Shown here piece by piece: positions 1 to 62,585 of a stretch of DNA of 62,585 nt (positions are counted from its first letter, which is position 1; each line of letters begins with the position of its first letter). Below the pieces are notes generated by a model, which was not told the DNA's origin, made no database searches, and was given only the letters and a program-made list of their open reading frames with translations. Source of the DNA: a virus; the IMG/VR virus record IMGVR_UViG_3300002035_000001, positions 1-62,585 of that record. The stretch is one strand, 5' to 3'. Both the position numbers and the translations under genes were made by a program.

Positions 1-49
1 CCCAATCGTCATAGGCTGACACCGCAGCCCTTCCCCACTCCTCAGGGGA
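1..49. repeat. 49-bp exact terminal direct repeat (copy 1), identical to 62537..62585. Indicates a circularly closed or terminally redundant contig.
   Basis: cccaatcgtcataggctgacaccgcagcccttccccactcctcagggga occurs at both ends; compared base by base. Confidence 0.95.
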
Positions 50-1024
50 TCCTGATAGCGATAAGTCTTCTAATAAATACCCCTTGCCTTGTGCATCTCG
101 GCCTACTACCATAATTCCCGTTTCTGCAGCGGCGTCACTTATCTCTTTAGCGGGATCGATAGCAACTACAATCCTTACAAAGTGAGGTAAGATGATAGGG
201 GTTACACTATCCACAGGCCTTAGGCGAGTTTCCTCGATCATAGCCCTGTTCCAGAGTGCGCCGGGGGTATCATCCAACAGTTCAGCATTAAGCTCTTGTC
301 TACCAATACGAGTACCCTCGTATTTCTCGATAACCGCTTTAACAAAGGGAGGTGCTAAGTTTAGTAGGTTCTCTCGGGTGTTACCCTTAGTAATAGCGGT
401 ATCCGATCTTAGGATTATATCCTTTAACAGCCGGATCGGTCTAGGAGTTGTAGTAACAATCTGCTTGGGATGTTGTCCCAATCGCAATCCGAACTGAAGA
501 TTGTCCCACGCCTCTTGGGCGTATCTCCACTTGCAAAGCTCGTCGCACCAGGCACCGTCGAACTGCGGACCACGAAGCGAGTCATAATCCTCAGCGGAGT
601 AAAGGGTAGCAACAGCGCCGTTTGGCCAGGTAAGGCGTCTCTTAGAAGGCTCGTACTTAGGTCGGAAATCTCGTCTAGAACAGGCGAGGATCCCGCTCTC
701 ACCTTCCACCATAACGTCTCGAGCATCGGCGGAGTCTTCAGCAACAAGTGCAAGTCTTTTACACTGACCGCTCTCGACCCACTTAATAACTGTCTCTGCT
801 CCGCATCTAGTCTTTCCGAAACCGCGACCTGCCAGAATAAGCCAGGTAGTCCAGTGTTCTCCATTATCAAGAAGGGGCTCGGGCTCAAGTTGGTTGGGTC
901 TTGCCCAGAGCTCCCAGGTATGTAAGAGGTCATCTGCTTCCTCGTCGGTTAGATCATGGAGTTTATCAAGGTCTAAAGACTTAAGGTCTTCGTTACGCAG
1001 CTTTGTCCCGTCTACCTGAGCCAT
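1..1024 (-). CDS. terL: Terminase large subunit, N-terminal ATPase part. The gene runs off the left edge and continues at 62536 downward.
   Basis: Absent from the ORF track because it has no stop inside the window. Own translation from ATG 1024: MAQVDGTKLRNEDLKSLD...WLILAGRGFGKT (Walker A)...FDGAWCDE (Walker B)...GSPEEWGRAAVSAYDDW. It is in frame with ORF 61938..62558 through the 49-bp overlap; joined length 1623 nt (540 aa). Confidence 0.85.
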   Translation of the reverse strand, partial: MAQVDGTKLRNEDLKSLDLDKLHDLTDEEADDLLHTWELWARPNQLEPEPLLDNGEHWTTWLILAGRGFGKTRCGAETVIKWVESGQCKRLALVAEDSADARDVMVEGESGILACSRRDFRPKYEPSKRRLTWPNGAVATLYSAEDYDSLRGPQFDGAWCDELCKWRYAQEAWDNLQFGLRLGQHPKQIVTTTPRPIRLLKDIILRSDTAITKGNTRENLLNLAPPFVKAVIEKYEGTRIGRQELNAELLDDTPGALWNRAMIEETRLRPVDSVTPIILPHFVRIVVAIDPAKEISDAAAETGIMVVGRDAQGKGYLLEDLSLSGSPEEWGRAAVSAYDDW

Positions 1025-1520
1025 TCGCTCGGCGACGTTTGCTTCCTCGTTTTGGCTTAGCTGAACCCTCAGGGGCTGGGAGAAGGGGGGCTTCGGAATG
1101 TTTCTCATCCGATATTTCCGGGACTTCCTCATCTGGGGCCTGGAGAACCTTCCCTTCAGCCTGGAGCCTTGCAAGCTTATTGAGAAGTTTTGTTTTGCTG
1201 CCTTCGACACTAATTCCTCCACTCAGTTCAAGCTTACTTCCCCGATCAAACTTATCAGGACGGCGAGCTTTTAAGATCATAGCCATGAGAGCATCAGATT
1301 TCCTTAGTGCCCTCTCTGTGGCAGCATCTTCTATAAAGTCAGTTCCTTGTTCTTCAGCCTCATCCCAATCCTCAGCAAAGTTAGAGTCTGCCTGACGCCA
1401 GCTCTTAAACTGACGAGGAGTACCCCCCGCTGCCGCTGCCGCAAAGGATAAGGAGGATCCTACCGCTAACTGGTCAAGAAATAATTTCCTCCGTTTGAAT
1501 GTGCGAACGAACTGAGACAT
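993..1520 (-). CDS. Putative terminase small subunit
   Basis: 175 aa directly upstream of TerL and overlapping it. N-terminal HTH-like segment (LFLDQLAVGSSLSFAAAAAGGTPRQFKSWRQADSNFAEDWDEA) typical of small terminases, plus a basic C-terminal tail. Confidence 0.6.
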   Translation of the reverse strand: MSQFVRTFKRRKLFLDQLAVGSSLSFAAAAAGGTPRQFKSWRQADSNFAEDWDEAEEQGTDFIEDAATERALRKSDALMAMILKARRPDKFDRGSKLELSGGISVEGSKTKLLNKLARLQAEGKVLQAPDEEVPEISDEKHSEAPLLPAPEGSAKPKRGSKRRRANGSGRRDKAA

Positions 1521-1526
1521 AAGTAG

Positions 1527-1555
1527 TTGATCTCTTTTTAATAACTAACTATAAT
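1527..1555 (+). promoter_or_regulatory. Sigma70-type promoter for the 1590.. plus-strand genes
   Basis: TTGATC-17 nt-TATAAT, 35 nt upstream of ATG 1590. Confidence 0.55.
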
Positions 1556-1589
1556 ACGACAAGATCCCTTACAATAAGGATATACCGTA

Positions 1590-2111
1590 ATGACGCAGGC
1601 AGAAAAATCGCATATAGACGATAAAGAGAAAGTAAATACTCAAGCCAGCCTATTTCCCGATGTTCCGGCCTTCAAGAACTTCGAGATGTTAATAGAGTTC
1701 ATATTCGCGGGCAAGGCTAGGCTCAGCATTAAGTCACGAAAGACCCAAAAACATTTTACCTTTAGGATCTATCGAATATCCGATACTGATATATTTGCAG
1801 TTAGTTTTCTGGGGGGCAATGGCCACTACCACTATCTAGGATCTATCTTTGATCGGAAGGTATTTAACAAGACTAGAAAAACCTGTTCTTATTGCCTATA
1901 CCACCCCGCCTTCGAAGCTTTCAAGTGGTTCTGGAAAAAGCTTAATGGCTATGGCAAGATACCTCAGGATGTTGAAGTGTACCATGAGAAAAGATGCGGG
2001 ATGTGCGCTAGAAGACTAACAGACCCTGTTTCCATCCAAGAAGGCTATGGCCCTGAATGTAGAAATAAGCGGTTGCGTAGACCTTTTACTAGTGATAAAG
2101 GAAGATTATGA
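1590..2111 (+). CDS. DUF6011-like protein
   Basis: C-terminal CGMCARRLTDPVSIQEGYGPEC matches the C..C..LTDP.S...G.GP.C signature as I recall it. AAGGA RBS. Confidence 0.6.
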   Translation: MTQAEKSHIDDKEKVNTQASLFPDVPAFKNFEMLIEFIFAGKARLSIKSRKTQKHFTFRIYRISDTDIFAVSFLGGNGHYHYLGSIFDRKVFNKTRKTCSYCLYHPAFEAFKWFWKKLNGYGKIPQDVEVYHEKRCGMCARRLTDPVSIQEGYGPECRNKRLRRPFTSDKGRL

Positions 2112-2617
2112 ATATATTTGCAGTATCCCGTCATCCTCGAAAATGTGCTAGAGCCTTAGATGACAAGCGATTAAATAAGATGATCCTAGAGACCGCTCAA
2201 ATACTATGCACTGTGATTAATGAGCAATCGGGTGAACAAGTAACCCCTTATCGAAGTAGCCATAAAAATCACCCTATCACTCTATGGGCATCAAGCAACG
2301 AAGACTTAGCCCCTATTAGGTGGCTATATCGGTTAGGCATTGCTTACGGGGAGGAAATAATCCACAGGCGGGATCGCAAGCATGCTTGTCATAAAGTCAT
2401 TGAGGATCTTGCTGAGCGTTGGGTTTATCTCTCTATGATTGAGGAGGATTTAACCGAAGATCAGTTCTACAACGGTGCAAGACATAAGGGGTTAGGTATT
2501 GACTATAGCCATCTTCCCGTTTTTAAGGCTTATAGAAAATACCTCAATACTCGGTGGCCTGGGGATAAGCGTAAACCTGTATGGACTAATCGAAAGCCAC
2601 CATCATGGAAACAGTAG
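2108..2617 (+). CDS. Conserved phage protein of unknown function
   Basis: ATGA overlap with the upstream gene. N-terminus MNIFAVSRHPRKCARALDDKRLNKMILETAQIL...HKNHP resembles a widespread phage and giant-virus family whose name I cannot recall. Confidence 0.6.
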   Translation: MNIFAVSRHPRKCARALDDKRLNKMILETAQILCTVINEQSGEQVTPYRSSHKNHPITLWASSNEDLAPIRWLYRLGIAYGEEIIHRRDRKHACHKVIEDLAERWVYLSMIEEDLTEDQFYNGARHKGLGIDYSHLPVFKAYRKYLNTRWPGDKRKPVWTNRKPPSWKQ

Positions 2618-2621
2618 CTAC

Positions 2622-2656
2622 AAAAAAGGCTGACGGGAGAGAGGGGCCCGCCAGCC
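2622..2656 (-). terminator. Rho-independent terminator of the acidic-protein gene
   Basis: 10-bp stem with one mismatch (ggctgacggg / cccgccagcc), followed on the minus strand by TTTTTT. Confidence 0.55.
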
Positions 2657-2685
2657 TCTTCAGTGTCCCTTCCGAAAGGGAGCAA

Positions 2686-3078
2686 TCAGATCCGGGTACC
2701 GGACCGATCCGAGTCTGTATGGGTAGCATCGGTACCGTGGCCAGAAGCATCAGTTTGCAGACCATTGTTAGCGGCATTTGTAGTACCATGGGGAGCATCT
2801 GCATCCAGAGGAGTATCGGGGCCTTCATGGACTGCGGCCTCATCATTAACCGAAGGATCTTCCGCTTCTTCCTCGACTTCTTCCTCCGGGTCAGCAGGGT
2901 CTTGAGCTTTATCCTCAGCTACAGTATCCTCAGCTACAGTATCTTCCGCTTTGTCTTCAGCAGCTTCCTCAGCAGGGGCTCCATCTTCGGTAGCCTTATC
3001 GGCATCTGTTTGATTATTTTCTGTGGCATCGCCTTCGGCGGCAGCACCAGCAGTATTCTCTTGATTGAAAGTACTCAT
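2686..3078 (-). CDS. Highly acidic low-complexity protein (130 aa); DNA-mimic or anti-restriction candidate
   Basis: Strong RBS AAGGAGAATACC-ATG with its own promoter and terminator. Very D/E/A/T-rich, with a DTVAE tandem repeat (15-nt DNA repeat near 2916-2945). Confidence 0.7.
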   Translation of the reverse strand: MSTFNQENTAGAAAEGDATENNQTDADKATEDGAPAEEAAEDKAEDTVAEDTVAEDKAQDPADPEEEVEEEAEDPSVNDEAAVHEGPDTPLDADAPHGTTNAANNGLQTDASGHGTDATHTDSDRSGTRI

Positions 3079-3130
3079 GGTATTCTCCTTAGTTTATCCT
3101 GTAATACCCCGGGGCATTGTCGGTTGTCTA

Positions 3131-3159
3131 ACAATATCCCAATAAACCCAACTTGTCAA
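3131..3159 (-). promoter_or_regulatory. Sigma70-type promoter of the acidic-protein gene
   Basis: Minus strand TTGACA-17 nt-TATTGT. The 5' UTR contains the near-palindrome AATGCCCCGGGGTATT (about 3106-3122). Confidence 0.55.
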
Positions 3160-3169
3160 AGGATCATGT

Positions 3170-3421
3170 ATGGCTAAAAAATCAGACAAAGACTGGCTGG
3201 GACCTCCGCCGACCGACGGACTAAAACCCCTAGCTATAGCAAAACCTGGGAAAAGGGGATGGCGATGGAAGAAGATACCACAGTCGCGGGAGGACAAGTT
3301 GCTTAGGCGGCGATGGGAAAAGAAGATGGCAAAAGCAGACAGAAAAGGAGAGTGGGGATTTAAGTGGGATCCCAAGAAAGAACTTAAGAAGATCCGAAAA
3401 AGACTTAAGAAAGGAAGATAA
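3170..3421 (+). CDS. Small, very basic protein (83 aa)
   Basis: AAGGA RBS; K/R/W-rich; ends 1 nt before the thyX start. Confidence 0.5.
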   Translation: MAKKSDKDWLGPPPTDGLKPLAIAKPGKRGWRWKKIPQSREDKLLRRRWEKKMAKADRKGEWGFKWDPKKELKKIRKRLKKGR

Positions 3422-3422
3422 G

Positions 3423-4229
3423 ATGAATGTAAGTATAGTAAAAGACAGTATAAGTGAAGCAGGTGTTAGAATAACCACTTTTCATCTAAGGTACTGGAGA
3501 GCAATCCACTCAGAGCTAATGACTCATAGGGTATTTAGTAGAAATGCTCGATCCTCGAGAGCAGTTCCGGTGGCAACACTATTAAGCGAAGACAAGTTTA
3601 TCCCCCAGTTTGGTCTTAACAAGCCGGGGATGCAATCGACTGAGACTCCTAGCCCCGAGCTTCAAGCTAAATGGGAAAAAGAGTGGAACGAGCTTAGTGA
3701 TATTACTCGGGAGTATGTTAAGGCTTGGGGAGAAGAGGGTATGCACAAACAGCATGCTAATAGGCCTCTTGAGTGGTTTGGGTGGATTGATGTCCTAGTT
3801 ACTTCAACCTATTGGGATAATTTTTATGGACTACGTATCGATAGCTATGCCCAGCCGGAATTTGAAGAGTTAGCTACACTGATGCGGGCTGAGCAGAAGG
3901 GGTCTCATCCTCAATTACTCAAGCCCGGTCAATGGCATCTACCTTATATAACAGAAGATGACTTTAATCTATATCAACTCGAGCAGTTACAGAAACTATC
4001 AACTGCCCGGTGTGCTAGACTAAGTTATAGACCCTTTGATGGTCAGGATAGCTATGAAGCTGAGATGAGTAGGTATGAGAGGTTGGTAGTAAGTCAACCA
4101 GTCCATGCTTCCCCCGCAGAACATCAAGCAACTCCTCTAACCCAAGGGCAGGAAGGTAATACGGGTAATTTTCATGGATGGGTTCAGTACAGAAAGCTTC
4201 TTGACGATGAAGCTATTATGGAGAACTAG
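3423..4229 (+). CDS. thyX: Flavin-dependent thymidylate synthase ThyX-like
   Basis: THRVFSRNARSSRA matches the ThyX signature RHRxxSxxxxSxR except at the first residue. ASPAEH lies near the C-terminus. Confidence 0.75.
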   Translation: MNVSIVKDSISEAGVRITTFHLRYWRAIHSELMTHRVFSRNARSSRAVPVATLLSEDKFIPQFGLNKPGMQSTETPSPELQAKWEKEWNELSDITREYVKAWGEEGMHKQHANRPLEWFGWIDVLVTSTYWDNFYGLRIDSYAQPEFEELATLMRAEQKGSHPQLLKPGQWHLPYITEDDFNLYQLEQLQKLSTARCARLSYRPFDGQDSYEAEMSRYERLVVSQPVHASPAEHQATPLTQGQEGNTGNFHGWVQYRKLLDDEAIMEN

Positions 4230-4561
4230 TTCTTATCATTCGTATTTGTAAATGAAGAAAATAGGGCCTCAAGGAGCGGTCTCCATGATCGCTTCTTGAG
4301 GAAGTGAATAACCTCTTGAGCGGATATTGCAAAGATAGCAGTAGTTAATGCTCTAGCATCACTATCGACTATACCTAAGTATCGAGTTGCTACCGATGCA
4401 ACCAAGCCAATTAACCCTAATTGCATAAGATAACCAATAGTCTGAAGTAATGAGGGCATTCTTCCCTCGGCTAACATCCTACCGAAGTGAGCAACAGACC
4501 CAATAATCAAACCGGCAATGATAGCCCCATAGCCACCAAACAACTCTAGCATATACCTCAT
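4226..4561 (-). CDS. Small membrane protein (about 3 TM)
   Basis: Hydrophobic segments GGYGAIIAGLIIGSVA, LMQLGLIGLVASVA and ALTTAIFAISA. Confidence 0.5.
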   Translation of the reverse strand: MRYMLELFGGYGAIIAGLIIGSVAHFGRMLAEGRMPSLLQTIGYLMQLGLIGLVASVATRYLGIVDSDARALTTAIFAISAQEVIHFLKKRSWRPLLEALFSSFTNTNDKN

Positions 4562-4623
4562 ACTGAAACTCCTTAGTAGCTCCTATTTATACCTTCGGGG
4601 GATTTAAGAGAATACATAAGCGA

Positions 4624-4652
4624 TTGACACGTTATAGGTTGAATGATAGTTA
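4624..4652 (+). promoter_or_regulatory. Candidate sigma70-type promoter
   Basis: TTGACA-17 nt-TAGTTA upstream of ATG 4671. Confidence 0.4.
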
Positions 4653-4670
4653 TCTATAAAAGGAGATAAT

Positions 4671-5012
4671 ATGATGGCGCGTAAATGGAAAGGATTAAGA
4701 AAGTTAGCCGAGGAAGCAGGAGAGCTGGTAGTTGAATTGATGAAGCTCGATGCTTTTCCTACGGGCAACCATCCGGGACGTAAACGTAACGTGAAATTAT
4801 CTGTTGAGGATGAGATAGCAGACGTGCTAGCAGCAGCAGAGTACTTTATAGACAGGCATAAACTAGACAGGACCCGTATAGAAAAACGAAAGTATGTAAA
4901 ATACCGTAAATTCGTAGGCTGGTATGGTCAAATCAAGAAGCCTTCTGTAAAGCCTGTCAAGAAGACATCAAAAAAGTCGCCTAAGGCAAAGAAATCATCA
5001 AATAACGCATAG
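4671..5012 (+). CDS. MazG-like nucleotide pyrophosphohydrolase with a Lys-rich tail
   Basis: KLAEEAGELVVEL...VEDEIADVLAAAEYF pattern typical of small MazG domains. AGGAG RBS. Confidence 0.6.
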   Translation: MMARKWKGLRKLAEEAGELVVELMKLDAFPTGNHPGRKRNVKLSVEDEIADVLAAAEYFIDRHKLDRTRIEKRKYVKYRKFVGWYGQIKKPSVKPVKKTSKKSPKAKKSSNNA

Positions 5013-5103
5013 TTGCGTATAAAAACACCCAAAACACGCCTGAAACGTGCCCTGGGTCCCCAATTTCATACATTAGGTAAGTGATCGATAGTGCAATTTG
5101 TCG

Positions 5104-5484
5104 TTATCGATCATTAGAAGCAATTATAGCTGAATGTCGCGTTTCTTTACGCGCACTGTATAGATCACGCCACTTAATGAACTGCGCGTCCCTGTGTTCC
5201 TGTAAACAGAAACTATAATAAACACGATCATTACTTAAGAAGTAACCACAGGGTAGGTAATCGACCTGGGGTTCTACGCCTGATCCTCTAGGCCACAGTA
5301 TCGATAGATAGTAAGGCCTTTTCCTATTCTCGTTAAGGATCCTACTTGCGGCGGCATCTAGCTTTAACTTTGATATCCAACCTAGGGAAGAAGGATGAGG
5401 TATTAACTCCTCTACTCCCGTCGACTTGTTAGGTGACGAGAGCGGAGGCTGCTTCTTAGGTGTTCTTTTTCTTTTACGGGGCAA
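5104..5484 (-). CDS. Hypothetical protein
   Basis: TTG start preceded by AGGAG; co-oriented with a tightly packed block. Confidence 0.45.
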   Translation of the reverse strand: MPRKRKRTPKKQPPLSSPNKSTGVEELIPHPSSLGWISKLKLDAAASRILNENRKRPYYLSILWPRGSGVEPQVDYLPCGYFLSNDRVYYSFCLQEHRDAQFIKWRDLYSARKETRHSAIIASNDR

Positions 5485-5495
5485 AGGAGTAACTC

Positions 5496-5963
5496 CTAGT
5501 TAAGAGAGGGAGGAGCTTCGAGCTCAGGTAAAGACTTAAGCCAGTTTCGATACTGGAGTGTTTTAGTTGCTCCTTGATATCCTGATATCATATCAGCACC
5601 GGTTGATCGCTGCTCCCATAAAGTGATGCGGACGTTAGTCTTTAGTCGTTGAAGCCCTACAAGGCCTCCCATGACAGAGCCTATTGTTACTCCACATACG
5701 GTGAATTCTTGGCGGATCTCTTCGGGGTCTGCTCCTTTCCGGGGAGGCTGTTCCTCATCGACCTCAACAAAGCACCTAAAGCGAGAAACGGGGATAGCAG
5801 TATTTAACATGGCTTGGCATACTGCTAAAGCTACACCTAATTCCTCTATCCAAGCCTTGTCCCCGTCCGTCCACTCTTCAGAGTCTGGGCTCTTTTCCTG
5901 AAAGGCATTTCTACGCGAGTCACTTTCCGCTATCAATCGATTAATTGCTTCTACTGGTTGCAT
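5496..5963 (-). CDS. Hypothetical protein
   Basis: AAGGAGAAGACA-ATG RBS. Confidence 0.55.
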   Translation of the reverse strand: MQPVEAINRLIAESDSRRNAFQEKSPDSEEWTDGDKAWIEELGVALAVCQAMLNTAIPVSRFRCFVEVDEEQPPRKGADPEEIRQEFTVCGVTIGSVMGGLVGLQRLKTNVRITLWEQRSTGADMISGYQGATKTLQYRNWLKSLPELEAPPSLN

Positions 5964-5973
5964 TGTCTTCTCC

Positions 5974-6210
5974 TTAGTCTAAAAACAGTGTTGCGAGGCG
6001 GTTAAGGTTTTGACCATCCTCTTCAAATACGCGAGTCTGCTCTTCAAGTATCTCGATCATGTCCTCCTCTTCAGGCTCCTCATTCTTCATACGAGATAGT
6101 AAATCACGAGAAGTAGTTACTCGCTGCTTTTGCATCTCTGAATGAGTTAGTAATATAGATGCTACTTGAAGCTTATCATCCGCATTGATCTTTAGAGCCT
6201 GAATTTCCAT
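5974..6210 (-). CDS. Hypothetical acidic coiled-coil protein
   Basis: AAGGA RBS; 78 aa. Confidence 0.5.
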   Translation of the reverse strand: MEIQALKINADDKLQVASILLTHSEMQKQRVTTSRDLLSRMKNEEPEEEDMIEILEEQTRVFEEDGQNLNRLATLFLD

Positions 6211-6270
6211 AACTATTCCTTTGTTGTTTGTAGGTCAATTATACAACAGTAAAGAAACCTAACAACTACT

Positions 6271-7167
6271 TTAATCTGTGATGTCCCAGCCGGGCCTTAG
6301 GTCAATAAAGTTGGGATGACGAGGCTTATCCTTCTCCCCTACCTTCTGTTTCTTGCACTTCATTATTGCGCGGGCTTCCACCAACTCATCTCTTTGAAGC
6401 CAGAAGGACTTTCTCTGCTCAGCCGTAAATCCTCCGCCAACTCGGATCTCGACTTTATCCTTGAGGGTAAGGCCGATGAAGCCTCCAAGTGTCCCTTTTG
6501 GCTTTTTCCCTTTTTTCGATGACGACCTTTTGAGCTTCCCTGTCTTTTCCCTCTTCGCTTCATTGGTATTCTCCATCTCTTCGTAGTAACCAATAATGAT
6601 AGCTTCAAAATCTTCAAAAGGCTTTACCTTAAGCATCCCCTGTTGATTAAGAGTAGACTTACCTTGCTTATATTCTGCATCAGGATCCCGAGTAATAATA
6701 CCTTCAAAACCTCTCTCCAGGCACTCCTTAATATATTCTTCCAAATCCCAAAGATTATAGATTAACCGATACTCTAATGCTCTGATCCGAGGATTACCTG
6801 AAAGTCTAACTAACAGAGGAACATTATTAAGCCGGTCTATATAAGATTGCTGAGGCTCAAAGGTATCAAAGGCATAAAGATACCAATCAGGATCACCTTC
6901 TCGAGAGGTTAATCCACTCGAGGTCCGCTGCAGAACGCCTTTAGTGTTATATGCTCCACAGACGGCTTCAGTGTCTAAGATGCCCCGGGAAGGTAAGATG
7001 CCCCGGGTCTGAGACATAAAAGACTTGTTGGGAAATTCTGATAGCCGCGAAGTGTTAGCCCTGTGGGATAGGATACACCTAAACCCATCAATCTTAGGCA
7101 TAGCAATACAAGGAAATCTAACTAAGGTTAAGTCATCAACCTGGGCACCTTTCATAGGCCTCTTCAT
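6271..7167 (-). CDS. ATP-dependent DNA ligase
   Basis: Motif I KIDGFR, EGIITRD (motif IV-like) and LKVKPF (motif V-like). Confidence 0.85.
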   Translation of the reverse strand: MKRPMKGAQVDDLTLVRFPCIAMPKIDGFRCILSHRANTSRLSEFPNKSFMSQTRGILPSRGILDTEAVCGAYNTKGVLQRTSSGLTSREGDPDWYLYAFDTFEPQQSYIDRLNNVPLLVRLSGNPRIRALEYRLIYNLWDLEEYIKECLERGFEGIITRDPDAEYKQGKSTLNQQGMLKVKPFEDFEAIIIGYYEEMENTNEAKREKTGKLKRSSSKKGKKPKGTLGGFIGLTLKDKVEIRVGGGFTAEQRKSFWLQRDELVEARAIMKCKKQKVGEKDKPRHPNFIDLRPGWDITD

Positions 7168-7388
7168 TTTTTCTTCCTAACGGGGATATAGACAGTTACG
7201 GGTTTATACCCTAAAGCTTCTGGGATCTGAAGACCTGCTCCTTGTTTACCGTTTAACCAGGCAGAGACTACCTGAGGAGCTATGTTATTTTCTCGAGCCC
7301 ACTCTCCCAAGGTTCCTTCATCCTCTGCTGTTTTTCTTAATAGCTTCTTTAGCTTCCTCTCAGAGAGGGCTTTGGTAAGTCTGCTCAT
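7164..7388 (-). CDS. Small HTH DNA-binding protein (Cro/YdaS-like)
   Basis: GTLGEWARENNIAPQVVSAWLNGKQ helix-turn-helix pattern; ATGA-type overlap with the ligase gene. Confidence 0.6.
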   Translation of the reverse strand: MSRLTKALSERKLKKLLRKTAEDEGTLGEWARENNIAPQVVSAWLNGKQGAGLQIPEALGYKPVTVYIPVRKKK

Positions 7389-7442
7389 TTAATCTGCTCC
7401 GGGGGTTGGGGAGAACGTATTGCAGCCCTCCCCTAGTTGAGG

Positions 7443-7784
7443 CTAGTCACCAGTCTTAGTTTTTCCTGATTTACCTTTCGGCTTATCAGACTCAGTAGGC
7501 TTTTCCTCGGTCTTCTTGTCCTCAACCTTTTCCTGGGTCTTGGCCGGCTCTTCTGCAGCTTCTTCGGTAGCAGTATCATCACCCTGCTCAAAGTCAGACT
7601 CATTAGGCTGGATCTCATGGACCGTAAGGTCGGATGCGGACTCAACCTGAAAGGACTTCTCAGAGTTCCGGGAAACTCGAACTGAGGCTTCATTAATATC
7701 ATGCCCCTGCTCTCCTTCAGTCTTCTCGGTAAGAGTTACCCGACAAGGCCAAGCTCGAGTCTTGATGGTTACAGTGGTAGTCAT
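7443..7784 (-). CDS. Acidic protein (113 aa)
   Basis: AAGGAG RBS. Chosen over the alternate-frame ORF 7433..7702. Confidence 0.6.
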   Translation of the reverse strand: MTTTVTIKTRAWPCRVTLTEKTEGEQGHDINEASVRVSRNSEKSFQVESASDLTVHEIQPNESDFEQGDDTATEEAAEEPAKTQEKVEDKKTEEKPTESDKPKGKSGKTKTGD

Positions 7785-7863
7785 AGAAGATCTCCTTAAG
7801 CTATCGCGGAAATGCGACTATGAACACTAACGCGATTTAGTTAGAGTGTCAATATACCAAATA

Positions 7864-7977
7864 CTAGAACAAAGAGCATGCCCATCGCACTGCGGTAACT
7901 AACCCTGTAGCATAACCCCAAAGAACAACTATGGCGATTAAACCTACTTCCAGATAAAACAGAGATTTACGGATCAT
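7864..7977 (-). CDS. Possible 37-aa single-TM peptide
   Basis: Own translation MIRKSLFYLEVGLIAIVVLWGYATGLVTAVRWACSLF; AAGGA 8 nt upstream. Below the ORF-track size cut-off. Confidence 0.3.
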   Translation of the reverse strand: MIRKSLFYLEVGLIAIVVLWGYATGLVTAVRWACSLF

Positions 7978-8064
7978 TGCTGCATCCTTTTATCCATTTT
8001 CCTACTACTATACCCAGAAGTACTGAGACTCCTAGGTATAATATAACCCAAATTGGGCCGGGCA

Positions 8065-8226
8065 TTAGAGCTCCTTTATCTCCACAGTCAAGGTCTTCGG
8101 AGCTTCATCCTTGAAGGCAGCTTTCTTGATATATAAAGACGGGATCGGCGCGGTGTCGTTACTGTCCTTATATACGTGAGTGCCCTTTGTTTCTCGGTCG
8201 TGGGTCATAGTTACCTTGAGTGCCAT
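8065..8226 (-). CDS. Small protein (53 aa)
   Basis: Own translation MALKVTMTHDRETKGTHVYKDSNDTAPIPSLYIKKAAFKDEAPKTLTVEIKEL; AAGGAGAAAACCA-ATG RBS. Confidence 0.5.
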   Translation of the reverse strand: MALKVTMTHDRETKGTHVYKDSNDTAPIPSLYIKKAAFKDEAPKTLTVEIKEL

Positions 8227-8305
8227 TGGTTTTCTCCTTGTTGGCGGTATCGATTAACAAGCTCATTATCGTATTATTAGTAGGTTATGTCAAATAACTT
8301 ATTCT

Positions 8306-8557
8306 CTACAGCTCTTCCGCTACACCTCGGACATAAGAAACTGTAACCTCGACAATAACATAAGCCCGAGGACCGTGAGGAACCTTGTTGCGAGTTAAAG
8401 CCATCCACTTTTCCTTTATCTCCCCATAAGTAAACCCCGGCGGGGTAATAAAACCGTAGACAAGCAATAACCCATTGACCATAGCACCTTGAGGGGTATC
8501 ATGGACACTGTTATTAAAGATCTCGTCTCTTTTAACGTCTTGAACTGCGTAAGGCAT
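8306..8557 (-). CDS. Hypothetical protein
   Basis: AGGAG RBS; follows the fic gene. Confidence 0.5.
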   Translation of the reverse strand: MPYAVQDVKRDEIFNNSVHDTPQGAMVNGLLLVYGFITPPGFTYGEIKEKWMALTRNKVPHGPRAYVIVEVTVSYVRGVAEEL

Positions 8558-8565
8558 AAAGTCTC

Positions 8566-9075
8566 CTAATCATTAAGTCCCAAGCAGTGAGGACAGTGTT
8601 TCCAACTTGTTCTACCATGAGGACAGGGAAGTTCAGCTTGATTATTACTACCTAGGGCATTTAGCGTCTGATAGTAATACTCATGAAGGAACCCCCGGGG
8701 AGCATGGCCGCCTCGACGACTAAGCCACAGAGCTCTGCCGGATCTGCCGTTTCCATCGGTAAAGGGATGTAGGATCTCGTACTCAAGATGTTGCTTCCAA
8801 GGATCCTGCTCAGCTAAGATGATGGTAAGTCTAGATCGGATGTCGGGCCCGGAGGAGGGCGGGACATGACTACCGACCTGCACCCCGGGCACCGAAGTCT
8901 TGTCGCGGAATACCGCATCGGGTTGGAGCACCGCGACAAGTTTAACTAATGTGTCTATAGTAGGCGTAGAAGCTAGGAACTGAAGGTGGGCATCTACTTC
9001 TTGGCGGGTAATGCCTGTGATCCCTTCAATCCTGTTACTCTCGGTAACAAAGGCTTCAATCATACTCATAGTCAT
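8566..9075 (-). CDS. fic: Fic-domain protein (AMPylase family) with an N-terminal inhibitory motif
   Basis: HPFTDGNGRSGR matches the Fic core HxFx(D/E)GNGRxxR. SNRIEG matches the inhibitory (S/T)xxxE(G/N). C-terminal CPHGRTSWKHCPHC. Confidence 0.85.
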   Translation of the reverse strand: MTMSMIEAFVTESNRIEGITGITRQEVDAHLQFLASTPTIDTLVKLVAVLQPDAVFRDKTSVPGVQVGSHVPPSSGPDIRSRLTIILAEQDPWKQHLEYEILHPFTDGNGRSGRALWLSRRGGHAPRGFLHEYYYQTLNALGSNNQAELPCPHGRTSWKHCPHCLGLND

Positions 9076-9093
9076 GTCCTTTCGATATAGCTA

Positions 9094-9122
9094 TAAATAA
9101 CAACTAATCGATCAGACGTCAA
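9094..9122 (-). promoter_or_regulatory. Sigma70-type promoter of the fic unit
   Basis: Minus strand TTGACG-17 nt-TATTTA. Confidence 0.5.
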
Positions 9123-9133
9123 TCACCACTTTC

Positions 9134-9577
9134 TCAACAGCCTGCTGCGTAGTTGACTTGAGCATCGTCGATTGCGTCTTGGGTGTCCGTAGCGTAGACA
9201 AGATGATACTTCCCGTCAGGGCGCCGGACTTTATACCTTGATGAGTCTCGGTTAGAAGGCTCTGACTCTACCTGGAATACGTCCCAATCCCCATGCTCAT
9301 GAAGAACACCGTATCGAGGACAGTCGGCCTCATCACAAGAAGATAGCCTATTTAGTTTCTTACAGGTCTCCAAGTCCAGAAACCCGTGAATACAAGCAAC
9401 CGCTTGCGCCCAGCCTAGCCAACGACCAGCCTTTCCGTCTGACATCTGCCCTTTCTCGACCTCATCGAGCATCCATAGAATGTGGCAAGGGTGAAGTCCA
9501 CTATCGCAGCGTTTAGCCACAGGTATATGAGGGTGGACCTCTTCTCTCATAGCTTGGGCAGCTAGAATATAATTCAT
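9134..9577 (-). CDS. Hypothetical Cys/His-rich protein (147 aa)
   Basis: The ORF-track start at 9646 lies inside the tRNA. The internal ATG at 9577 (MNYILAAQ) has an AAGGAGCAAGAC RBS. Confidence 0.55.
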   Translation of the reverse strand: MNYILAAQAMREEVHPHIPVAKRCDSGLHPCHILWMLDEVEKGQMSDGKAGRWLGWAQAVACIHGFLDLETCKKLNRLSSCDEADCPRYGVLHEHGDWDVFQVESEPSNRDSSRYKVRRPDGKYHLVYATDTQDAIDDAQVNYAAGC

Positions 9578-9595
9578 GTCTTGCTCCTTTAATAG

Positions 9596-9673
9596 TGGTG
9601 CGCCCGGCGGGACTCGAACCCGCGACCCTAGGGATAGAAGCCCCATGCTCTAATCCAGCTGAGCTACGGACGC
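9596..9673 (-). tRNA. tRNA-Arg (anticodon TCT), CCA encoded
   Basis: GCGTCCGTAGCTCAGCTGGATTAGAGCATGGGGCTTCTATCCCTAGGGTCGCGGGTTCGAGTCCCGCCGGGCGCACCA folds by hand into a cloverleaf. GTTCGAGTC T-loop; anticodon loop CTTCTAT. Confidence 0.85.
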
Positions 9674-9676
9674 AAA

Positions 9677-9752
<76 letters not shown>

Positions 9753-9764
9753 GTATTACTAATC

Positions 9765-9932
9765 CTAGTTTACAGTTCTCTCCGCGGGATTAACTTGTAT
9801 GCCAACCTTCTCAAGCATATCAGCTATTCTCTTGAAGCTGACAGCTATTGAAGCTAGCGCCATAGCATGGACCTCTTCCGGGGGTATATCTTTGGGAGGA
9901 GCAACGTCCTCTAACTCATCTAATAAACTCAT
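9765..9932 (-). CDS. Possible small protein (55 aa)
   Basis: Own translation MSLLDELEDVAPPKDIPPEEVHAMALASIAVSFKRIADMLEKVGIQVNPAERTVN. Below the ORF-track cut-off. Confidence 0.4.
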   Translation of the reverse strand: MSLLDELEDVAPPKDIPPEEVHAMALASIAVSFKRIADMLEKVGIQVNPAERTVN

Positions 9933-9974
9933 AATCCTAATTCCTTTCTTAGTAGCGGTCTTTATGTATTAATT

Positions 9975-10511
9975 CTATGTCCCTTCAATCCTCCCATAAA
10001 CAGTTTGGGTTTCTGGGTCTACACATAGCTGGACGTCATTCTCCCAAGCATAGTCTTTAACTAGGCCTAATAGCCGGTTAAATAGGGTAGGATCAAACTC
10101 ATCCTTCTCTTTAACGGTCTCTTCCAGTCTTTCAACCATCTCGTGAGACAGCGGGTAATGGGATCCGCCGCCTTCGGGGTTACCTCCAGACTCTTGAGGT
10201 GGCCTAATTTTTCTAGGAAGCTTAACTGTGGCAATCTCTTCATCCACAATTACCCTGCTTCGGCCTATACGGAAGGGTATGATGTCCTCGTCTTCGATAA
10301 TTTTTATGGATACCCGATGGACGCCATCCGGGTACTCATGCCAATGAGGTCGCTTACCTTTAGTCTCCGGATAAAGTATAAAGCCCTCGGAAGACGGACT
10401 GTACTTTGCTCGTAGACCATCAGGGTGAAGAGCTACTAACTCCTTCGAGGTAGTCTCCACTCTTAGTACTCTGGATTTACCAAAGCCTATTCTTGTTTTA
10501 CCTTTAGTCAT
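9975..10511 (-). CDS. Hypothetical protein
   Basis: GAAAGGAGACTATT-ATG RBS. Confidence 0.55.
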   Translation of the reverse strand: MTKGKTRIGFGKSRVLRVETTSKELVALHPDGLRAKYSPSSEGFILYPETKGKRPHWHEYPDGVHRVSIKIIEDEDIIPFRIGRSRVIVDEEIATVKLPRKIRPPQESGGNPEGGGSHYPLSHEMVERLEETVKEKDEFDPTLFNRLLGLVKDYAWENDVQLCVDPETQTVYGRIEGT

Positions 10512-10575
10512 AATAGTCTCCTTTCTTAGTAAGAGTGTTTAACAGTACATTAGGTAAAGAGCTATGTCGATACCT

Positions 10576-10923
10576 TTAATTCTCTGTTTGGATAATATGG
10601 CCGTCTGAGCCCACAGGTGCTAACTCGATAGGGCCTTCAAAGGAGACTGAGCGCTCGCCGTTTTTAATCTCGTTTGCCCGACACTCAAAAAGAAGGATAG
10701 CCTCTCTAAGGTGATCTACGATGCTGTCGTTAAGCTCATGGGGCTTCTCTTCGTTAAGTCTTTTAACCCTAGAAATGCAGGCTCTAAGTACCTCTTGAGT
10801 ACTGGGTCCAGCAAAGGAAGAACAGTTATGTATCTCTCCGTCTAGGTAAAAGTGTAGACGAGTGGTACCGGGGAGCTTTAAGTTATCCAGCTCGTATAGA
10901 TGACCCTTAACTAATTCTTTCAT
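10576..10923 (-). CDS. Hypothetical protein
   Basis: GAGGA RBS; promoter at 11002..11030. Confidence 0.55.
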   Translation of the reverse strand: MKELVKGHLYELDNLKLPGTTRLHFYLDGEIHNCSSFAGPSTQEVLRACISRVKRLNEEKPHELNDSIVDHLREAILLFECRANEIKNGERSVSFEGPIELAPVGSDGHIIQTEN

Positions 10924-11001
10924 GATATCCTCAATAAGTTTCGTTAGTCTGTCAAACCCAATCCATACGAGATGGGACCAGGTGCAGGTATGACGTGGAG
11001 G

Positions 11002-11030
11002 ATCCTATCTAAAGGACCCCCCGGTGTCAA
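11002..11030 (-). promoter_or_regulatory. Sigma70-type promoter
   Basis: Minus strand TTGACA-17 nt-TAGGAT. The -35 is embedded in the 16-bp repeat CAAGATAACTGTTGAC. Confidence 0.5.
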
Positions 11031-11049
11031 CAGTTATCTTGTCTCCTTG

Positions 11050-11319
11050 TTAGGCTTTTGCTTTAGCCTTGGTTGTTTTCTTTGCGGAGCGTTTCGCTGC
11101 ACGTTCTAGCTTCGCGGCATATTTCTCATCAAACATGCTACGGACAGTGTCGCTCTGTGCAGCAGTGAAGATCCATGAGCTGTTACGGACATGCACTTCG
11201 TTCATCTCGATACGCAGCTTAGCGCGCATTTTCTTCGTGGTCAACGTAGATGAAGGGTCAGCCTTCAAGATGTCGTTATGGATGGATTTCAGTACGATGG
11301 TTGGTGTTTCAGTAGTCAT
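11050..11319 (-). CDS. Small protein with a Lys-rich tail, carrying the recurrent module (see findings)
   Basis: ILKADPSSTLTTKKMRAKLRIEMNEVHVRNSSWIFT plus a KRSAKKTTKAKAKA tail. Confidence 0.55.
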   Translation of the reverse strand: MTTETPTIVLKSIHNDILKADPSSTLTTKKMRAKLRIEMNEVHVRNSSWIFTAAQSDTVRSMFDEKYAAKLERAAKRSAKKTTKAKAKA

Positions 11320-11372
11320 GTCATTTATTCCTTTATGTTATCGGGAAAGCGTTATTGCCTTTCGATGTAGTC

Positions 11373-11401
11373 AGTATAGCAAGATAAGATGTAGTCGTCA
11401 A
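11373..11401 (-). promoter_or_regulatory. Sigma70-type promoter
   Basis: Minus strand TTGACG-17 nt-TATACT. The same 16-bp CAAGATAACTGTTGAC repeat covers the -35. Confidence 0.55.
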
Positions 11402-11512
11402 CAGTTATCTTGCAATTATTTTAAGATAAGAGAGTTATTATTGATTGGGCATAACCGATTGCGATTGTCCCGCCGATGGATGTTACTTCGATATATAATA
11501 AGGCACGTTTCA

Positions 11513-11704
11513 TTAGCATACGCCTCCGTCATTGCGACGTCTTACATACGCCTCATCTGCTTGTCGGCATATCAGGGGTTTGATTATCTTCCAGGCATCC
11601 ATCTCAATATCGTCAAGATCATCCTCATGAGCTTCGATAAAATGCAGAGCAGCGGATAGATCATCATCGTCTTGTTCTATAAGGTTGGGTAATGTCATTG
11701 TCAT
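11513..11704 (-). CDS. Small acidic protein (63 aa)
   Basis: Start moved to ATG 11704 (MTMTLPNLIEQDDDD), downstream of the promoter at 11730..11757. AAAGGAC RBS. Confidence 0.5.
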   Translation of the reverse strand: MTMTLPNLIEQDDDDLSAALHFIEAHEDDLDDIEMDAWKIIKPLICRQADEAYVRRRNDGGVC

Positions 11705-11729
11705 GTCCTTTCGTTTAATTGATGTATCC

Positions 11730-11757
11730 ATTATAGACAACGGCATGCGGATGTCAA
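11730..11757 (-). promoter_or_regulatory. Consensus sigma70 promoter
   Basis: Minus strand TTGACA-16 nt-TATAAT. Confidence 0.6.
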
Positions 11758-11797
11758 CAATAAAACGGATATAAATCCAAATTAATGGGGTTGGTAT

Positions 11798-12082
11798 ACA
11801 CTAAGCTTAATGATACTGGCTGGTCCATCCGCCTTGTCCAATAAAGAGTACGGTTGGTCCAGCCAAGGATATGCCCACCTAGGTAGCTCTTCCTTCCACA
11901 GCGGTACAGCTGTTCGGTTAGCCTAGAAAAGATAGAGAGATGGTCCAACCAGCGACCCGTGCCTATACAGCTCTACATCTATATCCGCATATCTGGAGTT
12001 GGCCCACCCGTCTATACAGCTCTACCTATATCACTAAGCTTATTGGCATATATCTATTGACTTTATCGGCTGGCCCGGCTGG
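11798..12082. repeat. Iteron-like repeat field in a 470-bp non-coding gap (candidate origin or regulatory hub)
   Basis: TGGYCCANCC at 11821, 11855, 11941 and 11999, with a degenerate copy at 12071. CTATACAGCTCTAC twice (11963, 12011). CACTAAGCTTAWTG twice (11798, 12030). Confidence 0.6.
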
Positions 12083-12205
12083 TATTTTTACGGTAAATCA
12101 GGCTATCCCATCCATATCTAGGCTTCTTTGTCTTGTACTCACCTGCGCGTGATTAGATGAAAAAGCCTCAGTAGTGAGAGATATTGCTCATTTATTATAC
12201 CATGA

Positions 12206-12234
12206 TTGACGTAGTGTTGATATAACTGTATAAT
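12206..12234 (+). promoter_or_regulatory. Consensus sigma70 promoter for gene 12333
   Basis: TTGACG-17 nt-TATAAT. The spacer contains GATATAACTGT. Confidence 0.65.
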
Positions 12235-12332
12235 GACCAATCTCAGACCATAATCGATCAATCGTAGTACTATTATTGAGCAAAGGCTATCACTATTGAG
12301 GCTTTTGGTGTTACGCGAAGGAAACCAAACCA

Positions 12333-12887
12333 ATGGACAAGAAGACCAAGAAACGTATGATTATCCCACAACAGGAGCGGCTTTTGGATACAGATGAGTT
12401 CTACGCTTTAACGGACTTGCTATTCGAGACGTTCAAAGAAAACAACTCAGCTTGCGCTAGATCTTTAGGGATAAGCCGCAATACATGGAAACGATGGAAC
12501 ACTGCTCCGCCTACTTGGCCATGGTGGAACTTAATACTAAGGTTAGTGATAAAAGAGACGTTAGCAGGCATGACAACTAAACGAGGCATTAGCAGGAAGC
12601 ACAGGAACAAGATCCTTGATGCGATGTCACGAATACCTGATAGCAGCGATATGTCAGTATCTATAGCTGATCTGTCCTATGAATACGCAGGAGCGGAAGC
12701 GCACTTACGTAGGTTATTGACTAAGGGCGGCATGTTCAAGAAGGACATAATGAAAGCGGCGAACGCAGGCGGCTACAGCAAAAAGGCCCTAGAACTTGCT
12801 TCTAAGACCTTGATGATAGTTAAAACCCAAGAGGGATATGGAAAGAAGAAAAAGTCGTTCTGGCGATTACCCGATCAAGACGATTAG
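12333..12887 (+). CDS. HTH regulator-like protein with a C-terminal winged-helix resembling the primase-helicase C-terminus
   Basis: ACARSLGISRNTWKRWNT HTH pattern. The C-terminus ...YSKKALELASKTLMIVKTQEGYGKKKKSFWRLP parallels ...ISAKMLERAASKMSIKKKKRGKGNNKTLTWELH of ORF 18580..20484. Confidence 0.55.
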   Translation: MDKKTKKRMIIPQQERLLDTDEFYALTDLLFETFKENNSACARSLGISRNTWKRWNTAPPTWPWWNLILRLVIKETLAGMTTKRGISRKHRNKILDAMSRIPDSSDMSVSIADLSYEYAGAEAHLRRLLTKGGMFKKDIMKAANAGGYSKKALELASKTLMIVKTQEGYGKKKKSFWRLPDQDD

Positions 12888-13144
12888 AGTTCCGTGATTA
12901 GATGGGGCTTATACCTAAGCCTATATCCTTGGCTCTTTACCGTCTCGATCATGCGGTTTCCTATAAGGACTCGGATGCGATGTATGGACACAGGGATAGT
13001 ATTAACCTCCTTGTCGAAGAACCGGCCAACGCACTCATTATAGATATCTTTAATAGATACGGGATCAGGTGCCCGCTTGCACAGATGAAGCAGGATCCTA
13101 AGTTGATGGCTAGGGATCTTATGCTCCGAGCTACGGATAACCAC
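12884..13144 (-). CDS. Stand-alone OmpR/PhoB-type winged-helix DNA-binding protein
   Basis: VSIHRIRVLIGNRMIETVKSQGYRLRY matches the Trans_reg_C pattern (..hI..LR.Ki....I.TvrG.GY.l). GTG start. Confidence 0.6.
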   Translation of the reverse strand: MVIRSSEHKIPSHQLRILLHLCKRAPDPVSIKDIYNECVGRFFDKEVNTIPVSIHRIRVLIGNRMIETVKSQGYRLRYKPHLITEL

Positions 13145-13197
13145 AGTCAGGCGGAGCAGATCAATATATGTAGCCTCATCGAGAAAGATAACAGCCT

Positions 13198-13458
13198 TCA
13201 GTGGTCTTTCCTTCCGCTCATAGTATCCTCGACAGCATCTACGCTCATGTTACAGCCGATCTCGACGTTACCCCTTACGAGCTTGTCATAGAAGTCGTAG
13301 GACTTTCCCGTCTCGATCATTGCGAGGAACTGGATACCTCCTATCATCTGAGACAATATAGCCATCTGCTCCTCAATCGGTATATCCGTATGATTAAGCA
13401 GGGCTTGCTTTACTTCCGCATGGAGTTCGCGGTGCTTTTGATCGGGCACTTTCTTCAT
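13198..13458 (-). CDS. Hypothetical protein
   Basis: AAGGA RBS; 4-nt overlap with the upstream gene. Confidence 0.5.
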   Translation of the reverse strand: MKKVPDQKHRELHAEVKQALLNHTDIPIEEQMAILSQMIGGIQFLAMIETGKSYDFYDKLVRGNVEIGCNMSVDAVEDTMSGRKDH

Positions 13459-13694
13459 AGCTTATCCTTCACGTCATTCCATCGACGGCCTACGAGCCTG
13501 TGGCGGTCAACAGCTTTTCTAGGTTTCTTATTCACATTAACTAATCGTTCAGCTTCAGTCCGAGAGCTTATACGTCTCACGAGCTTGCCTCGGAAGCGGA
13601 TCTCATACTGTTGAGCCTTATCTTCTGAGCAATCTACCCAGACCATTGTCCGCTTTTTCTTCATCTGTCGGACAGGCTGAATAGTAAGCTTCAT
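13455..13694 (-). CDS. Hypothetical basic protein
   Basis: GAGG RBS; coupled to its neighbours. Confidence 0.5.
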   Translation of the reverse strand: MKLTIQPVRQMKKKRTMVWVDCSEDKAQQYEIRFRGKLVRRISSRTEAERLVNVNKKPRKAVDRHRLVGRRWNDVKDKL

Positions 13695-14194
13695 AGAAAC
13701 CTCACAAAAGGGTCAATAGACCACTGTAACAAGCCTTGCATGATAGTAGGGCTAATCTTGCCTCTTTGCTTTAGTTGAGAATGGGCACGATCTCCCCAAC
13801 GCTGGCGGTATTTGTTGTATCGACTTATCTGGCGCTTATCATCATAACAGCGACGGCCGCTGTAGTATCGACAGTACCAGTGAAACCAGCCGAGCGGGTC
13901 TATGTCGGCAATCCAACCACGCTTCATCCACTCATTATAGTCTAGTCCCGCATTAGTACCGAAGCAGTTATTAAGATTACTAAAGTCTTGCCGGTTACGT
14001 TTAGCCCGAGAGATAATACCGGGGAGCAAGCCAAGAAAGTCGTCATTATCAGCATTAGCAAAGTAATTACCCCCGAATACGCCAAGCCTCATCATACGGA
14101 TAGGAGTATAATCGGGGCTAAACTCGGTGATCTTGCTGATTGACATGGGCACGAGTAACCTGGCCTGGGTGTGGTTTTCAGGCCTCATTTCCAT
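13691..14194 (-). CDS. Conserved hypothetical protein
   Basis: GWFHWYCRYYSGRRCYDDKRQISRY motif. The family looks familiar but I cannot name it. Confidence 0.55.
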   Translation of the reverse strand: MEMRPENHTQARLLVPMSISKITEFSPDYTPIRMMRLGVFGGNYFANADNDDFLGLLPGIISRAKRNRQDFSNLNNCFGTNAGLDYNEWMKRGWIADIDPLGWFHWYCRYYSGRRCYDDKRQISRYNKYRQRWGDRAHSQLKQRGKISPTIMQGLLQWSIDPFVRFL

Positions 14195-14505
14195 CCTAAC
14201 TCAGACGAGGCATTAGCAGGTAGGTATCCTATTTGGCGACCTTCAGCAACATATACTACAAGAGGAGGATCCTCATATCCTTCTTCCACAAATATCACGG
14301 TGCCTTCTTCTTCTTGACGAGTCCAGGCATCCCTTTGGCTGTCTGTAGCATCATCAAATTGGTGCTTAGTAATAGCTTGAGGAGATAGGGGCTGAATGAT
14401 GTCTGAAATAGACCACTCAAAAGGCCAAGAAGGCTGGGTAGCTAACCTTACTTCAGCATCAGGATCACAGTCCTCAAGGTGAGCGATAAGTTCAGATACG
14501 TTCAT
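14185..14505 (-). CDS. Hypothetical acidic protein
   Basis: AAGGAG RBS with a conserved leader and a possible promoter (-10 TATACT at 14541..14546). Confidence 0.55.
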   Translation of the reverse strand: MNVSELIAHLEDCDPDAEVRLATQPSWPFEWSISDIIQPLSPQAITKHQFDDATDSQRDAWTRQEEEGTVIFVEEGYEDPPLVVYVAEGRQIGYLPANASSELGWK

Positions 14506-14591
14506 GTCATTTACTCCTTAATGCGTTATTGCATTATTTCAGTATAGACAGTTATCAAGCCAAAACAACTCAATAACTCTCTATTACTCTC

Positions 14592-14879
14592 TTAATCGTC
14601 AAACTCATTCTCACGAGCAATTTGGTTAAAGATGGTATTCCTGCGATTGTCAGACATCCCTTGGTTCCATAGTTGGCGGAAGCTATCCATATTCTGATCG
14701 TGATCGGATCCCGTCTCCAGTAGACTTACCTTATTATCCCGTTTCCGCTCAAACCACCCTACGCCCTTAAGACTATCACTGTGGTATCGATACTCGTTGG
14801 ACTCGAAAGCCGTATCTCTATTGCCTTCTTCCGTCGGTTTAACTTTGAAAGCCTGGATTACTTCCTTGGGTATTTCCAC
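14592..14879 (-). CDS. Hypothetical protein
   Basis: GTG start preceded by AAGGAG. Confidence 0.5.
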   Translation of the reverse strand: MEIPKEVIQAFKVKPTEEGNRDTAFESNEYRYHSDSLKGVGWFERKRDNKVSLLETGSDHDQNMDSFRQLWNQGMSDNRRNTIFNQIARENEFDD

Positions 14880-14880
14880 T

Positions 14881-15321
14881 TTACTTCTCCTTCTTCAGTT
14901 GAAACATTGGTCTTTTATCATCCTCCTGCTCAACGTGCAATGTCGAAGCATCAAGCAGTGATCTTAGTTGCGTCAGGGGCGCGTAAGGCCTTGATTGCGC
15001 GCTGACACTGTGCAACACGTCATCAATAGCGCGCTTCATGTCATCAGCATCGCCTCGGGCGATCCTTATGGTTCTACCCGTATAATCCCCTGTCTCGGGA
15101 AGACTGTCGATCCATGCGCCTAGCTCATTAAGAGTTTTACGGCCTGCACCGGGCGTTCTAAGGAAGTCGGGAGCAAAATTCTCGGGTGATGCTCGATATA
15201 GCTGTATGACTTCATCTAGAGTCATATCCCAAGCAAAGTTGGATATAGCCCCGATTAATCGAGTTGAAACGGGTTTACCGAAAGCCATCATCTCGGTGCG
15301 AAATTGTAGTTCCCTGTTCAT
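14881..15321 (-). CDS. Hypothetical protein with a possible helix-hairpin-helix (RpoA alpha-CTD-like) segment
   Basis: Start moved to ATG 15321 (MNRELQF; GGAGAGGA RBS; TAATG coupling). FLRTPGAGRKTLNELGAWI is HhH-like. Confidence 0.45.
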   Translation of the reverse strand: MNRELQFRTEMMAFGKPVSTRLIGAISNFAWDMTLDEVIQLYRASPENFAPDFLRTPGAGRKTLNELGAWIDSLPETGDYTGRTIRIARGDADDMKRAIDDVLHSVSAQSRPYAPLTQLRSLLDASTLHVEQEDDKRPMFQLKKEK

Positions 15322-15533
15322 TATCCCATCCTCTCCCAAACGATAGCAGTCAAGGCACGGGTTACAACGCGGTGGCTCGTAGTCCACAGTCGTTCTAGTG
15401 CTTCGTCTCCTTGATTAAACGTGCCTGAAGAAGGCTTAACAGTCTCCTCAGCAATCTGCTCAGCAAGATTGTTAATCTCCGTATCTTTAAGCAATTCCTT
15501 AATGCGCTCGACAAGTCTCTGTTGGTTATCCAT
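15321..15533 (-). CDS. Hypothetical protein (70 aa)
   Basis: Start set at the internal ATG (MDNQQRLVERIKELL), which overlaps the upstream stop. Confidence 0.4.
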   Translation of the reverse strand: MDNQQRLVERIKELLKDTEINNLAEQIAEETVKPSSGTFNQGDEALERLWTTSHRVVTRALTAIVWERMG

Positions 15534-15723
15534 CGAGAGGGTTACCTTTCTGAAATATATGCCACTGATTATTTGACCGGAAGTAGAACATCTGGCCACA
15601 GCAGGAGACGTCATCATCTACGCCTATATGGTATATGGGTTGATCGGGGTCAGCAGGATGCTGAGGGTCATTAAGGGCATTATCAATTTGGTCTCTTAAT
15701 TGACGTAGTGTTAAAGTCGTCAT
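15526..15723 (-). CDS. Hypothetical protein (65 aa)
   Basis: Start moved to ATG 15723 (MTTLTLRQLRDQ). The ORF-track N-terminus is the translated 5' leader containing the conserved motif. Confidence 0.5.
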   Translation of the reverse strand: MTTLTLRQLRDQIDNALNDPQHPADPDQPIYHIGVDDDVSCCGQMFYFRSNNQWHIFQKGNPLDG

Positions 15724-15760
15724 GTTCTTATCCTTCGCGTTATTGCGTTTTGATAAAGGT

Positions 15761-15789
15761 ATCTTAGAAGTAAAGACAAGATAGGTCAA
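15761..15789 (-). promoter_or_regulatory. Sigma70-type promoter
   Basis: Minus strand TTGACC-17 nt-TAAGAT. Confidence 0.5.
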
Positions 15790-15800
15790 TACAAAAATTC

Positions 15801-16016
15801 TCAGTCACTCCATCCCTTCATTACTTCCTTAATCCTTTGGTGACATTTCTCAGGATCCTCATGATAGGATTGAGCATCGGTCCCGGAAGCCATGACAGCA
15901 ACCACAAACCTCAGAGAACAATGCTCAATTCCCATCTCCCGAGCGACCCTACTATACAGCAAAGGACCCGGAACTCGTATACCATCCTGTGCAGCTCTAC
16001 CCTTTGATTGGTCCAT
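15801..16016 (-). CDS. Hypothetical protein (71 aa)
   Basis: Start set at the internal ATG (MDQSKGRAAQ), which overlaps the upstream gene end. Confidence 0.4.
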   Translation of the reverse strand: MDQSKGRAAQDGIRVPGPLLYSRVAREMGIEHCSLRFVVAVMASGTDAQSYHEDPEKCHQRIKEVMKGWSD

Positions 16017-16416
16017 AGTCTTCGAGCAAGCGATCAAGGTACTCATCTTCGGTCTCGTGATCCCGCTTGGACTCTCCTGCATTATTCTCACAGTTACGGA
16101 TAAATTTAACTTTATCAAAAGGCGGATCGTCTTCTCGTAGTCTAAGTCTCATGAACCTTCTACGCCTTCCTCCTTTATCGGTAAAGTAAGAATGGATGAC
16201 ATAGACGGACCCATCATCATCCGCCTCATATCGAAAGTGAAGTTCTCCTAGGGGAGGACTATTAGGTCTAGTCTTCTTGGCATCGGCAGCAAGCTGTATC
16301 CAATTCTTAAGTTCCTTAAGACTTGAAGGCTCATAAAGCGTAGGATGGTCAATCAGGTGACACGTCTCTACATCCCAGGTTGATTGTCTAGTAAGACTTA
16401 AAGTTGCAGTTCCCAT
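15997..16416 (-). CDS. Hypothetical protein (139 aa)
   Basis: Start moved to ATG 16416 (MGTATLSL). GGAG RBS; TAGAATG junction with the upstream gene. Confidence 0.5.
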   Translation of the reverse strand: MGTATLSLTRQSTWDVETCHLIDHPTLYEPSSLKELKNWIQLAADAKKTRPNSPPLGELHFRYEADDDGSVYVIHSYFTDKGGRRRRFMRLRLREDDPPFDKVKFIRNCENNAGESKRDHETEDEYLDRLLEDYGPIKG

Positions 16417-16417
16417 T

Positions 16418-16975
16418 CTATACTCCAATGATTTTCTTGATTGCAGGGAGATCCTTAGGACCAAACGCCCATCCGTGATCGGGTTTATTGGTGCCTGAAG
16501 CTCGAAGAGCTGCGCGAGCATGAGTAGGTAAGACGTCGGTGCCTTCACAAAGCTTGGTCACTGTGATGTAGCCCTCGGGAATACTTGCCTTAGCTTTTTT
16601 AGGCTTACTAGACTTATCCGACGAAGGCTTAGGCTTACTAGGCTTAGCTTTTTCCTCTACGGGCTTAGCGTGTTTTTCTTCCCACTCGCCGTACTTAAAT
16701 CTTACTGAGGGGCCTCGGTATTTAAGAGGAAGGATTAATCCAGTAAGAGGGGTATTCATAACGCGGTCCATCGCCTCACAAGTAATCTCCACCTTAAAGC
16801 CACAATCGAAGGTAATAACCTTGCCCTCACGGTTAAATTCCTTGTCCGCTATCATCCCCTCGATAAACAAGCGGGCTTCTTCGATCTCCGTAAAGATCGG
16901 AACATATATACGGGAGTCTTTGTCAGGCGGGCGATGTCCTCTGACGTAGACGGGATATCTTTTTTGATTAGTCAT
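16418..16975 (-). CDS. Protein with a Lys/Pro-rich linker and the recurrent C-terminal module
   Basis: Start moved to ATG 16975 (MTNQKRYP), after the AAGGAGAAACGAC RBS. C-terminus KPSKPKPSSDKSSKPKKAKA + ITVTKLCEGTDVLPTHARAALRASGTNKPDHGWAFGPKDLPAIKKII. Confidence 0.55.
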   Translation of the reverse strand: MTNQKRYPVYVRGHRPPDKDSRIYVPIFTEIEEARLFIEGMIADKEFNREGKVITFDCGFKVEITCEAMDRVMNTPLTGLILPLKYRGPSVRFKYGEWEEKHAKPVEEKAKPSKPKPSSDKSSKPKKAKASIPEGYITVTKLCEGTDVLPTHARAALRASGTNKPDHGWAFGPKDLPAIKKIIGV

Positions 16976-17008
16976 GTCGTTTCTCCTTCGCGTCATTGCG
17001 ATAATTAG

Positions 17009-17036
17009 ATAATAGACATTAATACAGAAGTATCAA
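17009..17036 (-). promoter_or_regulatory. Sigma70-type promoter
   Basis: Minus strand TTGATA-16 nt-TATTAT. Confidence 0.5.
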
Positions 17037-17047
17037 TGATTTTATTC

Positions 17048-17734
17048 TTATGAGAGTAAGTTTCTTCTCAGTTGCACCTTGCCGCCGTGGGCTCTGCCTT
17101 GAGAATAAGCGTCTGCGTTATTTACCTGAGCCCCAGAAGATCTACGCTTTACTAGCTTAACACCCAAGGTATCTTCAATATAAGCGGAGTTCCCCTCTTG
17201 TTCATCTTCTCGAAGGACAACTAAGGTATTCTGAGAACTGCTACTATCCTCGACCTGTGGAGCTCGTTCAGCATAATCCATCATCTCCTGACAACGCTCA
17301 TGGACTCTATACCCTGCGCCCGTCATGAAGGATCGACCTCCCTTGGTAGCTCTAGCTTCCGTTTGAATAGACCTTAATACCATCATAGCTATAGCATGGC
17401 AAACCATGACGTTATGCTTCTCCCCTATAATGGTTACCTTGTGTTTTCTACCTTTGTAATCCAAGGGCTCGGAGTAAAAGTCACAGTAGTATATGGAGGA
17501 TATCCCAGCTAGAACAGCAGTTGACCAAGGCCTGATCTGGACCTCCAGTGTGAGATGCCCCCGGTCTACTACGGCATCATCTCCGAGGTCGCTTCTTTGG
17601 ATATTATACTTAAGCATTAGCTCATGGGCTTTGCGATTAAAGGCGTCAGCCTCAGCTTCGCCAACGGAGGTATCGCTAGCTTGAGCAAGCAAAGCCTCTA
17701 TCTTTTTTCTAATGCTATCAAGGTTCTTGTTCAT
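17048..17734 (-). CDS. DUF2786-family protein
   Basis: N-terminus SIRKKIEALLAQASDTSVGEAEADAFNRKAHELMLKYNI matches the DUF2786 pattern as I recall it. Confidence 0.65.
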   Translation of the reverse strand: MNKNLDSIRKKIEALLAQASDTSVGEAEADAFNRKAHELMLKYNIQRSDLGDDAVVDRGHLTLEVQIRPWSTAVLAGISSIYYCDFYSEPLDYKGRKHKVTIIGEKHNVMVCHAIAMMVLRSIQTEARATKGGRSFMTGAGYRVHERCQEMMDYAERAPQVEDSSSSQNTLVVLREDEQEGNSAYIEDTLGVKLVKRRSSGAQVNNADAYSQGRAHGGKVQLRRNLLS

Positions 17735-17765
17735 GTCTCTTCCTTCGTGTTGTTACGATATAAAG

Positions 17766-17794
17766 AAGATAGCATAAGGGACAACAAGCTTCAA
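17766..17794 (-). promoter_or_regulatory. Sigma70-type promoter
   Basis: Minus strand TTGAAG-17 nt-TATCTT. Confidence 0.5.
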
Positions 17795-17816
17795 TAGCCC
17801 ATTGTCCGCTTTATAC

Positions 17817-18470
17817 TTATTTAAGAATTTCGATAATCTTGTCTTTAGCGGAGAGAGGAAATGTCCAACGGTCCTGACCCTTACTATGCAGCTTGGTAAT
17901 CTTGTCCTCGTGCCGTCGCAACTTAGCCCGTGCTACCTTCGGATCAATGTCAAGCTCCCGAGCAATATCAGCAACAGAAATCTCATTCGGATTTTTCTCC
18001 TTAGGGGGAGGAGCATTTCTAGCTTTCCGCTTTTTCTCTATATGGGCCTTTTGTCGAGTCTTCTTGTCGGGCTTATCCTCAGCTTTAGGCTTAGTCTTTT
18101 TCTCAGCCTTCTTTGCGGCCTTTGCTTCCTCAGCCTCTTTTCTCCTATCGTCTCGGACAGACTGGCGGCAATTCCTAGCCATCTCGTCTTTCTCAGTACC
18201 TCTCGCAAGCCCGGATTTAACCTTAGTAACCTTCGGTTCCTGTGGAGGATCCTCTTTCTCTGGCGGGGTATTTACTGCCTTAGCTACTTCGGGATCATCC
18301 GTTTTGGGTTGAGTGTCTACGTTAGCACCCGGTAGAACATCGGTATGCCCTTGGGCTTCCAGTGCTTCAATGGTTTCATATAGTTTTGCTTTAGATGCCT
18401 TCCAAGATTTTAAGGGTTGTTTACCCGCATTTTCGCGTAGTCGATTAAGTTTAGCAAGATCTTCCGCCAT
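17817..18470 (-). CDS. Lys-rich protein with the recurrent C-terminal module
   Basis: Start at ATG 18470 (MAEDLAKL; GAGAGGA RBS). Long K/E/A linker followed by ISVADIARELDIDPKVARAKLRRHEDKITKLHSKGQDRWTFPLSAKDKIIEIL. Confidence 0.6.
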   Translation of the reverse strand: MAEDLAKLNRLRENAGKQPLKSWKASKAKLYETIEALEAQGHTDVLPGANVDTQPKTDDPEVAKAVNTPPEKEDPPQEPKVTKVKSGLARGTEKDEMARNCRQSVRDDRRKEAEEAKAAKKAEKKTKPKAEDKPDKKTRQKAHIEKKRKARNAPPPKEKNPNEISVADIARELDIDPKVARAKLRRHEDKITKLHSKGQDRWTFPLSAKDKIIEILK

Positions 18471-18579
18471 AAGACTTCCTCTCAATTAAAAATAGTTGCA
18501 TCAGGATCGATACAGCTATAACACTACCATAGCCATCAGATGGCGTCAATAGGCTTAATACTGAAAGGAGAATATAGGT

Positions 18580-20484
18580 TTATTCGTCGGGATCTTCTTC
18601 ATGGAGTTCCCAGGTTAGGGTCTTGTTATTACCCTTTCCTCGCTTCTTCTTTTTGATGCTCATTTTAGAAGCAGCTCTCTCTAGCATCTTGGCACTAATA
18701 CTTCGTTTCTCTGCCATCCTATACAGCTTGGCCTCATCAATAGCAGTTCCCGTGATTGTAGACTCTAGGAACTCCATGGCATCTTGGATACTGGTTCCTA
18801 CCGTTCCCTTAGACCGTGCCTCCGATGAAGCATCCATGATCTGTTGAGCGTTAAGGTCCGTAAACCCATCCCATATAAACTCAGATCTATTTTTCTTCCT
18901 ACCTTCAATCCTAAATCGGAGCCCGCGAGGAACAGGAGCAAGGTTATTCTTGGTCATTGCCATTACTCGAGTCTCGGTGTCCTCGGGATCAACTCCCACT
19001 GACATAACCATACGGGCAGTACCGGTAAAGCTGATCGATCCTTGTCCTCGATACATTGCAGGGCCTGAGCCTTTAGTAAGGTGACGAATAACAAGAACAG
19101 CACAATTAAAGTCTTTAGCAAGATCTCTAAATAAGTTCATTGCTTGAGTAGACTCTGAGCCTTTATGGGTATCAGCTTTACCAATATAGGCATTAAGAGT
19201 ATCAAATACGATAAGTGCTGGTTTAATATCTTCAAGGTATTCATAGATCTCCTCAATAGCATCCTCATCATCGATACTAAAGGCTTGCTCGATAGGATAG
19301 TAGTTTCCTAAGTCATCAAACCCGTTATATGTCAATCGGACCTTTGTAACAGATGCTGCATTGTTTTCTATATCAAAATATACAACGGGGCCCTTAACCC
19401 TCTTTTGTCCTTTTCGAGGACAGGGAAGCTTTGACCCCTTAGCAATGGATCCTGCAACAATCATAGCTAAGTAGGACTTGCCTAGTCCAGGATCTCCCTC
19501 AAGTATCGATAGCTCCTTTCTAGCCAAGAAGGGATACCATACCCAGTCCGTTTCTTCTTCCTCAATGTCCTTCATTGCCTTAAAGATAAACCTTCCCTTA
19601 GGTTCCTTCTCATCCTCAGACTCCTCTTGGTCCGACTTCCTGTGTCTCTTATCAGCACCTTTAGGCTTTTCTCGAAACTGGTTTTCTATTACTTTCTGTA
19701 ATTCTCGACGCAGTTGGCTTTCCTCAGTTCTTCGGCCAGCAAACTTATTCCAAGCAGACCTTTTAATAACAGCAAACGCTTCGTCGAGACTCATTCCTGC
19801 TTCTACGCAAGCATTCTCTAGCTTCCACAGCATCTCTGATCGGTCAGCTCTTCCCTTAACCCGTTTGGCAACAAGTTCTCTCCTGACCCACCTAGGTAGC
19901 TTGTCCTGGTATTGCTCAAACACCTCCGCCGCTGATAATATCTCGCCACCCTCTTCTTCTTCCTCTTCGGGAAGGTATTTCTCCATCTTCTTAACAGAGT
20001 ACTTCGGTCCGTCGGTCCACAAGGGTCTTACTTTAGGTGCAGATTTATACTTAAAGTTCTTGGTCCCCGGAAACCTTAATACCTGAGTTAAGTCCCACCC
20101 CCCGTGGTCTGCCTCGACCATGTAAGTAAGTCTGCGGTTCATCGACTCGGTCATCGGGCCCTTTAGAACCCAGAGGCCGACAAACCTGCCGGGGGAAGAC
20201 TCTATAGCTATAGTAGGCTTAGGCTTCATGTTCTTGGGATCAGCAAAGTCAAGGTCCGCCCACAGTAGGTTGGGTATTACCGCCTCGGACTTCTGTCTTA
20301 CTCTTCTATTAAATCCATGAGGACAGAAGTAGATATCGCAATCATCATTGTCTCTTAAGAACTTCTTAATCTTCCCGAAGTCCTCAGGGGCAAAGAAATG
20401 ATCCTTCCATTTTCCACCCCCGTCTTTAGTTGATATGCAGAAGAACTTCCCTGGTTGCTTCGACCATATATCTGTAATTAGCAC
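18580..20484 (-). CDS. Bifunctional primase(-polymerase)/RepA-DnaB-like helicase
   Basis: The N-terminal half has an acidic LWADLDF motif (AEP/prim-pol-like). The C-terminal half has Walker A GDPGLGKS and Walker B ALIVFDT. GTG start after GGGAG. Confidence 0.8.
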   Translation of the reverse strand: MLITDIWSKQPGKFFCISTKDGGGKWKDHFFAPEDFGKIKKFLRDNDDCDIYFCPHGFNRRVRQKSEAVIPNLLWADLDFADPKNMKPKPTIAIESSPGRFVGLWVLKGPMTESMNRRLTYMVEADHGGWDLTQVLRFPGTKNFKYKSAPKVRPLWTDGPKYSVKKMEKYLPEEEEEEGGEILSAAEVFEQYQDKLPRWVRRELVAKRVKGRADRSEMLWKLENACVEAGMSLDEAFAVIKRSAWNKFAGRRTEESQLRRELQKVIENQFREKPKGADKRHRKSDQEESEDEKEPKGRFIFKAMKDIEEEETDWVWYPFLARKELSILEGDPGLGKSYLAMIVAGSIAKGSKLPCPRKGQKRVKGPVVYFDIENNAASVTKVRLTYNGFDDLGNYYPIEQAFSIDDEDAIEEIYEYLEDIKPALIVFDTLNAYIGKADTHKGSESTQAMNLFRDLAKDFNCAVLVIRHLTKGSGPAMYRGQGSISFTGTARMVMSVGVDPEDTETRVMAMTKNNLAPVPRGLRFRIEGRKKNRSEFIWDGFTDLNAQQIMDASSEARSKGTVGTSIQDAMEFLESTITGTAIDEAKLYRMAEKRSISAKMLERAASKMSIKKKKRGKGNNKTLTWELHEEDPDE

Positions 20485-20657
20485 TAAGCTTGCTCCCTTT
20501 TAATTCGCTCTACCTCAGCTACTGGGATAAGCTTCATTCTTCCTAATGTCTCTGCTTCGACAGTACCCCTGTGGATACGCTGCAACAAAGTCTTGTACTC
20601 AAGCCCGGTTTCAGCTGCAGCAGCTTTTACCGAATAGAAATCTTCTAGTCTTTTCAC
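20484..20657 (-). CDS. Small excisionase/MerR-like HTH protein
   Basis: YSVKAAAAETGLEYKTLLQRIHRGTVEAE...KLIPVAEVERI. Start moved to GTG 20657 because the ORF-track TTG at 20717 lies upstream of the predicted -10. Confidence 0.5.
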   Translation of the reverse strand: MKRLEDFYSVKAAAAETGLEYKTLLQRIHRGTVEAETLGRMKLIPVAEVERIKREQA

Positions 20658-20670
20658 GAATAACCCCCGG

Positions 20671-20722
20671 TTGACAACGGCGTAGAACTCGGAATATAAC
20701 GCTGTTTGTCGACTCAAGTCAA
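20671..20722. promoter_or_regulatory. Mirror-symmetric divergent promoter pair sharing one -10 region
   Basis: TTGACA-17 nt-ATATAA-17 nt-AGTCAA. This reads TTGACA..TATAAC on the plus strand and TTGACT..TATATT on the minus strand. Confidence 0.5.
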
Positions 20723-20737
20723 CCGCGGAGTATTTCT

Positions 20738-21229
20738 ATGATTGTAATTGAAGGTATGGATAATTCTGGTAAGAGTACATTGGCTCAATCAATGGCTTCT
20801 TATTTTAAGTTAATGGTGCAAGAAAGCGAAGGACCGCCACGTAGTGATGAAGAGATTAACGAGCGCGTTGATCGCTACGAAAACATGGAGGATCGCCTCT
20901 TTGTCAGGCACCCGGTTATATCTAATCAAATCTACGGAGCAGTAAGAGAAGAGGGAAACCCCATTACTCCTGGTCGACGTATTATTTTCTACGAGCAAGA
21001 GCCCACGCTTATATACTGTGATGCAGGCGATAGGGGCCTAGGGGGTCATGTCGAAAAGGACCATGATACCAAAGAACACCTTGAAGACGTTAATAATAAC
21101 TATGCAGAGCTACTTGAGCTCTACCGTCTTTGGGCCTCAGAGCATGCTCACTTTATTTACCGTATCGGCGATGATATGGACCAGTTCATTGCTACTGTAT
21201 ATTTCTACGAGCAATATAAAAACGCCTAA
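20738..21229 (+). CDS. P-loop deoxynucleoside-monophosphate kinase-like protein
   Basis: IEGMDNSGKST Walker A, as in dTMP/dNMP kinases; about 160 aa. Confidence 0.6.
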   Translation: MIVIEGMDNSGKSTLAQSMASYFKLMVQESEGPPRSDEEINERVDRYENMEDRLFVRHPVISNQIYGAVREEGNPITPGRRIIFYEQEPTLIYCDAGDRGLGGHVEKDHDTKEHLEDVNNNYAELLELYRLWASEHAHFIYRIGDDMDQFIATVYFYEQYKNA

Positions 21230-21243
21230 ATGAAAGGAAGATT

Positions 21244-22134
21244 ATGAAACCCACCCACCAGCATGCTGACGGGGGCCTCTATCGCTATGAGGGTCCTCAG
21301 TCTGCGAAACACCCCGATAATAACGAATGGATTGCGGGTATCCAGTACGTAGGAGAAGACGGCAAGTCTCGATGGACTACTAAGTCTCGATGGGACAAGA
21401 GGTTCAAGCAACTACCGGAATTCGAGCCTGTGGACCAGCAACTGATAGACGCAACGGACGAAGAGGGTAATGTTATAGCCTCCTTTAGTTTTGAGGTGGA
21501 GCAGGCGGGTGACGTTAGGTATATGCTTATTAAGGCTGCAGAACTTTGTGAGAAGAAAGGGGATCACTATCTTGCTGCAGTAATCAAGTCTCAGTCTGAG
21601 ATGGTTACACAAGGGCTTCATATTCGCTTTTCCGACTTCCCTGATATGATCGGGGATGTTAATGCCTTTCATGCTAAATTCGGCCAGGAGTATACAGGAA
21701 AGATCCGGATGCTTCCTCGGGACCTACACGAGTTTAGAACAAAGTTCCATGATGAGGAGACGGGCGAGTATTCACAGGAGTATGAGAACTTGGTGGACGC
21801 TGTTACTCGACAAGATCGCCGGGACATCATCAATGCTCTGGAACTTCAACTTGACGCCCTGGTGGATGCCGCTTGGGTAATACTAGGAACAGCGGACTTG
21901 CAATTCGGTAGACAGCCCTTTATCGAGGCTTGGAGAAGGGTGGTCACAGCTAATATGGCTAAGGTCAAAAAAGAAGTCGGTGTTAACCAGGGCACTGAAG
22001 ACAGCGGCCGTGAAGAGAAGTATGATATTGTTAAGCCTGCCGGTTGGGTTGCACCGGATCACCGAGACCTAGTCCAAGATAATGGTATCTTTGATGAGCT
22101 GTTCGGTACTGTAGAGGAGAAAGCTGATGGCTAA
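21244..22134 (+). CDS. DUF1653-like N-terminus fused to a MazG/HisE-like NTP pyrophosphohydrolase domain
   Basis: C-terminal half VNAFHAKFGQ...FHDEETGEY...LDALVDAAWVILGTADL...VVTANMAKV...KPAGWVAPD is a typical phage MazG-like pattern. Confidence 0.55.
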   Translation: MKPTHQHADGGLYRYEGPQSAKHPDNNEWIAGIQYVGEDGKSRWTTKSRWDKRFKQLPEFEPVDQQLIDATDEEGNVIASFSFEVEQAGDVRYMLIKAAELCEKKGDHYLAAVIKSQSEMVTQGLHIRFSDFPDMIGDVNAFHAKFGQEYTGKIRMLPRDLHEFRTKFHDEETGEYSQEYENLVDAVTRQDRRDIINALELQLDALVDAAWVILGTADLQFGRQPFIEAWRRVVTANMAKVKKEVGVNQGTEDSGREEKYDIVKPAGWVAPDHRDLVQDNGIFDELFGTVEEKADG

Positions 22135-22321
22135 TCCCATTATGAAATTCTTTAGTCATGCCCACTTACCCGATCACCTGAAAAAGGTATCCCGTCCTGT
22201 AGCAGAGCTTGCTACTGAAATGGAGGAGACTCTCCCCGACGGCCCAGAAAAGTCAGCGGGCATGAGGAAGTTACTGGAGGCAAAGGACTGCTTTGTCCGT
22301 GCTCGATTAGAGGAAGATTAG
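22127..22321 (+). CDS. Small hypothetical protein (64 aa)
   Basis: Overlaps the upstream stop; lies within the coupled operon. Confidence 0.5.
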   Translation: MANPIMKFFSHAHLPDHLKKVSRPVAELATEMEETLPDGPEKSAGMRKLLEAKDCFVRARLEED

Positions 22322-22325
22322 TACC

Positions 22326-23171
22326 ATGAAGAGTGAGTGGATTAAATTCTGTCTAAGGATGGCTAAAAGGGAGGCTGACCTATACAGCGGCTGTAGGAAA
22401 ATTATCCAAGGCAAGTCTCATACCTTCTACGATCTATGGGATAAGGAGGACCCACTCACTCTAGAGGACTGTGGCTATACTAAGTCTAAGATGTCCCACT
22501 TGATGAGGGGATACTTCCATCAAGAGTCTATTGATGCCGCCTTAAAGCTATGGAAGCTAAGGAGAAGCAAAACCTCCTACGGCTCTGTGGGCTTTACCTG
22601 CTATAATCACTTTATGAAGAATGATGCTGTTAAGAAGTCTAAGAGAGCATCGGTGATGGGACCTTGTATCCAAGCGGTAACCATAACCCAGATAAAAGGA
22701 TGCACAAAGGGAGGAAAAGCAGGATCCTATAGTATTGACGTGTTCTACCGGACAACCGAGCTACTTAAGAAATTCCCCGCAGACCTGGTCTTTATTCGAG
22801 AAGTACTGTTAAAGGACTTTGACTTTAGCAATATGGAATTCCAGGGGATGACTTGCCACTTTGCTAATATAACAGTCCATCCTCAGTACTTTGTTACTGC
22901 TATCCCTCATCTAAAGGATCCTCTAAAAGAGATGGATAAGATCCGAGACAAAGACCCCTATTTCTATAACTGGATAATAAAGTGGTCTGCTCGGTATCTC
23001 TGTGAAGAACACTATCGAGGCATCGCTAAGTTTGCTCAAGCTCTTAGGGTTAAAATGGATGCCGACAAAAGGATAAAAGGAAAGCCCCGTAAAAAACTTA
23101 TCAAATACCTAAGAAAAAACCATCCCGGCCATACCAAGGCCTATGAAGATCCTGAAGGAGAACAAGAATGA
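22326..23171 (+). CDS. Highly divergent ThyA-fold protein (activity unknown)
   Basis: SVMGPCIQ (Pro-Cys nucleophile context), then YRTTE 28 residues later in place of RSCD, FPAD with Asp at the N177-equivalent position, and HFANITVHPQY in place of DxHxY. Confidence 0.5.
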   Translation: MKSEWIKFCLRMAKREADLYSGCRKIIQGKSHTFYDLWDKEDPLTLEDCGYTKSKMSHLMRGYFHQESIDAALKLWKLRRSKTSYGSVGFTCYNHFMKNDAVKKSKRASVMGPCIQAVTITQIKGCTKGGKAGSYSIDVFYRTTELLKKFPADLVFIREVLLKDFDFSNMEFQGMTCHFANITVHPQYFVTAIPHLKDPLKEMDKIRDKDPYFYNWIIKWSARYLCEEHYRGIAKFAQALRVKMDADKRIKGKPRKKLIKYLRKNHPGHTKAYEDPEGEQE

Positions 23172-24055
23172 GAACAGTAGAGTTTGATAGTTTTAATGCC
23201 GCAATCGACCAGGCGGCTATACAGCTCCAGCACCGAAGTAAACTGGTCCACAGTGCTCGTTGGCAGGGAGCTGACATTAGCAGTAAACCCGAGATGGCTA
23301 CTCATGAGTTAACTCACGCTAGTTTTTCGGTGTCCTTGTCGGATGCTCGTACCGTTAATCCTGACCTTATACTTAGTCACTTAAGAAAGGACATAAGACC
23401 TAATTTACCTTGGGCGGATGACCACTTTGAGGAGAGAGTATGCGGAAGTCCTATTAACCCAGGAAGGGAGTGGGAAAATTGGCCTTTTGCTAAGTCTGCT
23501 TCTACCTTTTTAGATGAGCGGGGAAAGTTTAACCATAACTATATGGAGAGGTATTGGCCTAAGTTTGCTGGGGTAGTTAAGCATCCTACCCCCGACTATT
23601 CAGACCACGACGAGAGGTTAACTTATCTCGATAAACAGAAGGCGGATCAAGGCGGGATAAGTCCGCACCGGGGTATACTATATGATTATGGAGATTTGAA
23701 TGACGTTATCCAACTTCTTGCTACCGATCCCTATACCCGCCAAGCTTATCTTCCAATGTGGTTTCCTGAGGACACCGGCGGGGGAAGCAAGCGCGCACCG
23801 TGCACTATTGGGTACCACTTCCTTATGCGAGATGGACTACTTGATATCAACTACCATATCCGAAGCTGCGATTTCGTTCGGCATTTCCGCGACGACCTCT
23901 ACCTTACAGTCCGCCTCCTCCTGTGGGTCATCGACCAAGCAGCTAAAAGAGATAATAGATGGGCCGACGTTCGACCCGGTAAGTTTATCATGCAAATCGG
24001 CTCGCTCCATATCTTCAGAAATGATTACCAAATGCTATTCGGGAAGGCAAAGTAA
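23168..24055 (+). CDS. Deoxypyrimidine-monophosphate hydroxymethylase/ThyA-family enzyme, T4 gp42-like
   Basis: DPYTRQ, APCT nucleophile, IRSCD exactly 20 aa after the Cys, FRDD (Asp at the specificity position) and GSLHIFRNDY. Confidence 0.75.
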   Translation: MRTVEFDSFNAAIDQAAIQLQHRSKLVHSARWQGADISSKPEMATHELTHASFSVSLSDARTVNPDLILSHLRKDIRPNLPWADDHFEERVCGSPINPGREWENWPFAKSASTFLDERGKFNHNYMERYWPKFAGVVKHPTPDYSDHDERLTYLDKQKADQGGISPHRGILYDYGDLNDVIQLLATDPYTRQAYLPMWFPEDTGGGSKRAPCTIGYHFLMRDGLLDINYHIRSCDFVRHFRDDLYLTVRLLLWVIDQAAKRDNRWADVRPGKFIMQIGSLHIFRNDYQMLFGKAK

Positions 24056-24528
24056 TGGGACGTATAAGTAGAGAGGTTATGTTTATGCAGATGGCAAGAG
24101 TAGCGTCTTGTCGATCCACTTGCTTTCGCCTAAACGTAGGAGCTATTATTACTCGCAACCACCGGCCCGTAAGCGTAGGATGGAACGGCGCACCTTCTGG
24201 CGATCCCCACTGTGCGGGAAACAGTTGCCCAGGGATAGTACCGGGCAAGTGCGGTACTCTTCATGCTGAAGCTAATGCCATAGACAACGCGATGGGGATA
24301 GAGGCTTGTGACGAAGGATGGAATTTATATGTTACCCACAGCCCGTGCGAGAGGTGTGCAGAAAAGATACGAGATTGCGGGACTATAAGTAAAGTATTCT
24401 TTGAAGTACCCTATCGGAAGCCCGATGCTTTATATATTCTCCAGAAAGCGGGAATAGCGGTTTACGAAGTTACTGCTGCAGGATATGTTATAGAATACTT
24501 TTCCCGAGAGGTAGTTGACCTTCCATGA
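24055..24528 (+). CDS. dCMP deaminase (ComEB/Cd family)
   Basis: Zinc motifs LHAEANAI and SPCERCAEKI. Confidence 0.85.
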   Translation: MGRISREVMFMQMARVASCRSTCFRLNVGAIITRNHRPVSVGWNGAPSGDPHCAGNSCPGIVPGKCGTLHAEANAIDNAMGIEACDEGWNLYVTHSPCERCAEKIRDCGTISKVFFEVPYRKPDALYILQKAGIAVYEVTAAGYVIEYFSREVVDLP

Positions 24529-27077
24529 GTAAAAAGAAGATAATGGTGATTGGTGAAAGTCCTCGAATTAACCCGAGGGCAAAATCCATCCTCTATGATG
24601 CTATGAATAGTGTCGGTATAGAAGAGGACGACTTTCGGTGGATAGATGTTCTCGAAGAAGCTCCTCCTGAGGGAAAGAACATTACTAAGACCATGATAAA
24701 GAATGCTAGGGAAGCATTTCTCCAAAAGGTAAATAAGAAAAAACCTGAGTACATTGTTCTATTGGGTAATACTCCTTGTCAGGCTCTTCTAGAACTTACC
24801 GGCATCAGAAAGCTCCGAGGGAAGCCTGTAGAAAAAGATGGTAGAATAGTACTACCCATCCTTCATCCCAACCAAGCCCTCCATGATGATAAGTGGATAG
24901 ATATTATAGAAGGAGACCTGAGACGACTAAAGGAGTGTATGGAGTTTGGCGGGATCCCGGAGGAGAAAGAGCTTGACTTTGAGATTGTTGATACCGATAA
25001 AAAGGTAAAAGCTATGCTAAAGGACCTCTCAGGTACCGTTGCTATTGACCTTGAGACCAGTAGACTATACCCCTTCACTACTTTATTGGACGAGCTTGTT
25101 GCCTCCGGTCGTGCTTCACAGGATGCCATAAAGCAGCACAAGAGTACCCACAGCGGTAATCAGCCTCGAGTTGTAGCTATGCAGTTCGGTACTAGGAAGA
25201 AGCAATGGGTTGTTCCCATGGAGACTGCGGGCATTTGGAAAAAGGCTAAGCTAAAAAAGATTGTTAAGGCCTGCTCTCGAAAGTTAAAGAAGTGCTTCAC
25301 AGTATTCCACAACGGGAAGTTCGACTGCCTGTGGATGCTTACTCGGTTCGGTGTTAAGTGGAAGATTGACTTCGATACCATGCTAGCCCACTATCTCTTG
25401 GATGAAAATGACAGGCACGGCTTAAAGTACTTAGCTCAGAAATACCTAGGAGCCCCTGATTGGGATATCGACGGTGGTGTAAAGAATTCCTGGTCCAATG
25501 CTAATGCCAAGTATGCTGCCCATGATGTTTTCTATACAAGAAAGCTAAGGTTTATTCTTAAGAAGATGCTCGAGGATGACTATGACGTTAAAAGGGTTCA
25601 TGATAAGATAATGGTACCCTGTATCGAGATGTTTATAGAGGCGGAGCATAAGGGTGTTTATATAAACCTTGACAAGATGGATGATGCTGAGACCTATCTA
25701 AGAGAGGAGTTATCTACCGCCCTCAATAACCTTGAGAAGTGGTCGGGAAAAGCGAAGTTGGTAGATAAGAAAACAGGTAAAATAAACTGGGGGTCACCTA
25801 AGCAATTGGGGGATCTTCTTTTCAACGTACTAAAAATACCCAGTGTTGAAAAGACAGCAAGTGGAGCAGATAGTGTTAGCGAGTCCGTTTTACTCAGGAT
25901 CGACCATCCCATGGTTGGCGATCTTCTCAAGTTCAGGGCTGCACAGAAGCAGCTCTCCTCATTCATCGAAGGTTGGCGACCTTACCTTGACACTGAAGGA
26001 CGCCTCCATCCAGTATTCAAACTCCACGGTACCGTTACCGGGAGACTTAGTTGTGAGCATCCCAATCTACAACAGGTTCCCCGAGACCCGCGTATTAGAA
26101 CGCTTATTACGGCCCCTGAAGGATGGACCATGGTCGAGATGGATCTCAGCCAGATCGAGCTGCGCGTTGCGGCAGAGTTGGCAGACGAGCACAATATGCT
26201 TCACGCCTTCAACACGGGAGTGGACGTTCACTGGCTCACTGCAATTAGAGAGATAGAACGCGGCGCAGGATATAAGAAAGAAATGATAAAAACTGTTAAG
26301 CGGGCATCGGGTAAAAAGATGTCTTATTCCGAAGCAGTCGAGTATATCCTTGAACTAGGCCCAGGCCCCGCCGAGAAGCTCATGAACCTGTGGAAAGAAC
26401 TAAGGAAAAAGGCTAAAGCAATTAACTTCGGATATCTATACGGAATGTGGTGGAAGAAGTTTAAGATATATGCCCGAGACAACTATGGAGTTGATGTTAC
26501 AGATGACCAAGCTCAGGCAAGTAGGGAAGCCTTCTTTGAACTCTACCCTAAGTTTCCTAAGTGGCACGAGAAGCAAAGAAGGTTTGCTCAGGTGAATGGC
26601 TACGTTAGGTCTCTGAGCGGTCGTAAACGTCGATTACCTAAAGCGATGGCGGGACGCGATAGCCCAGAGCGACGTGAGGCGCAACGTCAGGCGATTAATA
26701 GTCCTGTTCAATCGTTTGCTAACGAGTTAAACCTAATGGCAGCCTTACAGATGCGCGAGGAATTTAATGCTGACTGGTTCAGATTAGTAGGGACCGTTCA
26801 TGACGCGGTACTTCTAGAAGTAAGGAATGATAAAGTAGAAGAAGTCTTCCATAGGGGACTTGAGATTATGGCGGCACCCGAGCTATTGAAAGTATTTGAA
26901 ATTGAGCTTAGTGTACCGATTGAAGCAGAAGGCGAACTAGGCCCGTGGGGCGCAGGAAAGGATTTAGAAACATGGCTAAAAGCTCAAAACGACAACCAAC
27001 CATTAAAGAAAAGCGAAATAGCAAGAGGCGTAAAAAGGGCAAGAAAACGAATGGAAAGCAAGAAAGCCGCGGCATAG
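24525..27077 (+). CDS. polA: Family A DNA polymerase with a 3'-5' exonuclease domain and an N-terminal degenerate UDG-like domain
   Basis: Exonuclease motifs AIDLET, HNGKFD and YAAHD. Polymerase motifs DLSQIELRVAA, RKKAKAINFGYLYG and VHDAVL. The N-terminus VIGESPR...ILHPNQ resembles family-4 UDG. Confidence 0.9.
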   Translation: MSKKKIMVIGESPRINPRAKSILYDAMNSVGIEEDDFRWIDVLEEAPPEGKNITKTMIKNAREAFLQKVNKKKPEYIVLLGNTPCQALLELTGIRKLRGKPVEKDGRIVLPILHPNQALHDDKWIDIIEGDLRRLKECMEFGGIPEEKELDFEIVDTDKKVKAMLKDLSGTVAIDLETSRLYPFTTLLDELVASGRASQDAIKQHKSTHSGNQPRVVAMQFGTRKKQWVVPMETAGIWKKAKLKKIVKACSRKLKKCFTVFHNGKFDCLWMLTRFGVKWKIDFDTMLAHYLLDENDRHGLKYLAQKYLGAPDWDIDGGVKNSWSNANAKYAAHDVFYTRKLRFILKKMLEDDYDVKRVHDKIMVPCIEMFIEAEHKGVYINLDKMDDAETYLREELSTALNNLEKWSGKAKLVDKKTGKINWGSPKQLGDLLFNVLKIPSVEKTASGADSVSESVLLRIDHPMVGDLLKFRAAQKQLSSFIEGWRPYLDTEGRLHPVFKLHGTVTGRLSCEHPNLQQVPRDPRIRTLITAPEGWTMVEMDLSQIELRVAAELADEHNMLHAFNTGVDVHWLTAIREIERGAGYKKEMIKTVKRASGKKMSYSEAVEYILELGPGPAEKLMNLWKELRKKAKAINFGYLYGMWWKKFKIYARDNYGVDVTDDQAQASREAFFELYPKFPKWHEKQRRFAQVNGYVRSLSGRKRRLPKAMAGRDSPERREAQRQAINSPVQSFANELNLMAALQMREEFNADWFRLVGTVHDAVLLEVRNDKVEEVFHRGLEIMAAPELLKVFEIELSVPIEAEGELGPWGAGKDLETWLKAQNDNQPLKKSEIARGVKRARKRMESKKAAA

Positions 27078-28114
27078 GGGATAACCAAGGCCCGGAGCAT
27101 AATCATAGTGAAGTTCTTACTTCCACAGGTGAGATTAATGTCAGTCAGTCTAAGGTCCGGGTGTATCGTCAGTGTCGGCGGATGTACCATAACAAGTTTG
27201 TACTGGGGCTAAGAAAGAAGAAGATCAAGCGGCCCTTTATGTTCGGTAGAATAGTGCACGAGTGTATAGAAGCCCAACTAGAGGGACAGGACTGGAAGAA
27301 AGTCCTAGAGGGGATTGAACTGGATAACAAGAAACTGTTTAGAAAAGAGGTAGAGATGTATGGGAATATCATAGAAGATATTTTCTACATCATGACCGAC
27401 TACTTCCGTTATTGGAAGGGTGACTTTAAGGCGGTGAAGTTTGACGGAAGAAGAAGCGAGTTCGAGTTTAGGATAGAGCTCGATGACGGACTGTGGTTTA
27501 CCGGTAGGATTGATACCATAGGAAAAGCTAAGAAGATGAGGTGGCTTGTAGAGCATAAGACCTTCGCTAGGATGCCGAGTGAAGATGACCGTTGGAGAAG
27601 CGTTCAAGCTGCAGTATACTTTAGAGCTATGGAACAGATGGGCTTCAAGAGGATCGACGGAGTTCTGTGGGACTATGTTAGTAGTAAGCCTCTAAATGTC
27701 CCAGGAATGACTACTAAGACAGGAAAGATATCTCAGGCTAGGATCGATAGTACTCCCAGCAGAGTTGCTGCTTGGCTAAAGGAAGAGGGCAAAAAGAAGA
27801 AGGATTATCCTAAGCTTGTCTCGGACACCAAAGGAAACCTGCGGAATAGGTTTATCCGGCTATACAGCCCGGTAAAGCCTCGAATAGTGGATAACATCTG
27901 GGATGACTTTGTTGATACTGCTAGAGAGATGAGAGACTTCCATGGTAAGAAAAAGGACCAGAACATCGGAAGGCATTGCTCCTGGTGCGACTATCAAGCA
28001 CTATGTAAGGCTGAAGTGACCGGATCGGATGTTGACTGGTTGATTGAAAGAGAATATACTACTGAACCTGAAAAAAGGAATAATGACGATGGCGACGACC
28101 GTTCGGAAGAATAA
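26972..28114 (+). CDS. PD-(D/E)XK Cas4/RecB-like exonuclease
   Basis: GRIDTIGK...LVEHKT nuclease core. Cys pattern YRQC....CSWCDYQALC. The start is uncertain (ATG 26972 or GTG 26945) and overlaps the polA 3' end. Confidence 0.7.
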   Translation: MAKSSKRQPTIKEKRNSKRRKKGKKTNGKQESRGIGDNQGPEHNHSEVLTSTGEINVSQSKVRVYRQCRRMYHNKFVLGLRKKKIKRPFMFGRIVHECIEAQLEGQDWKKVLEGIELDNKKLFRKEVEMYGNIIEDIFYIMTDYFRYWKGDFKAVKFDGRRSEFEFRIELDDGLWFTGRIDTIGKAKKMRWLVEHKTFARMPSEDDRWRSVQAAVYFRAMEQMGFKRIDGVLWDYVSSKPLNVPGMTTKTGKISQARIDSTPSRVAAWLKEEGKKKKDYPKLVSDTKGNLRNRFIRLYSPVKPRIVDNIWDDFVDTAREMRDFHGKKKDQNIGRHCSWCDYQALCKAEVTGSDVDWLIEREYTTEPEKRNNDDGDDRSEE

Positions 28115-28928
28115 GAAGAAAGACTCCAATAGAGCCCCGGGATCTAAGAGTATTGAGGAAGTTACCCACCGTAGCTCTACAGCTCTTTATGGCCGTAGCG
28201 GTTCGGGAAAAACCACCCTGTCTGCTACTTGGCCTAAGCCTATTCTATATCTTAATATCAGAGACAACGGTACAGACTCTATATCAGATGTCGAAGATAT
28301 TGATGTAGTGGATATTGAGTCCGCTGATGACTTTCAAGAGCAGATCCTCTGGCTCCACAAGCAGGCTAATAGGGGTAAGCTAATCTACAAGACGGTTATT
28401 CTCGATACGATGACTCAGCTTCAGCAGATCCTTGTAGAGGAGATGGGAGTTAATAAGAAGCTAAGCGGTAAAGGCAAGAAAAGGGCCGGGGACTTCGGAA
28501 CACTCACGAAACAGGACTGGGGACAGATAGCGGGAGATCTAAAGTCCGTTATTATGGATATCCGTAATCTTCCCGTAGAGTCTGTTTTTATAGCCCAGGA
28601 GAGGGTGTTTAACCTCGGTGACGAGGAGGATGATGGAGTAGATCAGCTTATGCCCGAGGTGGGAGCAAGACTAATGCCCTCCGTTAATTCCGACCTTTGC
28701 GCTAGCGTATCGATCATAGGAAATACCTTTGTTAGGATAAAGACCACGAAAAAGAAGGAGAAAGGTAAGCCTAGCAAAACTACCGTAGAAAAGATTTACT
28801 GTTTGAGGATAGGCCCTAACGAGGTCTATACTACAAAGATCAGAAAGCCGAAAGGGATCCAGGCTCCTGATTACATTGAGGATCCCACCTTCCGAAAGAT
28901 TAAGAAGATCATGAAAGGAAAAGTTTAA
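28083..28928 (+). CDS. AAA_24/Sak4-like RecA-fold ATPase
   Basis: Walker A GRSGSGKTT and Walker B VILDTMT. Start placed at ATG 28083 after AAGGAA. Confidence 0.7.
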   Translation: MTMATTVRKNKKKDSNRAPGSKSIEEVTHRSSTALYGRSGSGKTTLSATWPKPILYLNIRDNGTDSISDVEDIDVVDIESADDFQEQILWLHKQANRGKLIYKTVILDTMTQLQQILVEEMGVNKKLSGKGKKRAGDFGTLTKQDWGQIAGDLKSVIMDIRNLPVESVFIAQERVFNLGDEEDDGVDQLMPEVGARLMPSVNSDLCASVSIIGNTFVRIKTTKKKEKGKPSKTTVEKIYCLRIGPNEVYTTKIRKPKGIQAPDYIEDPTFRKIKKIMKGKV

Positions 28929-29683
28929 TGCCTCGTAAAAAGAAAAATGCCTCGGTAAAGGTCAATTTTAAGGGAGTAGAGTCTCGACAAACTCCCGAAG
29001 AAGGTGACTATAAACTAGAGGTTCTGGAGGCCGTATCCGGTCAGTCCAGTAAAGGAAACGACCAGATTGAGTTTACTCTAGAGATTGCCGAAGGCAAGTA
29101 TAAGGGAAACAAGGTCTGGTTCTATTGCCCTCTCGCCGAGAACAGCCTGTGGAAGCTCCATGCCTTCCTCACTGCTCTGGGTATTGATGTCCCCGAAGAT
29201 GAGATGGACATTGACTTGTCTGAACTTGTCGGAGAAGAAGTAATGGGTGTTCTTACTCATGAAACCTATCAAGGCAAGAAGAGTGCTAAGATGACTGACT
29301 TCGACAGCATAGATAATTATGATGGTGAAGACGTCGAAGAGGATGAAGACGAGGAAGAGGATGAAAAGCCTAAGAAAGGCAAGAAGTCTAAATCCAAGAA
29401 ATCCTCAAAGAAGTCCAAGAAAGCTAAGGACGAAGACGAGGATGAAGACGAGGATGAAGAGGAAGAAGCTCCTAAAAAGAAGTCTAAGTCCAAGAAGAAA
29501 TCCAAGAAGAAAAAGGCTAAAACCTATTCTGAAGATGATATCGAGGATATGGATGAGGACGAGCTCGAAGAAGTCATCGACGAGCATGACTTGGATGTTG
29601 ACCTCGACGACTTTAAGAAACTCGGTAAGAAGCAGGCTGCTGTTATCGATGCTCTTGAGGACGAAGATCTTATCGAAGACTAA
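28928..29683 (+). CDS. DUF669-like ssDNA-binding protein with a long alternating K-rich and D/E-rich tail
   Basis: Position after the Sak4-like ATPase. The N-terminal ~125 aa fit the DUF669 pattern as recalled. The tail reads KSKSKKSSKKSKKAKDEDEDEDEDEEEE. Confidence 0.6.
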   Translation: MPRKKKNASVKVNFKGVESRQTPEEGDYKLEVLEAVSGQSSKGNDQIEFTLEIAEGKYKGNKVWFYCPLAENSLWKLHAFLTALGIDVPEDEMDIDLSELVGEEVMGVLTHETYQGKKSAKMTDFDSIDNYDGEDVEEDEDEEEDEKPKKGKKSKSKKSSKKSKKAKDEDEDEDEDEEEEAPKKKSKSKKKSKKKKAKTYSEDDIEDMDEDELEEVIDEHDLDVDLDDFKKLGKKQAAVIDALEDEDLIED

Positions 29684-29755
29684 GTTAGCCCTCGGGTCGT
29701 ACTAGGGCGGAGAAGGCGGCATCTTCGGGTGTCGCCTTTTCTTTTGGGAGTTCTT

Positions 29756-30265
29756 ATGGCTAAGAAAAAAGAAACAAGGCTCCAGCAAAGGATCCGTAAA
29801 AAGTTAAAAAGAGAGGTAGGCGGAAAGTGGTGGAAAGTCCACGGGTCTGCTTTCCAAGAAGCAGGTCAGCCTGACCTAGATGGAGTTGTTGATGGTATCT
29901 CGTTTAAGTTCGAAGTCAAGATCCCTCTCGAAGGAAAGCCTAGCGAACTTCAACTCGAGACTCTCCATGAGTGGAGGGAAGAGGGAAGCATCGCCTGTAT
30001 CGTGGAAACGCCTGAGCAAGCGATATCCCTGGTTAAAGCTTCTAAGAAAGCATCAAAAAAAGGGTACCGAGGCGATCGTCTCTACAAGTGGATTTGCCGC
30101 ACTCTTCGCACAGCGCACGGGGAAGACATGGGTTACGGGCGCAGTACTAACCGTGGAAAAAAGGTCAAGCCAAGACGTTCTACTCGTTGGGCCCAAGACC
30201 AACTTAAAGAGCACTTGGGTAAAATTCCTAAACGAAAAACTACCTTGGTACTCGGTGCACCATGA
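29756..30265 (+). CDS. VRR-NUC domain nuclease (3' end overlaps the SNF2 ORF)
   Basis: GQPDLDGVV...FKFEVKIPLEGKPSELQLETLHEWREEGSIACIV fits VRR-NUC. GGGAG RBS before ATG 29756. The last ~75 codons look like out-of-frame sequence. Confidence 0.65.
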   Translation: MAKKKETRLQQRIRKKLKREVGGKWWKVHGSAFQEAGQPDLDGVVDGISFKFEVKIPLEGKPSELQLETLHEWREEGSIACIVETPEQAISLVKASKKASKKGYRGDRLYKWICRTLRTAHGEDMGYGRSTNRGKKVKPRRSTRWAQDQLKEHLGKIPKRKTTLVLGAP

Positions 30266-31757
30266 TCTAGCATCCTATGATGCTCACCGAAAGAAATACC
30301 CAAAGAAGTTTAGAGTACTGCTTCTTAATCCTGAGGCTGTTACTCCTATCCGGGATAAGCTTAAAAGAAGAAAGTGGGACTGGTTTATCTGGGATGAGGC
30401 ACAGAGACTCAAGAACCGGACCTCGCAGTCATCTCGAGACGCTTCTATGATTGCACAGGCTGCGAACCGTAGACTTGCTCTAACAGGAACGCCCATGGAC
30501 CTAGATCCTAAAGACCTGTGGGCAATCATGAGGTTTATAGACAGGTCGGTATTAGGGGATAAATGGAAAGACTTTGAGGCTAAGTTCTTACAAGAACCTA
30601 CTATAGATCTTACTAAAAAGATGGGGATGATACAACGCAAGAAGCTAATGCTAGCTTATCAGATAGCTAAACGTAAAGCACCTATGAGAGAAGACATGAT
30701 AGATGAGTATGCTAAGCTCATCAGTCCTCACGTCATGAGAATATCTAAAGAAGATGCAGGCATCGATCCTGCTCGGGTAAAGGTGGTAGAGCTTAAGCTT
30801 GACCCACAGGAGGAGAGGAGGTATAGAAAGCTTGAGAGAACCATGGTAGTAAAACATGGCGGCAAGACTATCAAGACGCCTCTAAAGATTACTCAGATAG
30901 GTAAGCTTCAGCAACTTACTGGGGGCTACATAAAAGACGAGGACGGAGAAGTACACTGGGTGGGAACAACTAAAAGAAGAAAGCTAAAAAGGTTAATCAG
31001 AAGAAAAGCTAAAGGGCAGCCTTTTGTAGTATTCTGTAAGTATGTCTGGGAGGTTCACATGATCGCCCGTGTTCTTGAGCGTATGGGACTAGGACAGGGA
31101 GCAAAGCTCTGGGGTAAAGTAAAGGATATAAAAACAGACCCCCGAAGAACTAATATGCTACTTGCTTTCCAAGAAGGGAAGTATCCCTGGATGGTATGCC
31201 AGCAAAGGACAGGGGGTGTAGGGGTAGACCTTTACTATGCTAGGAAGTTTTTTGTTTACTCTATGGGTCATTCCTATATAGATTATGACCAGATGCTAAG
31301 TAGAGGCGATTTCTTAGACCAGGATAGCAGAGCAGATTTTTTCCTACTAGCAGTGCAATCGTCTATTGACACCGACATCATAGCTAGTGTAAAAAGAAAG
31401 AAGTCGATTACAGAACAGTTCTATGATCGATTAAATTCTAACCACCCACCAACAAAGGGACATTTACCAATGGCTAAGAAAGATAAAAAAGAGAAGGCTC
31501 CTGAGAAGGAAGCAGCACCAGAATTTAAGTACGGTGTAGAAGACATCGCTGACGAGCTGGGCATTAAGCCTGCATCTGTTCGCGTTCAGCTTCGGAATAA
31601 CGATATCGAAAAAGCTGGCAAGTCGTATGGCTGGAACAGCAAGAAAGAACTTGCTGAGGTTATCGACACCATCCGTTCTGATAAGGATGATGAAGACGAG
31701 GACGAAGCACCTAAGAAAAAGAAGAAGAAAAAGAAGTCTAAGAAGTCTGACGACTAG
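29967..31757 (+). CDS. SNF2-family helicase with a Lys-rich linker and the recurrent C-terminal module
   Basis: LRKHQ, QRTGKT (motif I), WDEAQ (motif II), LTGTP (motif III) and QQRTGGVGVDL. The start is uncertain (ATG 29967 or 29880). C-terminus YGVEDIADELGIKPASVRVQLRNNDIEKAGKSYGWNSKKELAEVIDTI. Confidence 0.8.
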   Translation: MSGGKREASPVSWKRLSKRYPWLKLLRKHQKKGTEAIVSTSGFAALFAQRTGKTWVTGAVLTVEKRSSQDVLLVGPKTNLKSTWVKFLNEKLPWYSVHHDLASYDAHRKKYPKKFRVLLLNPEAVTPIRDKLKRRKWDWFIWDEAQRLKNRTSQSSRDASMIAQAANRRLALTGTPMDLDPKDLWAIMRFIDRSVLGDKWKDFEAKFLQEPTIDLTKKMGMIQRKKLMLAYQIAKRKAPMREDMIDEYAKLISPHVMRISKEDAGIDPARVKVVELKLDPQEERRYRKLERTMVVKHGGKTIKTPLKITQIGKLQQLTGGYIKDEDGEVHWVGTTKRRKLKRLIRRKAKGQPFVVFCKYVWEVHMIARVLERMGLGQGAKLWGKVKDIKTDPRRTNMLLAFQEGKYPWMVCQQRTGGVGVDLYYARKFFVYSMGHSYIDYDQMLSRGDFLDQDSRADFFLLAVQSSIDTDIIASVKRKKSITEQFYDRLNSNHPPTKGHLPMAKKDKKEKAPEKEAAPEFKYGVEDIADELGIKPASVRVQLRNNDIEKAGKSYGWNSKKELAEVIDTIRSDKDDEDEDEAPKKKKKKKKSKKSDD

Positions 31758-31777
31758 ACTTCAATCCCCCGGCCCCT

Positions 31778-31815
31778 TAAAGCGTCCAGCCCTTAGTTGT
31801 GTTGGGCGCTTTTTG
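31778..31815 (+). terminator. Candidate Rho-independent terminator after the SNF2 gene
   Basis: aaagcgtccagc / gttgggcgcttt stem (12 bp including 2 G-U pairs), followed by a T-run. Confidence 0.45.
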
Positions 31816-31937
31816 GTGGCTATCATGGTTGATTGCTAGTCCTTATATCGATCACTGTGCCAGGAGCAGTCCTGAGTGACCTGAGTTAACCTGACGCCTA
31901 CTATAACCGTGTATTATCATGCTGTTTAAGCTGCCCA

Positions 31938-31966
31938 TTGACGAAAAGGTAAATGGGAAGTATTAT
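31938..31966 (+). promoter_or_regulatory. Sigma70-type promoter for the wHTH-spanin unit
   Basis: TTGACG-17 nt-TATTAT. Confidence 0.55.
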
Positions 31967-31996
31967 ATTCCGGTATTTACTATTCGGGATTTGATT

Positions 31997-32407
31997 ATGA
32001 CACCTAATCGGGAACAGGAGCTTGAGGACGAGATCGAGCTATTAAACCAGAAGCTAAAGGCTCTTACCGGAACAAGCCAAGAACTAGGTACCATTATGGC
32101 CATAGGTCATGGTATGACACAGAGACTAGCCTTGATCCTGATGATCCTAGTTAAACGAGCTCCCGGCGTTGTATCTAAATCCACCTTCCACTCTTTAGTA
32201 TATGGCCATGATGAGGACGGTGGGCCTGAGCCCAAGATATTCTCAGTCCATATAGGTAGACTAAGAAGTTTACTAAAGAGGGTTAATTGTCCAGGAAAGG
32301 TAGACACCGTCTGGAATGCTGGGTACCGTGCTAACCCTGAGCTTGTTAAGTGGGTTAAAGACTTATATGATAGGGACATACCTAAGGAGAAGTCAGATGA
32401 TGGGTAA
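31997..32407 (+). CDS. Stand-alone OmpR/PhoB-type winged-helix protein
   Basis: IFSVHIGRLRSLLKRVNCPGKVDTVWNAGYRAN fits Trans_reg_C. Start moved downstream of the promoter (MTPNREQ). Confidence 0.55.
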   Translation: MTPNREQELEDEIELLNQKLKALTGTSQELGTIMAIGHGMTQRLALILMILVKRAPGVVSKSTFHSLVYGHDEDGGPEPKIFSVHIGRLRSLLKRVNCPGKVDTVWNAGYRANPELVKWVKDLYDRDIPKEKSDDG

Positions 32408-32879
32408 AGTGCTTTTTAAGTTTCTAGGATTTGATGTAAGTATCTTCAAGATACTGATGGGAGTAGGAGGAGCAGTAGCCTTATGGTTTGTGTATGATAG
32501 CATAACCGATCACTTCCAACATATTAAAGACCTGGAAACAGAAAATGATAGGCTCGGAACTAAGGTAACTCGAGTAGAAGGCCAGCGGGATGCAGTAATT
32601 GACTTAAATAAAGACAATGCTAAAGCTGCTGAGTTGGAGGAGGAAGTCCGAGACAACAATCAAGAAATAGCAACCGCTGAACGAGCCGCGGCAAGAGAAA
32701 GAGCTCAGACTTACCAGGAGATTAGAAATGCAATTACTAGCCAACCTGAAGCATCAGACTCTCGTCAAGAACAGCCCGTTGCTCCTGTTATTAGCGATAC
32801 CCTTGGCCGCCTGTGGAACAACACGGACTCCCCCGCCGGAAGTCAAGGTAGTAACCAAAACGAGGATGGTATTCGCTGA
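32397..32879 (+). CDS. i-spanin (Rz-like)
   Basis: Start ATG 32397 after AAGGAG. N-terminal TM ILMGVGGAVALWFVY, then a coiled coil. Confidence 0.6.
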   Translation: MMGKVLFKFLGFDVSIFKILMGVGGAVALWFVYDSITDHFQHIKDLETENDRLGTKVTRVEGQRDAVIDLNKDNAKAAELEEEVRDNNQEIATAERAAARERAQTYQEIRNAITSQPEASDSRQEQPVAPVISDTLGRLWNNTDSPAGSQGSNQNEDGIR

Positions 32880-33084
32880 GCCTGATCCCGCTCTAAGGGA
32901 ATGTCTTGAGAGGCTTCCCAAACGTCAAATTAATAATGATGAAGATATTGCTAACCTTATTAACGACGCCTTTGAGGTTGGCGATGACTGTCGGTCAAAG
33001 CTCGGTGCTACCTGGAAAAGCATAGACGAGACTAGAGCTACAGTCGAAGCCTTTAATCGGGATCAATCAAGGCGGGAGGAATAA
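32728..33084 (+). CDS. o-spanin (Rz1-like lipoprotein), overlapped with the i-spanin in the +1 frame
   Basis: Signal peptide with lipobox LLLLLAIPLAAC, followed by the Pro-rich GTTRTPPPE. Confidence 0.65.
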   Translation: MQLLANLKHQTLVKNSPLLLLLAIPLAACGTTRTPPPEVKVVTKTRMVFAEPDPALRECLERLPKRQINNDEDIANLINDAFEVGDDCRSKLGATWKSIDETRATVEAFNRDQSRREE

Positions 33085-33088
33085 AACC

Positions 33089-33697
33089 ATGATTACTGAA
33101 CTTTTCTTAGTTGGATCAACTGCCTTTTGGGTCTTGTTGGCATTCGGCTTTCTTCTGTTGTCCACAGCTGCTTCTCGAGGGCACTGGGGGCTTCCGGCTT
33201 TCTGTACCGTAATACTCGGGGCATTGTTCTTTGGATTTACAGACCTATCGTCTCATAGTTCTTCTTGGGATCCTCTACAGCTCTTCCTAGGGTTAGTCAT
33301 CTACCTACTAGCAGGGTCAGTATGGTCTTTATATAAGTGGTTAAAGCTTACTCAAGAGATTAGGCTGAGGATTGAAGGAATAAAGAACGACTATACCGAT
33401 GATGCTTCAATGAGAGCCTACGGTCTTCGTGACCACTTTGTTCCCAATGACATCGGGTCTACCGCTCCCATGACTATTCCTCCTACGCCAGGAGAATTCC
33501 ATTCACGTATTACAGGATGGATTGCTTTTTGGCCTGCCTGCATGACATCCGGAATATTTTGTAATGTTCTACCCTGGCTATGGAGTTTGATATCAGGTAT
33601 CTTTAGTTTCGTAGCCAAGAAACTAAGGTCAATAATGGACAGGATAAGCAATAGCTCCTTTGAGGACTATCAGCCTCTCGAAAAGAAAGAAGACTAA
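33089..33697 (+). CDS. Polytopic membrane protein
   Basis: At least 4 hydrophobic helices; GGAGGA RBS. Confidence 0.55.
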   Translation: MITELFLVGSTAFWVLLAFGFLLLSTAASRGHWGLPAFCTVILGALFFGFTDLSSHSSSWDPLQLFLGLVIYLLAGSVWSLYKWLKLTQEIRLRIEGIKNDYTDDASMRAYGLRDHFVPNDIGSTAPMTIPPTPGEFHSRITGWIAFWPACMTSGIFCNVLPWLWSLISGIFSFVAKKLRSIMDRISNSSFEDYQPLEKKED

Positions 33698-34350
33698 TGG
33701 ACCCCTATAAAGTATTGGGGATAAAGAAGACAGCTACGGCAAAGGGGATAAAGTCTGCTTACCGTAAGCTGTCTTCTGTTCATCACCCTGACAAGCCCTC
33801 GGGAAATGAAGACAAGTTTAAGGAATTGTCTGAAGCTTACAAGGTCTTGAAGGATCCTAAACGCCGAGAGCGATATGATACCACAGGTAGAACCTCCGAG
33901 TCCAAAGCTACCCCTGATCGCATCCGAGCTTTTATACAGACTACGGTAAGAACCTTGGTGGAAGCAGTCAGGCAAGACGGGACTAGCGATGACCCCGTAT
34001 TCGAGAATATCAAGGATAAGGTAATAATGAGTCTCTTGGGGGCAAGAACCCAGATAAAGAATGATATGTTTAACTCTCAAAGGAAACTAGAGAGAACTCA
34101 AAGATTAATAGAGAGATTTAAGCTAAAGGAGACGGACACGTTCGATCCCGTTCAAGACTCCTTGGTAAGTGAGAAGAAGCGGATACAGTCCGAGCTTGAA
34201 GCTCAAGAAGATGCTCTAGAATTAAGTATGGCTGTGGAGAAGGTATTAAAGACCTACGATTATGAAGTCGGCCCCGGACCGGAGGGACAGTCAAGCCCGG
34301 GACCAACACGCCGCCGCAGCGGACCTCTTTTCGTGACCTTCCAGGGCTAG
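33697..34350 (+). CDS. J-domain (DnaJ-like) protein
   Basis: DPYKVLGIKKTATAKGIKSAYRKLSSVHHPDK with the HPD tripeptide; TAATG coupling. Confidence 0.85.
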   Translation: MDPYKVLGIKKTATAKGIKSAYRKLSSVHHPDKPSGNEDKFKELSEAYKVLKDPKRRERYDTTGRTSESKATPDRIRAFIQTTVRTLVEAVRQDGTSDDPVFENIKDKVIMSLLGARTQIKNDMFNSQRKLERTQRLIERFKLKETDTFDPVQDSLVSEKKRIQSELEAQEDALELSMAVEKVLKTYDYEVGPGPEGQSSPGPTRRRSGPLFVTFQG

Positions 34351-34709
34351 TCGCCATCCCCTTCAGTAGTCACCTCAGCACCGTCTTTACTAACCTTTAG
34401 GGATGTTCTACCCACAGGTCCTCCGATGGTTAAAGCTATAATAACTATCAGCATCCCGATGATACATCCTGCTAGTCCCCACCCGAGGATGGATAACTGT
34501 TGGCCTTGTAAGGCTTCCTGCCACCCTCCCCTCCATATAATATAGACTAGAATAATGCTCAGGATCCCGCAGAACATTCCTGCAGCAGACATGAGCTTGA
34601 CCATCAATGCCCGCTGACCTTCCTTAAAGGTTGAGGCGGGAGGTCTACTCATAAAGACGTTATGAAGGAAGGTAGTTATACCCACCCATATACGTTTCAG
34701 TCTTTCCAT
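34347..34709 (-). CDS. Small membrane protein (holin candidate)
   Basis: Two long hydrophobic helices; TAATG coupling to the M23 peptidase gene; last gene of the late operon. Confidence 0.45.
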   Translation of the reverse strand: MERLKRIWVGITTFLHNVFMSRPPASTFKEGQRALMVKLMSAAGMFCGILSIILVYIIWRGGWQEALQGQQLSILGWGLAGCIIGMLIVIIALTIGGPVGRTSLKVSKDGAEVTTEGDGD

Positions 34710-35221
34710 TACCTTCTCCTCTTTTCTTTCCTCTTCAGGGGACAGACTCCAAAGACCGCCATGGGGGACATCCGGCCACTAAGGCCCAGAGCAACCCACC
34801 GACGATACCGGATCTCAAAGTGGAGGTGGGCATCCTTGCCCCTCATTCCTCGGGCATTACCGCTGTCTCCAGTTTTACCCACTTGTTGACCTACCTTTAC
34901 CTTGTCTCCCTTCTTTACGGAGACACTAGATAGGTGAGAATAAAAAGCAAACAAGGTATCCTGGTCACCGTCATCATCAAAATCAAACTGGAAGCGTATT
35001 AATACCTGAAGGCCGTAAGCACCGGCGTTACGAACACCGACCACAGTACCGTCGGCGATAGCATAGCAGGGAGTTCCTATAGGGGCTGAGAAGTCCCATC
35101 CCTGATGGGGTCGAGGCTTACCGTTGCGGCGCCTTCGCACCATGCCAAAAGTGTTGTTTATGACGCCCCGACGGATGACGTTCTCATCCAAGGGCCAATC
35201 GATGGGGTAATTAATAGTCAT
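34709..35221 (-). CDS. M23-family peptidase (endolysin or virion lysin)
   Basis: HQGWD (HxxxD) and HLHFE (HxH) zinc motifs. Confidence 0.85.
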   Translation of the reverse strand: MTINYPIDWPLDENVIRRGVINNTFGMVRRRRNGKPRPHQGWDFSAPIGTPCYAIADGTVVGVRNAGAYGLQVLIRFQFDFDDDGDQDTLFAFYSHLSSVSVKKGDKVKVGQQVGKTGDSGNARGMRGKDAHLHFEIRYRRWVALGLSGRMSPMAVFGVCPLKRKEKRRR

Positions 35222-35235
35222 GGTATTCTCCTTAG

Positions 35236-36996
35236 TTATGCCGGGATAAAGCTTATTCCAGAAAGACTCGTAAATGCGGTATTACCCGACTGCATTATCA
35301 CATTACCGCTAGAGTCTACATCTATTCTACCTGCTCCGCCTCCGTTAGCTGTAGTAAACATCAAAGTATCCGCAGGCCTGTATCCAGACAGCAGAGTAAA
35401 TAAGGTAACACCGCTAGTCGAGGATCCTCCGGGTGCCTGTATTAGTCCTTCGATATGGACTATCCCGGCAGCGTCTTTGAAATACCTTGCTCCGCCAAAC
35501 CCCGCACCATAGTTAATCCAGGGAGAATTAAGAGTGGGTATCAGAGCATCCGTGGAGTCTATCGCAGTTCCCGTTAGCTTAGTTTCCATCTCATCATAGA
35601 TAGCATTCTTAGTGGGAACTTCTAGGCTAGTATCCCAGGATCCCGAGTAAGCTTCGTCCGCTACAGTTAGGTATCCCGTTACTCGTCCGTCGCCCGTAAC
35701 ACTAAGTTCTTCCGATCCTGAGTTCGATCCGATCCTGAGTTGCCCTTGGAAATAGTTTATACAGTCGTCGTCTATAAAGATACCGTATCTTGTTCCTATA
35801 ATAGCTCCAGCGGTCACTTGGTAATCGCCATGAAATAGATAAGAGTTAGTTATAGTCCCACTATTATGGTCTACTATGGCGTTGACAGCTTGAGCGCTAG
35901 TAACACTAGGAGAATTTGTTCCCGTCTCGACTTCTGAGTAACTACCTCTCAAGATACCTACGGGGCTGATATTAGTGCCCGCAGTAACAGCTCTACTCCA
36001 TGAGCCGTAAGCATTACTTATTGTTCCATTAGTTCTACAATCTACGATAGCTGTAAAGTGGCCGGCATAGATATTTCCTACTAGACCCTCATTGTTCTGA
36101 GCGTAACAGATTTGTCGGGTACCGTAAGCTTGGGTATTTCTGCCGCCAGCCTCATTATTAGCCGCATAGGTTATCCCATATTGCCCTGTAACATTATAGG
36201 TCGGTCCTTCTGCGTCGGTGATCTGCTGAAGTCCGTAGATAGTCTGTCTCGAACCGCTAGTTTGATCCATCCCTGTGGCGGTGGACCTGACATTTATCTC
36301 CTGGCCTACATGAGTTCGATTACTAGTAAAGCTCTCAGTGCCCGTAACATCCATGTCAAGTAAGAAACCATCGAGGTGTTGATCCCCTTCAGTCAAGTCT
36401 ACATTCATCGATTGAGAGGTATTATCTCCCGCATCTCTTAAGACAACATCAGCACTAGATACCTTTTCGCTATCAAGCTCAGCTAATGCCCCTTGAACAT
36501 CGGTAGCTTCTAGGTTGCCGGTGGGAGTAAAGTCTACAATACCTGCGGTGAGATCTAACCATCCTACATTGTAATCTGCGCCGTCTACCTTAAGTAGTAT
36601 CTGTCCCTCATCGCCTCCGGAAGGGAAGGCTGCTTGAGAAGATGCTTTTTCGCTATCAAGCTCCACAAGGGCAGCTTGGACATCTGTTGCCTCTAGGTTA
36701 CCGGCCGGAGTAAAGGCAGTGGTCCCCGCTGTTAAGCTAGCCCAAGTAAACTCGAAGTCGTTATTCGAGAACTTCTTGAGCACCTGCTGGCTACTTCCTC
36801 CTGCGGGAATAGGAACCGAGGCGTAAGGTAGGTTATCCCATTCCGTAGAGCCATCCCCGTACTTAATCCTTCGGGTATCGGTTTCGATAGCAGGCTCAGC
36901 TAGCCGTAAAGTGGGGTTTACTGAGGACCAGTTGCCCGAAGTATCTCGCCTTATTAAAAATGTGACCTTAGTTGCCATTTGCATCACCGCCGTCAT
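35236..36996 (-). CDS. Tail fibre protein with an internal ~65-aa repeat
   Basis: FTPAGNLEATDVQAALVELDSEKASS and FTPTGNLEATDVQGALAELDSEKVSS repeats. The start may instead be ATG 36978. Confidence 0.7.
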   Translation of the reverse strand: MTAVMQMATKVTFLIRRDTSGNWSSVNPTLRLAEPAIETDTRRIKYGDGSTEWDNLPYASVPIPAGGSSQQVLKKFSNNDFEFTWASLTAGTTAFTPAGNLEATDVQAALVELDSEKASSQAAFPSGGDEGQILLKVDGADYNVGWLDLTAGIVDFTPTGNLEATDVQGALAELDSEKVSSADVVLRDAGDNTSQSMNVDLTEGDQHLDGFLLDMDVTGTESFTSNRTHVGQEINVRSTATGMDQTSGSRQTIYGLQQITDAEGPTYNVTGQYGITYAANNEAGGRNTQAYGTRQICYAQNNEGLVGNIYAGHFTAIVDCRTNGTISNAYGSWSRAVTAGTNISPVGILRGSYSEVETGTNSPSVTSAQAVNAIVDHNSGTITNSYLFHGDYQVTAGAIIGTRYGIFIDDDCINYFQGQLRIGSNSGSEELSVTGDGRVTGYLTVADEAYSGSWDTSLEVPTKNAIYDEMETKLTGTAIDSTDALIPTLNSPWINYGAGFGGARYFKDAAGIVHIEGLIQAPGGSSTSGVTLFTLLSGYRPADTLMFTTANGGGAGRIDVDSSGNVIMQSGNTAFTSLSGISFIPA

Positions 36997-38959
36997 ATAC
37001 TATATCTTGGCCTGTAGGAGTAAAGCTATACTCAGTAACTGTTGAAATGTCTTGTAGTCCTTGGCCAAACTGGTTAAAAGAAACAAACTTAACATAGAGC
37101 ATATTGCCTATGTAAGCTTCCGGTAGGGGGATCCTTTCGACTGCGCTGTCCAGTCTTGTATAAGCATCTCCTGAGGCATGAGCAGCTGTCTCGGTTGTTG
37201 ATTGACCCCTATACAGGTTAGTAAGATCATACTCGCTTGTAGCAGTAAGTATAGCGGTTTCGTATGAGAAGATCTCATCATTAACTACTGCTCGAGTAAC
37301 TCCCGCCTCGGCATCCGCTGCACTTACACTGAGCATAGTCCCCCTAGACTCAGTAAGGTCAACCGAAGCGGTATTAACGGTATCGGGATTAGCCAAGTTG
37401 TAATCGGGTAAAGCAGCAGACAGCTCCCCTTGAGTAGCAGGCTGATTAATAGTACCAAGCTGACTGTAGCTAGTCTGATCTGTGGATACCCATACCTGTG
37501 CTCCCCCCCAGTTTTCTCCTGACCCCGAGGCTGCTACCCATATCTCCGGAACTTGGTCAGTTAGATCCAAGGGTGCTTCAAGGATAAGAGGAGTATTAAC
37601 ATCGGGGGCAGGAGTTCCCTGGTTAATGGGATTATTCGATACTTGCTGCTTAGGAAAGGCCGTGGGTGCTCCCAATCCTTCTACCAAGTCCTCGGCAGTA
37701 AAGGATAGGTTACCGCTCTCATCTTCTTCAAGGTCAACAATCCTTACAGGGTATCTGTCTAGCCCTAGCTTAACGTCCGTTAAAGTAACTACATCTTGGG
37801 GCTCTAGCAGACAATACTCCCAGGACAGCATGAAGGTATACTCATTACGGATATATAACTTACGCTGGAGCATCAGCTGCCCCGATAGGGAGGCAATATC
37901 AACCTCGCAAATCTCGTTTGCGGTAAGAGTATTTCCCACCCTGTTCCCATACAGCTGTATAGCACTCTCGTCTCGGATCTCCACAGGGAGCACGGAGTAC
38001 TGGTTGTCTCGGTCCTTTATCTCTAGTCTTAATATGTTGTCTGTATTGCTCACATCTATTCGGTTGATCTTTATGGGATCATCGTCACTTGCTACGAAGT
38101 CTTCATCTGTTAAGTCATACAAGGGAGCAGTGGAAGCATTCCAGGTAATCCCGTTACCTGTTACGCTCTCTTCTGCGTAGGGGATAAATTTTAATACCTT
38201 GTCTGACCAAACAACAGTAGAATTAGTAAAGTCAAGCCACCTCTGAATGATATCAGCACCGGTCTCCTGACTAACTAATGCTGGAGATATACCGAAGCCC
38301 ATAGCTTTACAATAGGTCTGGTAGGATCCGTCACCGTCTTCTCCTAGTAGGTGCCTTTCGCTGATATAAGCCTCGGGGAAATAAGCTCCAAACTGGGGAT
38401 TAGTTAAAAGTTCTTCGATACAGAGTGCTACATCAGCATCATCACTGTTAACTATTCCCGTTAAGGATCCCGCTAACCTTCCCACCGTCTCAAAGTTATG
38501 ATTACGGATGGAAGCTGCATCGGTAAGACCGTAGTCATTTGCAGCAACATAACACAGGCCGTTGTAAGACAGCGCGCTGTCCGGGTAGTTGGTTACTAAG
38601 TAAGGCCAAGGATCCTGAGGGTTTTCTCCTGAGAACAATGTAAGGCCTTCTTCGGATAAGGTGGTTTCCGTTCGATCTGCCCAAGTCCTAGGAATACTAG
38701 ATACCACTCCTTCACATACTCCCAAGATAACATCAGCAGTATAGCTGTAACTAGTTGTCTCAACAGAGCCACCCTTACCTCCCTGACTCTCCTTAGTGGT
38801 AATAGTGGTAAAGTTGTCATACCAGATGATATTGGGAGCAAGGGTATTAGTACCCATAAGAATGGGAACCGCCAAACTATTTGTGGAAGTCTGAACCTGT
38901 AAGCCAGTATACTGAGGTTTGCTATTACTGTTCCCGCTTTTGGGAAGTAGGATGCTCAT
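36968..38959 (-). CDS. gpJ/RcGTA g15-like central tail (host specificity) protein
   Basis: The N-terminus ...QGGKGGSVETTSYSYTADVILGVCEGVVSSIPRTWAD is typical of gpJ-like proteins; position after the NlpC/P60 gene. Confidence 0.65.
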   Translation of the reverse strand: MSILLPKSGNSNSKPQYTGLQVQTSTNSLAVPILMGTNTLAPNIIWYDNFTTITTKESQGGKGGSVETTSYSYTADVILGVCEGVVSSIPRTWADRTETTLSEEGLTLFSGENPQDPWPYLVTNYPDSALSYNGLCYVAANDYGLTDAASIRNHNFETVGRLAGSLTGIVNSDDADVALCIEELLTNPQFGAYFPEAYISERHLLGEDGDGSYQTYCKAMGFGISPALVSQETGADIIQRWLDFTNSTVVWSDKVLKFIPYAEESVTGNGITWNASTAPLYDLTDEDFVASDDDPIKINRIDVSNTDNILRLEIKDRDNQYSVLPVEIRDESAIQLYGNRVGNTLTANEICEVDIASLSGQLMLQRKLYIRNEYTFMLSWEYCLLEPQDVVTLTDVKLGLDRYPVRIVDLEEDESGNLSFTAEDLVEGLGAPTAFPKQQVSNNPINQGTPAPDVNTPLILEAPLDLTDQVPEIWVAASGSGENWGGAQVWVSTDQTSYSQLGTINQPATQGELSAALPDYNLANPDTVNTASVDLTESRGTMLSVSAADAEAGVTRAVVNDEIFSYETAILTATSEYDLTNLYRGQSTTETAAHASGDAYTRLDSAVERIPLPEAYIGNMLYVKFVSFNQFGQGLQDISTVTEYSFTPTGQDIVYDGGDANGN

Positions 38960-39387
38960 GCTTCATCTCCCCATAAAGTATATACCTTGTGTTCTCTGTC
39001 CTCAAATCTTCCCTTAGTTGCGTCTTGTTCCAGTACCCCTATCCCGGTAAAGGCATGGATAATGATCGGCCACTTAACTATGATTGCACCGTGGGCAAAG
39101 CACCTACCCCACTTGAATAGGACAAAGTTACCCGTCTGCCTGTCCTTAGTCTCTTCAGCGTGGTCAAGTACTGTAGACATATACCTCTCTTCGCCTCGAT
39201 GTAGATGCCAATCAATAGGATAGTGCCCGGGGTCTACTTCGGGTATTAATCCACAGGCATGATAAACCTCGGCGGGGAGCATAGCACAATCTACTCCTGC
39301 ACCCTTAATTCTCCCATGGGGATGATAAGGAGTTGAGAGCCAAGTCCGAGCCTCAGCTACTACTTTATGTCTTTCTATATTGCTCAT
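38956..39387 (-). CDS. NlpC/P60 cell-wall peptidase (RcGTA g14-like)
   Basis: GAGVDCAMLPAEVYHACG (catalytic Cys) and FAHGAII (His). Start set at the TAATG junction (an alternative ATG is at 39423). Confidence 0.8.
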   Translation of the reverse strand: MSNIERHKVVAEARTWLSTPYHPHGRIKGAGVDCAMLPAEVYHACGLIPEVDPGHYPIDWHLHRGEERYMSTVLDHAEETKDRQTGNFVLFKWGRCFAHGAIIVKWPIIIHAFTGIGVLEQDATKGRFEDREHKVYTLWGDEA

Positions 39388-40322
39388 TAGATTGCTGTCT
39401 CCGGTGGCGGTACAAAAGGCCATCCTCTAAAGTTTCGAGTATTCCTATACTTAGGGCATCCTTGAGCACCGTCATAGGTATGGTCACAACCGGGGCTTAT
39501 GATAAAACTGTCATTTATCGAGGGAGTATGAGGGAAGGGGAATATCACCTCGACGCCTGAGGTCGATGATGAGCGCACCGGACGCGATTGTCCTATGTTA
39601 TCACCTGAAGTAAAGCGCAAAATGCCTTGAGCGAAATAATCAGGATCCTGAGCATTAGCCCAGACTATGGATCTTCGAGTTGAAGTTCCTGATACCACCG
39701 CATTAACTTCGAAGAGCTCGCGGTTAAGGCCACAGCCCTGGTCGAAGAGAGTATGTAGGCAGCTTGCCTGGTATAGGTTTCGAGGCATGTCTACGTCTAA
39801 TAGACTAAGGTCGGATTTCACCTTTACTCTTGCTGCTGTTCTCCCCACCTCCTCGACATTTGATACTCTTCCCGAGAAGAGGTTAATAGCCCCTACTGCC
39901 GCATTGGGATCACCGGGCCTAGACGGCCAAGTGTCAGGATCAAAGAATGCCCTATCCTGCTCAAATCTCGCCCCGTCAAGTAGACCATCCTTAATAGCTT
40001 CTAAGAAGGGAACTCCCTGGATAGTTACTGTGTCATTGGAGTAGATAGTTATAGTCTGCTCATCTACTTTTAGCCCTCTCTGGAGCCGGTACTGTAATCC
40101 TTCTATGATTAATCCCGAAGAAGAGTACAGATGGTTACCTACTTGGACATCAGCATCAGAGTCAGTATAGAAGTAGGTCTCGCCTGTGGGATTGTTTAGA
40201 GCGATAGCCGCTAGAGTCCCGATATCCGCCCCGAACTGAGTAATCATGGTAAAGCAGTTAGCAAAGGGAAGTCTGGTGTTGTTTCGCAGCAAGGCTATAA
40301 GTTGAGGAGTAGCATATCTCAT
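39387..40322 (-). CDS. DUF2163-like tail hub protein (RcGTA g13-like)
   Basis: Size, position and gene order DUF2460 > this gene > NlpC/P60 > g15-like. The family assignment is from memory. Confidence 0.6.
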   Translation of the reverse strand: MRYATPQLIALLRNNTRLPFANCFTMITQFGADIGTLAAIALNNPTGETYFYTDSDADVQVGNHLYSSSGLIIEGLQYRLQRGLKVDEQTITIYSNDTVTIQGVPFLEAIKDGLLDGARFEQDRAFFDPDTWPSRPGDPNAAVGAINLFSGRVSNVEEVGRTAARVKVKSDLSLLDVDMPRNLYQASCLHTLFDQGCGLNRELFEVNAVVSGTSTRRSIVWANAQDPDYFAQGILRFTSGDNIGQSRPVRSSSTSGVEVIFPFPHTPSINDSFIISPGCDHTYDGAQGCPKYRNTRNFRGWPFVPPPETAI

Positions 40323-40323
40323 T

Positions 40324-40923
40324 TTAATAATCCACGCTCTTCAGAGTAACGTCTCTGAGTTGATATAGGTTATACATAAACTGCTCATAGTCCTGTGCGT
40401 CTGAGCCGAACCGGCAAATATAATAGTAGCTGAAGGTTGCGGTAACCAGAACGCCGTTACCAGGAGGGTTATTAAAGACTATGATATTTGGAGCAGAGAA
40501 TGAATAGTCAGCGGGGTCCACCGCCACGCCGTCAAGAAAGATATTATTGATTTGGTTAAGGTGGCCAACAGCCTCATAGTAACTCGGACCCGTATTTCTA
40601 CCCAGAATAAAGACAGTGTTAGTACCGTTCCCCGCTCCTATTCCACCATTAATAACGGAATGGTCATTGGGATCCATAAACAAGAAATAGTCGTAGGATC
40701 CTCTAGCCTTTAAGAACAGGCCCTCAATGTCAGTAAGCTCCGTATGACCATTTTGATTTCTAAGAAGGTCGTAGCTAAGACCGAACTCGTAGTAACACTG
40801 GGTCATGTTAATGGATGAGGCTTCCCTCTGACTCTCGCCTGACCTTAACTGCACCGTAAACATAGGCTTACGGTATACAGACCAGGATCGACCTATAAGC
40901 TGGGGAAATACAGGGATAGTCAT
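40324..40923 (-). CDS. DUF2460-like distal tail protein (RcGTA g12-like)
   Basis: ATGA overlap start (MTIPVFPQL). ...ATFSYYYICRFGSDAQDYEQFMYNLYQLRDVTLKSV is paralogous to the C-terminus of the upstream gene. Confidence 0.6.
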   Translation of the reverse strand: MTIPVFPQLIGRSWSVYRKPMFTVQLRSGESQREASSINMTQCYYEFGLSYDLLRNQNGHTELTDIEGLFLKARGSYDYFLFMDPNDHSVINGGIGAGNGTNTVFILGRNTGPSYYEAVGHLNQINNIFLDGVAVDPADYSFSAPNIIVFNNPPGNGVLVTATFSYYYICRFGSDAQDYEQFMYNLYQLRDVTLKSVDY

Positions 40924-43268
40924 GGCTTCACCGATACAAAATGACATCTTCTAAGACTATGAAAGTGGTTCATAAACTCCTCGAAACTCTGAGTATCTTC
41001 ATAGAACCTACAAACAAAGTAGTAAGAAAAGGTAGCGGTGATAACAGCATCCTCCGCCGGCGCGGTATTAAACAACACCTGTGGCCAAGTATCGTTATAC
41101 CAGATAGTATAGGTCCCCGGGTCTTGAAGAACTCCATTAGCATAGACTCCTGATACCGTATTAATAGCCCCCACCGGTTCTTCGTAGGGACCGATTGACC
41201 TAACTAAAGTAAAGTTCCTTCTAAAGCCGGTACCTGTTCCTAAGAATTGAGCAGTTACTTGCTTATTCTCAGGATCCTCGAAGATAAATCGATTACCTCG
41301 CCCCTTACGGGATTGAAAGAAGCTAAGCATGGTTTGGTAAGTCTGGCTTTCATCACTCTTTAATCCCTCATAACGTAGTTCAAACTCCCACAGGGGGTAT
41401 ACTGCTCGGGGTGACCTTATCTCCTTCCCCGAGGTATGAGCAGATACTAGCGTGTTAAACTCAGGACTTCGGGTTACTTCCCATCCCAGTTGTATGAGAT
41501 TAGGAAATTCTGGATATACGGGAGCAGGGGTAACCTCAGCATAGGTAGGCCAGTCATCTTCATTATAGACCCAGCCGTCTCTACAAACTTGAGGCCTTGC
41601 CCAAACTAAAGCCTTAGGATAGTCTTTTTCCTCCTTTGCTACCCATATAGCCTGGTCAATCTTATCCCAGATAAAGGTAGTCGCGGGAAGAAGGTTAAAG
41701 CCGGAAAAGTACTGACAATCAGACAAGGGGTATCCCAGTGCCTGTATCGGTACATCCAAATCACTTCTCTGTTGGGTGAAGTTACCGAACTCAATAACCT
41801 CGTAGTCTTCAACCTGTATAAAGTCCCAAGCAGGAGAGGCCCAATCCTCGGCGGGGAAGTCCACTAGGTTAAGCATAGGGGATAGGGGGTTACTTACAGT
41901 AGGAGTATAGAAAAGCACAGTACATAGAGTTCCGGGATAAGCTGCCTTAACCTCGTCTCTTAACCACAAGGTTGCTGACCCTAATTTTCTTCTTATCCAT
42001 GTGAGATAAGCTACCTGATCAGCGTCATCCTCGTACTCATCAAAAATCGTCTGAAGGAAAGGAGTGGGAACCGGTAACCCGGTGTCCGATAAGTACTCAG
42101 CCTGAACAAAGGGATCATAGAAACAAGGACCGTTATCATTAAAGCCCCCTGGCCACCACCAAGGCTCCCCTACCTGGTATCCTGTTGTAGCTCCTGCATC
42201 CACTCCTAGCTTTACAAACTCGACTGCTACGTCCCTTAAGTAGTTCATCCCATCAACTGAACTAGGAGAAACAAAACTAGAGCTGGGTGTCCACCCTGAC
42301 TCTGAGATATCTCCCTTGTAGTCATACTGACACCACTCATAAGGAACAAACTGATTAAGTAGCTCAAAGGAAACGGACATAATAACTCCGATACCTTCAG
42401 CATCAAGCCTCTCACAGAAGTCAGTTACCCACAGACTTGAAGGGGTGTTGATCGTGTCTTTGGCTGTATCGATCTTGAACCTAGCTTCTCCGCTGTCATA
42501 GGTAAGGGATAAGAACTGAGTAAAACCTACATAGAGAGTAACATCTCCCCTGTAACCGAGATTTACAATCTGGTCAACTACCCTAGCAGGGGTAAGGGGG
42601 TAACTGTCAGCATAGCCGTCGGCGATCTCCAAGTCGTGAGCAGCAAGACCTGCATCATTATACCCTACTGTGGAGTTTGAACCCGTAACAGTTATATTAG
42701 TCATATCTGCGGTAAAGGCAAGGTCCGCAATGGGGGTACTAGGACCCAAAGGTCCATTATAGCCAGGCGGTACCCATCCTATGAAGATATTATCGATAAA
42801 GTCCCAAGGAACGGTCTCGTCAGCTAACACTCCCGCCATGGCAGTATTAAAGTCTATCGAGAAAGAAGCATTACGGCCCGAGGGACTTCCCGAGGTAATA
42901 AAGTTCTCTAGGTAGACAAAATACGCTTTACCGCTCATATCTGTAACTGTCATGGTTAGTCGGTTTGCAGACTCGTTAATCACAGGACAGGCAGTGTAGA
43001 CTAGGTCAAAGCTGAGAACACAGTTCCGCCAATCCACGTTCTGTTGGTAGCTAAATAAGGGATGACCAAACTTATCCTTAGACCTCCAAAATAGTCCTAC
43101 CAAGTCGGTAGTTGACCGAAGGATGCCTTCTACGTGAAAACTATCGGATCCCGTCGTAGTGATAGTTGCGATAGCGGAAAGGTTAAAGTCAACATCCCAG
43201 AATATCGGATCAAATCTCTCAATCGTAGTATTAAAGGTAGAAGGCTGTTGGGGGACTAAGTAGCTCAT
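40920..43268 (-). CDS. Large tail protein: an N-terminal ~570-aa domain fused to a second DUF2460-like domain
   Basis: C-terminus FPNLIQLGWEVTRSPEF...ATFSYYFVCRFYEDTQSFEEFMNHFHSLRRCHFVSV parallels ORF 40324..40923. Confidence 0.6.
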   Translation of the reverse strand: MSYLVPQQPSTFNTTIERFDPIFWDVDFNLSAIATITTTGSDSFHVEGILRSTTDLVGLFWRSKDKFGHPLFSYQQNVDWRNCVLSFDLVYTACPVINESANRLTMTVTDMSGKAYFVYLENFITSGSPSGRNASFSIDFNTAMAGVLADETVPWDFIDNIFIGWVPPGYNGPLGPSTPIADLAFTADMTNITVTGSNSTVGYNDAGLAAHDLEIADGYADSYPLTPARVVDQIVNLGYRGDVTLYVGFTQFLSLTYDSGEARFKIDTAKDTINTPSSLWVTDFCERLDAEGIGVIMSVSFELLNQFVPYEWCQYDYKGDISESGWTPSSSFVSPSSVDGMNYLRDVAVEFVKLGVDAGATTGYQVGEPWWWPGGFNDNGPCFYDPFVQAEYLSDTGLPVPTPFLQTIFDEYEDDADQVAYLTWIRRKLGSATLWLRDEVKAAYPGTLCTVLFYTPTVSNPLSPMLNLVDFPAEDWASPAWDFIQVEDYEVIEFGNFTQQRSDLDVPIQALGYPLSDCQYFSGFNLLPATTFIWDKIDQAIWVAKEEKDYPKALVWARPQVCRDGWVYNEDDWPTYAEVTPAPVYPEFPNLIQLGWEVTRSPEFNTLVSAHTSGKEIRSPRAVYPLWEFELRYEGLKSDESQTYQTMLSFFQSRKGRGNRFIFEDPENKQVTAQFLGTGTGFRRNFTLVRSIGPYEEPVGAINTVSGVYANGVLQDPGTYTIWYNDTWPQVLFNTAPAEDAVITATFSYYFVCRFYEDTQSFEEFMNHFHSLRRCHFVSVKP

Positions 43269-46200
43269 AGGTCACTAAACTCTCTGTTTCTATAAGCATT
43301 CTTCATAACCTTTACTAGGGTAGAAGCTTGCTTCTCTACCTCGGATTTAGTCATGCCTTTTGCTGCATAGAAGTTAACGGGAGGAACTGAGGATCCTGCT
43401 GGCGCTAAGTCCGTACTACCTGCCTTAGAAGATACCGATGTTTCTCGGGATAACGATAGGACTTGGTCTGAGTTACGAGGTCCTATTCCCGCGATAGAAG
43501 CACGGAGAGGCGAAGCAATATGAGCGGGAAGAACCATCTCATCTTTGTGGAGTTCCGTCATCTGCCCGTCGTAAGGAACCCTTTCTTGTCCTCCTCGAGC
43601 GGACACAAGGGCACCGAAGCCCAGCACGGCGGCAAGGGCAAGAGCCGCAGCAGCGGGCGCAGCTACTGGTCCGATAAAGGGAATAACGACAGTCGATTTG
43701 TAAGCACCCGCTGCGGCGGCAGCAGCACTAGTACCGATCTCTGCAGTACCCGCTGCCGCAGTTGCTGCCGTGGAGGCTCCCGCACCGGTCACAGCAGCTG
43801 CTGTTTTTATTCCTTCGGATGCAAGTTTAGCCCCAGTAGTTGCTGCGATAACACCCGTCTCGGTAGCAGCTCCTGCAACCTTTGCTCCTGTCTGGATACC
43901 TTCATTAGTAAGAACGATCCCTGTTCGACTAGCCTCGGCAGCCGCTTGAGTAGCAGTTCTTGCTGTCTCTCCTGTGGTGGTTACTGCCGTAAGGCCTAGC
44001 TGTCTTAGGGCCCAATCCTCTAACATCTTAAGGCCCATGTCAAAGAACTTAAATACAATTTGGTCAGCAATTCCCACCATAAGGTCTCGCCAACTCTGGG
44101 TTCGGTTCCACATACCTTGGAAGGCGCTGCTTAGGGACTGCACTAGCGAAGAGCTAACATCGCTCCACTTGTCTATTACAAGCTGAGCAGACTCATTCTG
44201 GAGTCGATTAACTTCCCTTGCGTAATCAGCTTGACCCAGTTGACGTTGGGCAAGGTGCTCGGCTTCAAGAAGCTCAAGGTCTGAATTAAGTCTTGCCCGA
44301 GTCTCTACTGGTAAGTGCTCAAGAGCTAATTGGTCTCGGATCGACTTAACTCGGAGCTGGAACATCCTCTCTTCATGGGCTGCTTGAAGGGCAAACTGTT
44401 TTTCTAGGATCTGAGCTTTTTGAGCAAGTTCCTGTTCTGGAGTAATAAACCTATTAGCAGCATTAAAGGAGACATTGTCTTCTTCAGTGCCTAGAGAAAC
44501 ACTGGACTTGTCTGCCCGGGAATTAGCTTCTATCTCAGCTAGTCTTGTTCTTTGCTCAATACCTTCCTGAGCCTGAGCAGCAAGTTCTTTCTGGTGTTGC
44601 CTTTCAAGTTTTATCTTATCCCGTTGGGCTCTAATGGTTTCTCGAGACTCTTTGCCATAGAAATCAGTTAGAAGAGCAATCTTCTTGTCTTGGATCTTAA
44701 TCTGTTCGGCAATATCATTCTGAGCAAGCTCCTGCTCAAAGTCAAGGGCGGATAGCTGATCCTCAAGCCTTTCTTTGAGCAAGTCTTCCATAGCTTTACG
44801 GAATTCCTCGGCGGCCTTGAGCTTATCGTCCGCGGCCTTAGCAGTTGCATTAGCAGATGCCTTTACCCTTGCTCCATTAGGGGGAGCCTCGACATGGAGG
44901 TGGTCCCTATGCTGATGTTTACCCGCTTTGATAAAGGTTATACGGTTGTTTCGGCCGTCATACCTCTTCCCGTTCCACAGCACAGTGAAGCCCATCTTTT
45001 GGTAATCGGTAGCAAGTTTATCAAGTCGAGCCTTAGCCTCAGGAACATCCGCATCTATCCCGGCTACCGCATTGATGTCCACTGCGCGGCCCTGCTGGTG
45101 ACCTGCACCTTTACTTACTCCGTTTCTTCCGATCCGACCGACCCTAAAGCCCCTTGCCTTGGCAATGGCGGCAGCATTGTTAATGTCTCCTACGGGATCT
45201 CCTGTCCGGGCATTACTACTACTAGAGCTATTACTGGATTGGGCGTTCTCCGCAGCTTTCCTTCTACGTATAGCCCGAACCAGGTCCTGTTCTAGTCGGA
45301 TCTCATCTTGCCGAGTCTTACTGGAAGCTTCAAATCGACGTAAAGCAGCAGCCTCTTCTTCTTCATAGGCTTGAGTTATCCTAGCAGAGCTATCAGTAGC
45401 AGCCTCCGCTTGCCTTTGAATAATCTCAACTCTATGCTGAGCAGCATTATCCTCAGCTAGTGCTACCGCCTCCTGTGCAGCTTTCTGTTCTTTCTTAGCT
45501 GCAGTAAGTTTCCCCTGTAGCCTAGTAAGTTCTCCGTAATAGGTTAAGGTCGCTTGTTGGTCACCTGCTAGGGGTTCTCCAAAACGAGTATGCTGATTAA
45601 GGGCTGCCTGAGCATCAGCCACCTTCTTAATTGCGGCAGCCTCGCGACTCTTAGCATTAGCTAGGTTGGATGCTGTTTGGATGCCTTGAAGCCTTATCGC
45701 CTCAGCATTATTAACGTTGGCTTCCTTCTGTTCTTTGTTATATTCTCGCAGAGCCTCGGTTAATTTCTTTAGACTTGCCTTTCTTACGTCTTCAGCCTTC
45801 GCTAGATCGAGAGTTTGGTCTTTAGCTTTCTTAGTAGCTTTATCGGTATCCTTAGTCTTATCTAACAGCAAACCCAAAAGAAGAGTAACACCGATGATAG
45901 CAGCACCGAAAGGACCAGCCATAAAGGCAGCAACTTTACCGATGGTTCCACCAAGCCCCGACAACGCGAAAGCTGTCTGACCACCCTGCTGGGCTAAGAT
46001 AACTAGAGGGTTAATTCCTGAGGCTAAAGACGCGGTAACGTCTTGAGCTTGGAAACCTAACTGGACCATAGTAGTATTCATCCGGCCCATATTTCTTATA
46101 TTAACGTCCTGTTGGGCTTTGGCTTGTTTCTGGATCTTAGTCCATTCACCCGTTTGTAGCTTGTTTTGAAGTAACAAAGAAGTAGCCTGTTGCATAACCT

Positions 46201-47224
46201 CATTGTACCGAGCCTGTGCAGCAAACGCGGGATCGATAGATGCTCTTAATTGGTTTACAGCATTAGCTTGCTGACGCTCAGCCTGTGCAAGCCTACGGGT
46301 CTCTTCCGCAGCAAGTCTAGACTGTTCTTTTGCAACTTGTTCTGCTCTGGCCTTTTCTTTTGATGCAGCAACTGCAGCGGCTGCTGACTCTTTAGCTGCT
46401 CTCCCTTCCTCAGAAGCCTTTGTTCTTGCTAGTAGGATGGATCGGTTGGCAGCATTCTCTGCAGCCTGCTTTGCTCGATTGGCAGCATTCTCTGCAGCCC
46501 TAGCTGTTCTAGCACTCCCCGCCTCTGCAGCTCTAGCTGCCGCATCAATAGCACGTTGAGCAGCATTAGCTGCAGCGGCCGTTGCTCTGCGAGCATCGTT
46601 CTCCAGCTGTTTAATACTACGGGAGGTTTCAATCGACCCGGCTCGGGCTCTTGAGTTACTGGGATTAGATATACTTGCAACAGCTCTCTGAGCAGCCTGA
46701 GCTGACTGACGAGCAATCCTTGCGGACAAGGCAATAGCCGCCTGTTCTTTCTTCTGCGCTGCCTCCACAGCAGCTGCTGCGCGTTTTGCTTCAATAATAC
46801 GTGCGGCTGCAGCTTCTCGAGCGGCAATCTGCTCAGCTTGGGCTTTAGCCCGGGTTGCTGTTACCTCCTCTTGCTTTAGCCTCTTAGCCTCAGCAGCTGC
46901 TGCTTTACCCGCTGCGCTATTTCTTGTGATGGATGCAACCTGTTGATCTAGGGCCTGCTTAGCTGCTCGAGCTCCCGCTGCATACTCTTCTTGGCCTATT
47001 CGGCCAGCATCAAGTAGTCTTTTGTTTTCTTCTAGGGTCCTGTTATACTTTTCAGTAGCAGCAAAAGTGGGATCAATAGCTGTCTTTAACCGACGGAAAG
47101 AAGCATCTAGCTCCTTAGCCTCTTTGCTGACACCCCCGATGGCAACCTTGGATCTCTTAGACCCTTGTTCAACCCCGGTAGGATCAGACCTGATATTAAT
47201 ATCTACTGTGTTCTCATCAGCCAT
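43265..47224 (-). CDS. Tape measure protein with an embedded M15/VanY-like peptidase motif
   Basis: 1319 aa. Ala/Arg/Glu coiled coil, Gly/Ala-rich hydrophobic C-terminal segments, and GHQQGRAVD...HRDHLHVE (about 44885-45170). Confidence 0.9.
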   Translation of the reverse strand: MADENTVDINIRSDPTGVEQGSKRSKVAIGGVSKEAKELDASFRRLKTAIDPTFAATEKYNRTLEENKRLLDAGRIGQEEYAAGARAAKQALDQQVASITRNSAAGKAAAAEAKRLKQEEVTATRAKAQAEQIAAREAAAARIIEAKRAAAAVEAAQKKEQAAIALSARIARQSAQAAQRAVASISNPSNSRARAGSIETSRSIKQLENDARRATAAAANAAQRAIDAAARAAEAGSARTARAAENAANRAKQAAENAANRSILLARTKASEEGRAAKESAAAAVAASKEKARAEQVAKEQSRLAAEETRRLAQAERQQANAVNQLRASIDPAFAAQARYNEVMQQATSLLLQNKLQTGEWTKIQKQAKAQQDVNIRNMGRMNTTMVQLGFQAQDVTASLASGINPLVILAQQGGQTAFALSGLGGTIGKVAAFMAGPFGAAIIGVTLLLGLLLDKTKDTDKATKKAKDQTLDLAKAEDVRKASLKKLTEALREYNKEQKEANVNNAEAIRLQGIQTASNLANAKSREAAAIKKVADAQAALNQHTRFGEPLAGDQQATLTYYGELTRLQGKLTAAKKEQKAAQEAVALAEDNAAQHRVEIIQRQAEAATDSSARITQAYEEEEAAALRRFEASSKTRQDEIRLEQDLVRAIRRRKAAENAQSSNSSSSSNARTGDPVGDINNAAAIAKARGFRVGRIGRNGVSKGAGHQQGRAVDINAVAGIDADVPEAKARLDKLATDYQKMGFTVLWNGKRYDGRNNRITFIKAGKHQHRDHLHVEAPPNGARVKASANATAKAADDKLKAAEEFRKAMEDLLKERLEDQLSALDFEQELAQNDIAEQIKIQDKKIALLTDFYGKESRETIRAQRDKIKLERQHQKELAAQAQEGIEQRTRLAEIEANSRADKSSVSLGTEEDNVSFNAANRFITPEQELAQKAQILEKQFALQAAHEERMFQLRVKSIRDQLALEHLPVETRARLNSDLELLEAEHLAQRQLGQADYAREVNRLQNESAQLVIDKWSDVSSSLVQSLSSAFQGMWNRTQSWRDLMVGIADQIVFKFFDMGLKMLEDWALRQLGLTAVTTTGETARTATQAAAEASRTGIVLTNEGIQTGAKVAGAATETGVIAATTGAKLASEGIKTAAAVTGAGASTAATAAAGTAEIGTSAAAAAAGAYKSTVVIPFIGPVAAPAAAALALAAVLGFGALVSARGGQERVPYDGQMTELHKDEMVLPAHIASPLRASIAGIGPRNSDQVLSLSRETSVSSKAGSTDLAPAGSSVPPVNFYAAKGMTKSEVEKQASTLVKVMKNAYRNREFSDL

Positions 47225-47550
47225 TACTGGATCATCCCGCCATTACCTTGAAACATCCTAGCTAACTCATTAAGGTCTCCCGTATTAGCTAAGGTGTTTG
47301 AGCCTTTGTCCTTCCTAGAATTCTTGTCCTTTATTAAACCCAGATATCCCGCCACAGCAATGTAGACAGGAGGTCCATTGTCCATCCACCAATCAACCAT
47401 AGAATAGTATTTCGGTAATGTCCAGTTCTTTGCTACGCCGTCCCAGCTTCCTCCTTCGCATCCTGCGGCAACGAGCTCTGCGATGTATCTACTGCAGTCT
47501 CCGTCGAATGGCTCGTTGTTTCCAGGCCCGGAACTGCTCCTTCCTCCCCC
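47224..47550 (-). CDS. -1 frame extension of the tail assembly chaperone (GT-type product)
   Basis: I checked the -1 frame triplet by triplet: it is open from 47550 to TAA at 47224-47226, which overlaps the TMP ATG. G5 run at 47546-47550. Confidence 0.55.
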   Translation of the reverse strand, partial: GGGRSSSGPGNNEPFDGDCSRYIAELVAAGCEGGSWDGVAKNWTLPKYYSMVDWWMDNGPPVYIAVAGYLGLIKDKNSRKDKGSNTLANTGDLNELARMFQGNGGMIQ

Positions 47551-47891
47551 TCAGCTGGCTGTAACCCCGCTTCTTCGATGATCTGCTCAACAGCTTTCCT
47601 AGCCTCGACAATTTCCTTGGCTTTAAGCTGTTTCTTCAAGAACCTTGTTACGGAGCTAAAGATCAAGTCCTCATCGTCCTTGTCACCATCCTCGGGAAAC
47701 CCGAACTTCAAGGGATCAAAGTCCTCTTTCTCCATTAAGCCCGCAGCTACTATTCGTAGTGCGGCTGAGGGGCCTTTCATGGGATGTTGAGATATCATAG
47801 CTTCTTCGATAAAGGGCCATGCCCGTTCGACTGCTAGAAAATTCATTTCGGGGATAGTATAATCTTCCCCGCCTATTCGTACTTTAGCCAT
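47433..47891 (-). CDS. Tail assembly chaperone (G-type)
   Basis: Position between the tail tube and TMP genes; acidic C-terminus. Confidence 0.6.
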   Translation of the reverse strand: MAKVRIGGEDYTIPEMNFLAVERAWPFIEEAMISQHPMKGPSAALRIVAAGLMEKEDFDPLKFGFPEDGDKDDEDLIFSSVTRFLKKQLKAKEIVEARKAVEQIIEEAGLQPAEGEEGAVPGLETTSHSTETAVDTSQSSLPQDAKEEAGTA

Positions 47892-47912
47892 AGGATGTCC
47901 CTCCGTTAGCTG

Positions 47913-47948
47913 TTAAAAGGCGGGTGACCACCTAAGAGCAGTCACCCG
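47913..47948 (-). terminator. Rho-independent (probably partial) terminator after the major tail gene
   Basis: Minus strand CGGGTGAC-12 nt-GTCACCCG, followed by CCTTTTAA. Confidence 0.55.
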
Positions 47949-47954
47949 TTAGTC

Positions 47955-48713
47955 TTATGCGCCCCCGGTAATGGACGTGGTAGTAATCCGGCCAATGTTA
48001 TTAGCAGCATTAGCATGAGCCATACCACTCATCTCGCCGATCAAGTAATCGTCTTGCTTTAGAGGCAAGGAAAGCTTGTCAGAAACATTGCTATACAGGA
48101 TGAGACTGAATGTCTTGCCGTCGTAAACCTGAGACAGAACAAGCTGGAACTTGGGAGTAGATCCCATCAACTGGTTATTGATCTCATAGCTACCACCGCT
48201 AGAGGGAGACTCATACATATAATTAAACAACAAGCTTGCATCCGCTTGAGCTGCATCAAAGGTATAGATACCCCCAGCAGTTACAGAATACAGTCCTGGG
48301 CCTTCAGACCCAGCTTCCACTTGCTTAAGGGGAAGACCCGACGTAGCATAATAGACTCCCAGATCCATGTGGAAATTGGAGGCGTTAGCTACAGTTACTG
48401 TATAAGGACCGGGAGTAGACGGGACATCAAGTGCCTCGTTCAAAGCCTGGACCAACTCATTGTTCTCGGTCGTATTTCCGCCGAAGAAGATCTGGTTATA
48501 GAATTCTACATCGACGTTACCCGAGTTAGCTTTCCATTCTACCTTAGTCTTACCTCGGGCAGTATCCAGCGCAAACTGGTATTGACCATAGAGTTCTTTG
48601 ATATCACCAGAAAAGTCTACAGAGACATCCTGGAGAGCACCAAAACGAAGGGGGGCACCACCTCCCACGGGCGTCGAAAAGAGCTGCCCGGTGCCGAAGA
48701 CGAATTGACTCAT
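47955..48713 (-). CDS. Major tail (tube) protein
   Basis: Position; 252 aa; followed by a terminator. Confidence 0.65.
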   Translation of the reverse strand: MSQFVFGTGQLFSTPVGGGAPLRFGALQDVSVDFSGDIKELYGQYQFALDTARGKTKVEWKANSGNVDVEFYNQIFFGGNTTENNELVQALNEALDVPSTPGPYTVTVANASNFHMDLGVYYATSGLPLKQVEAGSEGPGLYSVTAGGIYTFDAAQADASLLFNYMYESPSSGGSYEINNQLMGSTPKFQLVLSQVYDGKTFSLILYSNVSDKLSLPLKQDDYLIGEMSGMAHANAANNIGRITTTSITGGA

Positions 48714-48803
48714 TACTTCAAGCTCCTATATTAAGTTTAACCCATCTGGAACCATTTCCAGTTTCACCAGGTCTCCCCAGGGTAGATGAAATATTACACT
48801 CCA

Positions 48804-49280
48804 TTATGGGACCAACAGTTTAATGGGAATGACCATCATTCCCTGGTCGTCGATATCCCCAGGATCCTTGAATATCTTACCCTGAATATGGCAATGATGG
48901 ACAAGTCCCCCTAGAGTATTCCTTCGATCAAGATAACCGGGATCATTAGGGAGAGGACTTAAAGCCTTCCGTATTCCCCCGAGTATTAAGTTATTCTCCA
49001 CAGCTCCGATAGCCTTCTTATCCTTGCCTATCGCCTGATATACAATCCAATTAGCTTCCAGTACTGTTTTGTAAGCCATGCTGGTAACCTGAGCCTCGAT
49101 ACTACCGTGTTCTGCTTGAAAGCAGGCCGGCTGTTGATCTGTCGGAACATCGCTGAACAGTTTTACCCGTCGAGAGCTTGTAAGAAACTTACGGGACGCC
49201 TCAGCATCACTCGCTCGTTGCCAGCGTACTGTCGATACTCGCTCAAACAATGCGGCGAATAATAGTTCTTCATCTATCAT
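48804..49280 (-). CDS. Tail completion/terminator-type protein (called on position)
   Basis: Gene order between the gp10-like and tail tube genes. Confidence 0.4.
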   Translation of the reverse strand: MIDEELLFAALFERVSTVRWQRASDAEASRKFLTSSRRVKLFSDVPTDQQPACFQAEHGSIEAQVTSMAYKTVLEANWIVYQAIGKDKKAIGAVENNLILGGIRKALSPLPNDPGYLDRRNTLGGLVHHCHIQGKIFKDPGDIDDQGMMVIPIKLLVP

Positions 49281-49786
49281 CTTCCCGCCCTCATGTTAGC
49301 TCGTATCCCTTGGACAACTGAGTTCTTTATTCCCCGAGATATCTCTGGGCCCATTTCTCGATAAGCATCTTTCATATAATGCTTTCCAACTATCTGCCCG
49401 CCTGGGTGGGATACCCTAGTAGCAAACACCTTCTCACCGGTCGCAGCAGCAAAAGCAAGTACCTTTCCGGTAGTCGGAAGAATAAGATGGGGAGGTATCA
49501 CTGATCCTTCTTCCTGGGCTTTAGCGTAAGGAACACCCGAGCTAAATACGCGACCGTCTACTCTTACGCCATCATCTATAATCTCTACATCAATAGAGTC
49601 TAACAGTCTTCCCGTAGACTCCTTGAACTTTTCTAGGATGTTGCTTTCAACTTTATCCCTTAGGGCTTCTACCCAAGATCTTACCTTTTCTATCAAGATC
49701 TGCCTTACTACGTCGGGCATCCTATCTAGATTGTCGAGGATCCTTCTCTCCCCAATGATATCCAGGTAATATAGGTCTTCAGCCAT
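49277..49786 (-). CDS. HK97 gp10-like head-tail joining protein
   Basis: Pattern ...KFKESTGRLLDSIDVEII... and position. Confidence 0.5.
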   Translation of the reverse strand: MAEDLYYLDIIGERRILDNLDRMPDVVRQILIEKVRSWVEALRDKVESNILEKFKESTGRLLDSIDVEIIDDGVRVDGRVFSSGVPYAKAQEEGSVIPPHLILPTTGKVLAFAAATGEKVFATRVSHPGGQIVGKHYMKDAYREMGPEISRGIKNSVVQGIRANMRAGR

Positions 49787-49787
49787 A

Positions 49788-50585
49788 CTACACCGGGATC
49801 ACATTTCTGTAATGCTGTAAGGAGGACCGGATCGACTCGTTCATGTCTTTATCGGAAAAAGTAACAGTCTCCTGTCCTCCTAGAGTTTTGGACAGTACTC
49901 CTATCCTATCTTTACGAGCATACCACTCTCCGATCATCTCGGTCACAGCAAAACTCACGGTAGTGGGAACATAGACATAGGAGATAATTGCTTCCTTGCC
50001 TGCGTCAGAGGTGTTAAAGGTGTATAAGCCTTCTATAACGGAATATTCCCCCGAAGAAGGATCTCCCTCCACAGCAGATGCGTCAGTCCCGTCTAGGGTT
50101 ACTCCTTTGTCAGATACCCATTGTCCTCCCAAAGAAGGCTGAGCTGTAACGCTGCCGTCGGTATCAACAAGGGTAAAAGATTGGGAAGACTCGAAGCCTG
50201 CTCGGTATATAACTTGACAAGGACACCGGTAGTCAAACCGATATCCGTGAAGGTCGATTGATTGAGGGGCGTTCCTCGGATCACTAATCCTATAGCCTCG
50301 ACTTGGAAGACCCCCGACACCCAAGGTGGCTTCAGGGATTAACCGGCCTCCGACGCCCACGGACTCAATCGACAAGACCGGCCAGTTGCGAAGGAGCATA
50401 CCGGTCTTTCCGTTACCTGAAAAGTTTTGGGTATGGTCAGCAGCTCCAAACCCCTGTCTGTCCAGGTAATTAAGAGTATGCTGAGAGGCTGCATCGATAA
50501 GACGACTAAGCGAGCTATCGCTATTATCGTTATCGATACCCAGCCAATCTTTTACTTGGCTTAGAGTGGTCAGCCTCTCAGTCAT
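49788..50585 (-). CDS. gp6-like head-tail adaptor with an extended C-terminal domain
   Basis: N-terminus TTLSQVKDWLGIDNDNSDSSLSRLIDAASQHTLNYL matches the gp6-like connector pattern. Confidence 0.6.
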   Translation of the reverse strand: MTERLTTLSQVKDWLGIDNDNSDSSLSRLIDAASQHTLNYLDRQGFGAADHTQNFSGNGKTGMLLRNWPVLSIESVGVGGRLIPEATLGVGGLPSRGYRISDPRNAPQSIDLHGYRFDYRCPCQVIYRAGFESSQSFTLVDTDGSVTAQPSLGGQWVSDKGVTLDGTDASAVEGDPSSGEYSVIEGLYTFNTSDAGKEAIISYVYVPTTVSFAVTEMIGEWYARKDRIGVLSKTLGGQETVTFSDKDMNESIRSSLQHYRNVIPV

Positions 50586-50921
50586 TTATTCGTCCTCTGT
50601 TACCGCTTGACGAGCAAGACGTTTAAGCTTCTTCATGCCCATTGAGGTATCAGCTTCACCGCCTCGCTCTTCGATAAAGGCAACTAGGTCTCCCTTATCT
50701 TCTATATTATCGATAGTATTCTCAGCATCTTCTTGTGTCACATGATCCACAAACCCGTGGCGGCGTAAGGTGGGAAGGTGTGTAGCACTAACTACATCGA
50801 TAACCCCGTCTTCGCCAATCTCATACTCATGTCCATCGATTACTGCGGACGTAGTATTCTTCGGCGCTTTCATTTGGGTTTTAGGCTTACGGGGGGAGCC
50901 TTCTTTAGATTTCTTAGCCAT
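50586..50921 (-). CDS. Hypothetical head-associated protein
   Basis: Sits between the capsid and adaptor genes. Confidence 0.45.
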   Translation of the reverse strand: MAKKSKEGSPRKPKTQMKAPKNTTSAVIDGHEYEIGEDGVIDVVSATHLPTLRRHGFVDHVTQEDAENTIDNIEDKGDLVAFIEERGGEADTSMGMKKLKRLARQAVTEDE

Positions 50922-50944
50922 TATTAAATGTCCCTTATTGCGCG

Positions 50945-50986
50945 GCTAAAAGAATAGGTGAGGAGCCCCGCGCAAGACCCCTCACC
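50945..50986 (-). terminator. Candidate terminator after the major capsid gene
   Basis: Minus strand GGTGAGG-16 nt-CCTCACC, followed by TATTCTTTT. Confidence 0.45.
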
Positions 50987-50996
50987 CATGCGACCC

Positions 50997-52520
50997 TTAA
51001 CCGATGTTGGCGATAACGCCCATCGATGGCGGGAAGTAGTTCTGGAGAACCTCATCGGCATAGACACCGTACTCGTACTTACGAGTCCGAAGTGGCCATT
51101 CGATTTGGTAGTACTCTTGACGAGTACGGACCTGAACAACATTGCTAACTCCGCTTACGGGGTAAGGAAGTTTATTGGTCGAGAAGAAGACCATGCCTTG
51201 AGGCATATTCGGGTGAATACGGACCTTAATGACATTAGCTCCGTTCATGGAGAAGCGGTTAAGGTATGTTGCAACCATGACCCCGCCTACCATCATGCCT
51301 TGCTCCATGTTTACCACAATTCGGTAAGCACCGTTCGCATTGCCTTGAAGGATCTTCTGAGAGATAGCCAAGGCTTGATCGGAAGAAACCCAGATGGTAT
51401 CAGGCGTCAAGCGGTAGTTATCCCAGAAGCTCTTAAGAGCAGAGTCGATCTCAACAATGCCGCCTGCGCCATCCGTAGTAAGCGTTGCGCCATCCAAAGA
51501 CTCGTAGTAAGCATTAGACCCTGCCTTCATAGCTTGGGTAAGTAAGCCGTCAAAGACAAGGTTGTTGGTTGAGTTATCAGATGCAGGCAAAGAAGCAAGC
51601 GTCTGGGTCCCGGCAGCAACATCGGCGATAGTAACAGCATTTACTGTGGTGATTGCACCCAGAACACCGTTAGTCGTACTATCACCCCAGAACCAAGCGT
51701 ATGCTACAGCGCCTCGGACAGCATCCACAGTAGCGGATATTGAGTTGGTGGTTCCCGCAGCAATAGTTGCAGTTGCTTGAGCTGATACTTCAGCAGAGCC
51801 ACCTCCGAAAGTGTCCGTCGATGCGTCAGCGTTTGTCCGAGTAATAGAAGTCGGGATACCGCCTACTACAGAAGCATTAACATAACCCTCAAGAGTAAGA
51901 GCTACACAGTTAACGTATTGAGTAGCAGACAGCGCACCGCCTGTTGCTGAGACGGAAGCAGAAGGTGTAGGAGTTGTCCCCAAAGGAACAGTACCATTAC
52001 CGCCTAGAAGAAGAAGCTCTTCACCGAGCATCAAAGCTTCAAGGCCGACCTTTGCTGCGAGAGCACGGATGTCCTCAAAGCCTTGGCCTGCATACTGAGC
52101 TTCAAAGTCTACATTGTCTTCAATGCCGATGCCTTTGTAGGCTGCAGCATAGTCAGCAACGCTGACAGCCATTACAGCGCCGCGGTTACCGCCCGATACG
52201 CCGATACGGATACCCGAGGTATTAATTCCCGTAACCGCTTTCCAGTTAGCCTGGATGCCGCCTTTGCCGGTAACACGCGGGATCTCGTTACGGAGAGGCG
52301 TCAGTACCGGGTAGAGGAATTTAGCACCAGCTTCAAGGTCATAAAAAGTAAGACCCGTGGTGGCTGATCCTGATTGAGCGAAAGTTGACTTGGCAAGAGC
52401 TTCAGGTAGATCAGGATTATTGATCGTAGGTGAAGAAGCCAAAGCTTTCATTAGGGCGTCGAGCGATGCGCCCGCAACGAGGCCCTGTTCCTGTTGGATA
52501 GGTGTATTTTCAGTACTCAT
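50997..52520 (-). CDS. Major capsid protein (large, probably with an insertion domain)
   Basis: Position after the scaffold gene; LYPVLTPLRNEIPR-type N-terminal segment; followed by a terminator. Confidence 0.75.
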   Translation of the reverse strand: MSTENTPIQQEQGLVAGASLDALMKALASSPTINNPDLPEALAKSTFAQSGSATTGLTFYDLEAGAKFLYPVLTPLRNEIPRVTGKGGIQANWKAVTGINTSGIRIGVSGGNRGAVMAVSVADYAAAYKGIGIEDNVDFEAQYAGQGFEDIRALAAKVGLEALMLGEELLLLGGNGTVPLGTTPTPSASVSATGGALSATQYVNCVALTLEGYVNASVVGGIPTSITRTNADASTDTFGGGSAEVSAQATATIAAGTTNSISATVDAVRGAVAYAWFWGDSTTNGVLGAITTVNAVTIADVAAGTQTLASLPASDNSTNNLVFDGLLTQAMKAGSNAYYESLDGATLTTDGAGGIVEIDSALKSFWDNYRLTPDTIWVSSDQALAISQKILQGNANGAYRIVVNMEQGMMVGGVMVATYLNRFSMNGANVIKVRIHPNMPQGMVFFSTNKLPYPVSGVSNVVQVRTRQEYYQIEWPLRTRKYEYGVYADEVLQNYFPPSMGVIANIG

Positions 52521-52622
52521 GATATAAATCTCCGTTGGTTAGTACTGGTTAAAGTTTAGCGAAATCTTACCGTCCCCGGCAAGTGCAGTGATAGGCTCCC
52601 GTCCCCGGTTACCTCGTTGCCT

Positions 52623-54434
52623 CTATTTATTCAGGTGGAGTTGTTGTCCTCCTGAACTCTGTGCTGCCTTGATAAGCTCAATAGCAAGAGCATCGGGGCC
52701 CTTGTTCTTAATCATGTCATGAAGCACAGCGATCTTTTCTTCCTCGGTCTCAGCAGCTTTCCCTAGGAAATTGCCGTCTCCTCCGTGAGGAATAATGTTC
52801 CGGGGAGCACGAGGCAGAGGAGTGTCCTCAATACCATCAACTCGTTTAGTTAGCTCCTCCACAGCAGTTACAGCGTCTTCGGCTATCTTCTTAAGATCGG
52901 TATTCTCCGACTCGAGAGCATCAAACCGTTTCTGCATGGTAGGGTTAAGTTCTTCACCTTCTTCAGAAGTGTCTTCTTCTTGTTCAATACCGAAGGCCTT
53001 AGCTAGCTCTTCCCGTCGCTCCCGGCTGGGATCTCGACGATCTTGAAGAACCGAACAGACATCCTTGGCTAATTGGTCTTCAGAATTGTCCTTAGCCGCA
53101 GCATAGTAATAGTCATAGACTTCTACGCAGACGTCATCATCAATTCCCGCTACAAGGTCAGTCAACTGCTGGTCCACATAGTCTCGGAAACAATCGGTCA
53201 AGGAAACAAGGGCAGACTTCATATCTTCGGAGATTTGCTGTTCGCTTTCCTCTCCCTCTACAGCTCCTTCCTTAGCAATCTTTCGGATGATAGATCCTAA
53301 GTCCCACATAAGGTTAGCGAAGCGAGATACAGTATACATCCCTTTCTCCAACTTCGGAGACCCGTCAATAAAAGGTGTTTCCAAGGCTTGGTAAACCTTA
53401 CCCATTCGATCCCAGTCTTCCATAAGACCCGTGTCTTCGGGATCATCACTAAGGGCTTTATCTAACCGAGACTTTAGCTTATCAGACTCAGTAGGCTCAG
53501 CTTTCTGTAACTCCTCTTCATGCTGCTCAGCATCCGCTTTCTTGTCAAAAGCTTTACCGTCACTGGTAGTCCATTTCTGTTTGACACCGGCAGGGGTTAC
53601 CTTATCGGTCTTTTCTACCTTGTCCTCTTCCTCAGAAGCCTCCTCGTCGGCAATAACCTCTGCAGACTTATCGTCGGCTTTACTAAGTTCTTCACTTGCA
53701 GCACTGACATGATCCATCCAAGTGGACCCGTCATCTGCAGCCTTAGCCATCTCCTCAGCTTTTGCTGCTACTTCCTCGTTAGAGGGAACTGAAGTAGAAG
53801 GAGTATCTTCAGCCTTCTTAACTTCCTCGGCAGAAGTTTCTTCCTTAATCTCCTCAGCTTTATCATCGGCCGTATCCGCCTTAGCAAAGTCAGGCCATGC
53901 TTCATCATCATTCTCTACCTGGAATGAAACGTCCTCTTGAGCGCCATCTGCTTTCATCATAGCAAAGGTGGCTGATGGAACACAGGGGTTATCAACCAAG
54001 CTTACCTCATTAGGCTGGGCAGTGAATTTCTTAACCTTTTCTTTGGTATCGGGATCAGTGTCTGTCCAGCGCTTGGCATAGGACCCGCCTACTGAGAAGC
54101 CAGTGTAACAACCCTCTGTCACCTTGTCCCACTCAGCATCATCAACTACTTTACTACAGACATCAATAGCTTTCTCGTCATCATTAAAATCAATATCGGT
54201 CAACTTGCCAGCAACAGTAAGACCGTGCATTACTCGGACATTACCTTTTGATAGGCCGCCGGAAGCATCGGAGATCTCGCCGGACCATTTCTCAAATAAG
54301 GGCTTAGAAGAGTCATAATCCATGACTTCGCCAGATTTGTCGAGGACTTCTTGAGTAATCCGGCCATAAACAAGGCGTTGCTCTTCATCCACTTTAGTAA
54401 GGGGGATGAAAACCCTTGCTTTCTTCTTAGTCAT
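52623..54434 (-). CDS. Prohead protease-like (XkdF-type) N-terminal domain fused to an acidic scaffold-like region
   Basis: N-terminus FIPLTKVDEEQRLVYGRITQEVLDKSGEVMDY resembles XkdF-type proteins. The remainder is acidic and helical. Confidence 0.55.
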   Translation of the reverse strand: MTKKKARVFIPLTKVDEEQRLVYGRITQEVLDKSGEVMDYDSSKPLFEKWSGEISDASGGLSKGNVRVMHGLTVAGKLTDIDFNDDEKAIDVCSKVVDDAEWDKVTEGCYTGFSVGGSYAKRWTDTDPDTKEKVKKFTAQPNEVSLVDNPCVPSATFAMMKADGAQEDVSFQVENDDEAWPDFAKADTADDKAEEIKEETSAEEVKKAEDTPSTSVPSNEEVAAKAEEMAKAADDGSTWMDHVSAASEELSKADDKSAEVIADEEASEEEDKVEKTDKVTPAGVKQKWTTSDGKAFDKKADAEQHEEELQKAEPTESDKLKSRLDKALSDDPEDTGLMEDWDRMGKVYQALETPFIDGSPKLEKGMYTVSRFANLMWDLGSIIRKIAKEGAVEGEESEQQISEDMKSALVSLTDCFRDYVDQQLTDLVAGIDDDVCVEVYDYYYAAAKDNSEDQLAKDVCSVLQDRRDPSRERREELAKAFGIEQEEDTSEEGEELNPTMQKRFDALESENTDLKKIAEDAVTAVEELTKRVDGIEDTPLPRAPRNIIPHGGDGNFLGKAAETEEEKIAVLHDMIKNKGPDALAIELIKAAQSSGGQQLHLNK

Positions 54435-54985
54435 AATCTACACTCCTGTTTCATTTCTACGTCAGCTAAAGCCATTGCAATAATTCGATTGTTCCGCTTT
54501 CGGATCTCCTCAGAAGACCTTCTACGGCTTATCGTAATACTACCTGTGCCGCCCAGGTTAATCACGTTATATATCTTTGTGGTATAAGAGGAATTAAACT
54601 CGGTGGCCCCTGTGGTACTAGTGGGCTTTATCGAAACAATGCCGACAGTATGCAACTTCTCGATTACCGGGGCTTCCGGTACTTTAACCTCCACTGGTAT
54701 TAATTCTGCGGGCTCCGGGTTACCGAAGCTATGAGAGGAGGATATCGACCGGGGCTCAGCGGTAAAGTGAAAGGATGGTGCGGGCACTTGGGGGTGTACC
54801 ATCATCTCTAATACCGGAGTGATGGTTACCATATCGTAAATAAAGGAAGGAGTACCCACAGAGCTGGTGGATACTACGGAGTCTATAGCTACTCCTCCTC
54901 GGGAGAGGTGTCCTATGGAGGCTATCCCTAGAGTCTCATACGGGATAAATCCTAGAGTGGTTATCGAGATGGGTTTCTGGGTCAT
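54431..54985 (-). CDS. Hypothetical virion-module protein (184 aa)
   Basis: ATGA coupling on both sides. Confidence 0.45.
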   Translation of the reverse strand: MTQKPISITTLGFIPYETLGIASIGHLSRGGVAIDSVVSTSSVGTPSFIYDMVTITPVLEMMVHPQVPAPSFHFTAEPRSISSSHSFGNPEPAELIPVEVKVPEAPVIEKLHTVGIVSIKPTSTTGATEFNSSYTTKIYNVINLGGTGSITISRRRSSEEIRKRNNRIIAMALADVEMKQECRL

Positions 54986-55503
54986 TGTCTTGTAGCCGTA
55001 GAGGTATTAGTACCGTCGCCTGTAACAGCAATATCAATAGAAGGCCCTGCGGTGATTTGATCCACAGTTGATACTAGGGGTGCGGCGGGATCGAGACCGA
55101 GTCGTTTGTATATCTCTTCTAGCTGTAGCTTCTGTTCAACACTTAGATTAGACTCCCCTGCTACGTTAGTAGTGGATACACCAACCGAGTTCTTTATCTC
55201 AACGTCGGGGATATTTACATTACCATTAATAAAGACCACATTATATAGGCCTTCCTCGAATTGAACTGTATAGCCGTTTACTACGTTAACTATTCGAGGG
55301 GTTCCTAAAGTGGGAGAGGTGTTAGAGTAACAGAGCCCTCCCTCTTGAGCAGAGAAAGCAATACCTTCTTCTCCGCCGGCCAACTCTCGGAGAAGTATCC
55401 ACCAATCGGAAACGTCTAGGGTATACTTCACCCCCTCAACCAGAGTTAAGTCTGATTGAGGGACTGTAATAACCCGGGTTGGCCAGTCGCAAGAAAGAGG
55501 CAT
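54982..55503 (-). CDS. Fibre-like protein (173 aa)
   Basis: RVITVPQSDLTLVEGVKYTLDVSDWWILLRELAGGEEGIAF...NGYTVQFEEGLYNVVFINGNVN resembles podovirus fibre-type proteins, as recalled. Confidence 0.45.
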   Translation of the reverse strand: MPLSCDWPTRVITVPQSDLTLVEGVKYTLDVSDWWILLRELAGGEEGIAFSAQEGGLCYSNTSPTLGTPRIVNVVNGYTVQFEEGLYNVVFINGNVNIPDVEIKNSVGVSTTNVAGESNLSVEQKLQLEEIYKRLGLDPAAPLVSTVDQITAGPSIDIAVTGDGTNTSTATRQ

Positions 55504-55506
55504 GTT

Positions 55507-57153
55507 TTAGGCATCCGCGGTTTGAACAGCATTAACACTAAAGCCAGTGCTGGTGAAGTTACCGGATAGCGGGAACGGAACAATAGGAGTGGATCCTACA
55601 GAGCCATCATCCGTTACCAACCCTACCATACGGATGGGAGAGCTAAAGGGCATGATGTTAGACAAGAATGTTGCACCGGAGGGAACACCATCCAAGAAAG
55701 TTACATAGACATCAGCATCTTCGGCATAATCCGTAGACAGGGTTCCGGACAAGGTGAATACACCTCCCGAGAAAGAAGTATAGGCGTAAACATCTTCCGA
55801 CACCCCGTTAGAGATACGAACAGTACCTGAGGGAGGAGCATCAGAGATATTAGTCTTCACAGTAAGAGTACTATCCCCGTTGTCATTCCCGGCGGCTGCT
55901 GCATATTCGGACTTAAGGATGTTACCGGATGTCCCGTCTTCTCGGCCGAGGATAACTCGACTCTCTCCGTCAACCAAGGTTCCAACAAAGATCGTTTGGT
56001 TATTCAACGGGGTTTGACCCGAGTTATCCAAATCGATTACAGAGTCAGCTGCTACCAAGTCAGCTACAATAAAGCCTACACCATAAGCACCTTGCCAAGC
56101 ACCAGTAAAGTTACCGGCAATACTCTCCACCCCAAGAGATCGAGAAACGGGAGTACCGGCAATATCAGCAGTTGTTCCGCCCTGAGTAATACTATCATTA
56201 TCAGAGGGAGGTAGGCCGGTTAACATCTGGATATAAAGCTTCCCTGTTGTTCCATCATCATCGAGAGCTAAGACTTGGGCAGTAGCACCGTTACCGAAGG
56301 TCACAGATGAGGCTTCGGAGAAGGGACCTGAGGCCTCGTTGTCATAGGAGACCTCATATTCGACGCCACGAAGTTGGTCGCCGGGGAGGCCGTAAAGAGT
56401 TTCGCTAGTACCTTCCCGAGTTGCCCACTTAATATATTCGTAGACATCATTGGGAGTATTTGCCCCTTTATTCCATCGAGAGTAGAAAGGCACAGGGCCG
56501 GAGCCGTTACCTAGGTCGATCTCTTGGAAACCCTCGGTGTTGGTAATATCTACAATGGCTGCAATAGTGCCGATAGCAGTTTGGTTAAAAGTATCAAGGT
56601 TAATAGTACCCAAACCGGCAACAGAAGCGTTGGCGCCCAACACCGTCGATGCAGACCGATACTGATAAGAGTAAGCTCGACTCTCAACGCGGACACGACC
56701 GCCGTCGATATCAGCACCTCCTGTTCTGGACAATACCAATAGCCGAACTGCATACCCTAGGGCAGCATCGGGACTTTCTTCTACACCCCAATAGGTGGTT
56801 AAGTAAGCACCGTTCTGATAAACCCGAGGAGGGGTAGGGAAGGACCCCGCGATATCTAGGCCGGAGTAACGCTCATCTCCTGAAGCCTGGATAACAGAAC
56901 CTCCATACATACCTTCTGCAGTTGCTGCATCGATATTCATAGGAGAGTTTAAGGTAATATCCGTATCCGAAGCTCTTCGTGAAGGAACAAAGAGATCGGT
57001 AATATCTCCCAGGTCATCTCCGCTGGCCGTAGCCTGTGCTGTTAGGGTCATTAACCCCCGGTGCATATCGATTACTGGATACCGGGTGGTGCCCGATACT
57101 CTACGGATATTACCCGTAGTAAAATCAACTGAGTGGTCATCAAGCCATGCCAT
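55507..57153 (-). CDS. Large Gly/Thr/Ser-rich structural protein (548 aa)
   Basis: Composition and position in the late operon. Confidence 0.5.
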   Translation of the reverse strand: MAWLDDHSVDFTTGNIRRVSGTTRYPVIDMHRGLMTLTAQATASGDDLGDITDLFVPSRRASDTDITLNSPMNIDAATAEGMYGGSVIQASGDERYSGLDIAGSFPTPPRVYQNGAYLTTYWGVEESPDAALGYAVRLLVLSRTGGADIDGGRVRVESRAYSYQYRSASTVLGANASVAGLGTINLDTFNQTAIGTIAAIVDITNTEGFQEIDLGNGSGPVPFYSRWNKGANTPNDVYEYIKWATREGTSETLYGLPGDQLRGVEYEVSYDNEASGPFSEASSVTFGNGATAQVLALDDDGTTGKLYIQMLTGLPPSDNDSITQGGTTADIAGTPVSRSLGVESIAGNFTGAWQGAYGVGFIVADLVAADSVIDLDNSGQTPLNNQTIFVGTLVDGESRVILGREDGTSGNILKSEYAAAAGNDNGDSTLTVKTNISDAPPSGTVRISNGVSEDVYAYTSFSGGVFTLSGTLSTDYAEDADVYVTFLDGVPSGATFLSNIMPFSSPIRMVGLVTDDGSVGSTPIVPFPLSGNFTSTGFSVNAVQTADA

Positions 57154-57154
57154 T

Positions 57155-59791
57155 TTATTCGTCTCCTGTTAGTGATATAGATAAGTCAAGACCAGTTCCC
57201 TTTGTAATAGTCCCGGAGATTGGCCGCGGTTGATGTAGGGTTGGCGTAGTTGCTTCCGCTACCAATCCTACGTAAGGCTGATTACTAACTAGTGAATACG
57301 AAGAGTTTATCTCGCCATCAACATCAGTTAGTTGCCTATCTAGTATAACTGTTCCCGGGGCCAGGTCTCCTCCTGCTGCAGCTACTATATGAACACGGGC
57401 ACCCGGAAGGGGCGAAGAGGTAACCTCAGAATTTACTACCACTCGGAGGGGGGTTTGATCGATAGGATACAGGTTATCCTTTTGCGCCTGGATACTAGTA
57501 TCAGTGTAGATAACAAAGGCTTGAAGATTAGTCCTTGATGCCAGCCCTGTAATCCTATACTTTAGTTTGATCCCGCTAACCATATCAGTTATGGAAGTTC
57601 GGTTAGCATTAACTCGAAGATCAAGCCAGGTACCGTTATAGCCACTGCCCGTATCATATTGGAACTCTATGTCCACTACAGTAGTCCACAGGTCCGTGCC
57701 GTCAGCAACACTAGAGGTAGCTCTAGCGAAGGTTGGGAGTGTATCCCTAAAGGAGATGTGGCCTTTAGCAAAGTAAGGCATCTCTATAATAAACTGGTCT
57801 CCCGCTTCTACATCAACATCCCCGTCCTTAGTAAACTTGGGATTGCCCGATACTATCTCAATGGGCCTCTCCGTAGATCCAGGACACATTGAACAGGCCA
57901 AGTATCCTCGAGTATCAGACTCAAAGATATCATTACAGTTGGATCCGGCTGTACCGGGAAGATCAGTTTCTACCCCTGTGGTAGTCCCTAAGTTACCCGA
58001 TCCTCCGTGAAGTCCCCTATAGGAAGTATTAATTCCGTCTGGTTCAATCTCGCCGTTATACTCTCCCGAGCAGTTAAGAACTGTAACATTCTTACTAGTT
58101 CCGCTAGCTACGAAGATAAACTCATTAGGAGTTCCTCTGTCTTGAAAGCATCTAGCAAAGGTTATATCAGAGCAGAGCCCTCCTATGCTTGCAAACTCCT
58201 CGCCTTGAGATCCTCCTAAAGCCTCATTGTCGAACTTGTCTTCAAGGAAGTGAAAACCAAAGACATCAATCCGAGAGCTATCGATAACCAGACATTTAGT
58301 ATCGTCAGGAGCAGACCCTTGAAGTATCTCCCAGCCTATTACTTTATCGTCAGCGGAGTTGGATACAAAGTAAACCTGGTCGTTATTTCCCACAGATCCG
58401 TCGAGATTTCTTTGGGTCTTTAATAATCGGCAAGTGCCTTGGAAAGAGGTTGTAAAGATCAACTGTGTTCCTATTACTACAAGATCTTCAATGGTATAAC
58501 CATCTACCCGAACAAACTCCATCTCATTAGCGGGGCCGTTTCCTATAGCTATACATCGTTCAAAATTAAGACCGATACTAGTCTGGCCGCCCATATTAGT
58601 AGTCTCTGCGGTATCGTTCATCGCAACGGATAAACAGTCCCTTACGTCTGATCCTGCAACCAAGTCAACCACAGCGGGCAAGGATCGGGAAGCTGATCGG
58701 GTGTCATCATTAATACTAGGGACAAAGATGCAGTGGTCATAAGTAGTTCGCTGTAGAGCAGCATAGACTCCAAAGCCATGATTGGCTGAGCAATAGCTTG
58801 CCTGGAAATTATTCCCTAGGTTATCCTCAAATTGGGCTGAGCCTAGGGATACTCCTGCAAGGTAACAATCTCCCCCATTAACAGTCTCAAGCTCATACCT
58901 GTTTGCTGCAGTCGCATTCCAGGAAGTATCATTGGTAGTAACAAGAGTGGTAGTACTGCTGCAGAAGTGAACCATGGGAACTCGAATACGTGCTCCGGAG
59001 GGGGGAATAAATCCAGCAGTCCCATTACCAAAAGTTAGCGTATTAGACTCGTATGGCTGAGAAAATGCAAATCCCGCTATACCTGATCCCATCTGAGACA
59101 GGTAGTCAGTTGAATTCTGGTAGACATTAGCAAACTCGGTAAACACCCCCGTCTCCATAACATCAGCAGCTGTAGCCAAAGCATTCCAGGATTTTTGGTA
59201 ATCGGGACCCTCGTTCTGCTGGATGGAGTGTATCTCGATAGCATCATTATTAGCTATACTTCCCGTTAGAAAAGTTACGACAAGATACCCAGTAGTTCCA
59301 TCTCCCGAGACTTCTTCAATTCGACCATGGACGTCATTATCACTTACCTTAAATACCCAATCACCCACCTTAGGAGCTATACCGGACCCCGTATCATAGT
59401 TAATACGTCTTCCTGTTTCTACCCAAACTCCCGAGAATACGTCTTGATCCACTATAGCCGTAGTAAAGTAGGTGGAACAGTCAAAAGTCTGACTTGCTGT
59501 GCCGTTACTAGTTGTAGGAAACTCCCACCACCCCAAAGTCGACCTTAAGATGCCTGCTCCGTTTACATTTATCTCCTCAGTATCTTCTCCCACAAACACA
59601 ATGGGGTTGATCGCGTTAGCTCCGTCTAAAAGAAACTCGCCGTCATTAATAGTAACCTGTCCTATTAACTTATCCGGAGAAGAGTCGCAGGTTACTACTG
59701 CGCCCGAGTTAATGGTAATATTCTGGCCATCATTAAGACCCGCTGTTACTGCGGTCATATTGGTATCAGAGGTAACAGTCTGGTTTGCCAT
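57155..59791 (-). CDS. Large beta-helix-like structural protein (878 aa); spike or depolymerase candidate
   Basis: Repetitive N/G/T/S/V-rich short beta-strand-like segments; position in the late operon. Confidence 0.5.
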   Translation of the reverse strand: MANQTVTSDTNMTAVTAGLNDGQNITINSGAVVTCDSSPDKLIGQVTINDGEFLLDGANAINPIVFVGEDTEEINVNGAGILRSTLGWWEFPTTSNGTASQTFDCSTYFTTAIVDQDVFSGVWVETGRRINYDTGSGIAPKVGDWVFKVSDNDVHGRIEEVSGDGTTGYLVVTFLTGSIANNDAIEIHSIQQNEGPDYQKSWNALATAADVMETGVFTEFANVYQNSTDYLSQMGSGIAGFAFSQPYESNTLTFGNGTAGFIPPSGARIRVPMVHFCSSTTTLVTTNDTSWNATAANRYELETVNGGDCYLAGVSLGSAQFEDNLGNNFQASYCSANHGFGVYAALQRTTYDHCIFVPSINDDTRSASRSLPAVVDLVAGSDVRDCLSVAMNDTAETTNMGGQTSIGLNFERCIAIGNGPANEMEFVRVDGYTIEDLVVIGTQLIFTTSFQGTCRLLKTQRNLDGSVGNNDQVYFVSNSADDKVIGWEILQGSAPDDTKCLVIDSSRIDVFGFHFLEDKFDNEALGGSQGEEFASIGGLCSDITFARCFQDRGTPNEFIFVASGTSKNVTVLNCSGEYNGEIEPDGINTSYRGLHGGSGNLGTTTGVETDLPGTAGSNCNDIFESDTRGYLACSMCPGSTERPIEIVSGNPKFTKDGDVDVEAGDQFIIEMPYFAKGHISFRDTLPTFARATSSVADGTDLWTTVVDIEFQYDTGSGYNGTWLDLRVNANRTSITDMVSGIKLKYRITGLASRTNLQAFVIYTDTSIQAQKDNLYPIDQTPLRVVVNSEVTSSPLPGARVHIVAAAGGDLAPGTVILDRQLTDVDGEINSSYSLVSNQPYVGLVAEATTPTLHQPRPISGTITKGTGLDLSISLTGDE

Positions 59792-59795
59792 CTAA

Positions 59796-60203
59796 CTAAA
59801 TCCTAAATATCTTATCTTCGCCGTCATCCCATGCTACAGTAAGGGAAGTTACCCCCGCGGGAATAGGCATACCGGCACCCTCGTCCAGATAAGCAATCAG
59901 AAGACTATCCTCCTCAATATCTTCATGAGCATAGATAACCATAGCCTCAATCGTGGGAGCATCCGAGAGATTAATAAATACAGGATCAGCCGCATCGAAG
60001 ACACCACCATCAATCGTCTTGCTAGTCAGACTAACAGCATCAACCCTAGCAGCCACAGGGATATCAGACAGGTAGGTGTCGGAGTCCAGATCTACTTCGT
60101 AGTTATCTACATCTATTAACATAGCTTTAATGTTGTCAGAGGACATATCGACCTCTGCTCCTAAGAAAGCCTGTTTTGCTGATTGATATAAAGAGTTAGC
60201 CAT
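59796..60203 (-). CDS. Small acidic structural-module protein (135 aa)
   Basis: Immediately downstream of the portal gene. Confidence 0.5.
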   Translation of the reverse strand: MANSLYQSAKQAFLGAEVDMSSDNIKAMLIDVDNYEVDLDSDTYLSDIPVAARVDAVSLTSKTIDGGVFDAADPVFINLSDAPTIEAMVIYAHEDIEEDSLLIAYLDEGAGMPIPAGVTSLTVAWDDGEDKIFRI

Positions 60204-60205
60204 TA

Positions 60206-61945
60206 CTAGTCTTCTTCTTTGGTGACGCCTGAGATCTGTCCTTCTTCATCATACTCGAAAGTAGTCTTGGAGACCTTTGGCTTATCTTGGTTAATCACGG
60301 TAACTTCTACAGGCCTATCAGCTATACCTTTAACAGAATTCTGAATAGCCTCTAGTCCCTTCTTCATCTCGTTTCCCACTATCTCTACATCAGAGGGACC
60401 TTCAGGTTCCTTTTCCGGGCGAGGCTCATTAAAAGCCTTAGATAGGTATTCAGAAAGAAGTTCTGCATCCCCTGTTGAAGCTAATTCTTGAACTGTTACA
60501 AGAGCTTTATTTGCCTCATTATCCTCTTCCTCGGGGACCTCATCCCGGGGCGGTTCTTCGTTAGGGTCATCTTCCCCAGAGCCTCCCTGAGCTTCCGGGG
60601 TAAGAACCAGAGGGGCCAAACCATTAGAAGTCATAAACATAGGTTCATCATATATCGGGTTATCGTAGGGCTCACGACCCGCCTCAATACGAGCCTCGTT
60701 CATAGTGATTTGACCATCGCGGAAATACCCGGAAGTTATCTCTTGCCGTTTCTTGGGATCAAGCTCATCATCACCCCTCCAAACAAACTCGAGGTCAGCA
60801 CAATCGAAGTCTTCTGATAAGACGTCATCTACGAGAGCCTTTACCCAGTTCTGAATAGGAGCAAGTCCGGTAGCAGACGCTTCCTGAGAAGCATTATCAG
60901 CAGTTGCCCGGTTCATCATTTGCAAGAAAGGCTGAGGCGATATACTAAACGCAAAACAGGCTACTCTTGCTAACCACTCTTCCGCCTTACCAAACAGCTC
61001 TGTTTCTTGGGTGGGTATATAGGTTTTCCCTACTGCCGAAGGAACAAACCGTGACTTACTTCTTTCAGCAAGGTTACCAGCTAAGGTATTATCAAACCAT
61101 TCTTGAAAGGTTCTTATCTGGTCAGGTGTCCAGGTCTCGGGAACACCAATCAGAGAGGAGGGCATATTACCCTCAGTAAAAAAGTTAAGTTGGAAGACTT
61201 GTCTACGAAGACCTATATTAATGGTCATCATTAGCTGCTCCACAGGTGAGTAGCCGTAGATCTTGTGTATCCGTAAATTCCGGGGTCGATAGAATATCTC
61301 AGAAGCCCGGTAGTTAACCGCAGGCAATCCTTTTAAGACTTGCTGATAAGAGGTATCATTAGGATCCTCGGGAGTACGCCCGTAGTCGTCCAAGACTCTC
61401 CGAACAGTAGAACCATCAATCTGATCAAGAGCTATTAATTTACCCCCCCGAGTTTTTCTCCTATGAAGGGTCACGGCGTCAATGACAAACAAGTCTTCTA
61501 GGATCATCCTAAGCCAAGCATTCCAATTATGCTCACCATCGGGTTTTAAGAAAAAGGAAGTAAGAGCTTTTATCTTATTCCGCTTTTGGGGACTGAGCTT
61601 CTCCGTACTATCGCGGGGTTGAATAACCCAGCTTAGCCTCTCCATGGCATCTTTTCTTGTTTCGATGATTAACCGGAGTAGATCATAGCCGTCAGCAAAC
61701 GACCTTAGAGTACCGAAACCGATAGCTTTCTGGGGCCTGCCTGAACTAAGCATATTGACATTAGAGGGAAAGTCAAAAGCTCGGCCCTTAACTTCTTCCG
61801 GTGCCTGTGGTGCTAGGGGCTGTCCTGGGCCGAACCAGTCAGCTCCTTGACCCGAGCTGCCAGGATTTGCATTTCCCGAGAGGCTATAAGAAACGCTGAG
61901 GGCAGTTTCTTTACCACCGCCTCGGATTGCTCGATTACTAGGCAT
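60206..61945 (-). CDS. Portal protein
   Basis: 579 aa directly after TerL (8-nt overlap); acidic C-terminus. Confidence 0.8.
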   Translation of the reverse strand: MPSNRAIRGGGKETALSVSYSLSGNANPGSSGQGADWFGPGQPLAPQAPEEVKGRAFDFPSNVNMLSSGRPQKAIGFGTLRSFADGYDLLRLIIETRKDAMERLSWVIQPRDSTEKLSPQKRNKIKALTSFFLKPDGEHNWNAWLRMILEDLFVIDAVTLHRRKTRGGKLIALDQIDGSTVRRVLDDYGRTPEDPNDTSYQQVLKGLPAVNYRASEIFYRPRNLRIHKIYGYSPVEQLMMTINIGLRRQVFQLNFFTEGNMPSSLIGVPETWTPDQIRTFQEWFDNTLAGNLAERSKSRFVPSAVGKTYIPTQETELFGKAEEWLARVACFAFSISPQPFLQMMNRATADNASQEASATGLAPIQNWVKALVDDVLSEDFDCADLEFVWRGDDELDPKKRQEITSGYFRDGQITMNEARIEAGREPYDNPIYDEPMFMTSNGLAPLVLTPEAQGGSGEDDPNEEPPRDEVPEEEDNEANKALVTVQELASTGDAELLSEYLSKAFNEPRPEKEPEGPSDVEIVGNEMKKGLEAIQNSVKGIADRPVEVTVINQDKPKVSKTTFEYDEEGQISGVTKEED

Positions 61946-62585
61946 CAGGGTTCACTTCCTCTTTTTGGTTACTGTCGAAAAACCTACGAAAACCGGCTTC
62001 CTCGAGCGGCCTAACGTCTCCCTCTTTAACATGAAATAATCCATCATTATCGATAAGATACTTATCACCCTCGACACCGTATGCTGTATTTATACCTTCA
62101 GGAGGTTGAAGAGAAACGATAGCCGAGGGTAACTGGGGTGTGTTACCCGATAGTCGATCAGCAACTGCTTTTGACTCTTGACGATAGTAGTCCATTAGTC
62201 CTTCATGAGATACAGAGCCGATCATTAATTCGGTAATAGCCCATACCAAGGCATCCATCCTATCTGGAGAGTAGCCCATATTACCGTCAGGAGTAAACTC
62301 GCACATCTGGTCCTCTAGCTCTGGGAATGATCCTACATGGTGTATCTTTTTCTGTTCGTATAACTGTGACACCGGCTCTGCTCTTACGTACTTTCCTCGA
62401 GTAGCATGTACTGCTTTCATAGGAACAAAATCAGCATCTCTCCTAGAGTCATCCTTCAAGCTCTTAGCAGCTCCCCGAATAACAGCTGCAACCATCTCGC
62501 CGCCTTGGTTAGCCTCATAGACAATGTTGTCGGCATCCCAATCGTCATAGGCTGACACCGCAGCCCTTCCCCACTCCTCAGGGGA
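61938..62585 (-). CDS. terL: Terminase large subunit, C-terminal nuclease part (continues from 1..1024)
   Basis: ORF-track 61938..62558 starts at an internal GTG. The reading frame stays open to the window edge and is in frame with 1..1024 through the 49-bp repeat. Confidence 0.85.
   Translation of the reverse strand, partial: SPEEWGRAAVSAYDDWDADNIVYEANQGGEMVAAVIRGAAKSLKDDSRRDADFVPMKAVHATRGKYVRAEPVSQLYEQKKIHHVGSFPELEDQMCEFTPDGNMGYSPDRMDALVWAITELMIGSVSHEGLMDYYRQESKAVADRLSGNTPQLPSAIVSLQPPEGINTAYGVEGDKYLIDNDGLFHVKEGDVRPLEEAGFRRFFDSNQKEEVNPDA
62537..62585. repeat. 49-bp terminal direct repeat (copy 2)
   Basis: Identical to bases 1..49. Confidence 0.95.

Follow-up and report, generated by a model that had tools for sequence, protein, structure and literature searches.

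Homologues of thymidylate synthase (ThyA) that carry an aspartate at the position of Asn177 of the E. coli enzyme are now known to yield 5mdCMP, 5hmdCMP or 5-hydroxy-dCMP (PMC13326640), and the residue at this position acts as the switch by which ThyA takes dCMP instead of dUMP (Liu & Santi 1992 and Hardy & Nalivaika 1992, cited after PMC8670742). The T4 dCMP hydroxymethylase (dCH, gp42) lacks the tail by which ThyA seals its site for hydride transfer (PMC6400193), and in T4-like enzymes and MilA hydroxymethylation goes along with an Asp or Glu at the Leu143 position (PMC13326640). Genes of this type also populate neighbourhoods on cytosine-modified contigs from sewage viromes, where, according to the MetaGPA studies (Yang et al. 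2021, PMC8670742; bioRxiv 10.1101/2024.12.05.627091), 70% of the dCMP deaminases have a ThyA homologue within 3 kb, compared to 6% on unmodified contigs. ThyA, PRA-PH and DNA_pol_A with its exonuclease rank highest among the neighbours of these deaminases, which is the composition of the cassette described below. The same work reports 5mdCMP as the product of five out of seven tested deaminase-linked ThyA homologues, and a preference of the linked deaminase mSCD-B5 for 5mdCTP/5hmdCTP.

The 62,585-nucleotide stretch of viral DNA analysed here, to which we refer as the window, contains a gene cassette whose neighbourhood fits the one enriched on cytosine-modified virome contigs. We propose, at a probability of about 60%, that this cassette constitutes a pre-replicative pathway which supplies the polymerase of the phage itself with a deoxycytidine nucleotide modified at C5.

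Organization of the cassette

Seven ORFs of common orientation, which either overlap or follow each other at short distance (Table 1), make up the cassette at positions 20738-27077, in line with the operon of stop/start-coupled genes proposed by an initial sequence-only reading, whose quoted motifs IEGMDNSGKST (ORF1), HAE and PCERC (both ORF6) were all recovered. In a pattern scan of the region, promoter-like and terminator-like sites did not exceed the count in shuffled sequences.

Table 1. Coordinates and assignments of the cassette genes and of two associated genes located upstream
Feature	Position	Strand	Length	Assignment	Junction with next ORF
ORF1	20738..21229	+	163 aa	P-loop dNMP kinase, thymidylate-kinase type	21229/21244, gap 14 nt
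ORF2	21244..22134	+	296 aa	all-alpha NTP pyrophosphohydrolase (MazG/PRA-PH-like), C-terminal two thirds	22134/22127, overlap 8 nt
ORF3	22127..22321	+	64 aa	small protein inserted in cassette	22321/22326, gap 4 nt
ORF4	22326..23171	+	281 aa	unannotated, very divergent ThyA-fold family	23171/23168, overlap 4 nt
ORF5	23168..24055	+	295 aa	ThyA-family enzyme, predicted to act at C5 of dCMP	24055/24055, overlap 1 nt
ORF6	24055..24528	+	157 aa	zinc-dependent dCMP-type deaminase (HAE, PCERC)	24528/24525, overlap 4 nt
ORF7	24525..27077	+	850 aa	family A DNA polymerase with 3'-5' exonuclease and N-terminal UDG-superfamily domain	
UDG-superfamily domain of ORF7	~24537-24884	+	aa 5-120		
ThyX	3423..4229	+		flavin-dependent thymidylate synthase; separate dTMP supply, no dihydrofolate made	
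Second NTP pyrophosphohydrolase	4671..5012	+	113 aa	small protein	

ORF1 is weakly related to thymidylate kinases (PF02223, 9e-4, below the cut-off; TIGR00041, 5e-4; phrog_761, 9e-9), contains the P-loop VIEGMDNSGKST and occupies a position at which phages of Yersinia, Gordonia, Mycobacterium and Streptomyces carry a gene labelled 'thymidylate kinase'. We propose that it may act as the kinase for modified dCMP. The assignment of ORF2 as pyrophosphohydrolase comes from PHROG only (phrog_671, 7e-17, aa 129-278), with no match in Pfam and no meaningful match in a sequence search of the PDB, and it concerns the part of the protein that follows about 100 N-terminal residues whose type was not recognised; the DUF1653 domain previously ascribed to ORF2 was not confirmed, with no Pfam match even at E<=10. 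A homologue in related contigs faintly matches PF01503 (PRA-PH) and homologues in relatives are annotated as dUTPase; the protein is proposed as a putative dCTP/dUTP-clearing enzyme. The roles of ORF1 and ORF2 as analogues of T4 gp1 and gp56 are putative and derive from similarity at the level of the family only. ORF3 is present as had been noted, but it is a promiscuous insert outside the conserved cassette: its family (phrog_1761, 7.5e-31) has relatives in 375 phage records, with up to 71% identity in unrelated Vibrio, Erwinia, Acinetobacter and Mycobacterium phages. It is missing at the same position in L007/L008 and in Strzyga, a relative infecting Brevundimonas, and the small ORFs of Strzyga, L007/L008 or Gordonia phages show no similarity to it.

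The identities of the remaining genes are reflected in profile matches. These concern the deaminase ORF6 (PF00383, 7e-19; phrog_174, 1e-39; TIGR02571, 2.5e-26), which shares 34% identity with the Xp12 deaminase over 106 residues, and the polymerase ORF7 (PF00476, 1.6e-74; PF01612, 1e-20; PF03167, 4e-8), where the strings VIGESP and ILHPN resemble motifs of UDG family 4. The identity of ThyX, the separate supply of dTMP, is likewise supported by matches to Thy1 (PF02511, 1.3e-8, 35 bits at a cut-off of 24.8) and TIGR02170 (1.7e-11) and by the motif THRVFSRNARSSRA, and the protein belongs to the N4 gp30-like ThyX family with 1035 phage records. The second MazG-type gene matches phrog_4856 (1.3e-10), with Pfam MazG reaching only 0.034, below the cut-off. 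Among about 45 ORFs subjected to profile scans, no glycosyl-, methyl- or amino-acyl-transferase was recognised, as had been stated before, and the same scans revealed neither arabinosyl- or other glycosyltransferases nor NDP-sugar genes, nor a DHFR gene in the window. A DNA ligase with two MetaGPA-flagged Pfam families is encoded elsewhere in the genome.

The two ThyA-fold proteins

ORF5 scores 33 bits against PF00303 (cut-off 24.3) and at best 26 bits against the ThyA equivalogs of NCBIfam, thus missing all of their cut-offs (108-327). Its nucleophile Cys212, part of an APC motif, is located 20 residues before Arg232 of the RSCD motif (Arg232-Ser-Cys-Asp235), and Asp243 is found 8 residues after Asp235, which upon counting reproduces the spacing reported earlier; the strings PCTIGYHFLMRDGLLDINYHIRSCD, FRDD and GSLHIFRNDY are likewise contained in the translation. 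MAFFT alignments with E. coli ThyA (a sequence identical to PDB 1aob) place Asp243 at the Asn177 position, and in the best sequence match within the PDB, the N229D mutant of L. casei TS, the second Asp of FRDD falls on the mutated residue, so that both agree on the presence of an Asp at the specificity switch. Further features include Thr213 at the position of His147, as in T4 gp42, Arg209 at the position of Leu143, and the absence of the whole C-terminal tail of ThyA. The clade of ORF5 comprises 147 phage records, and in its close homologues the Asp at +8 and an Arg three residues ahead of the Cys are found in 120/120 cases, the Cys is followed by Thr (117/120) or Ser (3/120), and a median of 11 residues remains after SLHxF (n=120). 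The Asp at the Asn177 position is also present in the homologues from Gordonia and Clostridium phages. Because of this Asp, the missing tail and the NCBIfam scores, the analysis supports the prediction that ORF5 differs from an ordinary ThyA that methylates dUMP.

As regards the C5 chemistry of ORF5, methylase, hydroxymethylase and hydroxylase relatives are not told apart by overall scores of sequence or fold. Its AF2 model (pLDDT 82.8) matches 1njc, MilA, a flavin dCMP hydroxylase and T4 dCH in Foldseek, and the likeness to T4 dCMP hydroxymethylase that had been noted holds at the level of motifs but not in the overall score, which is nearer to L. casei ThyA (3e-6 versus 0.0096). We regard a hydroxymethylase as the most likely prediction. 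A function as 5-hydroxy-dCMP synthase was rejected, as Asp169 is kept as Asp235 and the D169N signature is thus absent (cf. PMC13326640). Other positions do not favour hydroxymethylation: the invariant Arg at the Leu143 position differs from the Asp/Glu of hydroxymethylating T4-like enzymes and MilA, the Trp83 position is occupied by Trp as in ThyA, in place of the Val of T4 gp42, and the alignments are ambiguous as to which residue corresponds to the catalytic Glu58.

ORF4 has no sequence match in Pfam, NCBIfam or the PDB, and its family is without annotation in Pfam, PHROGs and BFVD. The ThyA fold assigned to it was nevertheless borne out by an AF2 model (pLDDT 86.9, pTM 0.84), for which the best 50 Foldseek matches in the PDB are all ThyA-family proteins, headed by the dCMP hydroxylase AfhB of phage HY126 (1.6e-5); the top match in BFVD is an uncharacterized PMBT14 protein (TM 0.75-0.80). 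Tyr94, Cys146, Arg166, Asp169 and Asn177 of ThyA have their counterparts in Y63, C114, R142, E145 and D153, an Asp again occupying the Asn177 position. In 50 diverse members of the family, which counts 259 representatives at 50% identity, Y63, C114, R142 and D153 are the only invariant residues, and Glu145 is kept in 96%, a pattern that speaks for a functional active site acting on a cytosine nucleotide. The description of ORF4 as a second ThyA-fold protein is thus correct with respect to its fold but understates the retention of the catalytic Tyr/Cys/Arg/Asp set, which makes it the obvious candidate for the extra step that had been left to an 'unrecognised' gene.

Cultured phages that infect Brevundimonas, Serratia, Yersinia, Gordonia, Mycobacterium and Streptomyces show the same order of kinase, pyrophosphatase, ORF4, ORF5, usually deaminase, and PolA, and those of Clostridium show it in part; it is thus kept in phages of Proteobacteria and Actinobacteria, with the ThyA-like pair extending to those of Clostridium. 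In the loci inspected, the ORF4 homologue directly precedes that of ORF5, often with overlap, and 28/28 tblastn-positive phage records of ORF4 also carry an ORF5 homologue. Strzyga keeps ORF4, ORF5 and ThyX without an annotated deaminase, which implies that the pair is not merely half of a dTMP bypass.

Proposed pathway and competing explanations

In the proposed pathway, the thiolate of Cys212 in ORF5 would add to C6 of dCMP, with Asp243 reading and protonating the N3/N4 face of the cytosine, and the one-carbon unit of methylene-tetrahydrofolate would be moved to C5. Since ORF5 lacks the C-terminal tail of ThyA that closes the active site when hydride is transferred, water would most likely trap the exocyclic methylene intermediate and yield 5-hydroxymethyl-dCMP, which would make 5hmC the likeliest product. 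The loss of the tail and the Thr/Ser at the His147 position, both as in T4 gp42 and unlike Xp12/PaMx74, support this route. ORF1 would phosphorylate the product, with a host NDP kinase finishing the triphosphate, and ORF2 would hydrolyse dCTP (and dUTP) to the monophosphate, an activity that would feed ORF5 and at the same time keep plain C out of the DNA. ORF6 would deaminate some of the dCMP, ThyX would turn the resulting dUMP into dTMP, and the UDG-fused polymerase would copy the genome and exclude uracil. ORF4 would either be a partner subunit of ORF5 or catalyse a further step on the same nucleotide. We infer with good support that the genome contains C5-modified cytosine, and the phage would most likely swap the ordinary cytosine in its virion DNA for a chemically tagged form. 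The modification, as originally proposed, is supported by the residues of ORF5, the gene set and the MetaGPA neighbourhood.

It appears unlikely that the cassette instead follows the logic of Xp12, with ORF5 as dCMP methylase producing 5-methyl-dCMP, 5mC replacing C in the genome, and ORF6 as methyl-selective deaminase that turns part of the 5m-dC nucleotide pool into thymidine nucleotides. Such an arrangement would conform with the Asp and Trp at the Asn177 and Trp83 positions of ORF5, the similarity of ORF6 to the Xp12 deaminase and its location directly after ORF5, as in Xp12 and PaMx74. The substrate preference of mSCD-B5 and the production of 5mdCMP by five of the seven homologues tested in the MetaGPA work point in the same direction, and the latter, not being 5hmdCMP, runs against the pathway outlined above. 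However, ORF5 and PaMx74 gp52 share just 29% identity over 58 residues, the C-terminal region that is kept by the Xp12, PaMx74 and E. coli enzymes, and that ThyA needs for closure during hydride transfer, is missing, and the His147 position carries Thr instead of Pro. Moreover, both 5mC phages encode a DHFR beside the enzyme, for which no equivalent was found here, the separate ThyX would make a route from 5mC to T needless, and Strzyga dispenses with an annotated deaminase altogether.

We consider it quite unlikely that ORF4 and ORF5, working one after the other or as a heterodimer, generate a cytosine C5 derivative other than 5mC, 5hmC and 5hoC, for instance by a nucleotide-level hypermodification where the Cys of ORF4 re-activates 5hm-dCMP and swaps the hydroxyl for another nucleophile. 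The tight linkage of both genes, the conserved active site residues of ORF4, its absence from annotated families and the lack of a recognised post-replicative transferase in the window would all accommodate such a function. Yet the sequence points to neither a co-substrate nor a product, no fusion of both proteins was found among the 150 representatives listed of 259, and the hhalign comparison of ORF4 with ThyA, although pairing Y63, C114, R142 and D153 with their counterparts, is marginal (E 1.1e-3, probability 21%). The Arg79-Arg80 pair, a possible complement to the single Arg of ORF5, is not kept family-wide, and ORF4 could also be a non-catalytic partner with retained ligand-binding residues. 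Finally, we regard it as very improbable that the virion DNA is canonical and the cassette serves only to keep pyrimidine pools in balance, for instance by opening a second path to dTMP via dCMP. The cultured relatives are all annotated simply as 'thymidylate synthase', and the literature searched contains no reports of odd restriction or sequencing behaviour in them and no nucleoside or restriction data for phages with the cassette. The strong avoidance of C/G-containing palindromes such as GTAC and CCGG in the genome also favours canonical DNA and would not be expected if all cytosines were protected. In contrast, the close homologues of ORF5 invariably carry Asp at the Asn177 position, ThyX already provides dTMP, both here and in Strzyga, any 5-substituted dCMP accepted by a kinase would enter the DNA, and the MetaGPA studies describe strong enrichment of neighbourhoods with ThyA (Asp177), deaminase, PRA-PH and PolA on modified contigs.

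Relation to described systems

The 5-hydroxy-dCMP synthases RB69 gp48, DLP3 gp80 and HY126 AfhB (PMC13326640) share with ORF5 the ThyA fold, the Cys nucleophile and the Asp at the Asn177 position, and AfhB shows the highest target-normalised TM among the listed matches of ORF5 (0.67-0.69). The D169N exchange of these flavin-dependent enzymes is absent in both proteins of the cassette, where the position is held by Asp235 in ORF5 and Glu145 in ORF4, and the glycosyltransferase and NDP-sugar genes of their systems were not found among the scanned ORFs. The MetaGPA neighbourhoods share a set of Pfam domains within a few kb, consisting of Thymidylat_synt (Asp177), dCMP_cyt_deam_1/MafB19-deam, PRA-PH, DNA_pol_A and DNA_pol_A_exo1, although those studies concern the co-occurrence of domains and not the ORF5 clade specifically. 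The carbamoyltransferase characterised in them is absent here, and their passages on these neighbourhoods do not mention a protein of the ORF4 type, which contains no Pfam domain and would be missed by a screen based on Pfam.

Xp12 and PaMx74, with their hydrolase, ThyA homologue, dCMP deaminase and DHFR, resemble the cassette in the Asp at the Asn177 position, in the hydrolase-type gene before and the deaminase directly after the ThyA homologue, and in a siphovirus-sized genome of about 60 kb. Their enzymes are full-length, canonical-type relatives of ThyA with Pro at the His147 position, which ORF5 is not, and that of PaMx74 has 2747 phage relatives at E<=1e-10, from which the ORF5 clade is separate. 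The regions inspected contain DHFR next to the ThyA homologue and neither an ORF4-like gene nor ThyX.

With the T4 system (gp42, gp1, gp56, cd, td), ORF5 has in common the ThyA fold, the Cys nucleophile followed by Thr, the Asp at the specificity position and the lack of the tail, as well as the company of a kinase, an all-alpha NTP pyrophosphatase, a dCMP deaminase and a separate thymidylate synthase. The E value relating it to T4 dCH is nevertheless only 0.0096, and Asp145, Val85 and the second phosphate-binding Arg of T4 are replaced by Arg, Trp and Gln. The view of a T4-like logic assembled from different parts proved apt, as the Tmk-like kinase, MazG/PRA-PH-like pyrophosphatase, dCMP deaminase and ThyX belong to non-T4 families: the kinase is not of the gp1 type found in T4, and ThyX takes the place of td. 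No glucosyltransferase was found here. The pathway genes of T4 are scattered over a genome of 169 kb, whereas those of the cassette are coupled and adjacent to PolA in a genome of about 62.6 kb. The kind of pathway is already known, and it is ORF4, the additional ThyA-fold paralogue compared to T4, that is an undescribed second enzyme of the thymidylate synthase type within it.

Cassette organization and distribution

In the best-supported reading, to which we assign by inference a probability of about 0.6, the cassette formed by ORF1 to ORF7 serves a genome containing C5-modified cytosine, following a T4-like logic with different parts. The seven co-oriented reading frames, which the sequence-only reading had proposed to form a coupled operon, were all recovered on the plus strand at the coordinates listed in the table, and each of the motif strings quoted for them is present in the translations. 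Going along the cassette, neighbouring frames are first separated by 14 nt, then overlap by 8 nt, are again separated by 4 nt and finally overlap by 4, 1 and 4 nt, and a pattern scan of the cassette region found no excess of promoter-like or terminator-like sites over shuffled sequence.

Features of the cassette and of related genes in the window
Feature	Coordinates	Strand	Assignment	Evidence
ORF1	20738-21229	+	P-loop protein, thymidylate-kinase-like (weak)	PF02223 9e-4; phrog_761 9e-9
ORF2	21244-22134	+	Nucleotide pyrophosphohydrolase (PHROG only)	phrog_671 7e-17, aa 129-278
ORF3	22127-22321	+	64-aa protein	phrog_1761
ORF4	22326-23171	+	Divergent ThyA-fold protein	
ORF5	23168-24055	+	ThyA-family protein	Pfam ThyA 33 bits (threshold 24.3)
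ORF6	24055-24528	+	dCMP-type deaminase	Profile match 7e-19
ORF7	24525-27077	+	Family A polymerase (PolA) with 3'-5' exonuclease and N-terminal UDG-superfamily domain	
UDG-superfamily domain	24537-24884	+	aa 5-120 of ORF7	PF03167 4e-8
ThyX	3423-4229		Thymidylate synthase ThyX	Thy1 35 bits; TIGR02170 1.7e-11; motif THRVFSRNARSSRA
Pyrophosphohydrolase	4671-5012		Small NTP pyrophosphohydrolase	PHROG 1.3e-10
Primase/helicase	18580-20484 and 20484-20717	-	Primase/AAA_25 helicase fusion gene	
-10/-35-like site	20722-20693	-	Best such site on the minus strand	
Glycosylase	2108-2617		T4 endonuclease V-like pyrimidine-dimer DNA glycosylase	PF03013 6e-7
Ligase	6271-7167	-	ATP-dependent DNA ligase	PF01068; PF14743

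The separate ThyX is genuine as judged by its family and motif matches. The supposed second MazG held up as a small NTP pyrophosphohydrolase but not as a member of the Pfam MazG family, to which it matches at 0.034 only; the NTP-pyrophosphohydrolase PHROGs include both this protein and ORF2. A DUF1653 domain at the N-terminus of ORF2 was not reproduced, the isolated N-terminus showing no Pfam match even at E≤10. A sequence search of ORF2 against the PDB gave spurious matches only, and its homolog is labelled dUTPase in relatives. In a pre-replicative pathway of the T4 kind, either pyrophosphohydrolase would be a candidate for keeping dCTP out, and the Tmk-like ORF1 a candidate for the kinase that accepts the modified dNMP. 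The strings VIGESP and ILHPN in the UDG domain of ORF7 resemble what we take to be motifs A and B of UDG family 4. Active UDG domains fused to phage PolA were described in phages with modified pyrimidines (SPO1-like, SP-15 and YerA41) in a 2025 preprint. The primase/helicase gene is divergent from the cassette, with start codons only about 20 nt apart, and the minus-strand -10/-35-like site overlaps this short spacer.

Phage records with an ORF5-type gene number 147, and those with an ORF4-type gene, as far as tblastn detects it, number 28. All of these 28 also contain an ORF5 match, and the ORF4-type gene is located directly upstream of its partner in every locus inspected. A 305-aa protein in this upstream position in Gordonia phage Yummy, which is beyond the reach of BLAST, carries ORF4-like Cys/Arg/Asp motifs. 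The order helicase/primase, kinase, pyrophosphatase, ORF4, ORF5, deaminase, PolA and Cas4-like nuclease recurs in Yersinia phage P744, Gordonia phage Yummy, Mycobacterium phage FF47, Streptomyces phage Zuko and uncultured 64.7-kb relatives, and at least the pair of ORF4-like and ThyA-like genes is present in Clostridium phage P21. Among cultured phages, Strzyga and Polewnik of Brevundimonas are the closest relatives, their ORF5 being 57% identical. Strzyga contains the kinase, pyrophosphatase, ORF4, ORF5, PolA and ThyX but no annotated deaminase, and the corresponding position in its record (vB_BpoS-Strzyga, ON529867.1, 32489-32931) holds a gap of about 300 nt and a 150-nt ORF. The deaminase thus seems dispensable for the role of the ThyA-like pair, which argues that this pair is not merely one half of a bypass from dCMP to dTMP.

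ORF3 was rejected as a subunit of the cassette, since the small ORFs of relatives are dissimilar and its own family is widespread in unrelated phages. The family is present in 375 phage records, with copies of 60-71% identity in unrelated Vibrio, Erwinia (jumbo), Acinetobacter, Mycobacterium and Brevibacterium phages. As relatives lack ORF3 at the corresponding position, it is an insert and no component of the cassette. Its family looks horizontally mobile, and its conservation is unusually high for a protein of undescribed function.

ORF5 and its predicted product

The ThyA fold proposed for ORF4 and ORF5 was borne out by Foldseek, in which all of the best 50 PDB matches of either protein are ThyA-family proteins, out of 396 matches at E≤1e-3 in the case of ORF5. 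Within ORF5, the nucleophile Cys212 precedes Arg232 by 20 residues and Asp235 precedes Asp243 by eight, as had been claimed. Its best PDB sequence match is the N229D mutant of L. casei thymidylate synthase, rather than T4 gp42 (a dCMP hydroxymethylase, dCH), whose supposed overall likeness to ORF5 was not confirmed. The second Asp of the FRDD string aligns on the mutated residue, and the alignment of an Asp to the position of Asn177 (E. coli ThyA numbering) is upheld against both the L. casei mutant and E. coli ThyA.

The key residues were compared in an alignment of E. coli ThyA (identical to PDB 1aob), T4 gp42, the ThyA homologs of the 5mC phages Xp12 and PaMx74 and the ORF5 homologs of five cultured phages. 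Invariant are Trp61, Trp80, Tyr94, Pro123, Arg126, Cys146, Arg166, Ser167, Asp169, Gly197 and His207, and position 177 is Asn in E. coli only and Asp in every other sequence. Among 120 listed ORF5 homologs, this Asp is found in all, as is an Arg three residues before the Cys at the position of Leu143 (Arg209 in ORF5), and the residue after the Cys, corresponding to His147, is Thr in 117 and Ser in three. A median of 11 residues separates their SLHxF motif from the C-terminus, compared to about 55 in E. coli ThyA. The best score against NCBIfam ThyA equivalogs is 26 bits at cut-offs of 108-327, and a firm placement of ORF5 in ordinary dUMP-methylating ThyA, which the sequence-only reading had named as a refutation of its own proposal, thus does not occur. 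With its Asp at position 177, its missing C-terminal tail and these low scores, we reject ORF5 as a canonical dUMP-methylating enzyme.

In one ORF5 homolog of 387 aa (P0217, from a 1577-bp contig), about 95 additional residues are inserted in frame. They split the conserved FLDERGKFNHNYMERYW region and carry a LAGLIDADG-like motif (LAAMVDADGSF), which suggests an intein or else a homing-endonuclease domain that became inserted.

ThyA homologs of the Asp177 type have been described to yield 5-methyl-, 5-hydroxymethyl- or 5-hydroxy-dCMP (PMC13326640; bioRxiv 10.1101/2024.12.05.627091). For ORF5, we tentatively favour 5hmdCMP, which we rate at slightly below an even chance. Such a non-reductive outcome is favoured by the Thr at position 147, the missing tail, the failure to find a DHFR gene in the window and the assignment of dTMP synthesis to ThyX, which gives no dihydrofolate. 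T4 gp42 shares the Thr and likewise lacks the ThyA C-terminal tail, its own tail being longer than that of ORF5, and its Cys148 and Asp179, the latter conferring cytosine specificity, align with Cys212 and Asp243. Carreras, Climie and Santi are said to have found in 1992 that L. casei ThyA without its C-terminal residue makes no dTMP while its partial reactions are intact. ThyA uses this tail to seal off its active site when hydride is transferred (PMC6400193). Against hydroxymethylation stand the Arg at the position of Leu143, the Trp kept at the position of Trp83 and the counterpart of Glu58, which is ambiguous in the alignments. In dCMP hydroxymethylases of the T4 type, an acidic residue at position 143 activates the substrate water (PMC13326640; PMC6400193); this is Asp145 in T4 gp42, whereas ORF5 has Arg209 and neither Asp nor Glu.

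A methylase producing 5mdCMP would be in line with the Asp at position 177, which ORF5 shares with the enzymes of Xp12 and PaMx74. These are, however, full-length proteins of the canonical type with Pro at position 147 and an adjoining DHFR gene, whereas ORF5 has Thr and lacks the C-terminus, no DHFR gene was found in the window, and PaMx74 gp52 shows only 29% identity over 58 aa. On these sequence grounds we regard 5mdCMP as improbable, and a product other than these two would be about equally so. A flavin-dependent synthesis of 5-hydroxy-dCMP was rejected, as enzymes of this class carry D169N (PMC13326640) and ORF5 keeps Asp235, which excludes it by the diagnostic of the class itself. The Foldseek scores of MilA, T4 dCH, the flavin hydroxylase AfhB and the N229D mutant of the L. 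casei enzyme all lie between 3.5e-11 and 5e-10, and this span of about one order of magnitude does not separate methylases, hydroxymethylases and hydroxylases.

ORF4 as a second ThyA-fold protein

ORF4 has no match in Pfam (E≤0.1), NCBIfam or, by sequence, the PDB. A confident model obtained from 33 homologs (pLDDT 86.9, pTM 0.84) finds ThyA-family proteins as all of its best 50 PDB matches, led by the dCMP hydroxylase of phage HY126 at 1.6e-5. In BFVD, an uncharacterized protein of PMBT14 ranks first (TM 0.75-0.80), ahead of thymidylate synthases and dCMP hydroxymethylases. A further BFVD match, at 7e-5, is the 408-aa protein A0A8S5MQL3 of Myoviridae sp. ctOAa14, annotated with a CMP/dCMP-type deaminase domain only, which hints at a natural ThyA-like/deaminase fusion.

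An exhaustive profile search defined 259 representatives of the family at 50% identity. None of the 150 listed exceeds 334 aa; all of them are fragments or stand-alone proteins, with no ORF4-ORF5 fusion among them. When 50 diverse members are aligned, the Gordonia, Clostridium and Yersinia proteins among them, only Tyr63, Cys114, Arg142 and Asp153 are invariant, with Lys55 conserved in 98% and Glu145 in 96% (48/50). Both MAFFT and hhalign pair Tyr63, Cys114, Arg142, Asp153 and Glu145 with Tyr94, Cys146, Arg166, Asn177 and Asp169 of ThyA. The hhalign comparison of these members with a mixed ThyA alignment reaches an E-value of only 1.1e-3, and the proposed homology thus rests mainly on the predicted fold; a comparison of the ORF4 and ORF5 families from close homologs only (probability 0.1) was uninformative at an Neff of 1.6. 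We thus place ORF4, by predicted fold and motifs only, as a putative member of the ThyA superfamily.

As a pseudo-enzyme would be unlikely to retain exactly this set of Tyr, Cys, Arg and Asp, ORF4 is best read as a presumably active enzyme, or a subunit bearing an active site, acting on a cytosine nucleotide. The D169N signature of flavin-dependent 5-hydroxy-dCMP synthases is absent also here, given the Glu at this position. The idea that ORF4 donates the Arg pair missing in ORF5 (Arg191-Gln192) found no support, with Arg79 conserved in 68% and Arg80 in 10%. We consider it unlikely that the family is an active, undescribed branch which together with an ORF5-type enzyme makes a nucleotide-level cytosine derivative beyond 5mC, 5hmC and 5-hydroxyC. 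If this were true, an unrecognised DNA base would be present in more than 100 cultured phages of Gordonia, Mycobacterium, Streptomyces, Clostridium, Serratia, Pseudomonas, Yersinia and Brevundimonas, for which only a 'thymidylate synthase' is annotated. Within one of the best-studied enzyme folds, ORF4 combines a complete catalytic set with no match to a described family, and it may be a partner subunit of a new kind or perform a C5 chemistry not described before.

Proposed cytosine modification and known systems

When about 45 ORFs were scanned against Pfam and PHROG, no glycosyl-, methyl- or aminoacyl-transferase turned up, in agreement with the initial assessment, and neither did a carbamoyltransferase, a TET-like dioxygenase or DHFR; many small ORFs had no match. 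Our literature search found no nucleoside or restriction data for this phage or its relatives, the cultured ones covered being PMBT14, Serbin, Tlacuache, P744, Strzyga and the Gordonia phages. Over the whole window, GTAC (126 versus 212 expected, z -7.6) and CCGG (z -5.1) are avoided, TTATAA and TTTAAA do not occur although about 15 of each would be expected, and TCGA is in excess (z +5.1). The avoidance suggests the pressure of specific restriction systems in the host. Palindrome statistics taken as a proxy for protection point both ways: avoidance is stronger for 6-mers of A and T only (mean z -2.45) than for those containing C or G (-1.12), but GTAC and CCGG are among the strongly avoided sites.

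In the MetaGPA screens, virome DNA with modified cytosines was physically enriched. The most associated domains include ThyA, PRA-PH, dCMP deaminase and DNA ligase, and Asp177 is the top differential residue of ThyA (PMC8670742). In a later report, 70% of the deaminases on modified contigs, versus 6% on unmodified ones, had a ThyA homolog no more than 3 kb away, with ThyA, MafB19-deam, PRA-PH, DNA_pol_A and DNA_pol_A_exo1 as the five commonest neighbouring domains (bioRxiv 10.1101/2024.12.05.627091). The composition of the cassette is that of these five domains, and by this analogy the match lends indirect support to phages of its architecture carrying modified cytosine. Both Pfam families of the window's ligase are likewise listed there among those associated with cytosine-modified contigs (PMC8670742).

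Modified cytosines allow phages to evade restriction enzymes and CRISPR nucleases, and the enzymes behind them now serve as tools in epigenome sequencing. Many carriers of the cassette are easily grown, SEA-PHAGES isolates included, and are annotated there with an ordinary thymidylate synthase. The type of pathway is already known, and the cassette was in effect glimpsed statistically in the MetaGPA work; new are the conserved second family of ThyA-fold enzymes and the breadth of cultured carriers labelled 'thymidylate synthase'. Unlike in the cassette, no PolA adjoins the deaminase in Xp12 and PaMx74. With respect to T4, the cassette appears to be a compact and widely spread version of the same strategy.

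Follow-up and report, generated by a model that had tools for sequence, protein, structure and literature searches.

The gene at positions 22326 to 23171 of the viral window (the whole stretch of 62,585 nucleotides that was analyzed) encodes a highly divergent branch of the ThyA fold that matches no curated protein family. Together with the gp42/MilA-like enzyme encoded directly downstream, this protein points to an uncharacterized two-protein step toward a modified cytosine for phage DNA. We favor, with slightly better than even confidence, the explanation that it is a catalytic, divergent enzyme of the thymidylate synthase (TS)/dCMP hydroxymethylase (dCH) fold, acting with its partner in a cassette for a C5-modified deoxycytidine nucleotide. 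The genes concerned are listed below.

3423 to 4229, plus strand: ThyX, a flavin-dependent thymidylate synthase (PF02511 at 1.3e-8; TIGR02170 at 1.7e-11).
20738 to 21229, plus strand: P-loop dNMP (thymidylate-kinase-like) kinase, the first gene of the cassette (PHROG 761 at 8.8e-9; weak Pfam/TIGR dTMP kinase match).
21244 to 22134, plus strand: MazG-like NTP pyrophosphohydrolase with an N-terminal extension (PHROG 671 at 6.7e-17).
22326 to 23171, plus strand: ATG-started ORF for the upstream protein of the pair, a basic protein of 281 amino acids.
23155 to 23171, plus strand: translational-coupling junction, with an AAGGAG ribosome-binding site within the acidic-tail codons of the upstream protein, followed by ATGA at 23168-23171.
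23168 to 24055, plus strand: the partner, a gp42/MilA-type ThyA-family enzyme of 295 amino acids (PF00303 at 4.6e-8).
24055 to 24528, plus strand: dCMP deaminase, conserved 3' of the pair (PF00383 at 7e-19; PHROG 174 at 1e-39).
24525 to 27077, plus strand: family A DNA polymerase (PolA), which closes the conserved cassette on the downstream side and combines a 3'-5' exonuclease domain with a UDG-superfamily domain at its N terminus.

The upstream ORF, which has a GAGGA Shine-Dalgarno-like site on its 5' side, is a real, conserved gene. The preliminary description had called it an orphan, but the search yielded 882 homologs when clustered at 90%, and 256 representatives remained at 50% identity. 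The family is essentially confined to phages; 185,579 species genomes gave four matches, all on MAG contigs. The protein matched PHROG 34294 (3.3e-7), a group annotated as unknown function that was weakly matched by other family members. Pfam, PF00303 included, gave no match even at E ≤ 1, and at E ≤ 0.1 there was none for six further family members or for three actinophage positional homologs. NCBIfam gave no match either, and the PDB sequences contained nothing relevant in phmmer/hmmsearch runs that started from a single sequence or from profiles of 24 and 58 sequences.

The fold was revealed by structure prediction. The AF2 model (pLDDT 85.3, pTM 0.81) showed a stripped-down TS/dCMP hydroxymethylase fold, a helical C-terminal domain (residues ~186–265) and an acidic tail. 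In the Foldseek search against the PDB, 56 matches had E ≤ 1e-3, and the best 50 listed were all TS, dCH, or AfhB structures (probability 0.99–1.00). The best match was the dCMP hydroxylase AfhB of phage HY126 with dCMP (9iqu; E = 1e-5, TMt = 0.55), and 9iqc was found at rank 6. T4 gp42, the dCMP hydroxymethylase (1b5d, 6a9a), was matched with E values of 5e-5 to 6e-4 and a probability of 1.0. The annotated BFVD matches agreed, all belonging to the TS/dCH superfamily. The TM-scores were moderate (0.37–0.55). In contrast to the shared fold, no sequence homology to T4 gp42 was detectable. The hhalign comparisons of the family profile with E. coli ThyA, the partner, and a 14-sequence ThyA alignment were non-significant (P of about 0.01–0.02, probability 2–4%) and were used for register only. 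Since these sequence-only statistics are weak, the fold call rests on the structure prediction and the conservation pattern. The model comparison confirmed that the protein belongs to the TS/dCMP hydroxymethylase structural superfamily, and the earlier proposal of a second ThyA-fold protein, for which a Foldseek check had been advised, was borne out.

The core ahead of the added C-terminal helices comprises ~185 residues, as compared with 246–264 in gp42 and ThyA. Relative to ThyA, some 60–80 core residues are missing. Only two helices (53–63 and 66–80) lie between the N-terminal sheet and the strand preceding the Cys loop; the corresponding region in ThyA and the partner is longer by about 60–85 residues. 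The hhalign alignment was limited to residues 104–193 and did not cover the Glu58/Trp80/Trp83/Tyr94 region. Judged by the order of secondary structure elements, the folate segment of ThyA (Trp80/Trp83/Tyr94) cannot be placed in the upstream protein and has probably been deleted, and the same is likely for the gp42 segment (Ile81, Trp82, Tyr96, Ser94). The C-terminal folate-closing segment of ThyA is replaced, and a clear equivalent of gp42 Glu60 is missing. The conserved His65-x-Glu67 might stand in for His57-Glu58.

Conservation was calculated for 112 distinct family members (22–79% identity). Only 5 of the 281 positions were invariant, namely Lys55, Tyr63, Cys114, Arg142, and Asp153. The conserved elements are encoded as follows.

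22488 to 22514, plus strand: codons of Lys55 to Tyr63, corresponding to helix 53–63 in the AF2 model, with both end residues invariant.
22665 to 22667, plus strand: codon of Cys114, the predicted nucleophile (E. coli ThyA Cys146, T4 gp42 Cys148 in the hhalign register), found in 112/112 members.
22749 to 22760, plus strand: codons of Arg142-Thr-Thr-Glu145, corresponding to ThyA Arg166-Ser-Cys-Asp169 in the hhalign register, with Arg142 invariant.
22782 to 22784, plus strand: codon of Asp153 at the base-specificity position (ThyA Asn177, gp42 Asp179 in the hhalign register), found in 112/112 members.

The register that had been proposed by eye for the Pro-Cys, YRTTE, and FPAD segments was reproduced by hhalign (C114=C146, R142=R166, E145=D169, D153=N177) and is strongly backed by conservation; the placement of Cys114 in a pocket is inferred from the secondary-structure order. 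Pro directly precedes Cys114 in 91 of the 112 sequences. In the AF2 secondary structure, a flexible loop leads to Cys114 at the start of strand 115–124, an arrangement also found in the partner model and at the equivalent strand of gp42. The predicted catalytic residues are embedded in the same strand, hairpin, strand, helix pattern as in the partner, which corresponds to the ThyA core up to helix J, with its Pro-Cys nucleophile loop and Arg166. The hairpin was described as eight residues longer, and we counted 27 residues from Cys to Arg as compared with 19. The residue after Arg142 is Thr or Ser, giving a phosphate motif of the R-S-x-D type. Asp153 was paired by hhalign with partner Asp243 and ThyA Asn177. 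At this ThyA position, Asn confers uracil specificity and Asp cytosine specificity (PMC8670742, PMC6400193); from its sequence, the upstream protein is thus expected to recognize cytosine rather than uracil.

Two other by-eye assignments did not hold. The KSKRAS loop, equated with DSRR, is not conserved in distant members and sits in a low-confidence loop just before the Cys. The order of helix, Arg, strand, loop, and Cys common to the partner model suggests Arg79/Arg80 as the candidates instead; these occur in 85/112 and 31/112 members, respectively, and are putative equivalents of Arg126'/Arg127' by topology only. The HFANITVHPQY segment was aligned with GD.H.Y, but hhalign set Asn181, Thr183, and His185 at D205, H207, and Y209. 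Lys55, Leu59, and Tyr63 share one helix face, and the invariant Lys55 and Tyr63 have no assigned ThyA counterpart.

The best structural match of the upstream protein, AfhB, belongs with RB69 gp48 and DLP3 gp80 to the flavin-dependent 5-hydroxy-dCMP synthases (9iqu, 9iqc; PMC13326640). Could it be a stand-alone enzyme of the AfhB/RB69 gp48 type, i.e., a flavin-dependent dCMP 5-hydroxylase or another folate-independent oxidase, which makes a second modified dCMP independently of the partner? The structural rank would fit, as would the establishment of flavin-using, dCMP-hydroxylating ThyA homologs (PMC13326640) and the apparent lack of the folate segment. The AfhB group consists of small ThyA-fold enzymes with non-folate chemistry on dCMP and a role in phage DNA modification, and its members also carry Asp at the N177 position. 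However, the diagnostic feature of 5-hydroxy-dCMP synthases is an Asp169-to-Asn exchange, combined with an acidic residue at Leu143 (PMC13326640). Position 145 of our family, equivalent to ThyA Asp169 (gp42 Asp171), is Glu in 110 sequences, Asp in 2, and Asn in none, and membership in the 5hodCMP synthase family was rejected on this D169N signature. The Leu143-to-Glu exchange was not seen either, the residue three positions before the Cys being Met111. AfhB-type enzymes are recognizable as ordinary ThyA homologs by sequence, but the present family is not, and the partner resembles AfhB more closely (TMt = 0.72 vs. 0.55). Among the about 46 window ORFs scanned, we found no glycosyltransferase or sugar-activation gene, such as those for arabinose or glycosyl transfer. 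Descriptions of the AfhB group mention no pairing with another ThyA-fold protein, and the strict coupling described below argues against independence. We therefore regard the AfhB-type assignment as very unlikely.

The partner is a more conventional ThyA relative. Its best PDB sequence match was L. casei TS N229D. The AF2 model (pTM 0.82) gave MilA (5jnh) as the best Foldseek match (4e-11), and T4 dCH was matched with a TMt of 0.60. MilA, the CMP hydroxymethylase of mildiomycin biosynthesis, is a ThyA fold specific for cytosine nucleotides and the closest solved structure to the partner. It does not resemble the upstream protein; its substrate is CMP, on which it works alone as part of a bacterial antibiotic pathway. 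In ThyA numbering, the partner signature is R126 (kept), R127Q, L143R, C146, H147T, R166, S167, D169, N177D, D205S, H207, and Y209F; W80, W83, and Y94 are kept. This signature was invariant in more than 60 loci. The apparent loss of ThyA Glu58 in the MAFFT alignment was dropped as a partner feature, because the register there is uncertain and an invariant His86-Phe-Glu-Glu89 comes next. The single long partner, P0367, contains a LAGLIDADG-type insertion.

The two genes are tightly linked. Their stop and start overlap at 23168-23171, as originally noted, in the form of ATGA, and the AAGGAG site lies 7 nt upstream of the partner ATG. The same −4 ATGA overlap occurred in 28 of about 58 related pairs. 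In IMG/VR loci seeded with the upstream protein, the partner was found downstream on the same strand in all 54 informative cases, the opposite of what would be expected if the homologs usually occurred without a ThyA/gp42 partner. In the reverse direction, 73 of 80 partner-seeded loci contained the upstream gene; four of the seven exceptions offer hardly any DNA, or none, on the upstream side. IMG/VR contains 432 loci of the partner type. A homolog of the upstream protein was present in 18 phage GenBank records, and these were exactly the 18 best partner matches. Functional coupling of the two proteins is well supported by these counts, and the suggestion that they work together, for which a survey of related phages had been recommended, held up. 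The three informative loci with only the partner carry the same subfamily with an identical active-site signature. The partner is therefore not strictly dependent on the upstream protein, and the heterodimer is weakened as an obligate arrangement. A Rosetta-stone search of 390 retrieved proteins gave no fusion of the two.

A physical role might be envisaged without any chemistry of its own. As a pseudoenzyme, regulator, or scaffold, the upstream protein would use the ThyA sheet interface to dimerize with the partner, providing residues such as Arg79 in trans, or it would link the partner to the machinery for replication or dNTP synthesis. ThyA-fold enzymes are dimeric and share Arg126'/Arg127' across the interface (PMC6400193), so the obligate-dimer architecture of ThyA is plausible here too. 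The partner subfamily invariably lacks Arg127 (Gln), the two proteins are oppositely charged, and much of the canonical core is gone from the upstream one; translational coupling and strict co-occurrence fit this proposal as well. Pseudoenzymes normally lose the nucleophile, but Cys114, Arg142, and Asp153 are invariant and Glu145 is nearly so down to 22% identity, and the actinophage branch has kept the Cys, Arg, and Asp as well. Furthermore, the partner keeps the same signature where the upstream gene is absent. A non-catalytic subunit is, on these grounds, quite unlikely.

The genomic surroundings are those of nucleotide metabolism, comparable to the setting of T4 gp42 with its NTP pyrophosphatase, dNMP kinase, and dCMP deaminase. 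The cassette order is conserved as kinase, MazG, pair, dCMP deaminase, and PolA; the kinase keeps its position in related loci, and relatives carry a PRA-PH/MazG gene in the same slot. Phage contigs with modified cytosine show a statistical association with ThyA homologs carrying Asp177, with MazG-type PRA-PH domains, and with dCMP deaminase domains (PMC8670742). With dTMP supplied by ThyX, which also adjoins the cassette in relatives, thymidylate synthesis requires neither of the ThyA-fold proteins. A role as a substitute thymidylate synthase was ruled out by Asp153 and the presence of ThyX in the genome.

With the above results in hand, we propose that the cassette builds a C5-modified deoxycytidine nucleotide before replication, using the MazG-type pyrophosphohydrolase, the two ThyA-fold proteins, the dNMP kinase, and the dCMP deaminase beside the phage DNA polymerase. 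The upstream protein would bind a cytosine 5'-nucleotide; Arg142 would contact the phosphate, and Asp153 would contact N3/N4 of the base. Cys114 would add to C6 and activate C5, as in ThyA and gp42. As the folate-binding Trp80/Trp83 and Tyr94 base segment appears to be missing, the protein itself probably does not use methylene-tetrahydrofolate as a one-carbon donor. Its most likely role is either to process the product of the partner or to form a mixed dimer with it. In the former case, for example, 5-hydroxymethyl-dCMP might be re-opened to an exocyclic methylene intermediate, which would then be reduced or captured by a different nucleophile. The fold, the conserved residues of catalytic type, the coupling of the two genes, and the cassette setting were shown directly, and the substrate, the lack of folate use, the sequence of steps, and any physical complex are inferred from them. 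The idea of two C5 chemistries on a cytosine nucleotide is a reasonable one, because the Cys nucleophile and the cytosine-specifying Asp are retained in each of the two proteins. We counted the non-significant sequence similarity, the moderate TM-scores, the partner loci without the upstream gene, and the lack of a fusion among the 390 proteins against the favored explanation.

The charge of the family also counts against it. The median pI is 9.26 (rounded, 9.3), compared with 5.6–6.3 in ThyA, gp42, and the partner (5.8 for gp42). Such strong basicity is not typical of enzymes that act on mononucleotides, and it agrees with binding to nucleic acids. It raises the possibility that the substrate is polynucleotide DNA: the protein would flip out a cytosine, or a 5-substituted cytosine derived from the partner, and carry out post-replicative C5 chemistry through the Cys114-C6 adduct. 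The conserved Lys/Arg residues (R24, K25, K55, K148, and K149, each above 80%) exceed the need of a single phosphate, and the added helical C-terminal domain is rich in Lys/Arg. In two of the three informative loci without the upstream gene, the slot between the MazG/dUTPase gene and the partner is filled by a PF00145 C5 cytosine DNA methylase (E = 2e-15 and 6e-18), an enzyme that uses the same covalent Cys-to-C6 chemistry on DNA. Nevertheless, DNA cytosine-C5 methyltransferases have an unrelated Rossmann-type fold and are SAM-dependent, and the link is positional and a chemical analogy only. A sample of two loci is small, and methylases frequently turn up as mobile insertions in the replication modules of phages. 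Alternatively, the positive charge might help the protein to bind its acidic partner. Binding of a 5'-monophosphate is suggested by Arg142 and the gp42-like register, and the gene lies among nucleotide-pool enzymes and is translationally coupled to an enzyme of the mononucleotide type. We know of no ThyA-fold enzyme that acts on DNA. Taken together, direct action on DNA is possible, though unlikely.

We also considered, tentatively and at a similarly low probability, that the pair is an unrecognized two-component ThyA-fold system for a cytosine modification other than 5-methyl-, 5-hydroxymethyl-, or 5-hydroxycytosine. Covalent catalysis by Cys114 at C6 would then lead to substituent exchange or to direct action on DNA. 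In the exchange version, the upstream protein would swap the group installed by the gp42-like partner, which would make it a natural counterpart of the in vitro 5hmC derivatization for which C5-methyltransferases are used.

Returning to the favored explanation of a catalytic pair, modified pyrimidines in phage DNA decide the success of restriction, CRISPR, and other nuclease defenses, and they are a source of enzymes for epigenetic sequencing. To our knowledge, all characterized pre-replicative pyrimidine pathways use one ThyA homolog. Here, a second ThyA-fold protein, missed by sequence searches, is tied, across hundreds of phage genomes, to one particular gp42-like subfamily and, in the informative loci seeded with it, always stands alongside a separate gp42-like enzyme. 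The initial statement that no characterized system has this arrangement agrees with the literature searched, where we found none. If the upstream protein is catalytic, it would define, within the thymidylate synthase superfamily, a new branch that shed its folate site and, most likely, also a new reaction or a new heteromeric organization. If it acts directly on DNA, it would be the first ThyA-fold enzyme with a polynucleotide substrate.

The pair-bearing phages infect Alpha- and Gammaproteobacteria, and a more distant form occurs in Actinobacteria. Proteins in the same position are Muddy gp47, KimJongPhill gp77, and Survivors gp44, which match PHROG 13667 (1e-75 to 6e-162), also annotated as unknown function. 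One family member matches both PHROG 34294 and PHROG 13667, and hhalign related the family to the actinophage group with a probability of 85% (E = 6e-6). By this sequence comparison, the actinophage proteins are distant homologs, and they retain the Cys, Arg, and Asp. If the two-component reading is true, the therapeutic mycobacteriophage Muddy, which is in clinical use, would carry the same chemistry in its gp47/gp46 pair. The literature searched, including the genome papers on P744, Serbin, and the Brevundimonas phages, contained neither functional data nor data on DNA modification for the family or these phages. Cultured carriers include Brevundimonas phages Strzyga and Polewnik, Serratia phage Serbin, Pseudomonas phage PMBT14, Yersinia phage P744, and Muddy; with several hosts and phages in culture, the question is directly testable.

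The target gene and its partner, which encodes the gp42/MilA-like ThyA homologue directly downstream, were found as follows:

22326..23171, + strand: target, ATG start, 281 aa (ORF listing)
23168..24055, + strand: partner, 295 aa, next ORF after the target

The junction reads GAAGGAGAACAAGAATGA, and the stop/start overlap at 23168-23171 reported in the preliminary description was confirmed in the raw sequence: the target stop TGA (23169-23171) overlaps the partner ATG (23168-23170). An AAGGAG ribosome-binding site lies 7 nt 5' of this ATG, within the acidic-tail codons of the target. The window is an entire metagenomic contig of 62,585 bp with a layout typical of siphophages, the structural module being on the minus strand and the replication module on the plus strand. 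Between the target and the MazG-like gene comes a 64-aa ORF (22127-22321, + strand; PHROG 1761 at 7.5e-31, 'unknown function') with an 8-nt overlap across the MazG stop; among relatives, only a few close ones have it (L012, L013, L019).

An AlphaFold2 model of the target, built from a 24-sequence alignment, had a mean pLDDT of 85.3 and a pTM of 0.81, with loop 105-110 as the sole poor region. Foldseek against the PDB matched this model with thymidylate synthases, T4 dCMP hydroxymethylase, and the phage HY126 dCMP hydroxylase AfhB. The matches included 9iqu (E = 9.7e-6, TMt = 0.55), 9iqc (TMt = 0.54), 6l18, 1b5d, 6a9a (T4 dCH), and many ThyA entries; all 50 PDB matches listed had a probability of 0.99-1.00. 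In BFVD, uncharacterised proteins ranked best, led by a family member from Pseudomonas phage PMBT14 (TM 0.73-0.78), and annotated thymidylate synthases and gp42 homologues came after them. Solved structures gave moderate TM-scores (0.37-0.55), consistent with a fold that has been heavily remodelled. The predicted structure thus confirmed the ThyA-type fold proposed earlier.

Comparison of the target family profile with the partner or ThyA alignment by hhalign was statistically weak (P about 0.01-0.02), but yielded one consistent alignment of 52-78 columns.

Active-site positions aligned by hhalign (target; partner; E. coli ThyA)
Nucleophile position: Cys114; Cys212; Cys146
Arg142; Arg232; Arg166
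Glu145; Asp235; Asp169
Asp153; Asp243; Asn177

We accepted this register because conservation gave it decisive support. Just five positions never vary across the 112 distinct family sequences, namely Lys55, Tyr63, Cys114, Arg142, and Asp153, and position 145 has Glu in 110 sequences and Asp in the other 2. In the models of the target and the partner, the aligned residues have the same secondary-structure surroundings: a flexible loop, the Cys, a strand, a hairpin, a strand ending in R-x-x-E/D, a short turn, and a helix starting near the Asp. Asp at 177/179 is established as the determinant that selects cytosine over uracil (PMC8670742, PMC6400193). Judged from the alignments, the target has a Cys of the nucleophile type, an Arg of the phosphate type, and an Asp of the cytosine type, all three invariant. 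The invariance of these catalytic-type residues makes a non-catalytic subunit quite unlikely. A stand-alone AfhB-like hydroxylase is very unlikely, since the D169N signature is missing in the target.

The by-eye threading of Pro-Cys, YRTTE, and FPAD in the preliminary description was right according to the register, the conservation, and the matching secondary structure, and the hairpin is indeed 8 residues longer in the target. Two further assignments were not supported. The KSKRAS stretch, equated with DSRR, is unconserved in distant members and sits in the loop that leads directly into the Cys rather than ahead of the strand before it. By topology of the model, the DSRR counterpart is more likely Leu-Arg79-Arg80-Ser (Arg79 in 85 of 112 sequences). 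The match of HFANITVHPQY with GD.H.Y was not supported in detail: hhalign set Asn181, Thr183, and His185, rather than His185 and Tyr188, at D205, H207, and Y209.

Relative to ThyA-fold enzymes, only about 185 residues of the target precede a new C-terminal part, in which five helices are modelled as a bundle (about residues 186-265), followed by an acidic tail. Just two helices (53-63, 66-80) are predicted between the N-terminal helix/sheet and the pre-Cys-loop strand, a stretch that is 60-85 residues longer in ThyA and the partner. The additional residues carry the folate para-aminobenzoate crevice (Trp80, Trp83; gp42 Ile81, Trp82) and the Tyr94 base. No counterparts of Trp80, Trp83, Tyr94, or Glu58 could be placed in the target; its conserved His65-x-Glu67-Ser68 may be a remnant. 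The order of the predicted secondary structure elements suggests that the folate site is lost. The target family is also strongly basic, with a median pI of 9.26 versus 6.26 for the partner subfamily (5.6 for E. coli ThyA, 5.8 for T4 gp42); Lys25, Lys148, and Lys149 are conserved besides the invariant Lys55.

The target had been called an orphan, which was not borne out; apart from this term and the two threading assignments, the earlier observation was essentially right. A word-index search gave 882 homologues, the top 120 having 68-80% identity over the full length, many on 55-67-kb contigs. When 1.84 billion 50%-identity representatives were searched with a profile, 256 belonged to the family, and 70 of these scored below 1e-30. 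The target had no match in Pfam at E <= 1 and none in NCBIfam; its only PHROGs match was PHROG 34294 ('unknown function'), and PDB sequence searches with the single sequence or profiles gave nothing relevant. The family is near-absent from cellular genomes (4 matches among 185,579 species, each on a MAG contig). These four contigs (L144-L147) were binned as Phenylobacterium, Gammaproteobacteria, and WWE3; one of them and an IMG/VR viral contig are both 42,669 bp, so this is probably phage DNA binned into a MAG. The target is a new, unannotated, strongly remodelled branch of a known superfamily.

The partner subfamily also occurs in Gordonia (68 records), Mycobacterium (Muddy, FF47), Streptomyces, and Microbacterium phages, with the same synteny: a 'hypothetical protein' of roughly 300 aa lies directly 5' of the partner homologue. 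These upstream proteins (Muddy gp47, KimJongPhill gp77, Survivors gp44) all belong to PHROG 13667. Against the 112-sequence target profile they gave an hhalign probability of 85% (E = 6e-6, 131 columns), in which 'GSCMLS' is paired with 'GPCIQS' and 'SRT' with 'YRT', followed by Asp at the expected distance. By profile comparison, the PHROG 13667 protein is a distant homologue of the target; with the shared synteny, the two-gene module is therefore old and widespread. The therapeutic phage Muddy (L004, gp49-gp44) and likewise L005 and L006 have the order kinase, dUTPase, hypothetical, ThyA-like, PolA.

The partner matches PF00303 (4.6e-8) and PHROG 160, and among PDB sequences it matches best the N229D mutant of L. 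casei TS, which methylates dCMP. The structure closest to the partner model (pTM 0.82) is that of the CMP hydroxymethylase MilA (4e-11), and AfhB (TMt 0.72) and T4 dCH (TMt 0.60) also score well. The partner signature does not vary across over 60 loci, actinophages among them: R126 kept, R127Q, L143R, C146, H147T/S, R166, S167, D169, N177D, D205S/N, H207, and Y209F; Trp83 and Tyr94 are retained as well, and Trp prevails at position 80. It is therefore fair to call the partner gp42-like and cytosine-specific; its product may be hydroxymethyl, methyl, or other. The partner may itself be a non-standard hydroxymethylase. Residues 191-212 hold an invariant Gln at ThyA Arg127 and an Arg at Leu143. 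The Glu58 register is uncertain because MAFFT sets Asn there but an invariant His86-Phe-Glu-Glu89 follows (residues 76-92). One partner homologue (P0367, 387 aa) has an insertion of about 120 aa between 'FL' and 'FNHNY' with a LAGLIDADG-like motif ('LAAMVDADGSF'), which points to the insertion of an intein or homing endonuclease.

In the annotated phage collection, the 18 records with a target homologue are exactly the partner's 18 best matches. They include Brevundimonas phages Strzyga and Polewnik (both 56%), Pseudomonas PMBT14, Almagne, Lebethron, and STP12, Stutzerimonas STP9, Serratia Serbin, Opt-155, and Tlacuache, Yersinia P744, Desulfofustis LS06-2018-MD02, and two Manatee Spring assemblies. 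All annotated maps have the same order: thymidylate-kinase-like kinase, MazG/dUTPase-type pyrophosphatase, target, 'thymidylate synthase', cytidine/dCMP deaminase, DNA polymerase I, Cas4-type exonuclease, and Sak4. The pair lies in a nucleotide-pool cassette beside the polymerase. Two records annotate the target as 'pyrimidine hmase synthase'. Distant family members (22-30% identity) lie in the same cassette, sometimes adjoining ThyX. The pair is directly testable in cultured phages.

A target-seeded IMG/VR scan gave 55 loci (36-78% identity), and the partner was on the same strand in 54 of the 54 with downstream sequence. The target-partner gap was exactly -4 in 28 of about 58 pairs, comprising these loci and the cultured-phage loci L001-L003. 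In a partner-seeded scan, the target was present in 73 of the best 80 of 432 relatives. Two of the 73 (L086 and L100, IMG/VR) have it about 4.5 kb 3' of the partner; adjacency is therefore usual, not absolute. Joint action of the two genes, as proposed earlier, is well supported by the translational coupling of the target to one gp42/MilA-like subfamily and by their near-obligate co-occurrence.

Four of the seven target-less loci have little or no upstream DNA. In L126 and L136, a C5 cytosine DNA methylase fills the slot 5' of the partner:

L126:3887-5005, C5 cytosine DNA methylase (PF00145 at 2e-15), between the MazG/dUTPase gene and the partner
L136:3441-4694, C5 cytosine DNA methylase (PF00145 at 6e-18), same position

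L133 has an N6/N4 methylase in this slot, and the partner signature is unchanged in all three. An asparagine-synthase-type amidotransferase lies just upstream in L136. The methylase may be a functional displacement or a coincidence. The C5-methylase displacement and the basic charge of the target family would both suit an enzyme acting on DNA, which we regard as possible, but unlikely.

We lean toward a pathway that modifies cytosine at C5 before replication, with the target as a second catalytic component. The target would bind a cytosine 5'-nucleotide and add to C6 through Cys114, probably without folate; its substrate would be the product of the partner, or the two proteins would function as a mixed dimer. 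ThyA homologues are capable of non-folate chemistry (PMC13326640). The domains with the strongest association with cytosine-modified phage contigs are those of Asp177 ThyA homologues, MazG-type pyrophosphatase, and dCMP deaminase (PMC8670742). Our literature search found neither experimental data on the DNA of any pair-carrying phage nor a characterised precedent for the target paired with a second superfamily member.

Other genes of the window include:

3423-4229, + strand: ThyX, flavin-dependent thymidylate synthase (PF02511 at 1.3e-8, TIGR02170 at 1.7e-11)
24525-27077, + strand: family A DNA polymerase with an N-terminal uracil-DNA-glycosylase-superfamily domain (PF03167 at 4.3e-8)

With ThyX, dTMP synthesis needs neither ThyA-fold protein, and the genome has three pyrimidine-C5 enzymes. 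ThyX adjoins the cassette in some relatives too. The polymerase fusion recurs in distant relatives of the cassette; here it occurs in a phage whose cytosine is presumably modified. Accessory genes at 2108-2617 (+), 6271-7167 (-), 8566-9075 (-), and 33697-34350 (+) were named as pyrimidine-dimer DNA glycosylase-like (PF03013), ATP-dependent DNA ligase, a weak Fic/DOC match, and a DnaJ-domain protein. The ATP-dependent DNA ligase domain has also been linked to modified contigs (PMC8670742).
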